Notes under the pieces: model-generated
What the model was told of the DNA's origin: nothing
What the model saw: only the letters and a program-made list of their open reading frames with translations
The model's database searches: none
Assembly (NCBI GenBank): GCA_040751795.1
Contig: JBFMHR010000002.1
Coordinates: 320,001 to 384,000, forward strand
Direction: 5' to 3'
From: Thermoplasmatota archaeon
Lineage (GTDB): Archaea; Thermoplasmatota; Thermoplasmata; UBA10834
Length of the DNA stretch: 64,000 bases
In this document: positions 1 to 64,000 of the stretch, in pieces
How positions within the stretch are numbered: the stretch's first letter is position 1
Layout: the number at the start of each line of letters is the position of its first letter
Position numbers and translations under genes: made by a program

Positions 1-2
1 GC

Positions 3-1391
3 GGTCCTCATGGCCCTCCTGATGTGGTCGGCCTCGATGTAGCGGGCCTTCTCGCCCGTGGCGAGGTCCCCGGCGGCCCTGATGAGGCCTCCCAGCTCCC
101 TCAGCCTGAGGGTCAGGGACTTGTCCTTGTTGTCGACCACCTTCGCCCTCTTCCTCGCCTCCTCGACTATGAGGCCGACCGCCTCCCTGGTCGCGTGGGG
201 GATCTTCCCGTCCATCACGATCTCCTGGGCGACGAACTGGATGAGCTTCGTCCGGTTCTCGGGGGTGTCGGGCATGACCGTCTCCACGAGCACCTCGTAC
301 CCCCCGCCGTTGATCCTCGACCTCAGCGGGGACAGTATCTGGGGGAGGTCCTGGATGTTGCACGCCCCCACGAATATGAAGTCGCACGGGACGCTGTCCA
401 CCCGGACGCTCGCGCCAGCGCTCTGCGGGTTGCGCCCGGAGATCGGGAACCTCTTCTCCTGCATCGCGGTGAGTATGAACCTCTGCATGTGGCCGAGGTG
501 GGGCAGCTCGTCGACGAAGAGGACGCCCTGGTGGGCGCTGTGTATGGCGCCTGCAATGACCCGGTCGTAGGGCTGCGTCCCCAGCTGCGGGTGCCCGCCG
601 TACGGGTCGTGCCTCACGTCCCCCAGCAGCTCGGTCTCGCTCGCGCCCGTGGCGAGTACGAACGGGTTCCGCCTCAGCGGGACGATGACCTTCCTGGGGC
701 TCTCCTTCTCGAACTCGCGCCTCTTCTCGAGCGCGGCCTGGTCCAGGACGCTGATCATGTCGCCCGCGCGCTCGAAGACGACGACCTCCTCCTTCCCGAA
801 CCTCTTCCTGGTGGTCGTCACGCGCTCCCTGCCGGCCATCTGGCCCATGGTGACCTCCATCAGCCCGCCGAGGATGTCCCCGAACGGGTTGTTGGTCGTG
901 GACCTGATCTGCGCGAGCTTGGCCCTGGAGCAGTTGGGGCAGAAGCTCTCCCTCGGGGGCGAGTACGCCCCGCAGCTCGAGCACCTGTAGCCGAGCCTCT
1001 CGGCCACGTTCACGGGGGCCTCCTTGGGGTCGATGTACTCCCCCTCGGCGAAGCCCCTGGACTCGAGCTCCCTCTCGACCTCGCTGTCGGTCTTGAGCTC
1101 CACCATGGGCCTCTCCGGGTTCTCCGGGTTGTGGACGACCCTGATCTCCTCCGTCGGCCGGGCGAGGTGCAGCGCCAGCGCCTGGGCTATCATCGACTTG
1201 CCTGTCCCGGGCGGGCCCACCAGGAGGAGGTGCCTCCTCTGCGAGGCGGCTATCCTGGCCAGCCTCACGGCCTCGTCCTGTCCGATGACCCTCTCGAGGG
1301 GGTCCTGCGCTATGCGGACGTCCTCGGTCGTCTCGACTTCGTCGAGGGGGTTCCGCCCCTTCTCGCTCCCTTCAAGGTCATCGGTCATCAT
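3..1391 (-). CDS. LonB-related AAA+ ATPase with Zn-ribbon insertion (partial, runs off the window start)
   Basis: Absent from the ORF track because it has no stop in the window. Manual translation from ATG 1391 gives DPLERVIGQDEA, Walker A GPPGTGKS, CSSC...CPNC, LLGDVRHDPY, Walker B GVLFVDE and PLRSRI, all LonB-type ATPase motifs. Confidence 0.85.
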   Translation of the reverse strand, partial: MMTDDLEGSEKGRNPLDEVETTEDVRIAQDPLERVIGQDEAVRLARIAASQRRHLLLVGPPGTGKSMIAQALALHLARPTEEIRVVHNPENPERPMVELKTDSEVERELESRGFAEGEYIDPKEAPVNVAERLGYRCSSCGAYSPPRESFCPNCSRAKLAQIRSTTNNPFGDILGGLMEVTMGQMAGRERVTTTRKRFGKEEVVVFERAGDMISVLDQAALEKRREFEKESPRKVIVPLRRNPFVLATGASETELLGDVRHDPYGGHPQLGTQPYDRVIAGAIHSAHQGVLFVDELPHLGHMQRFILTAMQEKRFPISGRNPQSAGASVRVDSVPCDFIFVGACNIQDLPQILSPLRSRINGGGYEVLVETVMPDTPENRTKLIQFVAQEIVMDGKIPHATREAVGLIVEEARKRAKVVDNKDKSLTLRLRELGGLIRAAGDLATGEKARYIEADHIRRAMRT

Positions 1392-1401
1392 GCCCACGCG
1401 C

Positions 1402-2703
1402 TCAGCTGAGGTCGTCCTTCGTCAAGATCTCCACGTTCGTCGGGAGCTTGGCGATGTTCCCCAGCTTGACACCTACCACCGAAGTGATATTCTTTTCCAC
1501 GGCGAGGTCGAGGACCCTCTGCGTGATTATCCCGTCCAACACGACGGCCTTCACGCCCTCGGCCCCCTCCTTGAGGGTGTCGGCGAGCTTGCTGACATGC
1601 ACTTCCTTGAGCACGTTGCCGCTCTCGTTCAGGAGCTTGGCCTTCGAGGTGTTGTTCAGGTCCTCGAGGACGCCCCTGTAGCGGGACTGCTCGGGCGAGA
1701 GCTTCGGCGCAGGGGGCGGGGGCGGCGGGAGCGGGGCGGCCGGCTCGTGCCTCCTCTGGTCCCTGCCTCCCCGGTCCCTGTCCCTGTCGTCGTCGCGCCT
1801 GCCGCGGCCCCTGTCGCCGCGGCCCTCGTCCTGCCTGCCCCCTTTCTCACCATTCGAGCGCTGCGGGGTGCTTATGTTGAACATTTCTGCGAACTGGTCC
1901 GCGGGGACCTTGTTCCTCAGGCACTTGACGATCTGCTTCTGCGTGAGCTCCTCGACCTCCTGGGCCGCCGGCGCGCGCGCGACGAAGTCTATCTCCGCCA
2001 CCTCGAGCAGCTCCCTCACTATGAGCTCGCCGCCCCTGTCGCCGTCGACGAAGGCCGTGACGACCTTCTCCCTCGCGAGGTCTATGATCGTCTGGGGCAC
2101 GTTCGTGCCCTCGACCGCTATGGTGTTCTTGATGCCGTACTTGAGCAGGTTCAGCACGTCCGACCTGCCCTCGACGACTATTATCGCGTCGGAGTCCTGG
2201 ATGTTCGGGCCCGCGGGCAGCCTCTCCTTGCCGAAGTGCACGACCTCCTCCATCTGGAAGGACTGGCGCACCGAGTCGGTCAGGTCGCCGCCGCTCGTCT
2301 TCGAGGCCTTCATCAGCTCGTTGAGGAGGATCTTGGCCCTCTCTATGATCTTGTTCCTCTTCGACACCCTGACGTCCTCGATCTTCTCGATGTTTATGCG
2401 CGCCTTGCACGGCCCGACCCTGTCTATGGTCTCGAGGGCGGACGCGAGTATGGCGGTCTCGACCTGGTCCAGGCTGGAGGGCACGTACACGAGGCCCTCC
2501 GACTTGCCCTTGCTCGAGCTGACCTCCACCTCTATCCTCCCTATGCGGCCGCTCTTCTGCAGGTCCCTCAGGTCCAGCTCGTCGCCGAGCAGGCCCTCGG
2601 TCTGTCCGAAGATGGCGCCGACGATGTCGGGCTTCTCCACAATCCCGTCAGTTGACAATCTCGCCGAAATCAGGTACTTGGTTGTACTCGGATCTATGTC
2701 CAT
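1402..2703 (-). CDS. dnaG: Archaeal DnaG (Toprim primase-like, exosome-associated)
   Basis: N-terminal GIVEKPDIVGAIFGQTEGLLG, Toprim IIVVEGRSDV and FVDGDRGG. Confidence 0.95.
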   Translation of the reverse strand: MDIDPSTTKYLISARLSTDGIVEKPDIVGAIFGQTEGLLGDELDLRDLQKSGRIGRIEVEVSSSKGKSEGLVYVPSSLDQVETAILASALETIDRVGPCKARINIEKIEDVRVSKRNKIIERAKILLNELMKASKTSGGDLTDSVRQSFQMEEVVHFGKERLPAGPNIQDSDAIIVVEGRSDVLNLLKYGIKNTIAVEGTNVPQTIIDLAREKVVTAFVDGDRGGELIVRELLEVAEIDFVARAPAAQEVEELTQKQIVKCLRNKVPADQFAEMFNISTPQRSNGEKGGRQDEGRGDRGRGRRDDDRDRDRGGRDQRRHEPAAPLPPPPPPAPKLSPEQSRYRGVLEDLNNTSKAKLLNESGNVLKEVHVSKLADTLKEGAEGVKAVVLDGIITQRVLDLAVEKNITSVVGVKLGNIAKLPTNVEILTKDDLS

Positions 2704-2997
2704 TCTCTCTCACCCTGTTGGTGTCTGAAAAACAGCTCTTCGCCTTCCGCTGTCCTCTCTCGCCCTGCCCTCTCGGGGCCGCGCAGGCTCAGCGGGCTTT
2801 GACAAACATCTGGGCTGTTGCGGCCGACACGCGCCTGTTCGGCGCTGCGTCCGCGGTGATATTCATACGGTCAAGCGTGATGATGTCAATGTTGGGGTTT
2901 GCGCTGTTCTTCGGCACTACTAATGCGCCCATTGATAAATAGTTTTGCATGGTCCGTATAAAATTCGTCCACCCCCCCTGGCGGGCATACTGGCGCC

Positions 2998-3207
2998 TCA
3001 CCCGCCCGATACCACGGATATGAGCTTGACGTCGTCCCCGTCGCCCAGTGGCTCGTCCGCGGGGACGGGCCTCCCGCCCCTCACCGCGATCCACCCGTCC
3101 GGGAGGTACGAGAGGGCCCTCACGAGGTCCTCGACCGTGCTCCCGTCGGGCAGCTCGACCGAAACGGTCTCCTTCTTCGTGGGCAGGATGGTCGCCGTGA
3201 CCCTCAT
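2998..3207 (-). CDS. MoaD/ThiS-family ubiquitin-like protein (SAMP-like)
   Basis: 69 aa beta-grasp-type sequence ending VVSGG (C-terminal diglycine). Confidence 0.85.
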   Translation of the reverse strand: MRVTATILPTKKETVSVELPDGSTVEDLVRALSYLPDGWIAVRGGRPVPADEPLGDGDDVKLISVVSGG

Positions 3208-3242
3208 CGCGGACAGAGTAGGCGGGCCCGGCACTTAATCCT

Positions 3243-4055
3243 TCAGCCCCGCCCCGGGCCCTGGAGGCCGTAGGCCGCCACGGCCTGGGCGAACCGCTCC
3301 CTCTCCCCGACGTCGCCGAGGAGGAGGTGCCTGCTCTGACGGAACATGCCGAAGGGGGGGTTGCTGAGGGCGACCCGGAGCACCCTCCCCTTCATCTCGA
3401 GCGCGGAGAGCTCCGAGCGTTTGAACGAGAATGTCATCCCCGCCGCTGGCGAGCGGATGACCATGCCGTCCCTCGAGAGGATGACATCGGTCTGGGCCTT
3501 CCTTGCCGTGAGGCCGATGATTGCGAGCATGCCTGCTCCCATGGCTGCGGGGAGGAGCCATCCCAGGTCGGGGCCCCCGTCGTAGAAGAGCGCCGCCATC
3601 ACCAGGAAGCCGGCCCCCATGAGCGCGAAGCCCGAGAGCGCCACCACCCCCGCCAGGCCTATCGACCTGGCCGAGGCGACGACCTCCTCAGGCGCGAAAG
3701 GCATCCCGACGGAGATGTGGCGCCTCAGCACGTCCGTGCCGCCCCGGCTCTTTTGCCTCCTCAGGAAGACCAGCATGGCTGTCGCAGCCACGATGCACGC
3801 CACGCCCAATGCGATGTCCAGGCCGCTCGCTTCGCCTGTCGCAATCTCGACCAGCTGGAGGGCCCCCAGGATCAGCGCGAAGATAACCCCTGACCTGAGG
3901 AACCGCCCACTCAGAACCTTGTCCAGCTCTGGCGGGAGCTGCTCGGGCATTGCCTCCTTCCTCTCGACGGGAGCGAACTCCTTCATCTGCGATGCGCAGC
4001 TCCCGCAGTACAGCCCTTCTTCCGTGTTCTCGGCCCCGCAGTTCGGACACTTCAA
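3243..4055 (-). CDS. Zinc-ribbon membrane protein
   Basis: KCPNCG..YCGSC at the N-terminus, then about four hydrophobic helices. TTG start is inferred. Confidence 0.7.
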   Translation of the reverse strand: MKCPNCGAENTEEGLYCGSCASQMKEFAPVERKEAMPEQLPPELDKVLSGRFLRSGVIFALILGALQLVEIATGEASGLDIALGVACIVAATAMLVFLRRQKSRGGTDVLRRHISVGMPFAPEEVVASARSIGLAGVVALSGFALMGAGFLVMAALFYDGGPDLGWLLPAAMGAGMLAIIGLTARKAQTDVILSRDGMVIRSPAAGMTFSFKRSELSALEMKGRVLRVALSNPPFGMFRQSRHLLLGDVGERERFAQAVAAYGLQGPGRG

Positions 4056-4174
4056 ACCGATTCCCCCTGCTGTTGGGCAACCACGCGCCCACACAAGAAC
4101 CCTGCGCAGGGATGCCCCATCATTGAAAACACCAAATACCAGAGCCGTAATGCATGAGGCACGGTCCGCGGGAT

Positions 4175-4264
4175 GCCGAGGTAGCTAAGCCCGGTTTAAG
4201 GCGGTAGCCTCGAGAGCTACTGGTGCTTGTCACCACGGGAGTTCAAATCTCCCCCTCGGCGCCA
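4175..4264 (+). tRNA. tRNA-Ser(CGA)
   Basis: Acceptor stem GCCGAGG/CCTCGGC, anticodon arm GTAGC-CTCGAGA-GCTAC, long variable arm, T-loop GTTCAAATC, encoded GCCA end. Confidence 0.97.
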
Positions 4265-4302
4265 TATCGGCCCGTCAGTCGGGAGCATCGTGGGGGTGCG
4301 GC

Positions 4303-5463
4303 TTGCAGAGGTCCAAGGAGATTATAGTCTACGTGGCCGGGTTCACCGGCCCCCTCGCGGGGAACCTGGTCCTCTCCCTCCTGGGCACCCTGGGCGACGC
4401 GTGGGGCGTCGACCCCGTGGACATCCTCCTCTCCATCCCGGCCTTCATGTTCCCCTTCGCCATCATGCAGCTCTTCTCGGGGACCATCTCCGACGCGTAC
4501 GACCGCCGGACGGTCCTCCTGTTCGGCCTGGGGACCTACGCGGCGGGCTCCGCGCTGGCCGCGCTGTGCACATCCCTCGAGCTCTTCATGCTCACCAGGG
4601 TCGTCCAGGGGATCGGCTACGCCTTCGTGAACCCCGTCCTGGTCGCCCTCCTGTCAGAGATAGCGGGGCCCGAGAGGCAGGGCACCTCCATGGGCTACTT
4701 CGGCAGCTCCACGACAGCGGGGGCGTCGGTAGGCCCGCTGCTCGGCGGCGCCTTCGCGGGCATCGACTGGAGGCTGGCGTTCCTGGCCGTGACGGCCCTC
4801 GCGGCGGCGATGTTCTTCGCCGTGTGGTCCGCGTTCAAGGGCGAGGGCCGGGGCTCCGGGAAGGTCTCCGTCGGCACTGTGAGGCACAGCCTCGGGGCGG
4901 CCTTCAGGGACCGGCACATAATGCGCCTCTCCGGGGCGGGCTTCCTCGCCTTCATGGCGTTCGCCGGGGTCATCTCGTTCGTGTCCGAGCACCTGGAGAC
5001 GGGCCCCCTCGCCATGTCGCCGGAGGAGATAGGGATCGCCCTGTCCCTATCGGGGGTCGTGGGCATCTTCTTCGCCCCGCTGGCAGGGAGGATGGTCGAC
5101 AGGAGGGGCCCGAGGTGCTGCGTCGCGGTCGGCTTCTCCCTCGGGGCCCTCGCAGCCTTCTCCATGCAGTGGGCCGACTCCTACTACGTGTTCATCGGGC
5201 TCCTCATCCTCTCGGGCATGGGCGGGTCCTTCGTGTGGTCCTCCCTGCTGACAATGGCCGTCGCCGTGCCGCCCCGGATTAAAGGCACCTCCTCGTCCGT
5301 GTTCAACAGCCTGAGGTTCCTCGGCTTCGCCCTGTCGCCGGTCGTGCTAACGCCCCTGTACCTCACCTGGGGCTTCGACCAGGTGATGCTCACCTGCGCC
5401 TGCCTGGGCCTCGTCGGCCTGGCGCTGGCTGCGGTGCCCAGGTTCCAGAGGGCGCAGGGGTAG
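4303..5463 (+). CDS. MFS transporter (drug:H+ antiporter-like)
   Basis: About 12 TM helices. Motif A GTISDAYDRR is repeated as GRMVDRRGPR. Confidence 0.9.
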   Translation: MQRSKEIIVYVAGFTGPLAGNLVLSLLGTLGDAWGVDPVDILLSIPAFMFPFAIMQLFSGTISDAYDRRTVLLFGLGTYAAGSALAALCTSLELFMLTRVVQGIGYAFVNPVLVALLSEIAGPERQGTSMGYFGSSTTAGASVGPLLGGAFAGIDWRLAFLAVTALAAAMFFAVWSAFKGEGRGSGKVSVGTVRHSLGAAFRDRHIMRLSGAGFLAFMAFAGVISFVSEHLETGPLAMSPEEIGIALSLSGVVGIFFAPLAGRMVDRRGPRCCVAVGFSLGALAAFSMQWADSYYVFIGLLILSGMGGSFVWSSLLTMAVAVPPRIKGTSSSVFNSLRFLGFALSPVVLTPLYLTWGFDQVMLTCACLGLVGLALAAVPRFQRAQG

Positions 5464-5497
5464 GGTTAATTACGGGCGGGTAGATTCGCACCCGTCC

Positions 5498-6724
5498 ATG
5501 AAAGAGAAGAAGATGCTCATGGTCGTGTGCGACGGCCTCTCGGACCGCCCGGCCAAGGAGTTCGACAGGAGGACGCCGCTCCAGGCCGCCAGGAAGCCCG
5601 CCATGGACGCCATATCCAGGCACGGCGTCAACGGCGTCATGGACGTCATCGCCCCCGGCGTCGTCCCGGGAAGCGACACCGCGCACCTGGCCCTCTTCGG
5701 GTACGACCCCTACAAGGCCTACTCGGGCAGGGGGCCGATCGAGGCCGCGGGCGCCGGGCTGGAGGTCAGGAAGGGCGATGTCGCCTTCAGGTGCAACTTC
5801 GCCACCGTGGACGGCTCGATGACCGTCACCGACCGGAGGGCAGGCAGGATCAAGTCCGGCACGGCCGAGCTGGCGAAGGCTCTGTCCGGGATGGAGATCG
5901 GGGACGTCCAGGTCATGTTCAAGGAGGGGTCGGAGCACAGGGGCGTGCTCCTGCTGAGGGGCCCGGGGCTGGACCCCAGGGTCACCGACGCGGACCCGCA
6001 CCACGAGGGGAAGGTGCTGGAATCGAAGGCCCTCGTGCCCGAGGCGGAGAAGACCGCCAGGGCCGTCAACGAGTTCGTGAAGGCATCTTACGAGGTCATG
6101 TCAAGGTCGCCGGTGAACGCCGAGAGGAAGGCCGCTGGCCTGCCCCTGGCGAACATAGTGCTCCCGAGGGGCGCTGGCTCCCTGGGCGAGCTCGTCCCGA
6201 TGCCGACCATGTACGGCACGAAATGCGCGGCCGTCGCGGGCGTCACCCTGGTCAAGGGGATATGCAGCCTCGTCGGGATGGACGTGCTGGACGTGCCCGG
6301 TGCGACGGGCGGGCTCGACACCGACTACCGGGCGAAGGGGGAGGCAGCGATGAGGGCCCTGGACTCCCACGACTTCGTCTTCATGAACGTCAAGGCGTGC
6401 GACATCGCCGGCCACGACGGCGACTTCAGGCTCAAGGTGCAGGTCATAGAGAGCATCGACTCGATGCTGGAGGGGATGCTCAAGGACATGCACGAGGACG
6501 TGGTCGTCGTGCTGACGGCGGACCACTCGACCCCGGTCAGCGTCCGCGACCACAGCGCGGACCCGGTGCCGGTGGCGATATCCGGAGGCGGCGCGAGGAT
6601 AGACCACGTCAGGGAATTCGACGAGATGTCCGCCGCGTCGGGCGCGCTGGGCAGGATCAGGGGGAAGGACCTGATGCCCACGGTCATGGGGATGGCCGAC
6701 AGGGCCAAGAAGTTCGGGGCCTGA
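5498..6724 (+). CDS. apgM: 2,3-bisphosphoglycerate-independent phosphoglycerate mutase (archaeal type)
   Basis: DGLSDRP, PGSDTAH, GRGPIEA, DIAGHDG and TADHSTP motifs. Confidence 0.93.
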   Translation: MKEKKMLMVVCDGLSDRPAKEFDRRTPLQAARKPAMDAISRHGVNGVMDVIAPGVVPGSDTAHLALFGYDPYKAYSGRGPIEAAGAGLEVRKGDVAFRCNFATVDGSMTVTDRRAGRIKSGTAELAKALSGMEIGDVQVMFKEGSEHRGVLLLRGPGLDPRVTDADPHHEGKVLESKALVPEAEKTARAVNEFVKASYEVMSRSPVNAERKAAGLPLANIVLPRGAGSLGELVPMPTMYGTKCAAVAGVTLVKGICSLVGMDVLDVPGATGGLDTDYRAKGEAAMRALDSHDFVFMNVKACDIAGHDGDFRLKVQVIESIDSMLEGMLKDMHEDVVVVLTADHSTPVSVRDHSADPVPVAISGGGARIDHVREFDEMSAASGALGRIRGKDLMPTVMGMADRAKKFGA

Positions 6725-6728
6725 GGCC

Positions 6729-7010
6729 CTACTGCTCCGCCAGAACGGCGTTGATCATTTCGGCCTTCACGTGGCCGACGACCTTGACCGTGGCCTTCTT
6801 CGTCTTCGGTATCCCGAGGAGCCTGCGCTTGATGTTGGTCGAGAGGTGGACCCCCAGGGGGCAGAACTGCGAGGTGGGCCTGAAGGTCAGGCTGACGCTG
6901 TCCCTGGTGACCTTGAGCTCGGAAATGAGCCCCATGTCGTACACGTTGATCTGGCTGTGAGGGTCGACTACCTCCCTCAGCGCTTCAACGACCTGCTTCT
7001 CCGTCGGCAT
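6729..7010 (-). CDS. DUF59/SufT-like metal-sulfur cluster assembly protein
   Basis: LREVVDP..INVYDMGLI and PTSQFCP motifs. Confidence 0.85.
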   Translation of the reverse strand: MPTEKQVVEALREVVDPHSQINVYDMGLISELKVTRDSVSLTFRPTSQFCPLGVHLSTNIKRRLLGIPKTKKATVKVVGHVKAEMINAVLAEQ

Positions 7011-7120
7011 CGATGTTCCCCCGGGTGCGTCCCAGTCCCACCGCGATTGTCAGACCCTTGCTTTAAACTGTTGACTATGTGGTTCGGTGCCGGGGCGGCG
7101 ACCCGACCGCCCCCGTCCCC

Positions 7121-7762
7121 TCATATCGAGTGTCTCTGCTTCTTGAAGTAGTCCATCACTATCTTGCGCTGCCCCTTGCGCAGTATCTCGGAGAGGGTCG
7201 AGGGCGACACGTCGAACATCCTCGCCAGCTCCCTCAGGCTTATGCGCTTCGGGTAGTCGAAGTACCCCCTGTCGAAGGCCACCTGGGTGATCTTGTCCTG
7301 CCTCTCGGTGAGGGTCTCCTTGTCGTCTATCTTCGTGAGCTTCACGAGCTGGGCGTCCACGCTCTTCTCCTGGAGGTGGTCGAATATGTCCTTGAGGATC
7401 TTCTTCTCGCTCAGGATGATGGTCCACTCGACCTTCCCGTCGCTCTTCGACTGGGCGGATATCAGGAACACGTCGGAGTCGGTGAGTATCCTGCAGATGT
7501 CGCAGCGGGTGGTGGTTATGGCGCTCAGGACCTTCCCCTTCTCCGTGACGGTGGTATCGACCTTGGCCACGAGGGGGTTCTTCCTGATCGTCTCGAGCAC
7601 CTCGTCCATCTGGTCGGCCGGCGCCTGTATCTCGACGAGGTCCTTGACCCCCTTGTCCGAGTAGGGCATCCGGTCGATGACCTTGATGGTCGCCGGGTAC
7701 TTGGCCGAGACGTCGCTCATCCAGTTGTCGGGGATCTTGAGCGATAGAACTGCCTCCATCAT
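7121..7762 (-). CDS. HTH-10 (bacterio-opsin activator-type) transcription regulator
   Basis: C-terminal LTERQ..AFDRGYFDYPKRISLRELA..SPSTLSEILRKG. Confidence 0.9.
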   Translation of the reverse strand: MMEAVLSLKIPDNWMSDVSAKYPATIKVIDRMPYSDKGVKDLVEIQAPADQMDEVLETIRKNPLVAKVDTTVTEKGKVLSAITTTRCDICRILTDSDVFLISAQSKSDGKVEWTIILSEKKILKDIFDHLQEKSVDAQLVKLTKIDDKETLTERQDKITQVAFDRGYFDYPKRISLRELARMFDVSPSTLSEILRKGQRKIVMDYFKKQRHSI

Positions 7763-7914
7763 GAGCTCTCTAATCCTCCTGCGAGAAAGCCTCTACGCCC
7801 CTCTGTGGGTTGAAACGCCTCATGCGTATATCTAGTTTCACCACTGGGCTTCGAACCATTTTCAGTCTGGTGGCCGGTCACCTTATTAACGGCGGCGCCG
7901 ATTGAGACGTCCGG

Positions 7915-9228
7915 ATGGACCTCTCCCAGTTCTCCAGGTCATCGGCGATGGTCGACTCCTCGGCCATGTTCGACGAGATGATGTCCTCCGAGGGGGTGTC
8001 GGCGAGGTCATCGAGGTGCGCCTTCTGCAAGGGCTCCAAGATGCTCTGCGGGAAGGACAGGTGCCCCGTCCTCGCCAGGTTCTACTCGACCTCCAGGGTC
8101 AGGGCCATGACCGACCGCATGGACATGGACGGCGCCTCGCCCCCCAGCGTGTTCGTAGGCCAGTACGGGTACCCGAAGGTGTTCGTGGGGCCCATGATCC
8201 CGCCCTACCACGGGGACACCTCCCTGATGGACACCCCCGAGCGGTGGGTCGGGCTGCCCATAGACGACATCATAGAGTTCAGGTCCAGCATGGTCCGGGG
8301 GATGCACACCGTCGAGGTCACGGACGTCGAGGCGCCGGACAGGATCGTCGAGAGGACCAGGGAGCTGGCCCTCGCCAGGACGCCCCCCGAGGCCTTCGCC
8401 GAGTTCACCAAGAAGCCGGTCGGGAGGCTGACGGTCGACGGCGACGCGGAGCCCTTCGGCCCCTCGGCCCCGCTGCGCAAGTTCGACATATCCAACGTGA
8501 GGTTCGACCAGAGGCTGGAGAAGGCGTTCTACGACACCGACCTCCTCGCCAAGGACGCGGTCGTCTCCCTGTACGGCGGCGGGGCCCTCATCTCCGGCAT
8601 CCAGAGGGCGTTCAGCGTCGGCGCGTTCGGCGTCGGCCGTAGGAGGAGATTCGTCCCCACGAGGTGGAGCATCACCGCCGTGGACAGCCTCCTGGGCCTC
8701 CACATGCTGGAGACGACCAAGACCTTCCCCTCCATATCCGAGTACAGGGTGTACGAGACCGTGAGCCTGGACAACAGGTGGGCCATACTCATGATGCCCT
8801 CCACCTGGCGGTACGAGCTCATAGAGGCCTGGTACCCCAAGACCGCGTGGAACCCCCACAGCGACAGGATCGCCATCATGGGCGACCACGAGTTCTTCGA
8901 CGGGAGGACCACCTACGCCTCCATAGGCGGGTGCTACTACTCCGCGAGGATGGCCGTGAACGAGCTCCTCCAGAGGGAGAGGCGGCAGGCGGGGGTGTGC
9001 ATCATGAGGGAGTCGCACCCTGGCTACATCCTCCCCGTGGGCGTCTGGAACGTCAGGGAGAACGTGAGGGCGGCCCTCAGGACCAAGCCCTGGACCTTCA
9101 GGACCCTCCATGAGGCCCTCACCCACGTCTCCGGGGTGATGGACATCCCCATCTCGAGGTGGGTCAAGAACAGCGCCGTGCTCAAGGACGCCCTCTACCA
9201 GAGGCGCATAGACGACGGGTGGGCGTGA
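7915..9228 (+). CDS. nreA: Nre-family DNA repair protein
   Basis: CxxCKG..LCG..RCP Zn motif, SPPSVFVG, VPTRWSITAVD, GGCYYSAR and a C-terminal PIP-like QRRIDDGW. Confidence 0.88.
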   Translation: MDLSQFSRSSAMVDSSAMFDEMMSSEGVSARSSRCAFCKGSKMLCGKDRCPVLARFYSTSRVRAMTDRMDMDGASPPSVFVGQYGYPKVFVGPMIPPYHGDTSLMDTPERWVGLPIDDIIEFRSSMVRGMHTVEVTDVEAPDRIVERTRELALARTPPEAFAEFTKKPVGRLTVDGDAEPFGPSAPLRKFDISNVRFDQRLEKAFYDTDLLAKDAVVSLYGGGALISGIQRAFSVGAFGVGRRRRFVPTRWSITAVDSLLGLHMLETTKTFPSISEYRVYETVSLDNRWAILMMPSTWRYELIEAWYPKTAWNPHSDRIAIMGDHEFFDGRTTYASIGGCYYSARMAVNELLQRERRQAGVCIMRESHPGYILPVGVWNVRENVRAALRTKPWTFRTLHEALTHVSGVMDIPISRWVKNSAVLKDALYQRRIDDGWA

Positions 9229-9230
9229 GT

Positions 9231-10019
9231 ATGGTCGCCCACGTGAAGTGCAAGGCGGCCCTCTCCCCCTCCAAGCTGCCCGGCCTCGACTGGGCCCTGA
9301 ACCCCTACAGGGGGTGCTCCCACGGCTGCCTCTACTGCTACGTCCAGGACGTCACGGGCTTCGCCCTTGACAGGCCCTGGGGCTCCGCCGTCGAGGCGAA
9401 GGTCAACATAGCCCACCAGCTCAAGGCGCAGCTGGAGAGGGGCGTGGAGGGCGTCGTGGGCGTCGGGACCGTGACGGACCCGTACCAGCCCGCGGAGCAG
9501 GGGCTGGAGCTCACGAGGAACTGCCTCGTCCTGCTGAAGCGGTACGACGTCCGCATCAGCGTCCTCACCAAGTCGGACCTGGTCCTCAGGGACCTGGACC
9601 TGCTGAGGGGATGGGAGGGCGCCGAGGTCGGCGTCTCCATAGGGTGCCCGGACGACACCGCCGCCGCGAGGGTCGAGCCGGGGGCGCCGTCCCCGGGCAG
9701 GCGGTTCGCAGCGCTGGCCAAGCTGACGGAGGCGGGAGTGGACGCCTACCTGATGGCCGCACCGATAGTGCCTTCGGTGTCCGGCTCCGACGGGATGCTC
9801 AGGGGGCTCGTCCAGAGGGCGTCCGAGGCAGGCATCCGCAGGATCATGTGGGACGGCCTGAACCCGAAGCCTGTCGCCTCGAAGAGGATGGTAGCCGCGC
9901 TGCCCGCGCTCGAGGCGGACCTAGAGGTCGCGAGGTCAGGGACATGGTCCTCCCGGGTGCGCATCCGGCTCGCCGAGGAGTGCAGGTCGAGGAGCCTCAC
10001 GCTGGTCGACGCCTTCTGA
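9231..10019 (+). CDS. Radical SAM protein, spore photoproduct lyase-like family
   Basis: LNPYRGCSHGCLYCY (CxxxCxxC), TDPYQP, LTKSDL. ATG at 9231 follows the nre stop. Confidence 0.88.
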   Translation: MVAHVKCKAALSPSKLPGLDWALNPYRGCSHGCLYCYVQDVTGFALDRPWGSAVEAKVNIAHQLKAQLERGVEGVVGVGTVTDPYQPAEQGLELTRNCLVLLKRYDVRISVLTKSDLVLRDLDLLRGWEGAEVGVSIGCPDDTAAARVEPGAPSPGRRFAALAKLTEAGVDAYLMAAPIVPSVSGSDGMLRGLVQRASEAGIRRIMWDGLNPKPVASKRMVAALPALEADLEVARSGTWSSRVRIRLAEECRSRSLTLVDAF

Positions 10020-10087
10020 CGCTCGGGCGGAGTGCGCAATGATTATATAGAAGTCCTATCATATTCGGGGCCCGGAGGCATTGTGAA

Positions 10088-11740
10088 ATGATGGGCAACC
10101 AACCCATAATTGTACTCAAGGAAGGCACGGAGTCGACGAAGGGCAAGACCGCCCAGAGCAACAACATCATGGCGGCCAAGGCCGTCGCCGACGCCGTGAG
10201 GAGCACCCTCGGTCCGAAGGGCATGGACAAGATGCTCGTGGACAGCATGGGTGACATCGTCATCACGAACGACGGTGCGACGATCCTGAAGGAGCTGGAC
10301 ATCGAACACCCCGCGGCCAAGATGGTCGTCGAGATATCGAAGACGCAGGACAACGAGTGCGGCGACGGCACGACCTCCGCGGTCGTCATCGCCGGCGAGC
10401 TCCTGAAGAAGTCCGAGGCGCTCATAGACCAGAGCGTCCACCCGACCGTCATATCGAACGGGTTCAGGCTGGCGGCCGCCGAGGCCGTGAAGATACTGAA
10501 GGGCATCGGGATCGAGGTCAGCCCGACCGACAAGAAGTCCCTCAAGAAGGTCGCCATGACCGCCATGACCGGGAAGAGCGTCGGCGGGGAGCGCGACCTG
10601 CTCGCGGACATCGCGGTCGACGCGATATCGTCCATATCCGAGAAGCAGGACGGCAAGTACCTCGCCGACATAGACAACGTGCAGGTCGAGAAGAAGCACG
10701 GCGGCTCCGTCGCCGACACGAAGCTCATCAAGGGCATCATCCTGGACAAGGAGCGCACCCACCCGAGGATGCCTACGCTCGTGAAGGGCGCCAAGATAGC
10801 GCTCATCGACTCCGCCCTCGAGATCAAGAAGACCGAGGTCGAGGCGAAGATCCAGATCAGGGACCCGATGCAGATGCAGAGGTTCCTGGACGAGGAGGAG
10901 AAGACCCTCAAGGGCATGGTCGAGAAGGTCAAGAAGTCCGGCGCGAACGTCGTCATATGCGAGAAGGGCATAGACGACATGGCCCAGCACTACCTCGCGA
11001 AGGACGGCATATACGCCGTGCGCAGGGTCAAGAGGTCGGACATGGAGAAGCTCGCCAAGGCCACGGGCGGCAAGATCATAACGAACCTGGACGACCTCAA
11101 GGCGTCCGAGCTCGGCGCGGCCGAGGCGGTCGAGGAGCGGAAGATCTCCGACTCCGACATGACCTTCGTGACGGGCTGCAAGAACCCGAAGGCCGTGAGC
11201 ATACTGGTCAGGGGCGGCACCGAGCACGTCGTGGACGAGGTCGAGAGGGCCCTGCACGACGCGCTGAAGGTCGTCGCGGTCGCGGTCGAGGACGGCGTCG
11301 TAGTCCCGGGCGGGGGCGCGCCGGAGATGGAGGTCTCCCTCAGGCTCAGGGACTACGGACAGTCCGTGGGCGGCAGGGAGCAGCTCGCCATCGAGGCCTT
11401 CGCCGAGGCGCTGGAGATCATCCCGTGGACCCTCGCGGAGAACGCGGGCATGGACATGATCGACGTGCTCATCGAGCTCAAGAACTCGCACACGAAGAAG
11501 GCGGGCAAGAGCTTCGGCGTGAACGTCCTCGAGAACAGGGTCTCGGACATGCTGGACCAGAACGTCATCGAGCCGCTCAGGGTGAAGACCCAGGCCATCC
11601 AGTCCGCGACGGAGGTCGCGTCGATGGTCCTGAGGATCGACGACGTCATCGCCGCGAGGAAGCTCTCGCCGTCGGAGAAGATGCCTCCGGGCGGTGGCGG
11701 CGGGATGGGCGGCATGGGCGGAATGCCCGGCATGATGTGA
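10088..11740 (+). CDS. ths: Thermosome (group II chaperonin) subunit
   Basis: [26 protein letters not shown] and a GGM-rich tail. Confidence 0.97.
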
Positions 11741-11866
11741 GCCGCAAACCCTTACCTTCAATCCTTTACGGGGGCGCGGCCGCGCCCCTGCAACCCCTTC
11801 CCACTTTTCTCGGACGACACCTGCGGCAGCCCTCGCAAAGGTTCAGGTGACGCCCTCTCATCAGGG

Positions 11867-12463
11867 ATGCCGGGTAGTGGTACAGTGGAGGGAGTCGGGA
11901 CTTCGGATGGCGCGCTTTGGACAGGGCCATCATCGGCAGAAGTGCAGCGGAACGCAGAGGATGCCAAGGCGCTCAGGACGATGCTACTGATCATAGGCAT
12001 CATCATGCTGGTCGCCGGCCTGGCCACCTTGGCCCACGGGCTGGTCGATTTCTTCGAGTTCGTCGATTGGACTTCGTGGCCGATGGGCGACATTGAAAAG
12101 TTCATCGTCGCGCTGAGTGTCATAGATGTCGTGGACGGGACGGTGGGTGCGACCATGGGCCTGCTCCTGGTGATGCTCTCGTGGAGGCCCGCGGTCCTGT
12201 CCGTCAGAGCGCTCCTGTACCCCGCACTCGTCATCGGAGGGACATACATGGTGCTGTTCTGGGTGACAAGCCTCGCCTCGTCCATCGCCTACGTCGTGTA
12301 CCTCGGCGGACTTCGCGAACTGTCGCAATTCGTCACTCAACCTGCCTACCTGCTACCGGTGCTGGTGGGCGGGATAGTGCTCATCCGCGTGGGCATGCGG
12401 ACGTCTCCGAGGCCGCGGCAGGGCACGCAGGTGGTCCGCTCCCACCCCGGTTCGGGGCTGTAG
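11867..12463 (+). CDS. Hypothetical membrane protein
   Basis: About four hydrophobic helices; no family motif recognised. Confidence 0.6.
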   Translation: MPGSGTVEGVGTSDGALWTGPSSAEVQRNAEDAKALRTMLLIIGIIMLVAGLATLAHGLVDFFEFVDWTSWPMGDIEKFIVALSVIDVVDGTVGATMGLLLVMLSWRPAVLSVRALLYPALVIGGTYMVLFWVTSLASSIAYVVYLGGLRELSQFVTQPAYLLPVLVGGIVLIRVGMRTSPRPRQGTQVVRSHPGSGL

Positions 12464-12532
12464 GCACATCGGGGCATCCATGAGGCGCGCGGAGCGAGAG
12501 ATTTTCCACCGGGAACCCCATTACGCCCTCGG

Positions 12533-13249
12533 GTGGCGGGCTTGACCAAGGTCATAGTCGTGAGCGGGAGCGTCAGGATGGAGGAGAGCGAGGGGGCGGT
12601 CATCCTCGCCCCTTTCATAGAGGGGATGAGGGCCGCGGGGGCCACGGTCGAGCTGGTCTACGTGAAGCGCCTCAAGATTGCCCCGTGCATGGGCGACTTC
12701 CAGTGCTGGGACGAGAAGCCGGGCGTGTGCCGGATCAAGGACGACATGCAGGCCCTCTACCCAAGGCTGAAGGCGGCGGACATACTGGTCCTGGCAACCC
12801 CCGTCTACATACCGTTGCCCGGGGAGATGCAGAACTTCATGAACAGGCTCTGCCCGCTGATAGACCCGTACCTCATCAGGAGGGGTCCGAGGACGAGGGC
12901 CAGGCCCAACAAGGACGTGACGATCAAGAGGATAGCCCTCGTCTCGACCTGCGGATGGTGGGAGATGGGGAACTTCGGCACGGTCGCGCGGATAGTGAGG
13001 GAGATCTCGAAGGACATCGGGATCGAGTTCGCCGGCGCGGTCCTGCGCCCCCATGCGAGCCTGATGAAGCGGGGCGGCATGAAGGCGGAGGACGTGCTCA
13101 GGGCCGCGAGGAGGGCGGGGGAGGAGCTCGTGAGGAAGGGCATGATGTCCGAGCGCGTCCTAGATGCGGTCGCGCAACCTCTGATGTCCGAGCAGGAGTT
13201 CAGGCACAGGAGCCACGAGCGTCACGCGAGGATCAGGGCCGAGCTCTGA
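12533..13249 (+). CDS. Flavodoxin-fold / iron-sulfur flavoprotein-like protein
   Basis: VVSGSVR, PCMGDFQCW..PGVCRIKDDM, ADILVLATPVY. Confidence 0.82.
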   Translation: MAGLTKVIVVSGSVRMEESEGAVILAPFIEGMRAAGATVELVYVKRLKIAPCMGDFQCWDEKPGVCRIKDDMQALYPRLKAADILVLATPVYIPLPGEMQNFMNRLCPLIDPYLIRRGPRTRARPNKDVTIKRIALVSTCGWWEMGNFGTVARIVREISKDIGIEFAGAVLRPHASLMKRGGMKAEDVLRAARRAGEELVRKGMMSERVLDAVAQPLMSEQEFRHRSHERHARIRAEL

Positions 13250-13321
13250 GGGGATGCGGGGAGCGCGGCTGGGACGGGGCGCCCGTCATCGTTATCACCC
13301 CGTGTGCAGTATCCCCGTGTG

Positions 13322-13891
13322 ATGGTGAAGAAGAGATGTCCATGGGCGGAGTCGGACGACCCGCTGTACAGGGACTACCACGACAAGGAGTGGGGCGTCC
13401 CCTTGCACGACGACCGGCGGCTGTTCGAGCTCCTGGTGCTGGAGGGGGCCCAGGCGGGCCTGAGCTGGTCCACGGTCCTGCACAAGCGTGAGAACTACAG
13501 GCGGGCGTTCGCGGGCTTCGACCCGCGGAAGGTCGCCGCGTTCGACAGCAGGAAGGTGAGCAGACTGCTCGATGACCCCGGGATAATCCGCAACCGCCTG
13601 AAGATTGAGTCCGCGATATCCAACGCGAGGGCCTTCCTGGACGTCCAGAGGGAGTTCGGGGACTTCGATTCGTACGTCTGGTCGTTCGTGGGCGGCAAGC
13701 CCATCATCAACAGGCGGAAGAGCGCCCGTGAGATCCCGACCACCACCCCGGAGGCCGAGAGGATGAGCTCCGCGCTGGTCAAGAGGGGGTTCAGGTTCGT
13801 TGGTCCCACCATCTGCTACGCCTACATGCAATCCATGGGGATGGTCAACGACCATGTCGTCGACTGCTTCAGGCATTCGGAGCTCTCGTAG
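13322..13891 (+). CDS. tag: DNA-3-methyladenine glycosylase I
   Basis: RCPWA, YHDKEWG, LEGAQAGLSW, IIRNRLKI, NDHVVDC. Confidence 0.95.
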   Translation: MVKKRCPWAESDDPLYRDYHDKEWGVPLHDDRRLFELLVLEGAQAGLSWSTVLHKRENYRRAFAGFDPRKVAAFDSRKVSRLLDDPGIIRNRLKIESAISNARAFLDVQREFGDFDSYVWSFVGGKPIINRRKSAREIPTTTPEAERMSSALVKRGFRFVGPTICYAYMQSMGMVNDHVVDCFRHSELS

Positions 13892-14132
13892 AGCTGGGCG
13901 GAACCGCACTGCCCAGAGGCTTCCGTGGTGAAGAGAGCCGGATTCGGGCGGATCAGACTGACTGGCTCGCGGTCAAGGATTTCCGCCCAAGGAGAGTTCA
14001 TTGCCGAGGATACGAGAGATGGTCACCCCTCTTCCTTTCTCCGCTGGTGCGACTTCTTCGATGAATCGACTCCATGAATCTTCTTCAGGTCTAGTCATCC
14101 TCCTCCCCAATAGTCCCATCCTGTCTTTTGGG

Positions 14133-14594
14133 CTACGCCTTGCGTGGGAAGAACTTCCTGAACGGTAAGAGCAGGCCCACGAGACTCAAGATGCTAAACA
14201 ACACCAATGGTGGGAGCAATGAAGAGCGCGATTCGCTTGAATCAAGGGTCAGGCTGAGCGCTGCGAAACCTAAATAGAACGCTGGAACAAACCAGAAAGC
14301 ATACCACGCCCACCTTTCCGCCCGTCTATACGCAGTCGCGGAGATCACTGTGAGAAGGAAGGCGAAGCCAAGGTCAGACAGGCCTCCACTTCTAAAGTAG
14401 AAATCATACAGGGCGAAAAACATCGGATCCGACTCTTTCAGATCGTCTATTGATATGCCGGCAATACTCTCTACCAAAGCAGGGTCTGTGTTGTAACCCA
14501 ATGCATGGGGCACCGCAGATACTAGGATGATTGCCCCTAGAGCGGAGAAGATTATCCATGCATACTTCTCATAGATTTTCTCTTTGATTTCCAT
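14133..14594 (-). CDS. Hypothetical 4-TM membrane protein in an AT-richer segment
   Basis: Hydrophobic helices, GGAGG upstream of the ATG, atypical codon usage. Confidence 0.7.
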   Translation of the reverse strand: MEIKEKIYEKYAWIIFSALGAIILVSAVPHALGYNTDPALVESIAGISIDDLKESDPMFFALYDFYFRSGGLSDLGFAFLLTVISATAYRRAERWAWYAFWFVPAFYLGFAALSLTLDSSESRSSLLPPLVLFSILSLVGLLLPFRKFFPRKA

Positions 14595-14786
14595 CTTCCA
14601 ACCTCCTTGTCATAAGTGATTTCGAGCTGAACTCAGGGAAGAAAAAACTCGAGGATTCGAACCCTCTTCAAATCGTCGGTTCCGCTTTGCTCTGAAGATG
14701 GAATCGCCTTATCCTTCATATGGTCTTCTCATGTGGAAGAGCGTCCTTTTGCTGTTGAGACTTAACGTTTATTCGATGGAACGACC

Positions 14787-15326
14787 TTGATTCAGTCACG
14801 GCGAAGAAGAGCGAGCGCCCCAAGTAAGGGGGGGGGGGGGAGAAGGACGGCAACCAAGTCTCTACTGATCGTGCGTTCATATCATCACGGGAGTACTGAA
14901 AAGGTCGCCAAGGTTCTTGCCAGAGTCCTTGATGCACAGATACAGACGCCCGCGCAGATACGCCCTGAGGAGCTTCAAGAGTACACTATCATCGGCTTTG
15001 GCTCAGGGATCTATGATGCCAGACACCATCTAGATCTGCTTGACCTCGCAGACAGGCTCCCCCCAGTCGACAACAAGAAGGCGTTCATCTTCTCAACGAG
15101 TTCCATGGTCAATGAAGACAAAGTCGCGGAAGACCACTCTGCGCTGAGGGAGAAACTGCGATTGAAAGGGTACAAGATCGTTGATGAGTTCAGCTGCCGA
15201 GGTTTCAACACGAACAGCTTCCTGAGGCACTTTGGGGGTATGAACAAGGGGAGACCCAATGCTGAAGATCTCAAGCATGCGGAAGAGTTTGCTGTGAATC
15301 TGAAGCAGAGCATGGGCGCCACGTAG
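14787..15326 (+). CDS. Flavodoxin family protein (start uncertain)
   Basis: SYHHGSTEKVA, IGFGSGIY, FIFSTS, FSCRGF, GRPNAEDL. No ATG where the fold begins (~14853). Confidence 0.75.
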   Translation: MIQSRRRRASAPSKGGGGRRTATKSLLIVRSYHHGSTEKVAKVLARVLDAQIQTPAQIRPEELQEYTIIGFGSGIYDARHHLDLLDLADRLPPVDNKKAFIFSTSSMVNEDKVAEDHSALREKLRLKGYKIVDEFSCRGFNTNSFLRHFGGMNKGRPNAEDLKHAEEFAVNLKQSMGAT

Positions 15327-15426
15327 CTAGTCTCGAACATGAGAGATGCGATGCTGCGGAAGAGAGGCTATCGACTTTGAACTCTGAACACTGGCAACAT
15401 CGCCATTCCGCGGCCTTCGATTCCCC

Positions 15427-16422
15427 CTACCTCCGCCTCAGCTTCGGGTTGAAGATCTCGTCCAGGGCGTAGCCTATGAACGTGAACGCGAGCACGACGA
15501 GGACGATGCACAGCCCGGGCACGACTATCCAGACGTACTGCTCGTTGTAGATGGCGTTCTTCGTGTACGCGTCGTACAGTATGTTCCCCCACGTCACGAC
15601 CTTCGTCGGGGGCGGCCCCAGCGCGATGAAGCTCAGCGTGCTCTCCGACAGGATCGACAGCGCCACGGTGAGGATGGAGTTCGCGAACACCAGGGGGAAC
15701 ACGTTCGGGAAGATGTGCCTCGTGATTATGTGCCTGTCCGAGGCCCCGATCGAGCGCGCCCTCTCTATGAAAGCCCGCTCCTTGAGCGAGAGCACCTGCG
15801 CCCGGACGATCCTCGCCGTGCTGGACCAGCCCGTGATGCCTATGACGAACACGACCTTCATGATGCTCGGCCCCCCGGGCAGAAGGGTCGCGAGCACTAT
15901 CATGAGCACCAGCCAAGGCAGGACGAGGAAGACGTCCGTCACCCGCATCAGCACCTCGTCCTTCCAGCCCCCCCAGTATCCGCTGAATAGGCCGACGAGG
16001 GTCCCCAGCCCCATGGAGACCACCGTCGCGACGAGCCCGATCACCAGCGACACCCTCGTCCCGTAGACGGTCCTGCTCAGTATGTCCCTCTGGAGCTGGT
16101 CCGTGCCCATCCAGTGCTCCCAGGACGGGTCCTGGAGGACGCCGTCGTCGGTCGAGGCGAACGGGTCGTAGACCTCCTGCCACGGGTGGCCGGCCGCATC
16201 GGACATCAGCCCGAACAGCGCCACGAACTGGGGGGCGAACACGGCCATCACCACGAAGAAGAGGAGCATCACGAGCCCGGCCATCCCTAGGACGTTTCCC
16301 CTGAAGATCCTCCAGACCCCGAGGGACTTCTTCTCCGCGAGCCTGATCCTCTCCCTGGCGGGCTCGGACAGCGGCAGTCTGTCCAGGAACCCGGTGCGGC
16401 TCTTGCCGAGAGGGGAAGCCAT
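15427..16422 (-). CDS. dppC: Peptide ABC transporter permease (DppC/OppC)
   Basis: HWMGTDQLQRDILSR and EAA loop FIERARSIGAS. Confidence 0.92.
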   Translation of the reverse strand: MASPLGKSRTGFLDRLPLSEPARERIRLAEKKSLGVWRIFRGNVLGMAGLVMLLFFVVMAVFAPQFVALFGLMSDAAGHPWQEVYDPFASTDDGVLQDPSWEHWMGTDQLQRDILSRTVYGTRVSLVIGLVATVVSMGLGTLVGLFSGYWGGWKDEVLMRVTDVFLVLPWLVLMIVLATLLPGGPSIMKVVFVIGITGWSSTARIVRAQVLSLKERAFIERARSIGASDRHIITRHIFPNVFPLVFANSILTVALSILSESTLSFIALGPPPTKVVTWGNILYDAYTKNAIYNEQYVWIVVPGLCIVLVVLAFTFIGYALDEIFNPKLRRR

Positions 16423-16428
16423 GTCATC

Positions 16429-17424
16429 TCACCCCATCTTGACCCTCGGGTCAAGGTAGATCAACATCAGGTCCGCGAGGAGGTTGGCTATGATGACCGC
16501 GATGGCGATGATGAGGAAGGCGGCCTGCAGGAAGGGGTAGTCCTTCTGGTAGGTCGCCTGGACGGTGGCCCAGCCTATGCCCTTGTAGTTGAACACGATC
16601 TCCGTCTGGAACGCGCCGCCGACCACGAACGCCATGTCCATGGCGATGAGCGTCACCATGGGGAGCATCGCGTTCGGGACGGCGTGGTCCTTGAGCACCA
16701 TCGCCTCGGTGAGGCCCTTGGCCCTGGCGGTGGTGATGTACTCCTCGGTCATGACGTCGATGAGCGACCCCCTCATGATGATGGAGAACGCCGCGATGCT
16801 GCCTATGGTCAGGCTAGCCGCCGGCAGCACCAGGTGGTACAGGAGCGAGGAGAGGGTGTCGAACGTGAAGGGGGTGAGCTGGTCCCCTATCGGGAGCTGT
16901 CCGCCCTCCGGGAACCAGTTGAGCTCGAGGGCGAATATGACTATGAGCATCATGCTGAACCAGAACGTGGGCATCGCGTAGAAGAAGAGGGAGAACGCCA
17001 GCGAACCCGTGTCGAACAGGCCCCCGTGCTTCCACGCGGCGATTATCCCGATGAACATGCCGACGGCGATCATGAGCACGGACGAGGTCCCGACGAGTAT
17101 GAGCGTCCAAGTGAGCTCGTCCATTATGATGTCCATCACCGGCTCGTGGTAGTGGAACGAGTCCCCGAACTCGAGCATGAAGGTGTTCTTCAGGTAGGTG
17201 AAGAACTGAACGTACATGGGCTGGTCCAGGCCGAACTTCTCGATCTGGCTGTCTATGTACTCCTGGCTGATGCTCGGGTCCTGCGGTATGAGCATCCTGA
17301 TGGGGTTCCCGGGCATCACCCTGAATAGGAAGAAGTTGAGTATGAGGACGAGGAAGAGCGTCACGAGCGCGTTGACGCCCCTCCTCCCCATGATGCGCGC
17401 TATGCTCCTTGCCGTTGCCGTCAC
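16429..17424 (-). CDS. dppB: Peptide ABC transporter permease (DppB/OppB)
   Basis: FRVMPGNP, FGLDQP and EAA loop EYITTARAKGL. Confidence 0.92.
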   Translation of the reverse strand: MTATARSIARIMGRRGVNALVTLFLVLILNFFLFRVMPGNPIRMLIPQDPSISQEYIDSQIEKFGLDQPMYVQFFTYLKNTFMLEFGDSFHYHEPVMDIIMDELTWTLILVGTSSVLMIAVGMFIGIIAAWKHGGLFDTGSLAFSLFFYAMPTFWFSMMLIVIFALELNWFPEGGQLPIGDQLTPFTFDTLSSLLYHLVLPAASLTIGSIAAFSIIMRGSLIDVMTEEYITTARAKGLTEAMVLKDHAVPNAMLPMVTLIAMDMAFVVGGAFQTEIVFNYKGIGWATVQATYQKDYPFLQAAFLIIAIAVIIANLLADLMLIYLDPRVKMG

Positions 17425-17514
17425 CCCTGGTGGCCGCGGGCCGCGGCCGTCGGTCCCTGTCTGGCTCGCGTCGGTGAAAGGGCTGAAGGTGTTTGATGGG
17501 GTTTGGTGCCGCCC

Positions 17515-20154
17515 TCACTCGGGCGGCGGGGGCGCCTCCCCCTCCGGGGGCCCGGCGGCCTTCCTGCGCTTCATCAGCACGAACGCCGCCGCCCCTATCA
17601 CGACCGCCGCGATGACTGCGCCGATCATGATGAGCGTGGTCGTGCTGATGCCTCCTCCGGTGTCGGAGGGCGAGAGCTCGACCTCGACCGTGGTGGTCTC
17701 GCCCACCTCGATGACCGCGGTGAGGGTCTCGGTCACGTAGCCGGTCTTGGTGACCGTCACGTTCCACGTCCCAGCGTCGAGGAGCTGGACCTCGAACTCG
17801 CCCGCCTCGTCGGACGTCGCCAGCTTGGTCACGTCCCCCATGCGGACCGAGACGGTTGCCCCGTCCAGCGGGTCCCCGGTGTCGGCGTCCGTCACGACCC
17901 CTGAGAGCGTCCCCGACGTCAGCCCGAGGGTGAAGTTGAGGGTCGTGGTGTTCCCAGCCTCCACCACCGCCTGGAGCGTCGCAGACCCGTACCCAGACGC
18001 GTCGGCCGTCACGTCGTAGGTGCCGGCGGAGACGGTCATGTTGTAGTACCCGGCGGAGTTGGTGGTGGCCGAAGTCGCCTCAGCGGTCACGGATGCCGTG
18101 ACGATCGGGTCGCCCGCCGAATCCTTGACGTATCCGGAGATCCACCCGGCGTCCTCGACCACCGACACCGTCACGGTGAGGGTGTCCTGGCCCTGCAGCC
18201 CGCCCGCGTCCGTGACGGTCAGGGTCACGGTGACGGTCCCCTCCTGCTCGAACTTGTAGCTCACCGTCTGGCCGAGCTCGTACGCGAGGGTCGAGTCCGG
18301 CTCCATGAACGTCCAGTTCCAGACCAGCTCCTCCGCGGGGCCGTCGTCCTCCGCGTACCCCGTGAACTCCCTCGTCTCGTTCAGCGCCACGGCCGTGTCC
18401 AAGCCCGCGTTGACGTTGGTGGGCGGGAGGTTCTCCCCCACCAGGACGACCTCGTAGTACAGCCACGGCCCGCCGGTGATGCTCGCCAGCGGGGTCATGC
18501 CCGGGTGCGCCTCCATGTCCGGCCAGTTCGTGAACCTGTCCGTCCTGTACGCGTACAGGCCGTACGCGTTGTAGAGGATGACGTACGGCGCGTCGAGGTA
18601 CAGTATCCGCTGCATCTCGTAGATGACCTCCTGCCTCTCCGAGACGACCACCTTGTTCTGCTGCTCTATGAACAGGTGGTCGTAGTAGGGGTTGGAGTAG
18701 AAGCAGTCGGACCAGGCCGACCAGTCGGTCTTGGTGCTGGGGATCTGGTCGGTCGTCATCACGGAGAGCAGGAAGTTCGGGTCGGCGTCCCCGCCCCAGC
18801 CCCAGATGAACAGGTCGTACTTCATGCCCACCCAGTCGCTGATGAGCTTGCTCTCCGACACCCCCAGCGCGGGCGCCTCTATCCCGACCTGCTCGAGCCA
18901 TCCTTGAATCATCATGGCGGCCGTCTCGTCCTCCGTGTTGTCGACTATGTACTCGAACACGAACGACAGCTCCACGCCGCTCGACTCGTTCTCCCTGAAG
19001 CCGTCGCCGTCGTCGTCCCTGTCGTAGCCCGATTCATCCAGTATCCTGTTGGCCTCGGCGATGTTGAACGGGTACTCCTCCCCGGCGGTGAGGTTGTAGT
19101 GCCACCTGGCGCTGGCCGGCGGTATGAGGGTGTCGCCGGCGACGCCGAGGTTGAGGAGGACGTCCTCCACGATGGCGTCCTTGTCGACGGCCATCGCGAT
19201 CGCCTTCCTGACGGACAGGTTGAGCGTCTCGAGGTTTTCGCTGGCCCCGACCACCCTGAGCTCGGGCGGACAGACGTTTATGCCCAGCTCCGTCAGCGAT
19301 ATCTCCCTGACCTCCTGCCCCTCGATGTTGTCCTTGCTGAGCACGGTCTCCCAGCTGTCGGCGGGGACGCTGCACGCGACGTCTATCGACCCGGCCTCGA
19401 GCGAGGTGAGCATCGCCTGCGAGCTCAGGAAGGTCTTGTAGATCAGGGTGTCGAAGTTCACCTTGGGGCCCCAGTAGCCGTCGTACGCCTGGAACTCCAC
19501 GAAGTCGTCGACGGAGTAGTTCGTCAGCTTGAACGGCCCGGAGCCGACCGGTCCGTCAGGGAAGTACAGGGTGTCGAACGGGTCGGCCGAGGTTATCTTG
19601 TTGGACGGGATGTTCTCCCACAGGTGCTTCGGGAGGATGGGTATGATGATGCTGAGCATGGTCGCCTTCGGGACGGCCGTCGTGACCCTCAGGGTGTAGT
19701 CGTCCAGGGCCCTGACGTCCGTCACGTTCCTCAGGTAGTCGATGTACAGCGAGCCCGCGGCCTCGTCCGTGATGATGAGGTTGTACGTCCAGTTGACGTC
19801 GTGGGCCGTGACCGGCTCCCCGTCGTGCCAGGTCATCCCGTGCCGTATGTTGTATGTCCATGTCAGCAGGTCCTCGCTGACAGTCCATGATTCCGCTATC
19901 TGCGGCGTCGGGTTCAGGTCCCCGTCGACGCCGAGGAGCATCTCGTACATCAGGGAGTACACCTCGTAGGCCATCACGAGGTACCCCGTCAGCGGGTTGA
20001 GGCTGTCCACGGACTGGGTGACGCCCACCACCAGCACGACTTCGTCCTGCGCGGCCGCCTCGGAGCTCGCAGGCCCGATGACGGCGGCGCTGAACATGAC
20101 GGTCAGCAAGAGCACGCACACGGAAACGGATGTTGCACGTCTGGTTGTGTCCAC
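17515..20154 (-). CDS. dppA: Peptide ABC substrate-binding protein (family 5) with PKD and beta-sandwich stalk and C-terminal TM anchor
   Basis: Signal peptide, WHDGEPVTAHDV, PVGSGPF, PKD-like VTLTVTD, carboxypeptidase-regulatory-like repeats, TM helix followed by KRRK. Confidence 0.9.
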   Translation of the reverse strand: MDTTRRATSVSVCVLLLTVMFSAAVIGPASSEAAAQDEVVLVVGVTQSVDSLNPLTGYLVMAYEVYSLMYEMLLGVDGDLNPTPQIAESWTVSEDLLTWTYNIRHGMTWHDGEPVTAHDVNWTYNLIITDEAAGSLYIDYLRNVTDVRALDDYTLRVTTAVPKATMLSIIIPILPKHLWENIPSNKITSADPFDTLYFPDGPVGSGPFKLTNYSVDDFVEFQAYDGYWGPKVNFDTLIYKTFLSSQAMLTSLEAGSIDVACSVPADSWETVLSKDNIEGQEVREISLTELGINVCPPELRVVGASENLETLNLSVRKAIAMAVDKDAIVEDVLLNLGVAGDTLIPPASARWHYNLTAGEEYPFNIAEANRILDESGYDRDDDGDGFRENESSGVELSFVFEYIVDNTEDETAAMMIQGWLEQVGIEAPALGVSESKLISDWVGMKYDLFIWGWGGDADPNFLLSVMTTDQIPSTKTDWSAWSDCFYSNPYYDHLFIEQQNKVVVSERQEVIYEMQRILYLDAPYVILYNAYGLYAYRTDRFTNWPDMEAHPGMTPLASITGGPWLYYEVVLVGENLPPTNVNAGLDTAVALNETREFTGYAEDDGPAEELVWNWTFMEPDSTLAYELGQTVSYKFEQEGTVTVTLTVTDAGGLQGQDTLTVTVSVVEDAGWISGYVKDSAGDPIVTASVTAEATSATTNSAGYYNMTVSAGTYDVTADASGYGSATLQAVVEAGNTTTLNFTLGLTSGTLSGVVTDADTGDPLDGATVSVRMGDVTKLATSDEAGEFEVQLLDAGTWNVTVTKTGYVTETLTAVIEVGETTTVEVELSPSDTGGGISTTTLIMIGAVIAAVVIGAAAFVLMKRRKAAGPPEGEAPPPPE

Positions 20155-20419
20155 AGCTCCCCCCTCCTATGCCCCTGCGTCGTCCGCAGGGTCGCGCGGC
20201 AGGTTCTCACTGCCGCTAGCTCTCTCCTAAGCGCCATCTGAATCTATCACGGTGCTATAATTAGGTTAGTGCACATTTAGGGCCATGCCCACTGGGAAGC
20301 CGCCGTGGCGAGCCCTCCAGGCAGGGGCCCTCCCCCGCGGGTGCCGTCGGAAAAATGTGACCCAGAGAGGCCTCCCCGGCCTCTCCGGCTAAGAGGTTTG
20401 TAGACCCATCCGAGCTCCT

Positions 20420-21202
20420 TCACTTCTTGTCGTCGTGCTTCTCGAGCCACCTGTCCAGGTTATCGAGCAGGTGGTCGAGCGAGTTCTGCAGCTGGGGCTT
20501 CTCGTCTACCTTGTCCTCGTGGTTCTCGATCGCTCTCAGCAGGCCCGGCGGGCCCTTCCCCTTGTCGGGTGGCTCGGGCGGCGGCGTCCAATTGATCACG
20601 ACCTCCAGCTCCACCGATGCGCCCCCGTCGGCGCCCTCGTCGTCCGTGACAGTCAGGGTGACTGTGTACGTGCCGTTCGCGGCGAACGTGTGCGTCACCT
20701 CCATCCCGGCCGATTCGTGGCCGTCGGAGAAGCTCCAGGAGTAGGCCGCTATCTCGCCGCCGTCGGGGTCGTGCGACCCCGCCGCGCTCAGAACGACGGT
20801 CCCGTTCTCGTTGTACACCACCTGTATGGATGCGGTCGGGTCGCTCTCGACCTCGACCACCATCGTCACGGACACCTCGGCGGAGGAGGAGTTCCTCCCG
20901 TCCAGGTTGTCAGTCAGGTTCAGCTTCACGGTGTACGTCCCGTTCGCGTCGTACTCGTGCGCGGCGGTCACGCCGTATCCCGCCGTCCCATCCCCGAAGT
21001 CCCAGGAGTAGTTGGCGATAGAACCGTCAGGGTCCGAAGACCCCGAGGCGTCCACGGCGACTGTGAGGCTCTCTGTCTCGAACTCGAAGACGGCGAACGG
21101 GAGTCTGTTCACGGACTCCTCCCTCGCCTTCGGCTCGAGGATCGCGAGCCCCACGGCTACTATCAATAGAGCAACGGCTGCCGTGGTTGCCACTAGGACC
21201 AT
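20420..21202 (-). CDS. Secreted or anchored protein with two PKD domains
   Basis: N-terminal hydrophobic helix, DASGSSDPDG..WDFGDG and a second WSFSDG..YTVTLTVTD. Confidence 0.85.
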   Translation of the reverse strand: MVLVATTAAVALLIVAVGLAILEPKAREESVNRLPFAVFEFETESLTVAVDASGSSDPDGSIANYSWDFGDGTAGYGVTAAHEYDANGTYTVKLNLTDNLDGRNSSSAEVSVTMVVEVESDPTASIQVVYNENGTVVLSAAGSHDPDGGEIAAYSWSFSDGHESAGMEVTHTFAANGTYTVTLTVTDDEGADGGASVELEVVINWTPPPEPPDKGKGPPGLLRAIENHEDKVDEKPQLQNSLDHLLDNLDRWLEKHDDKK

Positions 21203-21348
21203 CCTTGTCCTTGGGCTGATCCTCCCACTCTCCGGAGACAGGGAACGCCGTTATCGTATATCAGTCCCACCACGGCCAGTAGGGAATGGTGCACCCTTCT
21301 GTGCGTCGCCCTCCAGTAGAAATGTAGCTATCTGGACGTCAGAGGGGG

Positions 21349-22731
21349 TCAGCCCTTGGCGCCCATCCGCTCGATGATGGCCGCGACGAGCGCCACGGAC
21401 CCGAGCATGCTCTCCACCTTCATGTTCTCGTTCGGCGCGTGGGTGAAGGTCTCCTCGTTGTCGGCGTAGCAGTAGGCCATGCACAGGGGCGCGTGCTCGG
21501 CGAACATCGCCGCAGGCCCCGAGAACTGGGCCATCGGGACCACGCCCGTCCCGGCCGGGGCGCACACCTCCTTCATTATCGAGTGGACCAGCCTGATGTA
21601 GGGGTGGTTCACCGGAGTCTTGGCGGGCTCCAGGCCGGGCTTCTTGATGACGTCTATGTCAGTGAAGCCCCGCGCGTCCAGGTGCCTCCTCAGCAACGTG
21701 TGGACCTTGTCGACCGTGAGGTCGGGCACCATCCTCACGTCCAGCTTCGCGCTCGCCTTGGCCGGCACCACGGTCATGTCCTCGACCCCCTGGTAGCCCG
21801 TGGTCACGCCGCATATGGACATCTGCGGCCTCAGGAAGAGCTCCTTGAGCAGCTCCACGTCCCTCCTTCCCATGAGGGGCCTCTCCAGGCCGTACTCCTG
21901 CATGATCTGCGTGGTGAGGTCCCCCTGGTACTCCCTCAGCGCCTGGACGTCCTCATCCAGCGGCTCCTTCACCAGCTCGTCGAACCCGTCCACCGTGATG
22001 CTCTCGTCCGGGGCCTTCAGCGTGCTCAATGCCCAGACCAGCCGCCATGCGGCGTTCGGCACGGCCGCGGCCTCGCCCGAGTGCGCGTCGGTCCTGGCGA
22101 AGTGAGGGGCGCCCTTGGTGACGAGCTCGAAGTATGCGTCGCCCTTCAGCCCGCAGACGACCTCGCCCGGGCTCGCAGGCGTCGCGCTAACGCCCTCCCA
22201 CACGCTGCCGTCGGCAGTGATGAAGTCCTTGTGTTCTTTGGTGAAAGCGGGGAGCGACATGGAGCCCGCCTCTTCCTCCCCCTCGACCACGAAGCGGACG
22301 TTGACCGGCAGCTCGCCCAGGATGTCCTCGATGAGGTCCACCCCGGCCATGCTGGCCGCGAGCGGACCCTTGTCGTCGCTGACCCCCCGTCCGTAGATCT
22401 TTCCCTCGCGCGTCGCGAGCTCCCATGGGGACGAGCGCCACAGGCCCAGGTCCCCCGCGGGCTGCACGTCGTAGTGGTGGTAGAAGAGCAGCGTCTTCTC
22501 CGCGCCCTTGTCCTTGGAAGCGTAGACGATCGGCGCGCCTCCCTTCACAAACAGCGCCGACCTGTAGCCCCTCCTTCTGAACTCCCTGTCGACGAGTCCA
22601 GCGCACTCCTTCAGGGGCTCCTCTTCCCTCGGAGCTATCGTCTTGAATTGTACCATTTCGGCGAGAAAGTCCATCGCGCCCTTCTCATGATCCTTGGATC
22701 TGCCCTTCAGCGCCGCGAAAGTCTGCACCAT
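21349..22731 (-). CDS. M20/M25/M40 family metallo-peptidase
   Basis: HYDVQP, GRGVSDDKG, EGEEEAGS, HAPNE. Confidence 0.92.
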   Translation of the reverse strand: MVQTFAALKGRSKDHEKGAMDFLAEMVQFKTIAPREEEPLKECAGLVDREFRRRGYRSALFVKGGAPIVYASKDKGAEKTLLFYHHYDVQPAGDLGLWRSSPWELATREGKIYGRGVSDDKGPLAASMAGVDLIEDILGELPVNVRFVVEGEEEAGSMSLPAFTKEHKDFITADGSVWEGVSATPASPGEVVCGLKGDAYFELVTKGAPHFARTDAHSGEAAAVPNAAWRLVWALSTLKAPDESITVDGFDELVKEPLDEDVQALREYQGDLTTQIMQEYGLERPLMGRRDVELLKELFLRPQMSICGVTTGYQGVEDMTVVPAKASAKLDVRMVPDLTVDKVHTLLRRHLDARGFTDIDVIKKPGLEPAKTPVNHPYIRLVHSIMKEVCAPAGTGVVPMAQFSGPAAMFAEHAPLCMAYCYADNEETFTHAPNENMKVESMLGSVALVAAIIERMGAKG

Positions 22732-23767
22732 GCACGCACTCCCGTGGGATCTCCGATGCCCGGAATCCGGAATGTAGCAGCACTATTTAGATGGGTCGAA
22801 CCCGGAATCACTGCGGTTTCGTCCTCGAAAAGTCGTCCTGCACTCGCCTGCAATTCGCCACGCTGGCCAGGCATGGATGCACCACGTCGGATGCATCGAT
22901 TGCCGGGATTTCTTGAGCATGGCTTCCAATCCCGAACGCGGCCCCGATAGCTGCTGGACCTGGGGAAATACCGGTGAGTTATCTGCTCCGAATGTGAGCA
23001 CGGATTACCATGCACCGTCCCCTAACGAGAACCATCTCATCGCACCCTTCAATTTGCACCTAAGCGGCCTCTCGGACCTGCGAATATATGTGATAGGTAT
23101 ACAGGATAAGATGTCAATGATACTATCTATTAGAAGAATAGCATAATGGTTAATCGTACTCTCCGCCCAAACCCACGGCGTGATGCCCACCCATTGGCTC
23201 CAGCTCACTTGGATAGTATCTGCCTGGACTCATGGCTGGGTGATCTGGCTATCCGTTCCAGCGTCTCTGGATGGCTCGAGTTCAGGTTCACTCCATGGCG
23301 CGGGGCTCCCAATGCAGGCCTCGAATCCGCCTCTCTCCCTCGACGCAAAACGTGAGGCGTGCTATCTCGGAGCACGCTGGTTATATCGTACGTGCTATGC
23401 TAGCACATATCATGCTGTCCGCCGTCGTCGGACGGAAATATATGTGTGACCTATACAATGGCCGTTGATATAGATACATAGAGAAATAGTATAATTGTAT
23501 GGTCGAATCAACCCCTTCTATTGCCCCCGTAGGGGGCAAAGGGGGCGGAATGCCCCTCGGATCCCGATTTTTCGCTGCTTCCTAAGGGGGTTTTGACCGA
23601 TTTATTCGTATCCTTGATACAGAGTAGCACGATTTGAGCACGAATCCACTGCTGGATGGAGGGTGTCCCGGACGCCCACCATCGGAAACGGCAACAAATA
23701 GGGGATAAGGCGACGTTTTGACTAGGGGTCCGGGAGGGGGGTGAGCGGTCCAGGGCGTTTTGGACCC

Positions 23768-23825
23768 AAAATGCGACATTTTTATATAGGCACAATTCGA
23801 TGCTTTGTCGGACAATCGTCCAACA
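23768..23825 (+). promoter_or_regulatory. Putative recombinase promoter with flanking palindromes
   Basis: TTTATATA at 23781-23788, preceded by AAAATG-CGA-CATTTT and followed by TGTCGGAC-N4-GTCCAACA. Confidence 0.55.
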
Positions 23826-23847
23826 GGTAAGGGATGGGAAACCTACC

Positions 23848-24501
23848 ATGAGAAAGTATCTCAAGGAGGACGAGCTAAAGGCGTTGCTCGAGGCTCCTCG
23901 ACGGATGCGCGACCGTCTGATCATCAAACTCATGTACGAAACGGGGATGCGGGTAGGCGAGCTAGCAGCCTTGACAATCGGTGACGTGGACCTCGAGTCG
24001 GGCGAGATCACGATCCAGAGGGCGAAGAGGCACGAGGAGGGGCGCAAGGTCCCCATAGTCGACAGCTGGACCAAGACGATGCTCCACGACTACATCGGCA
24101 CCAGGAAGATACGGAAGGACCCGCTCTTCGTCTCCAACAAGCGCGGCCCGCTGTCCAGGCGGCAGGTTGAGCGCCTGGTCTCCAACTACGCGGAGAAGGC
24201 CGGGATCGAGCCAGACAAGCGCCATCCGCACGTCCTGAGGCACACTCACGCGGTCCACGCCCTGAAGTCTGGCATAGACCTGAGGACGCTCCAGCAGAAC
24301 CTGGGCCACTCCAGCATCGAGGTCACGGCCATATACCTCACGATGGACATCGACGACAGGAAGGAGGCGTACTCGAAGCACCCGCTGCCTGGCATGTCCG
24401 AGCACGCGGAGCCAGATGACGCCGAGGAGGGCCACGCGGGCGAGGCGCTCACTGTGCACTCCAATCACTCGAGCTCGTTCGTGCTCTCAGGTGATGTTTA
24501 G
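23848..24501 (+). CDS. Tyrosine recombinase, catalytic domain only (~217 aa)
   Basis: TGMRVGEL (R), AKR (K), HVLRH (HxxR) and LGHSSIEVTAIY (H, Y). No N-terminal core-binding domain. Confidence 0.9.
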   Translation: MRKYLKEDELKALLEAPRRMRDRLIIKLMYETGMRVGELAALTIGDVDLESGEITIQRAKRHEEGRKVPIVDSWTKTMLHDYIGTRKIRKDPLFVSNKRGPLSRRQVERLVSNYAEKAGIEPDKRHPHVLRHTHAVHALKSGIDLRTLQQNLGHSSIEVTAIYLTMDIDDRKEAYSKHPLPGMSEHAEPDDAEEGHAGEALTVHSNHSSSFVLSGDV

Positions 24502-24649
24502 TCAGCACCTAAACAAATCTATTGCAAACATCTTACACCTATCATATTCTCCTGTATGGCTAGAATGGGCGGAGACCGCCCCCTCCGAGCCGCATTTTCG
24601 GGCGCCCCGGGATTAGTTCATATCCCGCGATGCCCTATCGCGCGACGCG

Positions 24650-26032
24650 ATGCAGGAAGAGTGGACCGAGAAGTACAGGCCCAAGTCCCTCTCCCAGATC
24701 ATGGGGAACAACTACGCGGTGCGCTCCATGCGGAACTGGGCGGAGTCGTGGTCTAAGGGGAAGCCGCGCTACAAGGCCATGGTGCTCAGGGGCGAGCCAG
24801 GCACCGGGAAGACCAGCTCGGCGCTCGCCCTCGCCAACGACTTCGGGTGGGACGTCGTCGAGATGAACGCCTCCGACCACAGGAACGCCGATTCGATCAA
24901 GCGCGTCGCCGGGCTCGGGGCCATATCCCAGACGCTCACTCTGGACGGCGAGTTCCGCTCCACCGCGCAGGGGAAGAGGAAGCTCATAATCCTCGACGAG
25001 GCCGACAACCTGTTCGGGAGGGAGGACTACGGCGGCGCGAAGGCGATCGTCGAGGTCATCAGGGAGTCGAGCCAGCCAGTCATACTGATAGTCAACGACT
25101 ACTACGAGCTGACGAGGAAGGCGTCCGCGCTCAAGACCCTCTCGGACAAGGCGGTGTTCAGGAGGCTGGACGACCGGACGGTCGTCGCGGTGCTGGCGCG
25201 CATCGCCAAGGCGGAAGGCGTCACGCTGGGCCAGCCCTCGCTCGAGAAGATCGCGGAGAACGCTGGCGGCGACCTCAGGGCGGCCGTCAACGACCTCCAG
25301 ATGCTGGTGGAGGGCAGGACGGAGGTGCGGGCGGAGCACACGTCCGTGCTCTCGGAGAGGAACCAGGAGGCGCAGCTGGGCGACTCGCTCAGGGCCATGT
25401 TCGGCGCCAAGACGGCCAAGGAGGCCCAGGACGCCACGATGGACCTGGACAAGCTCCCGGAGGAGCTGGAGAAGTGGGTGGAGGAGAGCATCCCGAGCGA
25501 GATGAAGGACCCGCGGGACCTCGCGGCCGCCTTCGAGGCCATATCCCGGGCGGACATCTACCTCAGGAGGAGCAGGAAGCTCCAGCACTACGGCATGTGG
25601 GCCTACGCGCGCACGATGATGACGGGCGGCGTCGCCCTGTCCAGGAGGTACGGCGCGAGGCCGCACGTCGGCGAGTACGGGTTCCCCAGCCACTTCATGG
25701 TCATGTCCCGCGCCAAGGGCGCCAACGCGGCGAGGGAGTCGCTCAGGGCCAAGCTCAGCCCCCAGTTCCACACCTCGGGCAAGGAGTTCAGCGAGGCGGT
25801 CCTGCCGGCCCTCGTGACGCTGGCCAGGCGGGAGAGGGGGATACTCCTCAAGCTCGCGGTCGACGCGGAGCTGGACGACGGGGACGTCGCGTACCTCCTC
25901 GGCAGCGAGCCGGGCTCGGCCGAGGTCGAGGCGGTGATGGCGAAGGCCCGCGCCTCCAAGGGCGAGGATGACCCGGGCAGGGCCGCGAAGGCCAGGCCGC
26001 GCTCGAGGGGCAGGAGCCTCGGGGACTTCTGA
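24650..26032 (+). CDS. rfcL: Replication factor C large subunit
   Basis: WTEKYRP, GEPGTGKT, EMNASDHR, LDEADN, GGDLRAAVNDLQ. Confidence 0.95.
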   Translation: MQEEWTEKYRPKSLSQIMGNNYAVRSMRNWAESWSKGKPRYKAMVLRGEPGTGKTSSALALANDFGWDVVEMNASDHRNADSIKRVAGLGAISQTLTLDGEFRSTAQGKRKLIILDEADNLFGREDYGGAKAIVEVIRESSQPVILIVNDYYELTRKASALKTLSDKAVFRRLDDRTVVAVLARIAKAEGVTLGQPSLEKIAENAGGDLRAAVNDLQMLVEGRTEVRAEHTSVLSERNQEAQLGDSLRAMFGAKTAKEAQDATMDLDKLPEELEKWVEESIPSEMKDPRDLAAAFEAISRADIYLRRSRKLQHYGMWAYARTMMTGGVALSRRYGARPHVGEYGFPSHFMVMSRAKGANAARESLRAKLSPQFHTSGKEFSEAVLPALVTLARRERGILLKLAVDAELDDGDVAYLLGSEPGSAEVEAVMAKARASKGEDDPGRAAKARPRSRGRSLGDF

Positions 26033-26041
26033 GGTGGCCCC

Positions 26042-26971
26042 ATGGACGCGCGCACGAGGGAGCACCTGGAGAAGCAGCAGTACAGGATCATAGGCGACAC
26101 GGGCGCCGTCAAGCTGTGCCACTGGATGCGCCAGAAGCTGATCCACGGGAGGCCGTGCTACAAGGAGGAGTTCTACGGGATCAGCTCCCACAGGTGCCTC
26201 CAGATGACCCCCGCCGTCAACGTCTGCAACTTCAGGTGCCTCTTCTGCTGGCGCTTCCACGGAATGTCCAGCCTCGAGGGCACCGGCTACCCGGGTCCGG
26301 AGGAGCTCCTCGAGGGGTGCCTGGAGGAGCAGCGGTCCTTGGTGTCGGGCTTCAAGGGGGACGAGAGGTGCGACCCGGCGCTCTGGGAGGAGTCCAGGAG
26401 CCCGGACCAGGTGGCCATCTCCCTGTCCGGGGAGCCGACCCTCTACCCCGAGCTGGGGGAGTTCATCGCGCTGTGCAAGAGGCGGGGCATGACGACCTTC
26501 CTCGTCACCAACGGCTCCGTCCCGAAGGCGCTGGCCGATCTCTCCTGCATGCCGACCCAGCTCTACGTCACGGTCGCCGCGCCGAACAGGGAGGTCTTCA
26601 AGCGGCTCTGCGTCCCCCAGTTCGACCGCGCCTGGGACAACCTGATGGAGACCCTGGACCTGCTCGGCTCCCTCCCGACGAGGACGGTCGTGAGGCACAC
26701 CCTGGTGAAGGGCTGGAACCTGGGGTGGGAGGACGACTACGCCAAGCTGGACGAGCGCGCGGACCCGACCTTCGTAGAGTCGAAGGGGTACGTGTTCGTG
26801 GGCGACTCCCGCACCAGGATGACGGTCGACAACATGCCCCCGCACTCGTCGGTGAGGGAGTTCTCGTCCCGGCTCGCCCAGAGCCTGTCGCTGGACCAGC
26901 TGGCCGAGCGCGAGGACAGCAGGGTGGTGCTGCTTGGGGAGAAGGGCACCGCCCTGAGGGTCAGGGACTGA
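26042..26971 (+). CDS. taw1: 4-demethylwyosine synthase (Taw1/Tyw1, radical SAM)
   Basis: VKLCHW, CYKEEFYGISSHRCLQMTP, CNFRCLFCWR, ISLSGEPT. Confidence 0.93.
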   Translation: MDARTREHLEKQQYRIIGDTGAVKLCHWMRQKLIHGRPCYKEEFYGISSHRCLQMTPAVNVCNFRCLFCWRFHGMSSLEGTGYPGPEELLEGCLEEQRSLVSGFKGDERCDPALWEESRSPDQVAISLSGEPTLYPELGEFIALCKRRGMTTFLVTNGSVPKALADLSCMPTQLYVTVAAPNREVFKRLCVPQFDRAWDNLMETLDLLGSLPTRTVVRHTLVKGWNLGWEDDYAKLDERADPTFVESKGYVFVGDSRTRMTVDNMPPHSSVREFSSRLAQSLSLDQLAEREDSRVVLLGEKGTALRVRD

Positions 26972-26973
26972 GC

Positions 26974-28887
26974 TCACTTCAGCCTGATCGTCTCGAGGTT
27001 CAGGGGCGCCCTGGTCTCGATGCCGAACTTCTTGTACAGCGTGCTGGCCAGCTCGCCGCACTTGTACTCCTCCCCGTGGCAGATGATGATCCTCTCCGGC
27101 CTCGGCTCCAGGGTGCTGACGTAGTTCACCAGCTGGCGCCTGTCGGAGTGCCCGGAGAAGCCGTCCACGGTCTCGATGTCCATCTTCATGTGGAGGGTGA
27201 TCGGCTTGCCCCTGTCGTTGATCGTGATGTCGGTCCAGCCCTTCTGGATCTTCCGGCCCATGGTCCCGTCCGCCTGGTACCCCACGAAGACGAGGGTGTT
27301 CAGGGGGTTGTCGCACCAGGCCTTGAAGTACTCCATGACCGGCCCGCCGTTCATCATGCCGCTCGTCGCCAGCACTATGCACGACTCGGGGTCGTGGCAT
27401 ATGCGCTCCCTCATGTCGGGGCTGTCGACGCGCTTGAAGACGTCGGACAGGAACGGGTTCTCGCCCATCTGGAAGATCTGCGTCCTGAGCTGGCTGTTGA
27501 GGTACTCGGGATAGGCCGTGTGTATGGCCGTCGCCTCGAATATCATGCCGTCCAGGTAGATCGGGACCTTGGGGATCTGGTGGTTCCTCATGAGCTCCTC
27601 GAGGACCAGCATGACCTCCTGCGACCTGCCGACCGCGAACACGGGCAGCAGGATCTTGCCCCCCCTCTGCAGGGTCGCGCGCGCGATCTCCCTGATCTGG
27701 TTGCCGGCGTCCTGCCTGCTGGGCTGCATGTCGTGGTAGCCGCCGTAGGTCGACTCTATGACGAGCGTCTCGAGCCTCGGGAACTTGTTCACCGAGGCGT
27801 TGAAGAGCCAGGACTTCTCGAACTTCATGTCGCCGCTGAAGGCGATGTTATAAAGCCCGTCGCCGACGTGGAAGTGGGCTATGGACGAGCCGAGGATGTG
27901 CCCGGCGTTCTGGAGCGTGAGCCTCACGTCGGGGGATATGTCCGTGGTCTCGCCGTACTTCAGGGGTATGCAGTGCATGACCACGTCCCTGATGTGCGAC
28001 GACTCGTACGGCGCCTTCTTCCCCTCGCCAACGGCGACCTTGATAAAGTCCAGCTGGAGCAGCGACATCAGGTCCCTCGTGGGCGGGGTGCAGTACACGG
28101 GCCCCTCGTAGCCGTACTTGTACAGCACGGGCAGCAGGCCGCAGTGGTCCAGGTGCGCGTGCGTGATGACGATGGCGTCGAGCGACTCCAGGGGCATCAG
28201 CTCGGGGGCGCTGAGGTAGGGCGTCGAGCCGTTGTCGTCGGCCGAGACGGCCACGCCGCAGTCGATGAGGACCTTGCTCTCCCTGGTCGTGAGGAGCGAC
28301 GCGCTCCTCCCGACCTCGCGGTACCCGCCGAGGGCTGTGACCCTGAGCCATGTCTCCTCGTTCAGGCGCTGGCGCATGAGCCTCCTGCCGACCTTCCGCA
28401 GGAACTCCTTCCTGTCCTCCTGGACCTTCCTGAGGTAGTTCCTGATCTCGCTCACGGTCTTGGAGGGTATCGGGGGAGCGCGCACGACCTTGGCCGCCCA
28501 GCCGATCTCCTTCTTGATCTCGTTCAGGATGGCGCCGTGCTTGCCTATCACGAGGCCGGGGGATATCGCTTCTATGGTGACCTCCCCCGTGTCGTCCTCG
28601 AAGTAGATGTTGGTGATCTTGGCCTCCTCGGGGATGATCTTCCTGATCTTCTCCTCGGCGCTCTCCGGGCTGGCCAGGGTGCTGGGGTCGGGCCTTATGG
28701 CGACCCTCCTCCTCAGCGTCTGGGCCAGCTGCCTCACGAGGTCGTTGTTGGTGGAGAACTCCTCGAGGTTCTTGGTGTAGATGACTATCACTGGACCCTC
28801 GAAGTCGATGTCCGTGACCTCGATGTGGGTGGGCAGGGTCTTCTTGACCGCCTCCCTCGCGTCTTCTAGAACCTTCTCTATGCCCAT
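26974..28887 (-). CDS. fttA: beta-CASP ribonuclease aCPSF1 / transcription termination factor FttA
   Basis: KH-like N-terminus, LGGYREVGRS, THAHLDH, FSGHSDR. Adjacent to psmB as is typical. Confidence 0.95.
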   Translation of the reverse strand: MGIEKVLEDAREAVKKTLPTHIEVTDIDFEGPVIVIYTKNLEEFSTNNDLVRQLAQTLRRRVAIRPDPSTLASPESAEEKIRKIIPEEAKITNIYFEDDTGEVTIEAISPGLVIGKHGAILNEIKKEIGWAAKVVRAPPIPSKTVSEIRNYLRKVQEDRKEFLRKVGRRLMRQRLNEETWLRVTALGGYREVGRSASLLTTRESKVLIDCGVAVSADDNGSTPYLSAPELMPLESLDAIVITHAHLDHCGLLPVLYKYGYEGPVYCTPPTRDLMSLLQLDFIKVAVGEGKKAPYESSHIRDVVMHCIPLKYGETTDISPDVRLTLQNAGHILGSSIAHFHVGDGLYNIAFSGDMKFEKSWLFNASVNKFPRLETLVIESTYGGYHDMQPSRQDAGNQIREIARATLQRGGKILLPVFAVGRSQEVMLVLEELMRNHQIPKVPIYLDGMIFEATAIHTAYPEYLNSQLRTQIFQMGENPFLSDVFKRVDSPDMRERICHDPESCIVLATSGMMNGGPVMEYFKAWCDNPLNTLVFVGYQADGTMGRKIQKGWTDITINDRGKPITLHMKMDIETVDGFSGHSDRRQLVNYVSTLEPRPERIIICHGEEYKCGELASTLYKKFGIETRAPLNLETIRLK

Positions 28888-28944
28888 CTGTTCTCACTCA
28901 GCTTGAACGTGAACGATCCCCGTACGGTGTGGCCCGGGGTGCCC

Positions 28945-29583
28945 TCAGTTGAGTTTCATCTTAGCCAGGCGCTTCTGGACTTCCTTGTCGTCCAGGGGCG
29001 TGAAGCCCTCCGGCGTGATGGTGGCGACGGTGTAGCCGTCGCCGGAGGCCGAGTCGCGCCTCATGGCGGCGTGCAGCGACCTGATGGCCAGGTCGACGCC
29101 GTCGTTGACAGTGAGGTCCTTCTGGTAGTGGTCCTCGAGGACGCCGTACACGTACGGCGAGCCGGAGCCGGTGGTGACGTAGTCGTCGGGGATGGCCCCT
29201 CCGACCATGTCCAGGGCGTAGACGTGGCCGCCGTCCTTGTCCACGCCGCCGAGTATGAGGCCCACCCAGTACGGGTAGAACCTGCTGCCCGCGAGTATGT
29301 TGGAGGTCAGGGTCGCGCCGGACTTGACCGTCATCGGCTGGCCCCTCTTGAGCTTGTAGAGCTCCACCTCCGCGGTGATGTACCGCGCGAGGGTCTGGGC
29401 GTCGCCGACTACCCCCGCGACCGCGAGCCCCATGTTGTCGTCGATCTTGAAAAGCTTCTGCGTGGTCTTGTGGGCTATGAGCGTGCCCATCGTGGCCCTC
29501 TTCTCAGTGGCCATGACCACTCCGTCCTTGCAGACGAGGCCTATTGTGGTCGTGCCCTTCTTGACATCTTCAGTGCTTGTCAT
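28945..29583 (-). CDS. psmB: Proteasome beta subunit
   Basis: Propeptide then KKG/TTT, TGSGS, RDSASG. Confidence 0.96.
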   Translation of the reverse strand: MTSTEDVKKGTTTIGLVCKDGVVMATEKRATMGTLIAHKTTQKLFKIDDNMGLAVAGVVGDAQTLARYITAEVELYKLKRGQPMTVKSGATLTSNILAGSRFYPYWVGLILGGVDKDGGHVYALDMVGGAIPDDYVTTGSGSPYVYGVLEDHYQKDLTVNDGVDLAIRSLHAAMRRDSASGDGYTVATITPEGFTPLDDKEVQKRLAKMKLN

Positions 29584-29742
29584 GGATTAACACCACTGCG
29601 AAAATCGGTGTGTTAAAAGCCGTTTTAGAACGCATGACGGTGGCAGTATATAATTGTTTTTCAGGATTGCGAGCTGGCGCCCCTGCCAGGCTCCCATCAG
29701 CCAGGGGCAACGTTTAAGGCCGATGGGGGAGAATAGTATCCC

Positions 29743-29860
29743 TGAGATGGGTAGCCTGTAAGTCCCTTCCTTGGTTGCACGCGACCCTTGTGGACACCGT
29801 GCTCCTAGAACTGGATTCGGAAGGGCCTGGCGTCAGGAAACCGATTGCCTGCCCATCTCA
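29743..29860 (+). ncRNA. Candidate ~118-nt structured non-coding RNA of unknown family
   Basis: 12-bp terminal stem TGAGATGGGTAG/CTGCCCATCTCA, inner stems CCCTTCC/GGAAGGG and GCACG/CGTGC, TTTAAG box at 29713-29718, pyrimidine run after the 3' end. Confidence 0.6.
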
Positions 29861-29920
29861 CCCTTCTTCGTCGCTAGACTTAATACCTGAACGGTCGATA
29901 GGCACAGCAGAGGCCCCCCG

Positions 29921-30277
29921 ATGAGGATACTGGTGGTGGACGACTCCGAGGCCTTCAGGAGGGTCATGACGGAGCTGCTCATGAAGGCGGGCTACGGCGA
30001 CGTCAGGGGCGCCGGAGGGTACGAGGAGGCCCTGGCCGCATACGCGGAGGCCCGCCCGGACATCGTCTTCGTCGACATGGTCCTGCCCGGCCGCTCCGGC
30101 GTGGACCTCACGAAGGCGATACTGGGAGCCGACCCGAAGGCCAGGATCATCGCCATGAGCTCGATAGTGAACAAGTCGATGATCAAGGAGAGCCTCGAGG
30201 CGGGCGCCAAGGACTTCATCCTGAAGCCGACGAACGCCATGGCCCTCGGCTCGATCCTGTCCATGTGGGGTGGTTAG
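29921..30277 (+). CDS. Stand-alone CheY-like receiver domain protein
   Basis: ILVVDDS, phospho-acceptor IVFVDMVLP, AMSS, FILKP. Confidence 0.92.
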   Translation: MRILVVDDSEAFRRVMTELLMKAGYGDVRGAGGYEEALAAYAEARPDIVFVDMVLPGRSGVDLTKAILGADPKARIIAMSSIVNKSMIKESLEAGAKDFILKPTNAMALGSILSMWGG

Positions 30278-30835
30278 ACGAGCCTGTTCCACTTCAAGAA
30301 GGGCAAGGACGCCAGGGCCGTCAAGGTGGCGGGCCCGGACGCCGCCCGCAGGTACGACCTCCGTCCGGGCAGGTGCTACGTGGTCGAGGAGGCGCCCCCG
30401 TCGGTGAGCTTCGACGCCTTCGCCAGCCTCGTGTCGGCCCCCGGCGGCGGGGCCGCGGGGATGGCCGTCACCAGGCAGCACCCCGACCTCGTCAGGCAGA
30501 GGTACGGCCTGGAGAGGACCCCGGTCTACTGGCTCGCCACGCGCGCGGGCGAGGGCGTCATATCCCCCACCAACCTCGGCATATTGACCCAGACGCTGGT
30601 GAAGTTCATCGGGGATAACGACGACGGCGTCATACTCCTGGACGGGCTCGAGTACCTCGTCTCCAACAACGACTTCGGGAAGGTCCTCAAGGTCGTGGAC
30701 CAGGTCCACGACCACATATCTCAGAGCGGCTCGAGGCTCATCCTCCCAGTCGACCCGAGGGCCTTCGAGCCCAGGGAGCTCGCCCTCCTCGAGAGGAACA
30801 TGGACAGGATAGCCGGGGCGACGGACGAGGGCTGA
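30278..30835 (+). CDS. DUF835 (inactivated KaiC-like) domain protein, start uncertain
   Basis: VTRQHPD, WLA..ISPTNL, ILLDGLEYLVSNNDF. The frame is open from ACG 30278; the first canonical start is GTG 30326. Confidence 0.8.
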   Translation, partial: TSLFHFKKGKDARAVKVAGPDAARRYDLRPGRCYVVEEAPPSVSFDAFASLVSAPGGGAAGMAVTRQHPDLVRQRYGLERTPVYWLATRAGEGVISPTNLGILTQTLVKFIGDNDDGVILLDGLEYLVSNNDFGKVLKVVDQVHDHISQSGSRLILPVDPRAFEPRELALLERNMDRIAGATDEG

Positions 30836-30840
30836 GGCCC

Positions 30841-32577
30841 TCAGGCGGCGAACAGCGCCGTGGACACGAACACGCCCTGCGACACCATCACGCATGCGCC
30901 GGTGGACCTCTCCAGGTCGCGCCGGTCCCCGCCACCCTCTATGCCCCACACGAAGTAGCACACGGCCGCGTTCATCTCCGCCAGGAAGAGCCCCAGGGTC
31001 AGGAGCATCGCCCCCGCGGCCGCCGAGCCGTCCCCGCCCGCCACCGAGGCCAGCGACACGAACACGCCGAACGTGACCCCGAGCACCAGCGGGCCGAGGA
31101 AGTGCGCCGTCATCCTCATCATGGATATCGTCGGCCTGAGCCTCATCTTCAGCGCGGCCTCGATCTCCGACAGCTCCCTGAGGTACGAGGCGATGTCCAT
31201 CGCGAGCATCCCCGCCCCGGCCTCGTCCTTCGCGGACGCCCTGGCCACCACCTTCAGCGCCTCCGAGGGGTTGGAGCGCGCCCCCCGCGCCTCCGAGTCG
31301 ACGGCCCTGTCGAGCCCCTGGCCCATGACGAAGGCCCTCAGGCACAGCCTCCTCCCCAGGGGGCGCCCCGCGGCGCCCTCCGAGGCCTCGTCGAGGGCGG
31401 ACTCGAAGTTGTCCCCTTCCAGCATCCGCGCCCCGGCCCTGAAGAGGAGGTCCTGGACCTCATCGTCCACGGAGGCGGCCCGTGCCCCGCGCCGTCTGCC
31501 CGAGGCGACGAGGACGGCGGACGCCGGCAGGGTCCCGGCGAGCAGCACCAGCGGCGCGTGGTCCCCCGGCCCGAGGAGCCAGTAGGCGGAGGCCGAGCAG
31601 GCGGCGCCCAAGGCGATGGCGGCGGCCCAGCCGCCCACGCCCCGCCCGCTGGCGTCCCGCGGCCCGTCGACGGGCCTCCGCGACACCGCGTCCATCGCGA
31701 CCAGCAGCGCCACGGCCGGGAACATCAGGTCCATCACGACGGCGGTCTCGAACGCCATGCCTCCGCCGGCCGTGGGGCCCCGGTCGGGCGCGGCCCCGGA
31801 CCAGATGTCCCACGAGAGCATGGGCATGAACGAGCCCACCATGATGGGGAGGAGGATGCCCAGGGCGAACAGGAGCATGCTGGGCGTGGAGAGGGAGAGG
31901 GCGTACTCCTCCACCCTCCTCTTGGCCCCGGCGACCATGGCCCTGTTGGCCCTCTCAAGCGCCCTCCGCTTCCCCTCGTCGGTCGCCTCCTTGGAGGCGA
32001 CCACTATCGCGTTCAGGGAGGTCTTGAGCTCGGAGCTGAACCTCTCCCAGCGGCCCCCGAGGGCGTGGAGCGCCTCCTCGAAGCCCGTGTGGGTGCCGGT
32101 GACGACCTCCCACATGCACCTCCTCAGCTCCGCGGCGAAGGCCGAGCCCCCTCCGCTCGCGAACATGATGCTCCTGGGCAGCGAGGCGTCCTGCCTGACG
32201 CCCATGACCATGAGGTTGACCGCGTCCGCGGCCCCCCTCATGACCTCGGACGCCCGGCGCCTGGCCGCGGAGGACGGGTACGACACGAAGTAGAGGTAGC
32301 AGAGCGCTGGGAGAGCGGCGCAGAGGAGGAGGGCGGAGAGCTGCGAGGGCCGGTCAAGGAAGACGAGGGACACGGCCAGCGCGGCCGAGGACGCCGCGGC
32401 GCCCATGGCCGCGGCCCCCTTCGCGCCTGCCACGACCGCCTCCGGGCTGCACGGGACGCCCCCCGCGTCGAGGTCGGCCGAGATCGCGTCCAAGCGGGCA
32501 CGGGCGTCCGGGCCGCGCCTCGCCCTGGCCGCCTCCTTCGCCGCGCTCACGCCGAAGGGCCCCCCGGCCCTCGCCAT
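30841..32577 (-). CDS. Type IV pilus/T2SS membrane platform protein (TadC/ArlJ-like)
   Basis: Two cytoplasmic helical domains each followed by TM segments (LFALGILLPIMVGS). Directly downstream of the secretion ATPase. Confidence 0.75.
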   Translation of the reverse strand: MARAGGPFGVSAAKEAARARRGPDARARLDAISADLDAGGVPCSPEAVVAGAKGAAAMGAAASSAALAVSLVFLDRPSQLSALLLCAALPALCYLYFVSYPSSAARRRASEVMRGAADAVNLMVMGVRQDASLPRSIMFASGGGSAFAAELRRCMWEVVTGTHTGFEEALHALGGRWERFSSELKTSLNAIVVASKEATDEGKRRALERANRAMVAGAKRRVEEYALSLSTPSMLLFALGILLPIMVGSFMPMLSWDIWSGAAPDRGPTAGGGMAFETAVVMDLMFPAVALLVAMDAVSRRPVDGPRDASGRGVGGWAAAIALGAACSASAYWLLGPGDHAPLVLLAGTLPASAVLVASGRRRGARAASVDDEVQDLLFRAGARMLEGDNFESALDEASEGAAGRPLGRRLCLRAFVMGQGLDRAVDSEARGARSNPSEALKVVARASAKDEAGAGMLAMDIASYLRELSEIEAALKMRLRPTISMMRMTAHFLGPLVLGVTFGVFVSLASVAGGDGSAAAGAMLLTLGLFLAEMNAAVCYFVWGIEGGGDRRDLERSTGACVMVSQGVFVSTALFAA

Positions 32578-32614
32578 CGCCGCGCAGGCCCTCGCGTACC
32601 CCCTGTGGCGCGCC

Positions 32615-34357
32615 TCAGGTCCCCTTCGTCCTCCCGTCGTACCACGCCTCCCACGCCTTCAGCGCCTCGTCCGGCCCGTCCGGGGAGAAGAGGCACTTGA
32701 CGAGCATCTCGTTCGAGGCCACGCGCAGCGCGTCGCCCGCGCCCGGAGCGCGCGCGTCCGCGCCCGCGTCGGCGGCCATCCTCTGGTCGCTGTGCGCCCT
32801 CCTCCTGACGATATCGAGCACGTGCTCGGGCGAGGTGCCCAGCGCCCCGGCGATCCCCTGGACCGTCTTGGACCCCGTGGAGAATGCCTCGGTGGGCTTG
32901 GCGCACCCGCACCCGGGCTGCATCGAGAAGAGGGGCACCAGGCGGGTCCCTCCCCCCTCGTGCCTGACCTCCGCGACCTCCACGACCTTCCTGTGGAACG
33001 CGGAGCCGTCGGGGGTCCTGATCAGGCCTATGACCACCACGATGTCGGTCGACGAGAACGCCCTCTCCGACACCCCGAGGTCCTCGACCGCCCTGTCGAG
33101 GACGCCCCTCGCGGAGTTGCCGTGGATGGTCCCGAGCACGGACGAGCCGGCGCTGCCGGCCCTCATGCTCTCGTAGAGGACCCTCGCCTCCGAGCCCCTC
33201 ACCTCGCCTATCACGATGGCGCTCTCGCCCATCCGGAGGGACACGCGCAGCGTGTCCTCCGCGGAGACCTCGTTGGGCCCCTCGCCCCCGCCGAACCGCA
33301 GCGTCTGCACGTCGTACCCGAGCTGGCGCATCCTCCTCACGGGTATCTCGGGGGTGTCCTCAATGAGGAGGACCCTCTGCGTGAGGGGGAACTCGAGCAT
33401 CATGGCTCCCAGGAGCGTCGTCTTGCCCGCCCCCCTGGAGCCCGCTATGAGGACCGCCCTCCTCCCAAGCACGCACGCCCACAGGAAGCTCGCGAGCAGG
33501 GGGGACACCGAGTCCTTGGCTATCAGCGCGGGGAGGGTGAGCACGCTGGTGGAGTGCTTCCTGATCGCGAGGGAGACGCCCCTCTCGCTTATCGGGGGCC
33601 CGACCAGGGTCACCCTGCACCCGAGCCTCGGGATGTCGGCCTCGAGCACGGGGCGGGCCTCCGAGAAGGGCATGCCCGTCTCGAGCTTGATGCGCGACAC
33701 GAGCCCCTGGAGGTCGTCCATCCCCACGAAGACGTTCGTCCGACACTTCTGTCCGACGCCCCTCAGAGCATCCGACCTGAGGACCACGAAGGCGGGCGTC
33801 TGGCTGGAGGGGGCGTTGACGTAGATGTCCTGCACCGCGCGGTCCTCGAACAGGGTCTCGAGGACCCCGTAGCCTGCGGTGTACTTCGAGGCGAGCTCGG
33901 CGAGCCTGTCGACCTCGGCGGCGAGGGCGCGGCCCTTCCGGCCCTCGCCCATCCTCGCGAGCCTCTCGTGGACCATGTCCTTCGCCCGGGCCTTGATGAA
34001 CGGCCTGAGCGCGGCCATCGAGGAGAGGTCCAGGTCAGGGGGCGGGGAGGCGGTGATCTCGTCTATCACCTCGGCGACGACCTTGACGAGGGCGGGGCTC
34101 AGCTCGTACTCCGGCGGCCGGACCTCGTAGACGGCGCTGGTCTCCCCGGCCACGGACGATATCACCACCGGCACCCCGTTGACCGAGTAGGATGCCAGGT
34201 CGGCCCCGCGCGCCGCGCCCCGCTCCAGCCAGGTGGAAGTGAAGCAGGGCCTCCTGTCGTCCCCGCCGGCCGTCGCCGGCGCCCCCAGCTCCAGGAGCAC
34301 GGGCTGGGCCGGGCCGTCGGATGACACTATCCTCGGAGGCCTGCCGGCGGGGGGCAC
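32615..34357 (-). CDS. Type II/IV secretion system (VirB11/ArlI-like) ATPase
   Basis: QDIYVN, AIRKH, Walker A GSRGAGKTT, IEDTPE, LRMGESAIVIGEVRG, GTIHG. Confidence 0.92.
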   Translation of the reverse strand: MPPAGRPPRIVSSDGPAQPVLLELGAPATAGGDDRRPCFTSTWLERGAARGADLASYSVNGVPVVISSVAGETSAVYEVRPPEYELSPALVKVVAEVIDEITASPPPDLDLSSMAALRPFIKARAKDMVHERLARMGEGRKGRALAAEVDRLAELASKYTAGYGVLETLFEDRAVQDIYVNAPSSQTPAFVVLRSDALRGVGQKCRTNVFVGMDDLQGLVSRIKLETGMPFSEARPVLEADIPRLGCRVTLVGPPISERGVSLAIRKHSTSVLTLPALIAKDSVSPLLASFLWACVLGRRAVLIAGSRGAGKTTLLGAMMLEFPLTQRVLLIEDTPEIPVRRMRQLGYDVQTLRFGGGEGPNEVSAEDTLRVSLRMGESAIVIGEVRGSEARVLYESMRAGSAGSSVLGTIHGNSARGVLDRAVEDLGVSERAFSSTDIVVVIGLIRTPDGSAFHRKVVEVAEVRHEGGGTRLVPLFSMQPGCGCAKPTEAFSTGSKTVQGIAGALGTSPEHVLDIVRRRAHSDQRMAADAGADARAPGAGDALRVASNEMLVKCLFSPDGPDEALKAWEAWYDGRTKGT

Positions 34358-34894
34358 TCAGCCGCCCCCTTGGTCGGGCCGTCCCGCCAGCGCGACCGCC
34401 GACACGCAGCCCCGGAGGCGCGGGCACGCCACGGACGATAGCTCCCTCGCGAGCACATCGGACAGGGAGGCCCTCGACTCGGAGAAGGACACCGGGTCCG
34501 CCCTGACCCTGCGGACCAGCTCGGAGGCCAGCCTCACCCTGCTGGCGGGGCATGTCCGACACCTCTTGTCGGACGGTTCGCCCGGCCGCTCCCCGAGCCT
34601 CCTCAGCGCAGCGAGCGAGGCCGCCGCGGAGCGCAGCCCCCAGATCCTCTCGGACCTGTACCTCACGTCGATGTATCTGCGGAGCACGACCGCCTCCGGG
34701 ACCACCCCGGAGGCGAGGACGTTCACAATCCCCGCGGCGCACCTGGCGTTGTCTATGCTCTGGGCGCCGCTGCAGTCCCTGCAGTCGACCTCGAGGGTCA
34801 TCCCCTCGTCCTCGACGAACCTGTGGTCGCAAGTCCTGTCCGCGTCCAGGCACGGGACCAGCTTCTTCGAAGGCCTTCCCCTGGTCGGTGTCAT
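34358..34894 (-). CDS. Cys-rich protein upstream of the pilus ATPase
   Basis: DCRDC, CRTC and CPRLRGC motifs. Its stop abuts the ATPase start in frame. Confidence 0.65.
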   Translation of the reverse strand: MTPTRGRPSKKLVPCLDADRTCDHRFVEDEGMTLEVDCRDCSGAQSIDNARCAAGIVNVLASGVVPEAVVLRRYIDVRYRSERIWGLRSAAASLAALRRLGERPGEPSDKRCRTCPASRVRLASELVRRVRADPVSFSESRASLSDVLARELSSVACPRLRGCVSAVALAGRPDQGGG

Positions 34895-34993
34895 CGTGTC
34901 ATGGACCGGGGGCTCGGTTCTTCTACAGTGCGCGCGTCCGTAGGCTACATGTAGCCGGGGCGGAGAAGCCCGCCCCCTCTCCTCCTCGGCCCC

Positions 34994-35443
34994 ATGAAGC
35001 GGGACACGGAAGGCGTCGGCGGGTTCTTCGAGGACCTCCCGGTCCTCGCCTTCGTCCTGGCGGGCGTGCTCTCGGTCGCGGGGACCGCCGCCTGGACCGG
35101 TGAGGCGCTGTCCGATGGGGAAGGGCGGGAGACGCTCGAGTCGGCCGCCCGCCTCCTCGCGGCGTCGGTCGCGACCGAGCTCACCCGCGCGGGGGCGCTG
35201 CCGTCGGCGGACTCGGTCCGCGGGGCGAACCTCTCGGGCCCGGTCGGCGGGCTTGCGGAGGGAATGTGCGCCATCGTCTCCGTCTGGTGTCTCCACCCGG
35301 CGTCAGAGCTCCTGATCATTGTGGTCACCGCCGAGGGCGAACCGTCCGAGGCCTTCTCGGCGCGCGAGCTCCTGAACGTCCTGTGCGCGGGCGGCGTGGT
35401 CGGGATAGCGGAGGTGAGGGTCCTTGTGTGGGAGGCGCAGTAG
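34994..35443 (+). CDS. Putative minor pilin-like protein
   Basis: Class III signal peptide-like MKRDTEG/VGGFFED followed by a hydrophobic helix. Confidence 0.6.
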   Translation: MKRDTEGVGGFFEDLPVLAFVLAGVLSVAGTAAWTGEALSDGEGRETLESAARLLAASVATELTRAGALPSADSVRGANLSGPVGGLAEGMCAIVSVWCLHPASELLIIVVTAEGEPSEAFSARELLNVLCAGGVVGIAEVRVLVWEAQ

Positions 35444-35972
35444 GGACGACGGCGCCCAGCTGGCCCTGCTGGACGCGATGGTCTTCTTCGCCGTCTCCAC
35501 GGTCATCTGCGGCGTCATGACCTCGTACGCGGGGTCGCACGCTGACGGGCAGGGCGACGCCCTCCTGTCCTCGGCGGACCCCGACAGCCTGCTCTCCGTC
35601 TACCTGGAGGCGTCCCTCGGGGGAGCCTTCGTGGTCGACGCCCTCGGCCTCGAGCTGACGGGCCAGGAGAGGTTCGGGGAACTGCTGCTCCTCCTCGCGG
35701 GGATGGCGCTGGACGGCCGCCCCATGGAGCCGTACGGGCCGCTCCTCGCCCGGTGCGGCGAGGTGCTGGCGTCCACCTGCCTGCCTTGGTCGTCGTGCAT
35801 CTCCGTGTGCTGCGACGACGGCGCGCAGTGGGTCACGCTGATGGTCATGGGGCAGGAGCCGGACGGCCGGGCGGACGTCGCCTCGGCCTCCCAGAGCCTG
35901 GGCGTGCACGGGCAGGCCGCGCTCCGCGCGACGCTGGTCCTATCTCCACCCCTTCTTCCTCATCTGGGGTAG
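35424..35972 (+). CDS. Putative pilin-like protein
   Basis: RRSRDDGA/QLALLDAMVFF class III signal peptide-like N-terminus. Confidence 0.62.
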   Translation: MCGRRSRDDGAQLALLDAMVFFAVSTVICGVMTSYAGSHADGQGDALLSSADPDSLLSVYLEASLGGAFVVDALGLELTGQERFGELLLLLAGMALDGRPMEPYGPLLARCGEVLASTCLPWSSCISVCCDDGAQWVTLMVMGQEPDGRADVASASQSLGVHGQAALRATLVLSPPLLPHLG

Positions 35973-36281
35973 GTCCGACCTGGTGACCTTGATCTTCGCC
36001 CTGGCGTACCTCTCGCCCCTCATGAGCTCCTTGAACTGGACGACGCCCATGGAGACGGTGAAGACGAGCGCGGCGTAGATGTAGAGGTCTTCGTCCATCC
36101 TCGTGTAGAGGTACGCGAGCACGACCGCCACCGAGGCGAGCACATAGACGACGTATGTGAGCGGGCCCCGGGGGATGTCTATGACCTTCACGTCCCCGAG
36201 GCACCGGGAGCACCTGTCCCTCATGCTGTACCACGGCTTGACCCTGAGCTCCTTGCACTTCGGGCAGTAGAGGTACTTCAC
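35940..36281 (-). CDS. Small Zn-finger membrane protein
   Basis: CPKC..CSRC, then two TM helices and a basic tail. GTG start is inferred. Confidence 0.7.
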   Translation of the reverse strand: MKYLYCPKCKELRVKPWYSMRDRCSRCLGDVKVIDIPRGPLTYVVYVLASVAVVLAYLYTRMDEDLYIYAALVFTVSMGVVQFKELMRGERYARAKIKVTRSDLPQMRKKGWR

Positions 36282-36354
36282 GGCAGGGGAGAGAGCGGGG
36301 GAGGTATTTATTATGGTCTGGCAACGATGGAGGCAATGGGTCGGGATGTCCCGC

Positions 36355-36582
36355 ATGGCGCAGACAAAAGGGTCAGGGCGGAAGGGCGAGGAGAGCTACA
36401 CCAAGGACGAGCAGCGCTTCCTGGCCGGCCTGAGGCGGTCCGGCGGCCGGACGTGCCGGCGGTGCAAGTGGCTCTCGGTGCGCGGCCAGCAGAGGGGCTG
36501 CTTCCCCGAGGGCAATTATCGCAAGTTCCTGTCGGCCGACGAGTACGAGTCGGGGTGCGAGCTCTTCTCCCCGAGGACGTGA
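36355..36582 (+). CDS. Small Cys-containing hypothetical protein
   Basis: CRRC..GC..GC pattern and host-like codon usage. Confidence 0.55.
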   Translation: MAQTKGSGRKGEESYTKDEQRFLAGLRRSGGRTCRRCKWLSVRGQQRGCFPEGNYRKFLSADEYESGCELFSPRT

Positions 36583-36660
36583 TCGCGTGGGCGGGCAGGC
36601 GCAGGCATGCCTGGCCAACCTTTATGCCGCCATGGTCGAATCGCGCATCGGTGATGCGCC

Positions 36661-36924
36661 TTGGTCGGCGGGTTCGGTCCATCGTCGGGCATGTCTGCGG
36701 CACTGTGCGAGTCCAATGAGAGCCGGCTCGCCAACGCGCCGCGGGCGGGAGGTCCAGCGCTCTTCGCGCTCGGGTTCTCAATCGTCTTCTTCGGGGTGCT
36801 GTCGGGCATGTGCATGCTGCACTTCGAGGAGGAGCTGCTCGGCACGGCGATACTCGCGGGCACCGCGGCGTCGGTCGCCCTCATGGTCGCCTACGGTCTG
36901 AGGATGAACAGGGCGGGCTCCTGA
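36661..36924 (+). CDS. Small 2-TM membrane protein (start uncertain)
   Basis: Two hydrophobic helices. Confidence 0.45.
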   Translation: MVGGFGPSSGMSAALCESNESRLANAPRAGGPALFALGFSIVFFGVLSGMCMLHFEEELLGTAILAGTAASVALMVAYGLRMNRAGS

Positions 36925-37429
36925 CGGAATACCCTGCCGGCTGAAGGAACGGGTGCAGGGACACAGGCCCGGACCGCGGTGCATGGCAGCGAGGGTTTTA
37001 ATGAAGCGAAGGCGATACTGCACCCAGTGAGAGTCTGAATTCGGGAGTACCAAGCGGCCTTCCATCTACGGATGCGTGGCTATCTCGGTCCGCTGACCCC
37101 GACAGGTCATGGATTCGCGGTCCGGCAGAAGAATCGGAGAACGGAGACCAGACCTCGGACTCTGTCACGGCCATCGTTTCGATTGCATGGAACATCCGCA
37201 GAATCTTCGTGGTCCTTCTGACATTCCTGGTGATCTTGATGATCTTCCTGATGGCGTCGCTCTACTTGGCGTTGGCCGACGCACCTTCTGAAGCCGGTGT
37301 CACGGTTGCTATCATCGTCTCAGCGCTTGTTGGGGTGGCGGGCGCGTGGTACGCCATCGACTCGAAACGTTTGAGCAGATGACGCCTATGTTGCCAGTCT
37401 GCTTCCGCAATCTCACCTGAGCCATAAGG

Positions 37430-37514
37430 TGCAGGGGCGCGGATTCGAACCGCGGAACCACTTCTGGACAAGGTCCTAAGCCTTGCGCCGTTGGCCTGTC
37501 TTGGCTACCCCTGC
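37430..37514 (-). tRNA. tRNA-Leu(TAG)
   Basis: On the minus strand: acceptor stem GCAGGGG/CCCCTGC, anticodon arm CAAGG-CTTAGGA-CCTTG, variable arm, GGTTCGAATCC. Confidence 0.97.
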
Positions 37515-37572
37515 ACGGCGTGCGTGACGCATCATTGGCTCCGTATAAGAAGGAATCGCAGACCCTGAGCCC

Positions 37573-38022
37573 TCAGGCCCTGGCCCCCCGGGACGACGCG
37601 ACGTCCTCGATCACGGCCCTGAGTATCGCGATGGCCGCCTCCCGCTTCGCGGGGAAGGCGCGGACCTTGATGCGCACGGCGACGACGTCCTCCCCCCCGC
37701 CGAGTACCAGCTCCCCGGCGAAGGCGCGCTGCTTGTCGAACCTAAGGAAGAGCTGGCACGACTCATCGACCCTCCTCTCAAGGGTCGAGGCGACTTCCTG
37801 CAGGTCGCCGGGCGACATCCTGCCGAGCATATCCAGTATGGCGGCCTCGTCCTCCACGGACGACTCGAGGACCTCTATCGCGTTCCCGAAGTGCCCCTCG
37901 GTCATGGTCCTGGCCACCGGCGCTTCCCCGACGACCGTCCTCAGGGCCGCCTCGACCCTGGAGCAGTCCTCGGTCGCATGGCATATGGTCCTGGCATGGA
38001 GCGAAGAGAGCCTGCGCGTCAC
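37573..38022 (-). CDS. DUF54-family RNA-binding protein (predicted exosome-associated)
   Basis: HATED..RV, EGHFGNAI, LFLRFDKQ. Confidence 0.85.
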   Translation of the reverse strand: MTRRLSSLHARTICHATEDCSRVEAALRTVVGEAPVARTMTEGHFGNAIEVLESSVEDEAAILDMLGRMSPGDLQEVASTLERRVDESCQLFLRFDKQRAFAGELVLGGGEDVVAVRIKVRAFPAKREAAIAILRAVIEDVASSRGARA

Positions 38023-38169
38023 TCACACTCAATCGCCCAACGGATATGTAAAACCGCGCGGCCCCGCCGAGGGGCCATGCCAGGTCATGTCAATGCAGGC
38101 GCCGAACCTGTAGGTGGGAGAATACTTAATACGTATAACACGCTAACAACGAAAACGGTGTCCCCGGTG

Positions 38170-38721
38170 ATGGAGATCAGGTTTCACGGGCGAGGTGGCC
38201 AGGGAGTGGTCATCGCGTCCGAGGTCCTGGCGAAGGCCGCGTTCCGGATGGGCTTCGAGGTCTCCTCTTTTCCGTTCTTCGGAGTCGAGCGCAGGGGCGC
38301 TCCCGTGACCGCCTTCGCCCGCATCGACAGGAAGCCGATCAGGAACAAGTCCAGCATCTACGAGCCGGACTACGTCGTGGTCCTGGACAGCTCGCTCCTC
38401 AGGGGCGTGGACGTCCTCGAGGGGCTCAAGGCCGGCGGCAAGGTCCTGATCAACTACCCGGACGGAAGCCCGCTGCCAGCGCTGCCACCGGCCTACAAGT
38501 ACTACGTCCTCGACGCCAACGCCATAGCCGCCGCCCACGGCATAGGCTCGAAGGTCACCCCGATCGTGAACACGGCCATCATGGGCGGGTTCGCCAGGAT
38601 GTGCGACTGGGTTTCCATGGACGCGATGGTCGAGACCATCAGGGCCGTCGCCCCCGTGAAGAAGGAGGAGAACGTCGCCGCAGCGCGCGAGGCCTACGAG
38701 AGGACCAGGGAGGCCGCCTGA
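38170..38721 (+). CDS. porG: 2-oxoacid:ferredoxin oxidoreductase gamma subunit
   Basis: EIRFHGRGGQG, FGVERRGAPV. Confidence 0.92.
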   Translation: MEIRFHGRGGQGVVIASEVLAKAAFRMGFEVSSFPFFGVERRGAPVTAFARIDRKPIRNKSSIYEPDYVVVLDSSLLRGVDVLEGLKAGGKVLINYPDGSPLPALPPAYKYYVLDANAIAAAHGIGSKVTPIVNTAIMGGFARMCDWVSMDAMVETIRAVAPVKKEENVAAAREAYERTREAA

Positions 38722-38993
38722 TGACCAAGAGCTACGAGGAGATCCCCCTCACGCCCATCTCAGACTCGCCGAGCACCATCAACATGACGGGCCTCTGGAG
38801 GGCCTTCCGGCCCATGGTGGACATCTCCAGGTGCAAGAGGTGCACCCTCTGCTGGAAGTTCTGCCCCGACGCGGCCATCACACTGGTCGACGGCGTCCCT
38901 GTCATCGACCTCAAGTACTGCAAGGGGTGCGGGATCTGCGCCTACGAGTGCCCCGCGGAGTGCATCGAGATGGTGAAGGAGGGGAGCGCATGA
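38721..38993 (+). CDS. porD: 2-oxoacid:ferredoxin oxidoreductase delta subunit (2[4Fe-4S])
   Basis: TGLWR and two CxxCxxCxxxCP motifs. Confidence 0.92.
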   Translation: MTKSYEEIPLTPISDSPSTINMTGLWRAFRPMVDISRCKRCTLCWKFCPDAAITLVDGVPVIDLKYCKGCGICAYECPAECIEMVKEGSA

Positions 38994-40177
38994 GGATGGT
39001 AATGACCGGCAACTACGCCTCCGCCTACGGCGCGAAGGTGTCCAAGGCGCAGGTCATCGCGGCCTACCCCATAACCCCCCAGACGTCCATCGTGGAGAAG
39101 CTCGCGGACTTCGTGTCCTCGGGCGAGATGAAGGCCAAGTTCATCCCGGTCGAGAGCGAGCACAGCGCCATGGCCGCGTGCGTCGCCGCGTCGACCGCGG
39201 GGGCCAGGACGTACACCGCGACCAGCTCGCACGGCCTCACCCTCATGCACGAGGTGCTGATGTGGGCCTCGGCCGCGCGCCTGCCCGTCGTCATGACGAA
39301 CGTGAGCAGGGCGATGGCGCCCCCGTGGAGCGTCTGGGCGGACCACATGGACTCCGTCGCGCAGCGCGACACGGGATGGCTCCAGTTCTTCTGCGAGGGC
39401 AACCAGGAGGTCCTCGACACGATCATCATGGCGTACAAGGTCTGCGAGAGCAGGGGGGTGATGCTCCCCGCGATGATCATCGAGGACGCGTTCATACTCT
39501 CGCACACGTCGGAGCCGGTCGACGTCCCCGAGCAGGAGCTCGTCGACTCGTTCCTGCCGCCCTACGACCCCGAGCTCAGGATCGAGCCCGGCAAGGCGCG
39601 GGGCTTCGGCTCCCTGGTCCGGCCGGACCAGTACATGGAGTTCAGGTACAAGGCCATGCTCGCCATGAGGGACGCGCACGACAGGTTCCTCAGGGTCGAG
39701 AAGGAGTTCAAGCAGGTCTTCGGGCGCGAGTACGGCGGCCTCCTCGACGCCTACAGGTGCGACGACGCCGAGGTCGTGCTCGTCGCGGCCGGATCGGTCG
39801 CGGCCACGGCAAAGGACGTCGTCGACGCGCTGAGGGAGAAGGGCCAGCCGGTCGGGCTGGCCCGGCTGAGGGGGTTCAGGCCGTTCCCCCACGAGGAGTT
39901 CAGGGCCCTGGCCCCCAAGGTCGCGGGCATAGGCGTGCTCGACAGGTCGTACACCTTCGGCCCCGCGGGGGCGTTCTACACCGAGGTCAAGGCCTCGCTC
40001 TACAGCTGCCAGAAGCGCCCGGTGATGAAGAACTACATCGCGGGCCTGGGCGGCAGGGACATCACCCCCAGGATCATCGAGAGGATCTTCGAGGACATCC
40101 AGCTCACGACCAAGAGGGGCGGGGGCGACGAGGTCGAGTGGGTCGACGTCGCGGGCCTTCCGAGGAGGTGGCGCTGA
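38990..40177 (+). CDS. porA: 2-oxoacid:ferredoxin oxidoreductase alpha subunit
   Basis: AYPITPQT, ESEHSAM, GLGGRD. Confidence 0.93.
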   Translation: MRMVMTGNYASAYGAKVSKAQVIAAYPITPQTSIVEKLADFVSSGEMKAKFIPVESEHSAMAACVAASTAGARTYTATSSHGLTLMHEVLMWASAARLPVVMTNVSRAMAPPWSVWADHMDSVAQRDTGWLQFFCEGNQEVLDTIIMAYKVCESRGVMLPAMIIEDAFILSHTSEPVDVPEQELVDSFLPPYDPELRIEPGKARGFGSLVRPDQYMEFRYKAMLAMRDAHDRFLRVEKEFKQVFGREYGGLLDAYRCDDAEVVLVAAGSVAATAKDVVDALREKGQPVGLARLRGFRPFPHEEFRALAPKVAGIGVLDRSYTFGPAGAFYTEVKASLYSCQKRPVMKNYIAGLGGRDITPRIIERIFEDIQLTTKRGGGDEVEWVDVAGLPRRWR

Positions 40178-41067
40178 TGGGCAAGACGACGATACCCGAG
40201 GAGGAGTTCGCCTACCCGGGCAGCACCGGCTGCCCCGGGTGCGGCGCGAACCTCGTGATGAGGTACCTCCTGAAGGGCCTCGGCGAGAGGACCGTCCTGT
40301 CCATACCCGCCTGCTGCTGGGCGGTCATGCCCGGCTACTGGCCGAGCAACTGCCTGAAGGTCCCCATACTGTACACGGCCTTCGAGGCCACGGGCGCCGG
40401 CATATCCGGGCTGAGGGCCGCGTTCGACATCAAGGGCATGGAGGACGTCACGGTCGTGGGCTTCGCCGGGGATGGCGGGACCGTGGACATAGGGCTGCAG
40501 GCGCTGTCCGGCGCGGCGGAGAGGCAGACCGACGCCATATACGTCATGTACGACAACGAGGCGTACATGAACACCGGGATACAGAGGAGCGGCTCGACCC
40601 CCTGGGGCGCCTGGACGACCACGACCCCCGTGGGGAGCAACCACGAGTACAAGCACGAGCCGAAGAAGGACATCATGGCGATCATGGAGGCCCACGGGAT
40701 CCCGTACGCAGCCACCCTGTCGGTGGCGCACCCGGAGGACTTCGTCAAGAAGGCGCAGAAGGCCAAGTCGGTCAAGGGACTGAGGTTCATGCACGCCCTC
40801 TCGCCCTGCCCGCCAGGGTGGCGCCTCAACCCCCAGCTCACGGTGGAGATAGCCCGCCTGGCCGTCGACACACACCTCTTCCCGCTCTACGAGATAGAGG
40901 GCGGGAGGCTCAGGATCACCAGGAAGGGGAAGGGCACCCCGGTCAGGGAGTACCTCAAGCTGCAGGGCAGGTTCTCGCACCTGACGGACGAGGAGGCCGA
41001 CGCCATACAGAGGGCGGTCGACGCCCGGTGGGCCGCGCTCCTCGAGAGGGAGGAGAAGGACGCCTGA
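40177..41067 (+). CDS. porB: 2-oxoacid:ferredoxin oxidoreductase beta subunit
   Basis: GCPGCG, TPP motif GDGG..DNEAYMNTG, SPCPPGW. Substrate specificity cannot be determined. Confidence 0.93.
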   Translation: MGKTTIPEEEFAYPGSTGCPGCGANLVMRYLLKGLGERTVLSIPACCWAVMPGYWPSNCLKVPILYTAFEATGAGISGLRAAFDIKGMEDVTVVGFAGDGGTVDIGLQALSGAAERQTDAIYVMYDNEAYMNTGIQRSGSTPWGAWTTTTPVGSNHEYKHEPKKDIMAIMEAHGIPYAATLSVAHPEDFVKKAQKAKSVKGLRFMHALSPCPPGWRLNPQLTVEIARLAVDTHLFPLYEIEGGRLRITRKGKGTPVREYLKLQGRFSHLTDEEADAIQRAVDARWAALLEREEKDA

Positions 41068-41072
41068 CGGCG

Positions 41073-42176
41073 TCACGCGACCTTGAGCAGCCTCTTCCTC
41101 CTGTACCCGGTCACGACCTTCACGGTGCCCCTCAGCTCCGCGTCCAGGGCGGGGTCGCCGGTGTCCACCCTGAGGAGGGGGGTGCCGCGCAGCTTCGAAG
41201 GGCTCGCCACGACGACTATGTTCGCCCTCCCGACCTTCCGCACGACCCTGGGGGATATCTGCTGGTTCCCCCTCCCGAGGAAGAACCCCTGGGCGCCGAT
41301 GGGCGACACCACTATCCTCGCGTCCGCGTGCTCCTCGAGCTCCCTGAGCAGGTCGGCCTCGGTCGCGTCCGCGCGCACGCGCCCGCGGTCCCTGTAGACG
41401 TCGACCCCGAGGAGGGACTTCAGCTGCCCCATCGACCTCGCGATCCGGGCGGTGGTGCCCCCGGGCCCGACGATGTAGGTGACGCCGGGCTCCATGCAGT
41501 CGGCGATGTACTGGCCGATCTCGTCGGCCTCGTCGTCGGCGGTCCCGGAGGAGTACGACTCCTTCCCGGACTGCACGTGCTCGGCGACGTCCGGGGTGAG
41601 GGCGACGCCGAAGAGCCTCGCCTTGACCTCGCCCATCCTGAACGACTCCTCGTCGACGTCCATGACCTCCGCCTCCCTCACCGCCTTCGAGCGCGAGAAG
41701 GCCGCGAGGAGGTCGCCCAGCTCCGAGGGAGTGTTGAGGAAGACGGCGGAGTGCATCTTGACGCCAGAGGGCACGCCCAGGACCGGCATGTCCGAGCCCG
41801 CCTCCGCGAGGACGTCCCTCGCCGTCCCGTCGCCGCCGACGAAGACGACCAGGTCCGCGCCATTGGACACGAAGGCCTTCACGGCCTCGCGCGTGTCGCG
41901 CGCGGATGTGACCTCGGCGTGCCCGCACACGACTTCGTGCCCGACCCCGGCGGCCTTGAACACCTCCTCTCCCATCTCGCCCCCGCAGGTCAGGAAACGG
42001 ACTTCGCCGACCTTGCCGGGGACGGACCGGAGCGCCTCGGCCGCCCTGTCGGCCGACGTCCTGCGGGCGCCGCGTCTCAGCGCCTCGTCCAGGACGCCCT
42101 CCCCGTCGGTGCCCTTGAGGCCCACCGGTCCCCCCATCCCCGCGACCGGGTTGACCACGAAGCCCACAGTCAGCAT
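41073..42176 (-). CDS. ATP-NAD kinase family protein (AcoX-like)
   Basis: NPVAGMGG..LKGTDG, GGDGTARD, GVKMHSAVF, GRGNQQ. Confidence 0.85.
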   Translation of the reverse strand: MLTVGFVVNPVAGMGGPVGLKGTDGEGVLDEALRRGARRTSADRAAEALRSVPGKVGEVRFLTCGGEMGEEVFKAAGVGHEVVCGHAEVTSARDTREAVKAFVSNGADLVVFVGGDGTARDVLAEAGSDMPVLGVPSGVKMHSAVFLNTPSELGDLLAAFSRSKAVREAEVMDVDEESFRMGEVKARLFGVALTPDVAEHVQSGKESYSSGTADDEADEIGQYIADCMEPGVTYIVGPGGTTARIARSMGQLKSLLGVDVYRDRGRVRADATEADLLRELEEHADARIVVSPIGAQGFFLGRGNQQISPRVVRKVGRANIVVVASPSKLRGTPLLRVDTGDPALDAELRGTVKVVTGYRRKRLLKVA

Positions 42177-42258
42177 CGGGGATGTCAGGAGGTTATGGGT
42201 AGAAACGCTTTGTGCAGAGCGACGGTGCCGCTGCTGGTCAGGTCAGAAATCGCTAGAA

Positions 42259-42289
42259 GGAGGCCCTGCGGGCCTCCGTTTCGGGGTTT
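42259..42289 (-). terminator. Putative terminator of the RHH-ftsZ-like operon
   Basis: On the minus strand, AAACCCC then hairpin GGAGGCCC-GCA-GGGCCTCC followed by TTCT, just after the stop at 42296. Confidence 0.5.
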
Positions 42290-42295
42290 GCAGGC

Positions 42296-42697
42296 TCAAG
42301 ATGCGGGCTCTTCCGACGGCGGCTCGGCGAAGTCCGCGACGTCCGACATGGACTCGAATGTCCAGGCGCACAGGGGCTCCCAGGCCTCCGTCCCGTCCGA
42401 TGGTCCGGCGGCGACCATCAGGTGGACCTTGACCTGCTCCCCGTCCTCGTACCTGTCCTTCGAGATGAAGACCTTCCCTGGAAGCTGGCTGAGCCTCCTC
42501 AGCGCGCCCGAGCGCACGGGGACGGAGATCTCCCCGACCTCGGAGCTGTCCGAGAGGGTCTGGATGTCCTCGGCGCACTGCCCGAAAAGGTGGCGCAGCT
42601 GCCCCTCGAGCCGCACCATCCTCATGGTGTCCCACTCCTCGTCGTCCATGGTCGAGTAGGCCAGCCACTCCCTCATGCCCTTCACCAGGTCGGCCAA
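42296..42697 (-). CDS. Hypothetical protein, possibly a degenerate FtsZ C-terminal domain
   Basis: GAGGTGA SD before TTG. DLVKGMREW and EQVKVHLMVAAG resemble FtsZ H7 and its last strand by eye only. Confidence 0.6.
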   Translation of the reverse strand: MADLVKGMREWLAYSTMDDEEWDTMRMVRLEGQLRHLFGQCAEDIQTLSDSSEVGEISVPVRSGALRRLSQLPGKVFISKDRYEDGEQVKVHLMVAAGPSDGTEAWEPLCAWTFESMSDVADFAEPPSEEPAS

Positions 42698-42734
42698 AGC
42701 AGTTCACCTCCTCGGGACCCGCTCTCCTGCCACC

Positions 42735-43511
42735 TCAGAAGGACCCGGGGCCGAAGTTGCCCAGCATCGGGTTGAGGTCGGCGTGTATGAACTGCTCGTG
42801 CTCCTGCGGCGGCCTGACGGGCATCGGCTCCTCGAAGGCGTCCCCGTACCCGACGACGTCCTCCATGAGGGTCGACACGTACGAGCTGGTCTGGTCGCTG
42901 ACGCTCTCGACGATCTTCATGACGCTCCTGTCTATGACCTTCAGCGCCTCGGACATTGGGATGTCGTCGGCGAGGCCCACGAGCTTGTTGTTGTCCAGGA
43001 CGATCGTGAAGCTGGCGCTCTCCTTGAGCTTGGCCAGCCCGTCGGCGGCGGCCTCGGACCTGCCCTCGTGCTCGAAGGGCATGATCGGCAGCGCGAACGA
43101 GACGGCGTTCGTCTCCCTGGCGACGCTCGCGACCACCGGCGCCACGCCGGTCCCGGTCCCGCCGCCCATCCCTGCCACCACGAATATGATGTCGTAGCCC
43201 CTGATCGCCTCGCGGATGACCTCGCGCGCCTTCTCGGCACAGTGCTCCCCGACCTCGGGGTACCCTCCGGCGTCCTTGCCGAAGGCCACGTTCTTGCCTA
43301 TCAGCACCTTCCTGTGGGCGTCGACCTTCTTCAGGTGCTCCTCGTCGGTGTTGATCGCGACGGTCTCCACCCTGTTGTGCTTCCAGTACATCCCGTGCAC
43401 TATGTTCGAGCCAGCTCCGCCGCATCCCACGACCGCGATGGTCGGCTCTCCCAAGCTCACTCCAAGCGAGTTTAGTATCTCCTCGGTCCTGCTCCCTTCT
43501 TCCGCCGTCAT
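42735..43511 (-). CDS. FtsZ-family protein truncated after the GTP-binding domain
   Basis: VVGCGGAGSN, AINTD, tubulin signature AGMGGGTGTG, PFEHEG, DNNKL. No T7 loop or C-terminal domain. Confidence 0.88.
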   Translation of the reverse strand: MTAEEGSRTEEILNSLGVSLGEPTIAVVGCGGAGSNIVHGMYWKHNRVETVAINTDEEHLKKVDAHRKVLIGKNVAFGKDAGGYPEVGEHCAEKAREVIREAIRGYDIIFVVAGMGGGTGTGVAPVVASVARETNAVSFALPIMPFEHEGRSEAAADGLAKLKESASFTIVLDNNKLVGLADDIPMSEALKVIDRSVMKIVESVSDQTSSYVSTLMEDVVGYGDAFEEPMPVRPPQEHEQFIHADLNPMLGNFGPGSF

Positions 43512-43601
43512 CCTTCCTGGCCTCCGTGCGCCGCCGCGATGGAGGGGAGACCCTCGTCGAGAGTCTCCCCCACCAGTGCGTTCTCCGTCCTCTACGGGTG
43601 C

Positions 43602-43979
43602 CTATGTCTTCGGGACCACCTTGACCGCGCTCCGCTGCTGGTTCGCGTCCATCTTCAGCGTCTCCACATGCTCCGTGCGGAGGAACTGGTGGCGCGCGCA
43701 GTCGGCCAGTGCCTCGGACGTCGAGTTGTAGACGCCCTCGGCCACCAGGTGCGCGATCGTGTCCAGAACGAGCGGTGGCAGTTCCACGACGACCTCGTTC
43801 AGCTTCTTGGTCCCCTCGGCACACCCGATCTTCGCCTCAACGTACGCGCGTATCGCGGCGCGCGCAAGTTGGGACCTGTTGGAGAACTCGTTGCTAGCCG
43901 AGATGAACTCGTCTATCAGACGCAGGTCGTCCGCGTCCAACCGAAGAGTTATCCGCTCGTTCTCCAAGGGGTCGTTCAA
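43602..43979 (-). CDS. Tandem ribbon-helix-helix regulator (CdrS-like)
   Basis: ERITLRL..FSNRSQLARAAIR and a second unit VVVELP..GVYNSTSEAL. Confidence 0.8.
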   Translation of the reverse strand: MNDPLENERITLRLDADDLRLIDEFISASNEFSNRSQLARAAIRAYVEAKIGCAEGTKKLNEVVVELPPLVLDTIAHLVAEGVYNSTSEALADCARHQFLRTEHVETLKMDANQQRSAVKVVPKT

Positions 43980-44014
43980 GTGTGCATCCCATCCCGATTT
44001 TCAGACGCAGAAGG

Positions 44015-44166
44015 GACATATGTCATACGACCGTATATATAGGTATCCGAAATGTCACATTTCGTCTGATTATGTCATATCGGCCTACTGGCGGCCGTCC
44101 AACGGGGGGCGTCGGGGCGCGTCCCGGTATGACGTCCCGGCCCTGATTGACGCTGGGCGGTCATAC
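44015..44166. promoter_or_regulatory. Promoter/operator with repeated GTCATA motif
   Basis: GTCATAC 44022, GTCACAT 44054, GTCATAT 44074, inverted GTATGAC 44127, GTCATAC 44160. TATATATA lies at ~44034-44041. Confidence 0.6.
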
Positions 44167-44195
44167 GCAGAGAAGGTTTATCATCCTGTTGCGGG

Positions 44196-44522
44196 ATGCG
44201 TCGGCACCGCAGTTGGGGGGCCAACAGATTGGAGACCGAGGGTTCTAGCGACGGAGCATGCCATTGCAGGGACAGGCGCCTGCTGCTGGTCGTGGGCCTC
44301 GGGATGGCGCTGTTCATCGCGGGCTTCCTCATCTCCGTCGCCTCGCTGTCCGGGCCGGGGACGGTCCCCGCGGAGGAGACGAGCTACCTCGCCAGCGAGT
44401 CCGCGTCGGACGGCCAGCCGCTGTCCCTCTTCATGGGCCTGCTCCTGAGCCTCGCGGGCGTCGTGCTGGCCACGGCGGCCCCGGCGGTGTTCTTCATACA
44501 CGCGCGCAACGGCTCCGCGTGA
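44196..44522 (+). CDS. Small 2-TM membrane protein (start uncertain)
   Basis: Two hydrophobic helices and host-like codons in the 3' part. Confidence 0.55.
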   Translation: MRRHRSWGANRLETEGSSDGACHCRDRRLLLVVGLGMALFIAGFLISVASLSGPGTVPAEETSYLASESASDGQPLSLFMGLLLSLAGVVLATAAPAVFFIHARNGSA

Positions 44523-44587
44523 CCGCCCGCGCCCTCGAATAACCTTTTATCGCCCTCGGCCATTCCGTCCTGGGCTGGCTGAAGACG

Positions 44588-47470
44588 ATGACCCTGGACT
44601 TCTCCGCGATAGAGGCCAAGTGGCGGGACGCCTGGTACGAGGCGAGGATAAACGAGTCCGAGCCCGAGCCCGGCAAGAAGAAGTTCTTCATGATCTTCGC
44701 CTACCCCGGGGTCACGGGCTACCTACACGTCGGCCACATGCGGGGGTACAGCGTGACGGACGCCATCGTCCGCTACAAGCTCATGACGGGCCACAGGGTG
44801 CTCTTCCCGGTGGGCACCCACGCGACGGGGAACGGCGCCATAAGCCTGGCCCGCAGGATCCAGAGGCGGGACCCCGCGATAATAGACCTCCTCACCGCGA
44901 ACGGATGCACCCAGGAGCAGCTCTCGAAGATGTCCGACCCGATGGAGGTCGTGAGGTTCTTCAACTCCGTGTACGTGAACGACTACTGGAAGCGCTTCGG
45001 GTTCATGTCCGACTGGCGCAGGTTCACGTCGACCATCAACCCCGACTACTCGAAGTTCATAGAGTGGCAGATGAGGAAGCTGATGTCCCGCGGGCTACTC
45101 GTCCAGAGGCCGTACTACGCCCCGGCGTGCCTCGAGCACGGCCCCGTCGCCGTCGACGCGTCGGAGACGGACATAATGAGGGGCGGGAACGCTGAGGTCC
45201 TGGAGTACACGCTGCTCAAGTTCGACCTCGAGGACGGGAGGAAGCTCGTGGCGGCCACGCTCAGGCCAGAGACCGTCTTCGGCTTGACCAACTTCTGGGT
45301 CAACCCCGACGTCGAGTACGTCGACGTGGGAATCAGGGGCGAGACGTGGGTGGTGAGCCGGCCTGCCGCGGAGAAGCTGGCGCTGCAGATGGACGACGTG
45401 AAGGTCGCCGGCGCCGCGGACGGCAGGTCTCTCATGGGGAAGAGGTGCAGGGCGCCCTACACTGGCAAGTCGATACCCATCTTCCCGTCGAAGCTGTGCG
45501 ACCCGAACGTGGGGACGGGCCTCGTCATGAGCGTCCCCTCCGACGCCCCGGTCGACTGGATAGGCCTCGTCGAGCTCGGGAGGGACGAGGCCTCGATGAG
45601 GACGTACGGCATCACCAGGGAGATGGTCGAGTCGGCGGCGCCCGTCGCCATCATAGACACCCCCGGATGGGGCCCGATGCCCGCCGTCGAGATAACCCGG
45701 AGGATGGGCATCGAATCGCTGGAGGACCCGAAGCTCGAGGAGGCCACCAAGGAGGTCTACAAGAGCGGCTTCCACAAGGGCGTCATGAACTCGGCGTGCG
45801 GCGCGTTCGCCGGGCAGCCGGTCGAGCGCGCCAAGGACGCGATCCGCGAGGAGCTCATGGCGAACGGCCAGGCCGCGGCCATGCACGACCTCTCGGAGGA
45901 GGTGCTGTGCAGGTGCGGGGGGAAGGTGTACGTCAAGAAGATCCCCGACCAGTGGTTCATAGACTACGCGAACCCGGGGCTGAAGGAGCGCTCCAAGGAG
46001 CACGCGACCACGATGAACATCCTCCCCAAGGAGTACTTCGACAACATCCAGTCCGTCCTGGACTGGTACAGGGAGCGCGCCTCCGTGAGGCTGGGGAACT
46101 GGCTCGGGACCAGGTTCCCGTACGACCCCAAGTGGATCATCGAGGCGATAGCGGACTCCACCCTCTACCCCGTATACTACATAATCTCCATGTACGCCAA
46201 CCAGGGCCTCGTCAGGCCGGAGGCGATGACCGAGGAGTTCTTCGACCACGTGCTCCTCGGGGAGGGCACGCCGGAGGAGGTCCAGAGGGCGACTGGGGTC
46301 CCTGCCGAGACGCTCCGGAGGATCAGGGGCGAGTTCGAGTACTGGTACCCCCTGGACGTCAACCTCGGCGGCAAGGAGCACATGACCGTCCACTTCCCGG
46401 TCTTCCTGATGAACCACGTGGCGGTCCTCAGGCCGCAGCACTGGCCCAGGGGCATACTCGTCAACTGGTACATCACGTCGAGCGGGGGGAAGATCTCCAA
46501 GTCGAAGGGCGGGGCCCAGCCCATACCCGACGCGGCGGAGCGGTTCGGCGTCGACGCCCTCAGGCTGTTCTACGCGCACGTCGCCTCGCTGTACGTCGAC
46601 GTGGTCTGGGAGGACGAGAAGGTCGAGCACTACAGGGACAGGCTCGCCCGGACGTGGGCGCAGGTCCACGAGGCCCTCGCGGCGGAGGACGGCGGCCCTG
46701 GCCCGATGGACGCGTGGCTGGACGCCAGGGTGCAGTCGAGGCTCGCCAGGCTCAGGGGGTACATGGACGTCTACGACGTGAGGTCGTACTCGAACGAGGT
46801 CTACTTCGAGATGCCGCAGGACCTCAGGTGGTACTCCAAGCGCGGCGGGAGGAGCAGGGAGGCCGTCATGAGGGCCCTCGAGTCATGGGTCACCCTCATG
46901 GCCCCGATCACCCCGCACATCGCCGAGGAGCTCTGGGAGGCGATGGGCAGGGAGAGGTTCGTCTCCGTGAGGCAGATCCCCGAGGCGCGGGTGACGGAAG
47001 CCGTCCTCAGGGAGGAGGCCAAGGAGCGCCTCGTCGAGGCCCTGGCCAACGACGTGGCGGAGATAGTCAAGGTCACGGGGGTGAAGCCGTCCAGGATGGT
47101 CGTGATGGCCGCCCCGCAGTGGAAGCACGAGATGCTCGCGGAGGCGCTGTCCCAGCCGAAGGGGAAGCTGGACATGTCCTCGCTGATCAAGTCCGCGATG
47201 GCGAGGGCGGAGGGCTCGGGGGCCAAGAAGGAGGTCCCCGCCTACGCGAAGGAGCTGGCATCGGAGCTGGGAAGGTCCTCCGAGGAGGCGAGGAAGACCA
47301 TGTCCCTCGCCGTCGACGAGGCTGAGGTGCTCCGCGGGGCGTCGGCGTTCCTTGGGGAGCAGTTCGGGTGCGAGGTCAGCGTCTTCTCCGCGGACGACCC
47401 GGCGAAGGTGGACCCCAAGGGGAAGGCCAAGTTCGCGAGGCCAGGCCGCCCGGCGGTCTACATCGAGTGA
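44588..47470 (+). CDS. leuS: Leucine--tRNA ligase (archaeal type)
   Basis: HIGH-like HVGH, ATLRPET, GTGLVMSVPS editing domain, KISKS, PGRPAVYIE. Confidence 0.96.
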   Translation: MTLDFSAIEAKWRDAWYEARINESEPEPGKKKFFMIFAYPGVTGYLHVGHMRGYSVTDAIVRYKLMTGHRVLFPVGTHATGNGAISLARRIQRRDPAIIDLLTANGCTQEQLSKMSDPMEVVRFFNSVYVNDYWKRFGFMSDWRRFTSTINPDYSKFIEWQMRKLMSRGLLVQRPYYAPACLEHGPVAVDASETDIMRGGNAEVLEYTLLKFDLEDGRKLVAATLRPETVFGLTNFWVNPDVEYVDVGIRGETWVVSRPAAEKLALQMDDVKVAGAADGRSLMGKRCRAPYTGKSIPIFPSKLCDPNVGTGLVMSVPSDAPVDWIGLVELGRDEASMRTYGITREMVESAAPVAIIDTPGWGPMPAVEITRRMGIESLEDPKLEEATKEVYKSGFHKGVMNSACGAFAGQPVERAKDAIREELMANGQAAAMHDLSEEVLCRCGGKVYVKKIPDQWFIDYANPGLKERSKEHATTMNILPKEYFDNIQSVLDWYRERASVRLGNWLGTRFPYDPKWIIEAIADSTLYPVYYIISMYANQGLVRPEAMTEEFFDHVLLGEGTPEEVQRATGVPAETLRRIRGEFEYWYPLDVNLGGKEHMTVHFPVFLMNHVAVLRPQHWPRGILVNWYITSSGGKISKSKGGAQPIPDAAERFGVDALRLFYAHVASLYVDVVWEDEKVEHYRDRLARTWAQVHEALAAEDGGPGPMDAWLDARVQSRLARLRGYMDVYDVRSYSNEVYFEMPQDLRWYSKRGGRSREAVMRALESWVTLMAPITPHIAEELWEAMGRERFVSVRQIPEARVTEAVLREEAKERLVEALANDVAEIVKVTGVKPSRMVVMAAPQWKHEMLAEALSQPKGKLDMSSLIKSAMARAEGSGAKKEVPAYAKELASELGRSSEEARKTMSLAVDEAEVLRGASAFLGEQFGCEVSVFSADDPAKVDPKGKAKFARPGRPAVYIE

Positions 47471-47564
47471 CGGGCGCGCCCGCGCACGCTGGTATTCCCT
47501 CTGATAACGAGGTGCGAAAGGATTAAGACGCGTCTGACCAGTTATCGCCATACTGGTCGTTATC

Positions 47565-49394
47565 ATGCGTGGATGGATGGTCGCGCTCGTGCTGGTGTTC
47601 TGCACGGCGCTCGTTCTAGCCCAGCCGTCGGCCGTCAGGGCTCAGGATGGAGACGCGATCGCGATAAGCACGGAGATGACGCTGACCGCCGTCGACTCGC
47701 TCGAGGGCAGCGGGGACGTGCGCTACGAGTTCACTGGGACGCAGGCCACCGCCCTCCGGTTGGCGGTCTTCTCGACATTCGATTTCAACGGGGACAAGTA
47801 CGTCGACGCCTCCGAGGCCCTGAGGTTCCTGGCCGCCCTCGGCGGGGAGCTCGAGGGGAAGCAGCTGTGGGGCGTCACCATCGAGGACGCCACCAACTAC
47901 TCCGCGATGACCGAGTCGCAGGTCACCAACAGGACCACGGGCCTGGTCGGCAGCGTCCCGTCGTCCGAGGGCCCCGTCTCGTTCAGCTTCGACTTCGGGG
48001 CCAGCGGGGAGAGCGTCAGGAAGCTCATCAGGCTCTCCGAGCTCAGCATCCAGACGCTCCTGGGCTCCGTGGAGGAGGTCACCGGCACCGCGTTCGTCGG
48101 GACCCTCGAGATCAGCGACAGGGTGGTCCTCTTCGGGGTGGCCAACCTCGCCTCTCCGGACCTGGTCGACGGGGACCTGGCCGAGTTCAGGACCCCGATG
48201 GGCAGCATAATGTGGTACTCCCTTACGACCGAGGTCGGGGGCGCCAACCCCCCTCCCAGCGAGACCGTGACCTACGAGTCGTTCAACGTGCTCGAGAACC
48301 AGCAGGTCATCTTCGTCGCGCTCCTCGTCGGCTGCATACTGGTCCTCAGGGTCCCGGCCAAGAGGTTCGAGAAGTACAGGCTGGAGCACCCCAAGAAGTT
48401 CAGGAAGTCCGCGAAGCCCCTGCCGACCGTGAGGGCGTTCTCCTGGGCCATGATAGCGCTGCTCTGCGTCTTGTACCTCTTCCCGTTCCTGTTCTCGTTC
48501 GCGGACAGGAACCTCCTCCTCGCCGCGTCGTACCAGCTCTTCCTGATCCCTGCGGCGATCGCGGGCACCTACGTGTTCACGAGGGCGATGTACAGCGTCG
48601 CCTCGCTCAAGATCCCCGAGGACGTGGTCGTCGAGGTCAAGCAGGCCGTCGTCAGCCAGGGGGGCGAGGCGGTGGAGCTCAGGTGCCAGGTGTGCATGAT
48701 GCCCCTGGACGCGGAGCTGGACCTCCACCAGTGCGCTTCGTGCGGGAGCGCCCTGCACGTGGCGTGCGCCCACCGCGCCCAGACCTGCCCGCAGTGCGGC
48801 GAGGTCCTGTTCCCCGAACAGACCCGCTCGGTCGAGTGCAAGGCGTGCGGGGAGACCTTCCTCACATCCCTCGAGGAGGACCCGTTCGCCCTGCAGTGCA
48901 CCCGGTGCGGCGCCTTCCAGGAGGAGATCAAGGCCGGCCAGAACTACCTGGTGGTCGACGTGGACGGCAAGAGGGCCTACAACATGCTGCGCTCGATGGG
49001 CCTGACCGGCAGGCCCTCGATGGTCCTGACCTCGGAGTTCCCGGGCAAGGTCAGGGAGGAGAACGGCCTCGGGGACGACTTCGAGGTCAAGTGGCTCACG
49101 GGGACCACGGGCGACATCGACAGCGTGGGCATCAAGGACCTCGAGGGCGACGCCATGGAGACGGTGTCCACCTTCCTCATGACCACCAAGCGCTCGGGGC
49201 TGCTCCTGGACGGCATCGAGGCCATCATCTCGGAGAACGGGTTCGACGCGGCGCTCGCGTTCATCAGGCGGCTGAACGACCTCGCTGCGATACACGGCGC
49301 GTCGATCATAATGTGGTACGACAGGGGCAGGCTTCCCGAGGCCCAGGACAAGGCCCTCAGCGACGAGTTCGACGAGGTGCACGACTACCTCTGA
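47565..49394 (+). CDS. Membrane protein: extracellular domain, 3 TM, Zn fingers, DUF835
   Basis: Signal peptide, DFNGDKYVDASE loop, TM helices, CQVC..CASC..HVAC..CPQC, CKAC..CTRC, LLLDGIEAIISENGF. Confidence 0.8.
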   Translation: MRGWMVALVLVFCTALVLAQPSAVRAQDGDAIAISTEMTLTAVDSLEGSGDVRYEFTGTQATALRLAVFSTFDFNGDKYVDASEALRFLAALGGELEGKQLWGVTIEDATNYSAMTESQVTNRTTGLVGSVPSSEGPVSFSFDFGASGESVRKLIRLSELSIQTLLGSVEEVTGTAFVGTLEISDRVVLFGVANLASPDLVDGDLAEFRTPMGSIMWYSLTTEVGGANPPPSETVTYESFNVLENQQVIFVALLVGCILVLRVPAKRFEKYRLEHPKKFRKSAKPLPTVRAFSWAMIALLCVLYLFPFLFSFADRNLLLAASYQLFLIPAAIAGTYVFTRAMYSVASLKIPEDVVVEVKQAVVSQGGEAVELRCQVCMMPLDAELDLHQCASCGSALHVACAHRAQTCPQCGEVLFPEQTRSVECKACGETFLTSLEEDPFALQCTRCGAFQEEIKAGQNYLVVDVDGKRAYNMLRSMGLTGRPSMVLTSEFPGKVREENGLGDDFEVKWLTGTTGDIDSVGIKDLEGDAMETVSTFLMTTKRSGLLLDGIEAIISENGFDAALAFIRRLNDLAAIHGASIIMWYDRGRLPEAQDKALSDEFDEVHDYL

Positions 49395-49944
49395 CGCCCC
49401 CGCCCTTCCAGCGCCTGTACAGGCCGTTGTCGACGCCCAGCACGTCCAGGACCCTCCCCACGACGAAGTCGACCATGTCCTCGACCGTCTCAGGCCTCGG
49501 GTAGAACGCGGGGCACGCCGGCAGGACGACCGCGCCGGCCGACGAGAGCCTCTCCATGTTCCCCAGGTGGATCGCCGACAGGGGCGTCTCGCGGACCACG
49601 AGGACCAGCCTCCGCCTCTCCTTCAGGGCGACGGACGCCGCCCTCGTTATGAGGTTGTCGGCTATGCCGCAGGCGATCTTGGACATCGTCGAGGCGCTGC
49701 AAGGCGCTATGACCATCGCGTCGAAGCGCACCGAGCCGGACGACACGGGGGCGGCGAGGTCCGAGTTGGCGAAGTGCTCGTCCCCCAGGGCCTCTATCTC
49801 GGCCTTCCCCATGCCCGTCTCCTGCTCCGCTATCGCTGCCGCGTCGTCGGAGACTATGACGACCTTCCCGCCTGGGAGCGCCCTGAGGAGCCTTATCCCG
49901 TAGACGCTGCCCGATGCGCCCGTAAGGGCCACGATCGTCCTCAC
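49357..49944 (-). CDS. ubiX: Flavin prenyltransferase UbiX
   Basis: VALTGASGSVYG, SSGS, APCS, LKERRRLVLVVRETP, PAFY. GTG start at 49944. Confidence 0.93.
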   Translation of the reverse strand: MRTIVALTGASGSVYGIRLLRALPGGKVVIVSDDAAAIAEQETGMGKAEIEALGDEHFANSDLAAPVSSGSVRFDAMVIAPCSASTMSKIACGIADNLITRAASVALKERRRLVLVVRETPLSAIHLGNMERLSSAGAVVLPACPAFYPRPETVEDMVDFVVGRVLDVLGVDNGLYRRWKGGGVRGSRAPRRTRR

Positions 49945-50135
49945 GGGCCCGGCTAGCACCTCCCCATGACTAAAGCCTTTTGTCCCCGGGGCGCATGCCA
50001 GGCCGCCGGGGCCCGGGCCGCCTGGCGGCCGCGATAGACGGGAAGGGTTTAAATATGGGCACCCTCTTATCCGCGATTTGCCACCCATGTGGCACATGGA
50101 CCCAGTGGTCCCTGCATCTCGCTTGAGGTAATCCG

Positions 50136-50591
50136 ATGGCCACAGCGTTTGACGTACCCGCGAACAAGCTCATACCCAAGATAGCGGAGGAGCTCAGGAA
50201 GCTCGAGACCGTGAAACCCCCGGAGTGGGCCCCCTATGTGAAGACGGGCAGGCACACGGAGAAGAGCCCCATGGAGGAGGGCTGGTGGTTCACCAGGTCC
50301 GCCGCTATGCTGAGGAAGATCTACATAGAGGGCCCGATAGGGACGACCAGGCTCGCGGCCATGTACGGCGGCACCGCCGACAGGGGCTCGAAGCCGGACA
50401 AGGCCGTCAGGGGCTCCAGGTCCATCTCCAGGCTCACTGTGCAGCAGCTCGAGAAGAGCCAGCTGATACAGAAGGAGAAGGACGGCGGAAGGGCCGTGAC
50501 CGCCAAGGGGCGCAAGATGGTCGACTCGCTCGCCACCGCGGTCCTCAAGGAGATGGCGGCCCAGAACCCGGAGCTCACGAAGTACCTGTGA
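50136..50591 (+). CDS. rps19e: 30S ribosomal protein S19e
   Basis: PEWAPYVKTG, WWFTRSAAMLRKIY. Confidence 0.96.
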   Translation: MATAFDVPANKLIPKIAEELRKLETVKPPEWAPYVKTGRHTEKSPMEEGWWFTRSAAMLRKIYIEGPIGTTRLAAMYGGTADRGSKPDKAVRGSRSISRLTVQQLEKSQLIQKEKDGGRAVTAKGRKMVDSLATAVLKEMAAQNPELTKYL

Positions 50592-50601
50592 GTGAGCCAG
50601 T

Positions 50602-50934
50602 ATGGCGGACGACACAGAGCTCGAGGCACTGAGGCAACGGAAGCTCCAGGAGCTTCAGGTCAGGGCGCAGCAGGAGGCCGTGGCGCAGGAGCAGGCGAAG
50701 CAGCTCGACGCGCAGAGGGCCATGCTGATGCGCCAGATACTCACCCCGGAGGCGAGGGAGCGTCTGGCGAACCTGCGCATGACGCGGCCCGACCTGGTGG
50801 AGCACGTCGAGAACCAGCTCGTGATGCTGGTGCAGTCCGGGAGGGTCACGGACAAGATAGACGACTACACCCTCAGGCAGCTCCTGAGGCGGATAATGCC
50901 CGCGAAGCGGGAGATCAAGATCGAGAGGAGATGA
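50602..50934 (+). CDS. PDCD5-like DNA-binding protein
   Basis: [23 protein letters not shown] and conserved position in the S19e operon. Confidence 0.92.
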
Positions 50935-50936
50935 GT

Positions 50937-51092
50937 ATGGCCAGGAACAAGCCACACGCGAGGAAGCTCAGGCTGATGAGGGCGACCAAGAGCAACAGGA
51001 GGGTCCCCGCCTGGGTCATGATGAGGACGAACAGGACCTTTCTCAGGCACCCCAAGAGGCGGATGTGGAGAAGGACAAAGTTGAAGGTGTGA
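50937..51092 (+). CDS. rpl39e: 50S ribosomal protein L39e
   Basis: [22 protein letters not shown]. Confidence 0.95.
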
Positions 51093-51102
51093 GGTGCCCG
51101 GC

Positions 51103-51393
51103 ATGGCTGAAGAGGTCGAGATGATCTACACGGTCCCGCTGAAGATGACCCGGCAGGTCCCGAAGACCAAGCGCGCCCCCAGGGCCATCAAGGAGATCAA
51201 GGACTACGTGAGGCAGCACCTCGCTGACAAGTCCGCGTCCAAGGAGGACGTCCCCGAGAAGGACGTCTGGATAGACTACAGGCTGAACGAGCACCTCTGG
51301 TCGAGGGGCATAGAGAACCCCCCGAGCAAGGTGCGAGTCAAGGCCATACGGTTCGAGGACGGCCTCATCGAGGTCTCCCTGCCGGAGGAGTAG
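51103..51393 (+). CDS. rpl31e: 50S ribosomal protein L31e
   Basis: IYTVPL, KRAPRAIKEI, LNEHLWSRG. Confidence 0.95.
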   Translation: MAEEVEMIYTVPLKMTRQVPKTKRAPRAIKEIKDYVRQHLADKSASKEDVPEKDVWIDYRLNEHLWSRGIENPPSKVRVKAIRFEDGLIEVSLPEE

Positions 51394-51413
51394 CCCTCCT
51401 GGAGTAGGGCCCG

Positions 51414-52073
51414 ATGCTCAGGCTCGGAGACGTCTTCGGCAGCCCGTACCTGGGCGTGTATTGCTCGGCGAACGAGCGCTACGCCATCGTGCCGGAGGGG
51501 GCGGAGCCATCGTTCATCAGGGATGTCTCGGAGGCCCTGCAGGTCGAGGTCGTCCGGACCTACATCGCCGGTTCGACGCTCCTCGGCTCGCTCGTGGCCA
51601 TGAACTCCAACGGCATCGTCGTCACCAACTTCGCAGAGAAGCAGGAGCTCGCGAGGCTGCCCAAGGAGCTGAGGGTCGGCGTGATGGAGGAGAAGCTCAA
51701 CGCCGCCGGCAACAACATCGTGGCCAACGACAGGGCCGCGTGCATCCACCCCGCGGCGTCGAGGCGCTCGGTCCAGATGGTCGAGGAAGTCCTCGGCGTG
51801 GAGGTGCGCAGGTGCGCCATAGCGGGCATCGAGACGGTCGGCTCCGTGTGCCTGGCCACCTCGAAGGGCGTCGTTTGCCACCCGAGGACCCCGGACGAGG
51901 AGCTCAAGGAGCTGTCGTCGCTCTTCAGGGTGCCGGCGTCCGTCGCGACACTGAACTACGGCACGCCGTACGTCGGGGCGTGCGCCCTGGCGAACAGCAA
52001 GGGCGCGATGGTCGGGTCCCGCTCGACGCCGATAGAGCTGGGCCGCATAGAGGACGGCCTCGGGTTGTTCTAG
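51414..52073 (+). CDS. eif6: Translation initiation factor 6 (aIF6)
   Basis: GSPYLGVY, NSNGIVV, GNNIVAND, ELGRIEDGL. Confidence 0.93.
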   Translation: MLRLGDVFGSPYLGVYCSANERYAIVPEGAEPSFIRDVSEALQVEVVRTYIAGSTLLGSLVAMNSNGIVVTNFAEKQELARLPKELRVGVMEEKLNAAGNNIVANDRAACIHPAASRRSVQMVEEVLGVEVRRCAIAGIETVGSVCLATSKGVVCHPRTPDEELKELSSLFRVPASVATLNYGTPYVGACALANSKGAMVGSRSTPIELGRIEDGLGLF

Positions 52074-52079
52074 GGCCTC

Positions 52080-52721
52080 TCACGGCGAGAAGAGCCAGAT
52101 CTCCGTGCCCGAGGCGGGCAGGTCCTCGGGCGCGAAGTCCACCTCGTTGCCGACCCTGACGACGCTGTCCTGGTCGAACTGGTCCAGGAAGTCCTGGACG
52201 GACCTGATCGAGAGCGAGAGCCCGTGGGTCCTGTAGTGCATCGGGACGGCGACCTTCGGGGCGACCTTCTCGATGATGCCCTTGGCGACCGCCGGCCCTA
52301 TCGTGAACACGTCCCCCACCGGGACGAAGAGGAAGTCGACCGGCGAGAGCTTCTCCACCGTCGCGTCGTCCAGGTCGTGCCCCAGGTCCCCCAGGTGGCA
52401 GAACGACGTGCCGTCCACCTCGAACCTGAAGATCACGACCTTGCCGCGCTTCGCCCCTCCGGCGTCGTCGTGGCTCGCCTCGACGCCGACGACCCTCACG
52501 CCCTGCTCGACCGTCATCACGGGCGTGGATATGACCGAGCCGTCCTGCTTCCTGACGAGCCTCGAGCAGTTGTGGTCGAAGTGGTCGTGCGACACGAGGA
52601 CCAGGTCGGCCTTCGCCTTCGGAGGCGCGATGCCTATCGACTTGCCGTCGTGCGGGTCGGTGACCACCTGGACGCTTCCGTCGACCTCAAAACACGCATG
52701 TCCGTGCCAGCGAATGCGCAA
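52080..52721 (-). CDS. MBL-fold metallo-hydrolase
   Basis: WHGHACF, SHDHFDH, HLGDLGH, VPMHY. Start inferred. Confidence 0.88.
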   Translation of the reverse strand: MRIRWHGHACFEVDGSVQVVTDPHDGKSIGIAPPKAKADLVLVSHDHFDHNCSRLVRKQDGSVISTPVMTVEQGVRVVGVEASHDDAGGAKRGKVVIFRFEVDGTSFCHLGDLGHDLDDATVEKLSPVDFLFVPVGDVFTIGPAVAKGIIEKVAPKVAVPMHYRTHGLSLSIRSVQDFLDQFDQDSVVRVGNEVDFAPEDLPASGTEIWLFSP

Positions 52722-52787
52722 GAGAGCCCGCCCCCCGCGGGGTGAAGTAATCATGGACTCCGTACTTAACACAGACGGTGCGGGGCT

Positions 52788-53543
52788 TCAGCCCTTGACC
52801 TTCCTTACCGTCCTGACCTTCCTCTCGGGCAGCTCCTGCGCTGCGGGCTTCGCGGCCTCGGGCTCCGGGATCCTCACCTTGCGCTCCTGCAGGACGGGCG
52901 CCTGGGGCTGCGGCCTCTGCGGGGCGACCTGCGGCGCCGCCGCGGGCTGCGGGGCCGGAGCCGGGGAGGGCTGTCCGGCTGGCGGGCGGACGCTCCTTAC
53001 CTTCCTTATCTTCGTGGTGTCGGGCGGGGCCTGCTGCTGCGGAGCGGCCCTGACCGGAGCGGGCTCCGGTTCCGGCTGCCTCTGGACCGGGGCTGGCGCG
53101 GGTGCGGGCGCCCGTGCGGGCGCAGGCGCCTGGACCGGCGCGGGCGCGGCCCTCTCGACGACCGGCTGCGGGCGTGGCTGGACGGGCTCCGGCTGCCTCT
53201 GTGCGGGCAGGGCCTCCCTCACGATCAGGTCCTCGGCGGTGCGGGCCGTCCTCTGCCCTGCGGCGGCCTCCGGCTGGGCCTTCGCAGCCTCCCTCTCCGC
53301 CTCCGCCATCTCCATCGCCGGGGTCCTGAGGGTCGACTCTATCTTCTCGCCGACGCTCCCTGGCTCGAACTTCTGCTTCTCGAGGAGGAGCTCGCGTTCG
53401 AGCTTCTCGATCTGGAGGATCCACTCGTCCTCCTCCTCGAAGTCCCACCCGCAGAACTCGCAGATGTTCGCCTCGAGGGAGACGCCTAGACCGCAGCTAG
53501 GGCACTCCTTCTTGGGCTCGCCGCGGTCCATTTTTTTGGGCAT
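52788..53543 (-). CDS. Zn-ribbon protein with Pro/Ala-rich disordered tail
   Basis: ECPSCG..ICEFCGWDF, a coiled segment, an APAP-rich region and RKVR repeats. Confidence 0.7.
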   Translation of the reverse strand: MPKKMDRGEPKKECPSCGLGVSLEANICEFCGWDFEEEDEWILQIEKLERELLLEKQKFEPGSVGEKIESTLRTPAMEMAEAEREAAKAQPEAAAGQRTARTAEDLIVREALPAQRQPEPVQPRPQPVVERAAPAPVQAPAPARAPAPAPAPVQRQPEPEPAPVRAAPQQQAPPDTTKIRKVRSVRPPAGQPSPAPAPQPAAAPQVAPQRPQPQAPVLQERKVRIPEPEAAKPAAQELPERKVRTVRKVKG

Positions 53544-53657
53544 CGTCAAGATAATTCTCAGGAGGTTATATAAGCACTTCGACCGAACACCACGGGTGGG
53601 GGCCAGCGCCCGCCGGTAGGCACAGTAAAATACCTTGTCTGGTGATTACACAGAGGA

Positions 53658-54806
53658 ATGAAGACACTGGTGCTCTGCGTCGACAGGGACGACGACCTCG
53701 GCGTGAAGGCAGGGGTGAACGGCCCCGTCATAGGCAGGAAGGAGAACCTCGATGCAGCACTGGCGCTCGGGATAGCCGACCCGGAGGACGTCGACACCAA
53801 CACCATCCTGTCGGGCCTGCAGCTGTACGACGACCTGACGAAGAGGGGCATCGACGCCGAGATAGCGACCATCGCGGGTGACTCCCACGTCGGTTTCCAG
53901 TCCGACCTCATACTCACCACCCAGCTGGAGAACGTCCTGGAGGTGGTCAGGCCGGACCGCGCCATCCTCGTCAGCGACGGGGCGGAGGACGAGTCGATCT
54001 ACCCGGTCATCTCGTCCAGGGTCAAGATCGACTCGGTGAGGAAGGTCTACGTCAAGCAGAGCAAGAGCATCGAGGGCACGTACTACATGATAGTCAAGAC
54101 CCTCCAGGACGAGAAGATGAGGCGGCGGTGGATCGTCCCGCTGTCGCTCATACTGATCATCTGGGGGCTCCTCTCCCTGGCCACGAAGGTCATCCAGTTC
54201 CAGGAGGGGGGGTTCGAGGACATAGGGCTCGTCTCCGAGATGGCTTTCGGGGTGATAGGCGTGGTCATAGGCCTGTACCTGATAGGGTGGGCGTACAGGT
54301 GGGCCGAGCGGCTGAGCGAGTGGACCGTCCACACGAGGCGGTCCCTCAGGCAGGGCAGCCTCGCCATCCCATTCGCAATCATAGGGCTCGTCCTCGCGGT
54401 CGTGGGCCTGCTGGTGGGCTACGACCTGGCCCTCGCGTACAGGTCCTCCCTCCTCGAGAACGAGAGGAGCCTGGCCATATCCATCCTGATATTCGTCTCC
54501 GGCTCGGTGTGGTTCGTCGTCTTCGGCGTGTTCATCCTGGAGACGGGGAACTCGGTCACGGCGTTCCTCCAGACGGGGAAGGTCCGCTGGTCGTTCATAG
54601 TCATGATGGTCTCCGTCCTGGCGACCGGTTTCATAGTCCAGGGGTCCGCCGACGCCCTCCTGTACTTCATAGGGCACGGCGACTACGACCTGTTCATCAT
54701 CGTGGGGGAGATGGTGACGGGCATCCTGATCGCGGTGTTCAGCTCGGTGCTGAACGCCTCGCTGAGGGCCGAGTCCCGCAGGAAGCGCGCGTCGGCAGGG
54801 GCGTGA
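53658..54806 (+). CDS. DUF373 family membrane protein
   Basis: LVLCVDRDDDLG, ADPEDVDTN, VSDGAEDE, then several TM helices. Confidence 0.88.
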   Translation: MKTLVLCVDRDDDLGVKAGVNGPVIGRKENLDAALALGIADPEDVDTNTILSGLQLYDDLTKRGIDAEIATIAGDSHVGFQSDLILTTQLENVLEVVRPDRAILVSDGAEDESIYPVISSRVKIDSVRKVYVKQSKSIEGTYYMIVKTLQDEKMRRRWIVPLSLILIIWGLLSLATKVIQFQEGGFEDIGLVSEMAFGVIGVVIGLYLIGWAYRWAERLSEWTVHTRRSLRQGSLAIPFAIIGLVLAVVGLLVGYDLALAYRSSLLENERSLAISILIFVSGSVWFVVFGVFILETGNSVTAFLQTGKVRWSFIVMMVSVLATGFIVQGSADALLYFIGHGDYDLFIIVGEMVTGILIAVFSSVLNASLRAESRRKRASAGA

Positions 54807-54810
54807 GGCC

Positions 54811-55476
54811 GTGAGGCTGGAGGCCTGGCTCCCCGTGTACAGGGAGATCTGCAGGGAGTTCGGGTACGACGAGGAGGACGACTCGCGCAGCGCCGGGGCG
54901 CTCGCGGCCCTGCTCTCCTCCCGGCCCGTCCCGAAGCTGGAGGAGCTCGCCGCCGCCTGTCCTGCGACCGTCACAGTCTGCGGCGACGGCCCCCTGCTCG
55001 CGGAGGAGATCTCCGCCGCGCCCCCGTCGGGGTACGTGGTCGCCGCGGACGGCGCCACCGAGGCGCTGATGGAGGCGGGGCTGAGGCCGGACGCGGTCGT
55101 GACGGACCTGGACGGGGACATCCAGGCGCAGGTCAAGGCCAGCGCGAAGGGCTCGCTGACGTTCGTCCACGCCCACGGCGACAACGAGGACGTCGTGAAG
55201 GCGGTCGTGCCGCGCCTGAAGGGCCCCGTTGTCGGGACCTGCCAGGGGCCTCCGTCCGGGGGCCTCCTGAACCTGGGAGGCTTCACGGACGGCGACAGGG
55301 CGGCGTGCATATTCTCCGGGCTGGGCGCGAGGACCGTGGTGCTCGTCGGCTTCGACTTCGAGAGGCCCTCGGAGAAGGCGTCGAGGGCCCCGGAGGTCAA
55401 GAGGAGGAAGCTCGCCTGGGCGAGACGCATACTCGAGTCGCTTGAGGCCGACGGGGTGCGCATCGAGGGGCTGTGA
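54811..55476 (+). CDS. mptE: 6-hydroxymethyl-7,8-dihydropterin pyrophosphokinase-like (DUF115)
   Basis: AADGA, VVTDLDG, HAHGDN, GGFTDGDRA. Confidence 0.85.
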   Translation: MRLEAWLPVYREICREFGYDEEDDSRSAGALAALLSSRPVPKLEELAAACPATVTVCGDGPLLAEEISAAPPSGYVVAADGATEALMEAGLRPDAVVTDLDGDIQAQVKASAKGSLTFVHAHGDNEDVVKAVVPRLKGPVVGTCQGPPSGGLLNLGGFTDGDRAACIFSGLGARTVVLVGFDFERPSEKASRAPEVKRRKLAWARRILESLEADGVRIEGL

Positions 55477-55543
55477 GCGCCAGGTCGCTGGCGGGTTCGA
55501 CACCTTTTTAGCACCGTACTGAGTTGACGTCGCAGGGACTGGG

Positions 55544-55975
55544 ATGACTGTTGTCACCATGCAACAGGTAGAACTGGCGCTCAAGAGGACCCTCGGCAAG
55601 AAGGGCATGTCCGACGAGGAGGTCAAGCGCATGGCCGAGTATCTCATGAGCTTCTTCGGCTACACGGACGAGGTCATAGACAACAGGCTCACCCCGGAGG
55701 ACAGGGACGTATTCTACATGCTGGAGGAGGAGGGACTCCTCACCACGACCCAGGAGGAGGTCCTCCTGAAGAAGGGGAAGCTCTGGAGGATACACTACTG
55801 GATCCTGAAGAAGGACCAGATCATACGCCTCGCCTCCTCCGACGAGGGGGGCAAGGACAAGGAGGCGGCGACCGAGGACGTCTACGACCAGCTGTCGGAC
55901 GAGGAGTGGGCCCGGCACAGGCCACCCGTGTCCGGCGCGCCCGAGGACCGGCCGCCCAAGGATGAAACGACTTAA
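55544..55975 (+). CDS. Conserved Thermoplasmata protein (DUF6015-like)
   Basis: FFGYTDEVIDNRL..DRDVFYMLEEEGLL..GKLWRIHYW. Confidence 0.7.
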   Translation: MTVVTMQQVELALKRTLGKKGMSDEEVKRMAEYLMSFFGYTDEVIDNRLTPEDRDVFYMLEEEGLLTTTQEEVLLKKGKLWRIHYWILKKDQIIRLASSDEGGKDKEAATEDVYDQLSDEEWARHRPPVSGAPEDRPPKDETT

Positions 55976-56013
55976 TACCGGTAGCCGCATGGCCTCAGGG
56001 CTGGTCTGCTCAG

Positions 56014-57621
56014 ATGAACGGGTACCTCATCGCGCTCATCGTACTCTCCGCCTGGATCGCCGCGGTGTACTACCTCAACCGGTCCAAGTGGTTCGAGAGG
56101 CGCGGCATGAGCCTCATGGGCCCGATGGTGATGTGGAAGACCAGGAAGGGCCGGGACTTCATAGACAGGGTCGCCACCAAGAAGCGGCTCTGGGCGTTCT
56201 ACGGGCGCCTCTCGCTCTGGGTGTGCGCGGGCGCCATGGTCACGATCATGGTCCTGTTGCTCTGGGAGGCCACCATAGTCTCTCAGGTCGAGGAGGCCCC
56301 GTCGCCGGAGCTGATCCTGGGGATACCGGGCATCAACCCCGTCATACCCCTGTGGTACGGCATACTCGGCCTCGTGGTGGCGATAGTCGTGCACGAGATG
56401 TCGCACGGCATACTCACCCGGCTGGGGGAGATGAAGATCGTGTCCCTCGGCGTGCTCTTCTTCGTGTTCCCCGTCGGGGCGTTCGTCGAGCCAGACGAGG
56501 GGCAGCTCCAGGCGGCCCCGAGGGGCAAGAGGGCGAAGGTCTTCGCCGCGGGCCCCGCCAGCAACCTCATACTCGCCGTCGTGGTGCTCGGGCTCTTCTC
56601 GGGCGTCATGATGGCGTCCGTCCAGCCGGCCCACGAGGGCGCCCTGGCCACCGGGGTGGTCGAGGGGTCGCCGGCCTACTACGCCGACATCCCCCAGACG
56701 AGCGTGCTCGTCTCCGTGGGCGGCTTCAGCGTCGCGTCGCCCGACGACGTCGATGCATTGTCGGGTATAGACCCCGGGACCGACGTCACGGTCGAGTACT
56801 ACTTCGCGGGGGAGCTGGAGTCGGCGGACGACGTGGCCTACGGGATGGTCGTCTCCTACGCGGTCGAGGGCTACTCGGCCCACGACGGCGGCCTCTTGGC
56901 AGGCATGGTCCTCGCGAGCCTCAACGGGACATCCGTGCGGAACATGGACGACCTGCGCGACGCGATGGAGCTGACCAGCGCGGGGCAGGCCGTCGACGTC
57001 TCGGTGCTCTCGTACAACTCCACATCGGGCGCCTTCGAGCCGGACCCCGACATCCTCTCGCTCACCCTCTCCGACAAGCACGACTTCTACGCCGAGTACT
57101 ATCCAGACGAGAACGAGGACGCCTTCATCGGAGACGGCTACCTGGGGGCGGGCTTCCTCCCGCTGGGCCTGAACCTGCGGGACGCCGACCACTACTCGTC
57201 GCTCCTCGCGCACCCGTTCGAGGGCGACAACGACATAGGCGACTTCTCGACCTCATGGCTGAGGCTCATCGCCCTCCCGTTCCTGGACCTGGCGCCCCTG
57301 AGGTCCCCGGTCACGGACCTCTACGAGCCCTCGGGGAGCATGGCCTGGATGCCGGACAGCGCGTTCTGGATACTCACCAACTCCCTCTACTGGATCTTCT
57401 GGCTCAACCTGATGATCGGCCTGACCAACGTCCTGCCCGCGGTGCCCCTGGACGGCGGGTACCTCTTCAGGGACGCGTTCGACTACCTCGTGAGCAGGGT
57501 CCGCCCCGGCCACACCAAGGAGCAGCGCGAGAAGGTCGTGGGATCGATAACCCTGGCGTTCGCCCTGATGGTCCTGTTCCTGATAGTCTGGCAGCTCGTC
57601 GGGCCCGCCATCCTGAACTAG
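56014..57621 (+). CDS. Site-2 (M50) intramembrane metalloprotease with two PDZ-like inserts
   Basis: HEMSH, GAFVEPD, AGPASN, NVLPAVPLDGG. Confidence 0.93.
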   Translation: MNGYLIALIVLSAWIAAVYYLNRSKWFERRGMSLMGPMVMWKTRKGRDFIDRVATKKRLWAFYGRLSLWVCAGAMVTIMVLLLWEATIVSQVEEAPSPELILGIPGINPVIPLWYGILGLVVAIVVHEMSHGILTRLGEMKIVSLGVLFFVFPVGAFVEPDEGQLQAAPRGKRAKVFAAGPASNLILAVVVLGLFSGVMMASVQPAHEGALATGVVEGSPAYYADIPQTSVLVSVGGFSVASPDDVDALSGIDPGTDVTVEYYFAGELESADDVAYGMVVSYAVEGYSAHDGGLLAGMVLASLNGTSVRNMDDLRDAMELTSAGQAVDVSVLSYNSTSGAFEPDPDILSLTLSDKHDFYAEYYPDENEDAFIGDGYLGAGFLPLGLNLRDADHYSSLLAHPFEGDNDIGDFSTSWLRLIALPFLDLAPLRSPVTDLYEPSGSMAWMPDSAFWILTNSLYWIFWLNLMIGLTNVLPAVPLDGGYLFRDAFDYLVSRVRPGHTKEQREKVVGSITLAFALMVLFLIVWQLVGPAILN

Positions 57622-57663
57622 GCAAAGGGTTTTATTACCCAATCTGTTACCAACTCCGGTAGC

Positions 57664-58239
57664 ATGTTCTCGCCGGAGAAGGACCTCAGGGACCTCGTCA
57701 TCGAGGTCCTCAAGAAGGACCCAGCATCCATAAGCGGCATAGGCAGGGAGCTGGCCTCGAAAGGGGTCAAGATGCACCGGCTCGAGCTCACGGGGTACCT
57801 CAAGGCCCTCGCGGACATGGACATCCTCAAGGAGAAGGACATCAAGCCGGCGAAGGTGTTCTCCATCTCGGGCGGCAGGGACAGGGGCCTGCACGAGATG
57901 GTCGGGGACTGCGTCAACGCCATGCCCGGCACCTCCACCGAGCGCGCCACAATCGCGGCCTACTGCCTGCAGCGGCTCTTCAAGCGGGCCGTGTTCGACA
58001 TGGAGGTCAGGCGGTGCGGAGTCGACGGCATCGTGGACGGCAGGAGGGCGACGCCCGAGGAGAGGGCGGAGGCCAAGACCACTCTCACCAGGATGGGCTA
58101 CAAGGTGCCGAACAGCGACGTCCCGACCGTCGTCGAGGCGGACCTGGAGCCACTTTTCGTCCGGGTCCTCGCCGACATTGTCATAGAGCGCTTCGGGATG
58201 CGCTCCCACTCCAAGGAGACCGTCCAGACCCGGCTCTGA
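57664..58239 (+). CDS. Hypothetical winged-helix protein
   Basis: SISGIGREL..HRLELTGYLKALAD..KVFS pattern resembles a wHTH. Confidence 0.65.
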   Translation: MFSPEKDLRDLVIEVLKKDPASISGIGRELASKGVKMHRLELTGYLKALADMDILKEKDIKPAKVFSISGGRDRGLHEMVGDCVNAMPGTSTERATIAAYCLQRLFKRAVFDMEVRRCGVDGIVDGRRATPEERAEAKTTLTRMGYKVPNSDVPTVVEADLEPLFVRVLADIVIERFGMRSHSKETVQTRL

Positions 58240-58279
58240 GACACTCAGTTTATCTACACGCGGCGGCGTTAGCCCCATC

Positions 58280-59251
58280 GTGGAACTGGCAGGGATCATA
58301 GAGAGGGTCCGCACGTACCGCGGGGTCGCCAGGAAGGCCCCCATCGAGTCCGTCGCGCGGAGCCTGCTGCCGTCCGCCTCGAAGGGCATCATCGCGGCAC
58401 ACGGGGAGGACGCGGCGGCCATCAGGAGCGGGAAGGATGTCCTCCTCCTGGCAGCGGACGGCATCATCCAGGACCTCGTCGACCGGGACCCGGAGTGGGC
58501 CGGCTACTGCTCCATGCTCGTCAACGCCAACGACATCGCGGCCATGGGCGGCGTCCCGGTCGCGGCGGTCGACATCCTGTCGTGCGGGGACCCGCGGATC
58601 CGCTCGCTCATAGTCAAGGGCATGAAGGCTGCGTCCGTCAAGTTCGGGGTCCCCATCGTCGGCGGGCACCTCCACCCGGACACCTCGTACGCCGCTGTGG
58701 ACGTGGCCATCCTCGGCAGGACGACGCCGTCGAGGCTCGTGCTGAGCAGCGGCGCGCGGGCGGGGGACGCCGTCGTCTTCGCGATGGACCTGGACGGACG
58801 GTTCACGCCAGGGGTATCATACTCCTGGGACACGACGAGCCGGAAGGGCCCGGGCGAGGTCCAGCACCGGCTGAGGTCCATGAACAGGGTCGCGCCCATG
58901 CTCACGGCGGGCAAGGACATCAGCAACCCGGGGAGCCTCGGGACCCTCGGGATGCTCCTCGAGGCCAGCGGGAGGGGGGCGACCGTGGACGTGGGGCTCA
59001 TCCCCAGGCCGCGGGGGCAGGACATGATCCAGTGGCTCCTCGCCTACCAGGGGTGCGGGTTCGTGGTGACCTGCCCGCCCGGGCGGTCTGGCGACGTGTG
59101 CAGGTCGTTCAAGTCCTCGGGCCTCACGGCGGCCGAGTGCGGCAGGGTGGCGAAGGGCCACCGCCTCGGGCTGAGGATGGGCGGAGACTCCGGGACGCTC
59201 TTCGACTTCAGGCATGACTCGCTCGGGTGCCGCCCCCCAAAAAGGATATGA
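58280..59251 (+). CDS. AIR synthase-related (PurM-like fold) protein, methanogenesis marker 2 / sll0787-like
   Basis: GEDAAAI, LVNANDIAAMGG, VGGHLHP, KDISNPG. Confidence 0.82.
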   Translation: MELAGIIERVRTYRGVARKAPIESVARSLLPSASKGIIAAHGEDAAAIRSGKDVLLLAADGIIQDLVDRDPEWAGYCSMLVNANDIAAMGGVPVAAVDILSCGDPRIRSLIVKGMKAASVKFGVPIVGGHLHPDTSYAAVDVAILGRTTPSRLVLSSGARAGDAVVFAMDLDGRFTPGVSYSWDTTSRKGPGEVQHRLRSMNRVAPMLTAGKDISNPGSLGTLGMLLEASGRGATVDVGLIPRPRGQDMIQWLLAYQGCGFVVTCPPGRSGDVCRSFKSSGLTAAECGRVAKGHRLGLRMGGDSGTLFDFRHDSLGCRPPKRI

Positions 59252-59439
59252 ACTGGCACAGCCTCATGATTGGTACAAGAGAGCGAGAAACACGGCAAAA
59301 CAGCGGTTAGCAACCAATCCGAGAGGGCGCCTAACAGCTCGGGTAGGTTGAGCTAGTAAAAGGGTGCTGTCACGCTGCGGCGCCCACCGTGCTCGACTCT
59401 CTCGTTTTTCCCCATCCATGCGATGTGATGGAGATGGAG

Positions 59440-59750
59440 TGCTAGGCCACTGGGGTTGCCGGCCTCCCCTGTGCCAGCTGCCCATCGACCTCCTCGACCC
59501 CGCTTCCCGGTGAGCGGTGATAGTCCGCGGTGAGGCTGCTCCCGTCAGGGCCTGACCCGATCCCCGCGACAAGGGCCGCCGCCCCCGCCCTCCGGCGTGG
59601 GCGGACGGCCGCCCTCAACCCCATCGGACAGGGTCTCACTGTCGGTCGTTGGACTGGCACCGGTTCGGTTGCGACGTCCCCAGCTGTCACCCCCACTGTC
59701 GACGATTTTGGTGTACAAGGACACGCCGAACGTCCCGGTCAAGCCTAGCG
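59440..59750 (-). ncRNA. ffs: Archaeal SRP RNA (7S)
   Basis: On the minus strand: helix 1 GCTAGGC/GCCTAGC, Alu-like TGTA, helix 6 with GGAG loop, helix 8 GTCAGGCCC-TGAC-GGGAGCAGC, ~310 nt, TTTAAT box ~25 nt upstream. Confidence 0.93.
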
Positions 59751-59989
59751 AGGCTCGAATACATGCTGCCTCTATTAAATAGGTTCGTGCTGGTTCCTCT
59801 CGTTCAGCGCTCGTTCGCAGCCCGCGTCTCTCAATCGATTATCGACAGGGCCTTACGATTATCACTCCTGGCAGAATCCCTCCTTCAGCATCGTTTTTAT
59901 AGCATGATGCACAATTCCCGGCGGACGCGCGTCCAGGCGGGGATTGCCTGGGTGCGCCTTGCAGCCGGGGGATAGAGGAGATTGACCTG

Positions 59990-62641
59990 ATGAGGAATCA
60001 GACGAGTTCTCGAGTAGCTACAGCAATGTGTGCACTGGCCGTCCTGGCGATGGTTCTTGCGGTCCCAGGCGTTACGAACGAATCAGAGGCAGCCGCCGAG
60101 TACTACATAATGAACGTGGGGGTCACCCAGACGCCCGACACGCTCAACGTGTACAAGATGACTCTGGCCATAGGATGGACGATTAACTTCCTCCTGTACG
60201 ACACCCTGAACTCGATCGACGAGCAGCTGGCCCCTGGCCCGCAGCTTGCCGATTCCTGGGAGACCGACGAGAGCGGCCTGGTGTGGACGTTCCACATCAA
60301 CCAGAACGCCTACTGGCACGACGGCGAGCAGGTCACCGCCGAGGACGTCGCGTTCTCCTACAACCTCATACTCGAGAACCCCACCGCGTGCGCGCTGTGG
60401 ATAGACTACCTCACAGGCGTCGTGTACCCCGTGGAGGTCGTGGACACCTACACCGTCAATATCACGACCACGGCCCCCAAGGCCACGATGCTGTCGGCCC
60501 TGATACCCATCGTCCCGGAGCACCTATGGAGCGAAGTGGACACGAACATGATCAACAAGGTGGATCCCTGGGACACGACTTACTTCCCGGACGGCCCCGT
60601 CGGCTCGGGGCCGCTGATCCTGGACGAGTACGACGCTACGCTCGGATGGATCAGGATGCTGAAGAACCCTGACTACTACATCGACACCGTCAAGGTCGAC
60701 GAGGTCCTGTTCATCATATACGACACCCCCGAGGCGATGACCACCGCCCTCCAGTCCGGCGCGATCGACGTGGCGATGGACGTCCCCGCCAAGGTCTGGG
60801 ACGAGGTCCTGGCTTACGACGGCATCGACGGACAGGCCGGCAAGGCCCTCTCGATATTCGAGCTGGGGATCAACTGCGCCTCGGAGGAGCTGCGCGAGTC
60901 CTTCCCGAAGGCGAGCGAGAACCTCGAGACCACCAACCTCTCGGTCCGGAGGGCGATCGCCATGGCGACGGAGAAGGACTACATCGTCGACGACGTGATG
61001 GAGGGGCTCGCCGACGTGGGCACGTCCATCATCCCGAGCGCGACCGCATACTGGCACTGGAACGTCTCCGAGGAACAGAGATGGGACTACGACCTCCAGG
61101 CCGCCAACGACACCCTCGACGCGGCCGGATACCTGGACTCGGACGGGGACGGCATCAGGGAGAACGGGACGTCCGGTGTGGAGCTGATATTCTCGTTCTA
61201 CTACAGGACCACCAGCCCTGACGACCGTGAGGCCGCGATGAGGATCAGCGCCGCGCTCAACCAGGTCGGGATATACACCGAACCTGACGGCGTCTCCGAG
61301 GGCGTGATGTACAACCTATGGCTCGGCTGCGAGATGGACCTCTTCATATGGGCGTGGGACACGGACGTGGACCCCAACTTCATGCTGTCCACGCAGACCA
61401 CCGGCCAGATTCCGCTGGACCCGCAGGACTGGACCAAGTGGTCCGATTCGTTCTGGTCCAACGAGACGTACGACGCGATGTACCTGGAGCAGCAGTTCAC
61501 CGTGGACCTCGAGGAGCGCCAGGCGATAGTCCACGCCATGCAGGAGCTGCTGTACGACCAGTGCCCGTACGTGGTGCTCTACTACCCGTACGGCCTGTAC
61601 GCCTACACGACGGAGAAGTTCACCAACTACCCTGACTGGGTAGAGAACCCCGGCATGACTCCGGGGACGATGTGGTTCTTCTTCGAGGTCACCCCGGCGG
61701 CTGAGTGGGTCGACCCGATGCCGCCCGAGGACGTCTACGCCGGCCTGGACCAGTCATGCATCGTCGGCGAGACCCTGTGGTTCACTGGCAGCGCGACGGA
61801 CCCGAACGACCCTGTGGAGACCCTGAACTGGACGTGGACATTCATGGAGCCTGACACCACCGAGAACACCCGATGGGGCCAGTCGGTCAGCTACCAGTTC
61901 GACCAGGTCGGGGATGTCGGAGTGATGCTCGTAGTGACGGACCCGGGAGGCGAGATGGGGGTTGACGACCTCGTCGTCAGCGTCTCCGAGCTAAGCGAGG
62001 ACATGGGCGTCCTCACCGGGCGCGTCGTGGACCAGGACTCCGAGCCGATACTCGGTGCGACCGTAACGGCCGGCAACGCCACCAGGTCCACGGACTCCGA
62101 CGGGGCGTACTCGATGGCCGTCATCGCTGGCTCGTACACCGTCAATGCGACCAGGACCGGCTACCAGATGGACTCGGTCGAGGCCACCGTCGTCGCCGGG
62201 GAGACCACATGGGCCAACCTCACCCTGACGCTGACGTCCGGGACCCTTATCGTGAGTGTGCTGGACTCCGAGACTGGGGATCCAATCGCCTCGGCAGTGG
62301 TGAACGTGACCTACGGCTCTGCCTCCAAGGAGTTCCTGACGCAGACCACGGGGAACGCGACCTTCTACAGCGTCGACGCGGGGACCGTCGAGGTGAATGT
62401 GTCCAAGACGGGCTATGATGACAACTCCACAGAAGTCACCGTAGTGGCCGGCGAGACCACCGTCGTGGTCGTGGAGCTGACGCCCGAGCCTGAGGAGGAT
62501 GACTCGAACACCCTCCTGATCGCGGCGGCCGCCATAGGCATACTCGCCGTCATCGCGATGGCCGCGCTCCTGCTCATGAGGAAGCGCAAGGCCGGGTCGG
62601 GCGGCGAGGAGCCCCCGTCCCCGGACGCGCCGGCTCCGTAG
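59990..62641 (+). CDS. dppA: Peptide ABC substrate-binding protein, paralog of 17515-20154
   Basis: Same architecture, with shared YFPDGPVGSGP, ASENLET and WSD.F.SN. Confidence 0.9.
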   Translation: MRNQTSSRVATAMCALAVLAMVLAVPGVTNESEAAAEYYIMNVGVTQTPDTLNVYKMTLAIGWTINFLLYDTLNSIDEQLAPGPQLADSWETDESGLVWTFHINQNAYWHDGEQVTAEDVAFSYNLILENPTACALWIDYLTGVVYPVEVVDTYTVNITTTAPKATMLSALIPIVPEHLWSEVDTNMINKVDPWDTTYFPDGPVGSGPLILDEYDATLGWIRMLKNPDYYIDTVKVDEVLFIIYDTPEAMTTALQSGAIDVAMDVPAKVWDEVLAYDGIDGQAGKALSIFELGINCASEELRESFPKASENLETTNLSVRRAIAMATEKDYIVDDVMEGLADVGTSIIPSATAYWHWNVSEEQRWDYDLQAANDTLDAAGYLDSDGDGIRENGTSGVELIFSFYYRTTSPDDREAAMRISAALNQVGIYTEPDGVSEGVMYNLWLGCEMDLFIWAWDTDVDPNFMLSTQTTGQIPLDPQDWTKWSDSFWSNETYDAMYLEQQFTVDLEERQAIVHAMQELLYDQCPYVVLYYPYGLYAYTTEKFTNYPDWVENPGMTPGTMWFFFEVTPAAEWVDPMPPEDVYAGLDQSCIVGETLWFTGSATDPNDPVETLNWTWTFMEPDTTENTRWGQSVSYQFDQVGDVGVMLVVTDPGGEMGVDDLVVSVSELSEDMGVLTGRVVDQDSEPILGATVTAGNATRSTDSDGAYSMAVIAGSYTVNATRTGYQMDSVEATVVAGETTWANLTLTLTSGTLIVSVLDSETGDPIASAVVNVTYGSASKEFLTQTTGNATFYSVDAGTVEVNVSKTGYDDNSTEVTVVAGETTVVVVELTPEPEEDDSNTLLIAAAAIGILAVIAMAALLLMRKRKAGSGGEEPPSPDAPAP

Positions 62642-62789
62642 GGTGCACTCGGCACTGAAACCCCTTCACCCTAAACCTCTTCCACAGCCGATTTCGTCCG
62701 GAGGGGACACCGCTGGCCGAGGGCTGGCCGCGGGAGGAGCGCGCCGACCGCGCGCTCCGGAACGCGAGGGACTGTCAAAGGTGCGAACG

Positions 62790-63770
62790 ATGCGGAACAT
62801 GCGATGGCTGATCATCAGGAAGGCGGTCAATTCGTTCATCACCATCCTCCTGGTCGTCGTCATGAACTTCTTCCTGTTCAGGGTCATACCCGGGGACCCC
62901 CTCATGATCCTGAGGGGGAATACGAGGGTCTCCGATGAGTACAAGGAGGAGTTCATAAGGGAGTTCGGGCTCGACCAGCCGGTCTACGTCCAGTTCGTCA
63001 AGTACATCGAGAACGTCTTCACGCTCGACTTCGGGAATGCGATAACCCAGCCCCTCACCCCGGCGATGGATATCATCCTGGGCAACCTCCAGTGGACCCT
63101 GATCCTCGTCGGCACCTCCTCGGTATTCATGATCGCGATCGGGATGTACCTCGGGGTCATCTCGGCGTGGAAGAGGGGGAGCCTCTTCGACACCGGGACC
63201 ATGGCGTTCTCCCTGTTCTTCTACGCCATGCCGACCTTCTGGTTCGCCATGATGCTCATAATCATATTCTCCACGGGGCTCGGCTGGTTCCCCCCGGGCA
63301 AGGCGCTGGAGCCTGGCACCACGCTCGAGTGGACGGTTGAGTCCATCAAGGACATGCTCTGGCGCCTCGTGCTGCCAGCGATCAGCCTCACCATTGGCAG
63401 CATCGCCGCGTTCTCCGTCATAATGAGGGGGGCCCTGATGGACGTCATGACCGAGGAGTACATCACCACCGCGCGGGCGAAGGGCCTCAAGGAGGGCCAG
63501 GTGCTCAAAGGGCACGCCGTGCCGAACGCGATGCTCCCGATGGTCGCCCTGATAGCAATAGACCTCGCCTTCGTCGTCGGCGGGGCGTTCCAGACGGAGG
63601 TCGTGTTCGATTATCCAGGCATCGGGTGGCTCACGGTCATGGCGACCGAGCAGAAGGACTACCCGCTTCTGGAGGGCTGCTTCTTCCTCATAGCCCTGGT
63701 CGTGGTCATAGCGAACTTCTTCGCGGACATCCTCCTGATATACATGGACCCTCGGGTCAAGATGGGGTGA
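62790..63770 (+). CDS. dppB: Peptide ABC transporter permease (DppB)
   Basis: FRVIPGDP, FGLDQP, EYITTARAKGL, DPRVKMG. Confidence 0.92.
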   Translation: MRNMRWLIIRKAVNSFITILLVVVMNFFLFRVIPGDPLMILRGNTRVSDEYKEEFIREFGLDQPVYVQFVKYIENVFTLDFGNAITQPLTPAMDIILGNLQWTLILVGTSSVFMIAIGMYLGVISAWKRGSLFDTGTMAFSLFFYAMPTFWFAMMLIIIFSTGLGWFPPGKALEPGTTLEWTVESIKDMLWRLVLPAISLTIGSIAAFSVIMRGALMDVMTEEYITTARAKGLKEGQVLKGHAVPNAMLPMVALIAIDLAFVVGGAFQTEVVFDYPGIGWLTVMATEQKDYPLLEGCFFLIALVVVIANFFADILLIYMDPRVKMG

Positions 63771-63774
63771 CGAG

Positions 63775-64000
63775 ATGGCGAGGGTCGACGGCAAGGGGAT
63801 GTCAGGGGCGGCGGATGCGGCGAGGCAGTCTTCGAAGCTCGGCCGGATCGGGGAGTCCGTCGGCATGTCAGAGCCCACGCTGGAGAAGCTCCACCTGATG
63901 AAGAAGAAGTCCATCACGACATGGCGGATCTTCAGGAAGAACAGGCTCGGCATGGCGGGGCTCATCATACTCCTCGCCTTCGCGGTGATGGCCGTCTTCT
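63775..64000 (+). CDS. dppC: Peptide ABC transporter permease DppC (partial)
   Basis: WRIFRKNRLGMAGLIILLAFAVMAVF matches the N-terminal TM of the DppC at 15427-16422. Confidence 0.85.
   Translation, partial: MARVDGKGMSGAADAARQSSKLGRIGESVGMSEPTLEKLHLMKKKSITTWRIFRKNRLGMAGLIILLAFAVMAVF

Follow-up and report, generated by a model that had tools for sequence, protein, structure and literature searches.

The polymerisation of FtsZ is thought to require both of its domains, the GTP pocket of one subunit and the T7 loop of the next. What, then, is to be made of an archaeal locus in which an FtsZ gene ends after its GTPase domain and is followed by a small open reading frame of no obvious family? The initial annotation of this locus, which lies in a 64,000-nucleotide stretch of DNA from a Thermoplasmatota archaeon (the window), proposed a naturally split FtsZ, that is, a GTPase-only protein together with a separate, degenerate C-domain, both placed under a CdrS-like regulator. 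The three co-oriented genes that it described are all recovered at 42296-43979 on the minus strand, within the following arrangement (in the order of transcription):

44020 to 44079, minus strand: promoter region of the RHH gene with a putative RHH operator (half-sites around a TATA box)
43983 to 43995, minus strand: 13-nt leader motif GGGATGGGATGCA, directly 5' of the RHH start codon
43602 to 43979, minus strand: tandem RHH protein, 125 aa (Pfam RHH_8, RHH_1)
43544 to 43570, minus strand: hairpin in the spacer from the RHH gene to half-FtsZ (folding compared with shuffles)
42735 to 43511, minus strand: half-FtsZ, 258 aa (Pfam, NCBIfam, AF2, Foldseek, hhalign)
42296 to 42697, minus strand: ORF133, orphan protein, 133 aa (no Pfam or NCBIfam family)
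42251 to 42277 (approximate), minus strand: 8-bp GC hairpin GGAGGCCC / GGGCCUCC, then UUCUAGCGAUUUCUG (minimum-free-energy fold)
41073 to 42176, minus strand: NAD-kinase-like gene (Pfam NAD_kinase and NAD_kinase_C)

The intergenic gaps are 90 nt between the RHH gene and half-FtsZ and 37 nt between half-FtsZ and ORF133. In an RNA library of a relative (about 90% alike), a 1488-nt contig runs from 42406 to 43853, bridging ORF133 and half-FtsZ, and further, near-identical contigs of RNA libraries lie over 43519-43667 and 43752-44003; such contigs cannot prove transcription or one shared transcript, and their uncovered stretches and depth figures are uninformative on expression.

The 258-aa protein is unmistakably an FtsZ over part of its length. 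The nucleotide motifs GCGGAGSN, AINTD, GMGGGTGTG and PFEHEG can be read in the ORF, as had been claimed; the GTP-contact motifs are invariant in 22 family members, and both the GTP-pocket and the top-face motifs are conserved to an FtsZ-like degree. The only Pfam match is PF00091 (Tubulin/FtsZ GTPase; residues 25-181, E 9.3e-39). Alignment to TIGR00065 covers positions 17-204 of 353 and scores 199.4 bits, below the cut-off of 295.2, and alignment to a full-length FtsZ profile with hhalign (probability 100%) covers columns 22-226. The top Foldseek match is M. jannaschii FtsZ (E 3e-20), and FtsZ chains of about 305-335 residues are matched over 188-209 columns, through their N-terminal ~190-210 residues only. 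(The MciZ-FtsZ entry 4U39 is also among the Foldseek matches.) In the AF2 model, the GTPase domain is predicted with high confidence, H7 is one 39-residue helix (186-224) with many hydrophobic positions, and the tail (225-258) has a pLDDT below 50. FtsZ_C (PF12327) has no match on the protein, and searching all six frames of the genome for this domain gives 7 matches, each inside one of 7 full-length paralogues, and 0 at the locus. Together with the disordered tail, this confirms that the C-terminal domain is missing.

The boundary of the truncation is less simple than first described. It had been proposed that the protein diverges after H7 into a tail that lacks T7. The loss of NxDxxD is real, since both the profile alignment and the family alignment place SxLxxD opposite this motif, so that two of the three T7 residues are lost; however, the divergence is not a simple one, because a conserved remnant of the T7/H8 segment persists. 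The parts of half-FtsZ are thus, in order, H0, the GTPase domain, H7, the degenerate T7/H8 remnant, the disordered tail and a conserved end peptide, HADLNPMLGNFGPGSF. In other families, the end of the tail resembles the ends of full-length paralogues.

A gene of this shape could be a pseudogene or the product of an assembly error. Both are rejected because the length recurs in the best 120 protein clusters matching half-FtsZ, which are all 252-288 aa, and because dN/dS (omega) is about 0.11. The GTPase-only FtsZ is consequently a real, selected gene and not a product of decay, as the initial annotation had argued. At a threshold of E<=1e-60 it is found in 15/15 genomes of the family, in 2/2 of the sister family and in 1 further family. 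The FtsZ is about 254-300 aa long at all 30 orthologous loci inspected in relatives, none of which holds a full-length FtsZ. Among 14 loci from other families, 13 have a short FtsZ behind the RHH gene, and the 14th ends at a contig edge; all loci inspected have the RHH gene 5' of the short FtsZ on the same strand. Truncation and pairing with the RHH gene therefore recur across the class, the FtsZ always being truncated; of the three-gene order, it is the third gene, ORF133, that does not recur outside one genus. The half-FtsZ operon would thus appear to be an old, class-wide unit of Thermoplasmata-type archaea, in which a tandem RHH gene is followed by a stand-alone half-FtsZ. Literature searches, together with passages from the text of relevant papers, yielded no account of a shortened archaeal FtsZ, nor of an RHH and half-FtsZ pair.

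ORF133 is itself a genuine gene. It starts with TTG, and the ribosome-binding site attributed to it is present as a Shine-Dalgarno-like sequence, GAGGAGGTGA, located 7-8 nt upstream. Two further signs had been held to speak against decay. The codon usage is indeed that of the neighbourhood (GC3 of 0.925, compared with 0.87-0.96 in the neighbouring genes); the terminator hairpin exists as an 8-bp GC stem after the stop codon in the minimum-free-energy fold, but it is no steadier than shuffled sequence (z -0.48) and is not called by a terminator scan. The protein is acidic (pI 4.4) and has no family in Pfam or NCBIfam. It is present in 10 of the 11 genomes of one genus and in 0 of 37 genomes from the other five genera of the order; a protein query outside the genus is likewise negative (0/29), and 1.84 billion proteins contain 3 true representatives. 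(Two of the 5 profile matches were judged spurious; both are long and of eukaryote type, one of them carrying C2 repeats and the other being a protein kinase.) Its identity between subclades is 27%, and its position is fixed in 10/10 of the genus genomes that carry it. With a dN/dS of 0.13-0.35 within subclades, ORF133 is a real gene that evolves faster than its neighbours under purifying selection.

Is this gene the missing half of FtsZ? If it were a degenerate C-domain, it would give the T7 loop or the bottom face in trans, and two genes would rebuild one FtsZ. Such a reading accounts well for the arrangement of the pair, which is adjacent, co-oriented and 37 nt apart, with a separate ribosome-binding site for ORF133; the pair is kept in 10/10 genus genomes with ORF133, and ORF133 is under purifying selection. 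The protein itself does not bear it out. Its claimed likeness to the FtsZ H7-T7-H8 segment and to the last strands of the C-domain is not above chance, as the comparison of the ORF133 profile with that of full-length FtsZ gives an hhalign probability of 0.24% over 8 columns, and no conserved NxDxxD is seen in the ORF133 alignment. The strands and helices of the FtsZ C-domain follow an alternating beta-alpha order, whereas the AF2 model of ORF133 (pLDDT 79.4) has the topology alpha-alpha-beta4-alpha (H-H-E-E-E-E-H). With this model, Foldseek finds nothing in the PDB at E<=0.001 (best E 0.03), VIA-align against 48,161 chains gives top Z values of 5.0 (pseudopilin EpsI) and 4.8 (Pur-alpha), and a search of the ESM Atlas gives a TM of at most 0.57 and no feature match; all of these scores (Z 4-5, E 0.03, TM <=0.57) are within the range common by chance. 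No FtsZ or tubulin chain is listed in these structure searches, an absence that does not by itself prove a different fold. Complex prediction for half-FtsZ with ORF133 scores 0.00 in two runs without controls, which counts neither for nor against binding. In addition, 37/37 genomes of the order's other genera have the same truncated FtsZ yet lack ORF133. The split-FtsZ reading fails because ORF133 has neither a fold nor a sequence signal of FtsZ-C and is not syntenic outside one genus, and it is now hardly credible. Very probably, the locus consists instead of an old half-FtsZ module to which a genus-specific orphan gene has been added late.

The site of this addition can be recognised in relatives. 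The NAD-kinase-like gene is a conserved downstream neighbour that in other genera comes directly after half-FtsZ, and the distance from the half-FtsZ stop to the NAD-kinase-like start outside the genus is 99-165 bp (7 loci, in gene orientation). ORF133 would therefore seem to have been inserted between these two genes in one genus. It may be an unrelated passenger of this spacer, possibly a small nucleic-acid- or protein-binding factor, and the chances of this are about even. Its restriction to one genus, its scarcity in protein databases and the short spacer at the same site in sister genera all suit a passenger. A weak likeness of the model to alpha plus four-stranded-sheet folds of the PUR-alpha/PC4 and pseudopilin types (Z 4-5) points the same way, although these matches are within the chance range and the pI of 4.4 argues against a nucleic-acid binder. 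The tight operon-like spacing, the stable position and the separate ribosome-binding site are less readily explained by a passenger and would also suit a functional partner.

A partner of this kind, non-homologous to FtsZ and lineage-specific, might tune the activity of half-FtsZ by binding it, for example at the tail peptide or on the side of H7 that is left exposed. Besides the common strand, the 37-nt gap and the Shine-Dalgarno-like sequence, no separate promoter is obvious for ORF133; the gene stays at the same place in each of its 10 genomes despite the 27% identity between subclades, the RNA-library contig from a relative bridges it and half-FtsZ, and it is small, acidic and faster-evolving than its neighbours, as lineage-specific adaptors often are. 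Against this, half-FtsZ functions without ORF133 in every other genus, and neither family nor fold gives a functional clue. Moreover, a comparison of half-FtsZ between the genus and its sister genera finds fixed differences at only 9 scattered positions, with no clustered candidate interface. A partner role is thus possible, though somewhat doubtful.

The gene that does accompany half-FtsZ throughout is the one upstream. Its 125-aa product has two RHH repeats, which match Pfam RHH_8 (in two stretches) and RHH_1, and its dN/dS is about 0.10. Of the earlier designation as a CdrS-like regulator, the RHH part holds; the match to the CdrS model NF058555 is weak, at 27.5 bits for a cut-off of 100. 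This tandem RHH protein is likely to be the transcriptional regulator of the half-FtsZ operon. The TATA box in its promoter region, CTATATATAC (about 44034-44043), has three TATGACA/TGTGACA half-sites around it, and the 8-base half-site motif has 3 matches in the 64-kb window, all at 44020-44079. The half-site spacing is the same in 11/11 loci of the genus and is partly kept in other genera; in distant families, a TATGAC-N4-6-GTCATA palindrome takes the place of the three half-sites. The TATGACA repeats are, on this pattern, a putative RHH operator, through which the RHH protein would probably set the level of half-FtsZ.

Two other elements of the leader and the spacer have been examined. The 13-nt leader motif is conserved 5' of the RHH gene across the family and has 10 sites in the genome at <=1 mismatch, compared with 0 for a reversed control; other copies precede genes for SMC, a HerA-like ATPase and an FtsZ1-like paralogue. 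The spacer between the RHH gene and half-FtsZ folds at -44.7 kcal/mol (z -2.59; 1 of 200 shuffles is as stable). The RNAalifold consensus of 15 such spacers, aligned with MAFFT, is weak (-6.58 kcal/mol), and no compensatory pairs are found among them.

The origin of the module is suggested by a second one in the same genome. On contig C23, a 104-aa tandem RHH protein is encoded upstream of a 351-aa, full-length FtsZ that lies at 43012-44067 of that contig. The alignment of the 104-aa with the 125-aa RHH protein takes in both repeats (28% identity, E 4e-8), and orthologues of the former precede 5/5 members of the 351-aa FtsZ group as well as one 317-aa relative. (The designation of this group as FtsZ2 rests on synteny from published papers, there being no named FtsZ2 reference in the tree.) In a tree from which 8 long-branch rows were dropped beforehand and whose root is one long-branched bacterial outgroup, E. 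coli FtsZ, the short clade (21 rows) and the RHH-linked full-length group (5 rows) form one clade with support of 100/99.6; 21 SecE-linked, FtsZ1-like rows fall apart from it. In an earlier, quick tree of 55 rows, the deep forks were unresolved. One row of that tree, L100, which was labelled short by its length, fell outside the short clade.

This parallel module of tandem RHH and full-length FtsZ, grouping with the half-FtsZ clade, is new here. This grouping with the RHH-linked full-length FtsZ suggests that the half-FtsZ operon is an ancient duplicate, since truncated, of a cdrS-ftsZ2-type unit. The duplicate would have kept the GTP-binding domain, H7 and a flexible tail, and the catalytic residues of T7 would have gone along with the entire C-terminal domain.

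What might such a protein do? From its anatomy, half-FtsZ would bind GTP, and the T7 loop of a full-length subunit would meet its nucleotide face; having itself neither T7 nor a bottom face, half-FtsZ could join a filament and would be unable to extend it. The tail may tether the protein to SepF, which the genome encodes at C1:117777-117998, or to a similar anchor. The best mechanistic guess, which the initial annotation had raised as its second option and which is a tentative one that falls short of even odds, is that half-FtsZ is an end-capping or length-limiting subunit of FtsZ filaments. The alternative that half-FtsZ acts as a GTP-dependent switch or a homodimer (with the long H7 as one possible interface), working away from filaments or sequestering SepF by its tail, with no capping of ends, is somewhat unlikely. 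The prolonged, hydrophobic 39-residue helix would fit a homodimer, and the conserved peptide at the tail end, which in other families is like the ends of full-length paralogues, would fit the sequestration of SepF, as does the presence of SepF itself. However, the FtsZ-like conservation of the GTP pocket and top face fits contact with an FtsZ that donates T7, and each of the six genomes examined has 6-8 tubulin-family genes side by side in its repertoire. The capper may also be set in a wider scheme, in which an autoregulating tandem RHH doses it within a division and segregation regulon marked by the 13-nt motif (SMC, HerA-like ATPase, FtsZ1-like), and ORF133 has been recruited in one genus as a non-homologous modulator of the capper. 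This scheme as a whole is improbable.

Taken together, a class-wide, selected half-FtsZ with its own regulator adjacent and five or six full-length paralogues suggests a built-in means of capping or tuning division filaments. With ORF133 no longer the missing half, an attractive split-gene story is removed, and attention shifts to a duplicated RHH-FtsZ2 unit as the likely source of the module and to a possible cis-element shared by division and segregation genes.

Several known systems resemble parts of this module. MciZ and SulA are small inhibitors or cappers of FtsZ filaments that bind FtsZ and are unrelated to it. The proposed likeness to them is functional only, namely that one filament end would be blocked and polymer length limited; unlike MciZ and SulA, half-FtsZ as a putative capper belongs to the FtsZ paralogues, without their bottom face. 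With canonical FtsZ (M. jannaschii 1FSZ/2VAP, S. aureus), half-FtsZ shares all nucleotide-binding motifs as well as a GTPase domain and H7 that are 37-42% identical (rmsd 1.1-2.9 A); it differs in that it comprises about 60% of the fold, has SxLxxD at T7 and no FtsZ_C, and scores below the equivalog cut-off.

In Halobacteria and other Euryarchaeota, the cdrS-ftsZ2 operon has an RHH regulator gene directly 5' of an FtsZ-family gene (Darnell et al. 2020, PMC7439475; Liao et al. 2021, PMC8406309), and ftsZ2 is also placed beside a parD-type (RHH) gene (Pende et al. 2021, PMC8178401). The locus here shares this order, the RHH gene being the next gene 5' of an FtsZ-family gene on the same strand (90-nt gap), and in the tree the half-FtsZ clade joins the RHH-linked full-length FtsZ that the same genomes encode. 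Unlike CdrS, however, the RHH protein is a 125-aa tandem double repeat that scores far under the CdrS cut-off (27.5 bits against 100). The FtsZ, unlike that of cdrS-ftsZ2, is without a C-terminal domain and two of the three T7 residues, the 90-nt gap holds a hairpin, and the genome has a separate module of tandem RHH and full-length FtsZ.

Divergent members of the FtsZ superfamily that coexist with ordinary FtsZ have also been described, FtsZl1 and FtsZl2 (Makarova and Koonin 2010, PMC2875224). FtsZl1 has a coiled-coil, no T6-H7 and no recognisable FtsZ C-domain, and is encoded beside vWA-domain genes, and FtsZl2 has an alpha/beta C-region of 300 aa. Half-FtsZ is like FtsZl1 in coexisting with ordinary FtsZ and in having no recognisable FtsZ C-domain; it is unlike both in that it keeps T6-H7, remains near true FtsZ in sequence and lies beside an RHH gene.

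The initial annotation read this locus as a possible split FtsZ, in which a 258-aa FtsZ with only a GTPase domain (half-FtsZ) lies under a CdrS-like regulator and a downstream 133-aa ORF (ORF133) supplies a degenerate C-domain. Its observation of the locus is largely real. The three co-oriented ORFs are arranged in tandem on the minus strand, in the order ribbon-helix-helix (RHH) gene, half-FtsZ, ORF133, and are followed by an NAD-kinase-like gene, with intergenic gaps of 90, 37, and 119 nt:

43602-43979, minus strand, 125-aa tandem RHH protein; Pfam RHH_8 (two stretches) and RHH_1
42735-43511, minus strand, half-FtsZ, 258 aa; PF00091 match
42296-42697, minus strand, ORF133, 133 aa; no Pfam or NCBIfam family
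41073-42176, minus strand, NAD-kinase-like gene; Pfam NAD_kinase and NAD_kinase_C

The 125-aa protein contains two RHH repeats by Pfam. An RHH protein is indeed positioned upstream of half-FtsZ, but its match to the haloarchaeal CdrS model is weak (27.5 bits, under the cut-off of 100).

The sole domain match of half-FtsZ is the Tubulin/FtsZ GTPase domain (PF00091, residues 25-181, E 9.3e-39); the protein spans positions 17-204 of the 353-position ftsZ model, with a score under the model cut-off. All of the FtsZ motifs that had been named are present, and the nucleotide-pocket residues are invariant among 22 aligned family members. In an AlphaFold2 (AF2) model (mean pLDDT 77.3), pLDDT exceeds 87 across most of the GTPase domain, H7 forms one unbroken helix (residues 186-224), and residues 225-258 fall below 50. 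Using this model, Foldseek retrieves M. jannaschii and S. aureus FtsZ (E ~3e-20), with alignments of 188-209 columns of chains of ~305-335 residues, that is, the N-terminal part only. The divergence reported after H7 holds in that there is neither an intact NxDxxD nor a C-domain, but a T7/H8 remnant persists: in the profile alignment the T7 motif N-x-D-x-x-D of FtsZ reads S-x-L-x-x-D. Half-FtsZ has lost two of the three T7 motif residues and the C-domain, and its GTP pocket is intact.

This truncated form is widespread among relatives. The best 120 protein clusters resembling half-FtsZ (62-93% identity) are all 252-288 aa long and contain the GTPase domain only. At E<=1e-60, half-FtsZ is found in all 15 family genomes, both genomes of the sister family, and one further family; at this threshold it was not found in the other 26 families, in which divergent short FtsZ forms do occur. 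The 125-aa RHH protein as query has matches at E<=1e-5 in 119 of 151 class genomes, a tally that counts one unpublished genome (G116) and probably also matches to the paralogous RHH protein described below (RHH104). In other families, 14 loci were inspected; at 13 of them an FtsZ-like ORF of 258-300 aa comes after the RHH gene, and the fourteenth is interrupted by a contig end. In sister genera the NAD-kinase-like gene comes directly after half-FtsZ, at a distance of 99-165 bp (7 loci in gene orientation). Because this gene is a conserved downstream neighbor in a distant family (L043 among loci L031-L043) as well as in the family itself, the order RHH/half-FtsZ/NAD-kinase-like gene predates ORF133. 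Both the RHH plus half-FtsZ order and the truncation recur in relatives; a full-length FtsZ was looked for at this locus in relatives and not found. Recent decay or assembly error of half-FtsZ is ruled out by the same truncation across relatives. These comparisons argue that half-FtsZ is old and stands alone.

The resemblance of ORF133 to an FtsZ C-domain did not survive comparison. A profile built from 17 ORF133 relatives, set against one from 16 full-length FtsZ proteins of this class, gave a probability of 0.24% over 8 columns; for the half-FtsZ profile, run as a positive control against that FtsZ profile, the value was 100% across 205 columns. A six-frame FtsZ_C search of the whole genome yielded no match at this locus and seven matches elsewhere, each within one of seven full-length tubulin-family genes. 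In the AF2 model of ORF133 (mean pLDDT 79.4, pTM 0.69), two helices at the N-terminus precede four long antiparallel strands, and a short helix closes the chain. This order differs from that of the FtsZ C-domain, because in the latter strands and helices alternate. Structure searches with the model gave only weak common-fold matches, with no FtsZ or tubulin chain among them.

Nor do half-FtsZ and ORF133 occur as a pair outside one genus. A profile search covering 49 genomes of the order detected ORF133 in the genome studied here, in 10 of 11 further congeneric genomes (the remaining one is 55% complete), and in none of the 37 genomes from the other five genera. A single-protein search gave 0/29 outside the genus, and tblastn at 15 sister-genus loci gave no match with E below 0.8. 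Public protein collections contain 26 clusters of the family at 90% identity; at 50% identity, among 1.84 billion proteins, there are 3 true representatives, and two further matches, to eukaryote-type repeat and kinase proteins, were not counted. Taken together, profile, genome search, fold, and distribution of ORF133 do not support a split FtsZ, and a trans-acting C-domain role for ORF133 is highly improbable.

Sequence evidence nonetheless marks ORF133 as a real, fast-evolving gene. As had been noted, its codons are host-like (GC3 = 0.925) and it has its own Shine-Dalgarno-like sequence, GAGGAGGTGA, preceding a TTG start. Its position after half-FtsZ is kept in 10 of 10 ORF133-bearing genus genomes. 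The dN/dS is 0.13-0.35 for ORF133 (within two subclades), ~0.11 for half-FtsZ, which is under purifying selection, and ~0.10 for the 125-aa RHH protein; identity between genus subclades is only ~27% for ORF133 versus 77-78% for half-FtsZ. The chances that ORF133 is an unrelated passenger are about even, and a role as a lineage-specific modulator of half-FtsZ is possible, if less probable.

The number of tubulin-superfamily genes is unusually high in this genome (8) and in five other class genomes (6-7 each); they include three FtsZ1-like subgroups and a very divergent ~310-aa group. The second and third best matches of the CdrS model in the genome lie just upstream of a 351-aa full-length FtsZ on contig C23. 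The genes of this module, within C23:43012-44470, are (coordinates of locus L109, the C23 stretch):

L109:1318-1632, minus strand, RHH104, a 104-aa tandem RHH paralogue
L109:174-1229, minus strand, full-length FtsZ, 351 aa; both Pfam domains

RHH104 aligns with the 125-aa RHH protein across both repeats (28% identity, E 4e-8), and the RHH104/full-length FtsZ module is kept in the five other class genomes examined. RHH104 orthologues lie upstream of 5 of 5 members of that full-length group and of one 317-aa relative, and orthologues of the 125-aa protein lie upstream of every short form in the genomes examined; neither RHH is present at the FtsZ1-like loci examined. C23 also carries a tandem FtsZ gene pair followed by SecE; Pende et al. 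(PMC8178401) give translation machinery as the context of ftsZ1. In a maximum-likelihood GTPase-domain tree of 48 rows, rooted on E. coli FtsZ and built after eight long-branch rows were left out, the 21 short forms group with the 5 full-length forms linked to RHH in one clade (100/99.6), the 21 short forms alone form another (100/99), and 21 FtsZ1-like rows form a separate clade. The simplest reading of this tree, which has a single long outgroup and lacks named FtsZ2 references among its rows, is that a tandem-RHH plus FtsZ2-like unit was duplicated whole and that one copy shed its C-domain early in the class.

Several candidate control elements accompany the RHH gene. An 8-base half-site has only three matches in the 64-kb window, all within 44020-44079, where they flank the TATA box upstream of the RHH gene. 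This arrangement is identical in 11 of 11 genus loci, and in distant families a TATGAC-N4-6-GTCATA palindrome stands in its place; the half-sites are thus a plausible operator of RHH. Two further elements are:

43544-43570, minus strand, hairpin with a 13-bp stem in the 90-nt RHH/half-FtsZ spacer
43983-43995, minus strand, 13-nt motif GGGATGGGATGCA before the RHH gene

The hairpin is strong (z -2.59; 1 of 200 shuffles as stable), and related spacers show inverted repeats at the corresponding position, but a MAFFT alignment revealed no compensatory pairs. The hairpin may determine the ratio of RHH to half-FtsZ. A 1488-nt RNA-library contig from a relative ~90% alike spans 42406-43853, from ORF133 into the RHH gene, and near-identical contigs cover 43519-43667 and 43752-44003; such contigs indicate presence in RNA libraries rather than proving a single transcript.

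The motif GGGATGGGATGCA occurs at 10 sites in the genome at <=1 mismatch (reversed control, 0), the others being C1:242070, C51:15265, C1:188962, C1:164993, C12:14315, C23:80419, C34:240672, C12:391769, and C1:42960. It usually lies 35-60 nt past a TATA-like box, just ahead of the start codon, and a GACA-N-TGTC palindrome is found just upstream of several copies. The genes that follow include SMC, a HerA-like ATPase, an FtsZ1-like paralogue, the RHH plus half-FtsZ operon, and a Na/H exchanger, and the motif may serve as a cis-element for a regulon of division and segregation genes. Two copies, C34:240672-240684 (minus strand) and C12:391769-391781 (plus strand), share the extended bases ACTCTAAC.ACT and have no sizeable ORF after them; the best CdrS-like RHH match in the genome (C34:240782-240913) lies ~100 nt upstream of one of them. 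These copies could mark a small RNA or repeated element.

The two domains of FtsZ fold independently, and the isolated N-domain binds GTP without hydrolyzing it. We tentatively suggest, as a reading somewhat less likely than its converse, that half-FtsZ enters the filament by docking its GTP face on the T7 face of a full-length subunit. With no further subunit able to join, filaments would be capped or shortened, or half-FtsZ would mark where they end. RHH would set the dose of half-FtsZ, and the tail would tether the protein to an anchor. In this family the tail has a conserved terminal peptide, HADLNPM..FGPG.F; in other families half-FtsZ ends in GFIGLR, GIIGYR, and similar sequences, which recall the DIDFVR- and GLDFIK-type ends of full-length paralogues. 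Such ends, centered on a GID motif, are described as the SepF-binding region by Pende et al. (PMC8178401). The genome encodes SepF, and the half-FtsZ tail may bind it.

Methyl-coenzyme M reductase alpha (PF02249) was not found in this 92.8%-complete genome; the host therefore probably belongs to the non-methanogenic members of the class. The main texts of the literature, reviews, and phylogenies searched do not describe an archaeal FtsZ that lacks the C-domain. The locus is a conserved, truncated variant of an RHH-FtsZ2-like module, apparently unpublished, together with one single-genus orphan gene. As described in PMC2875224, the FtsZl1 and FtsZl2 families differ from half-FtsZ in architecture and gene context; the closest described system to the RHH plus half-FtsZ locus is the cdrS-ftsZ2 operon (PMC7439475 and PMC8406309).
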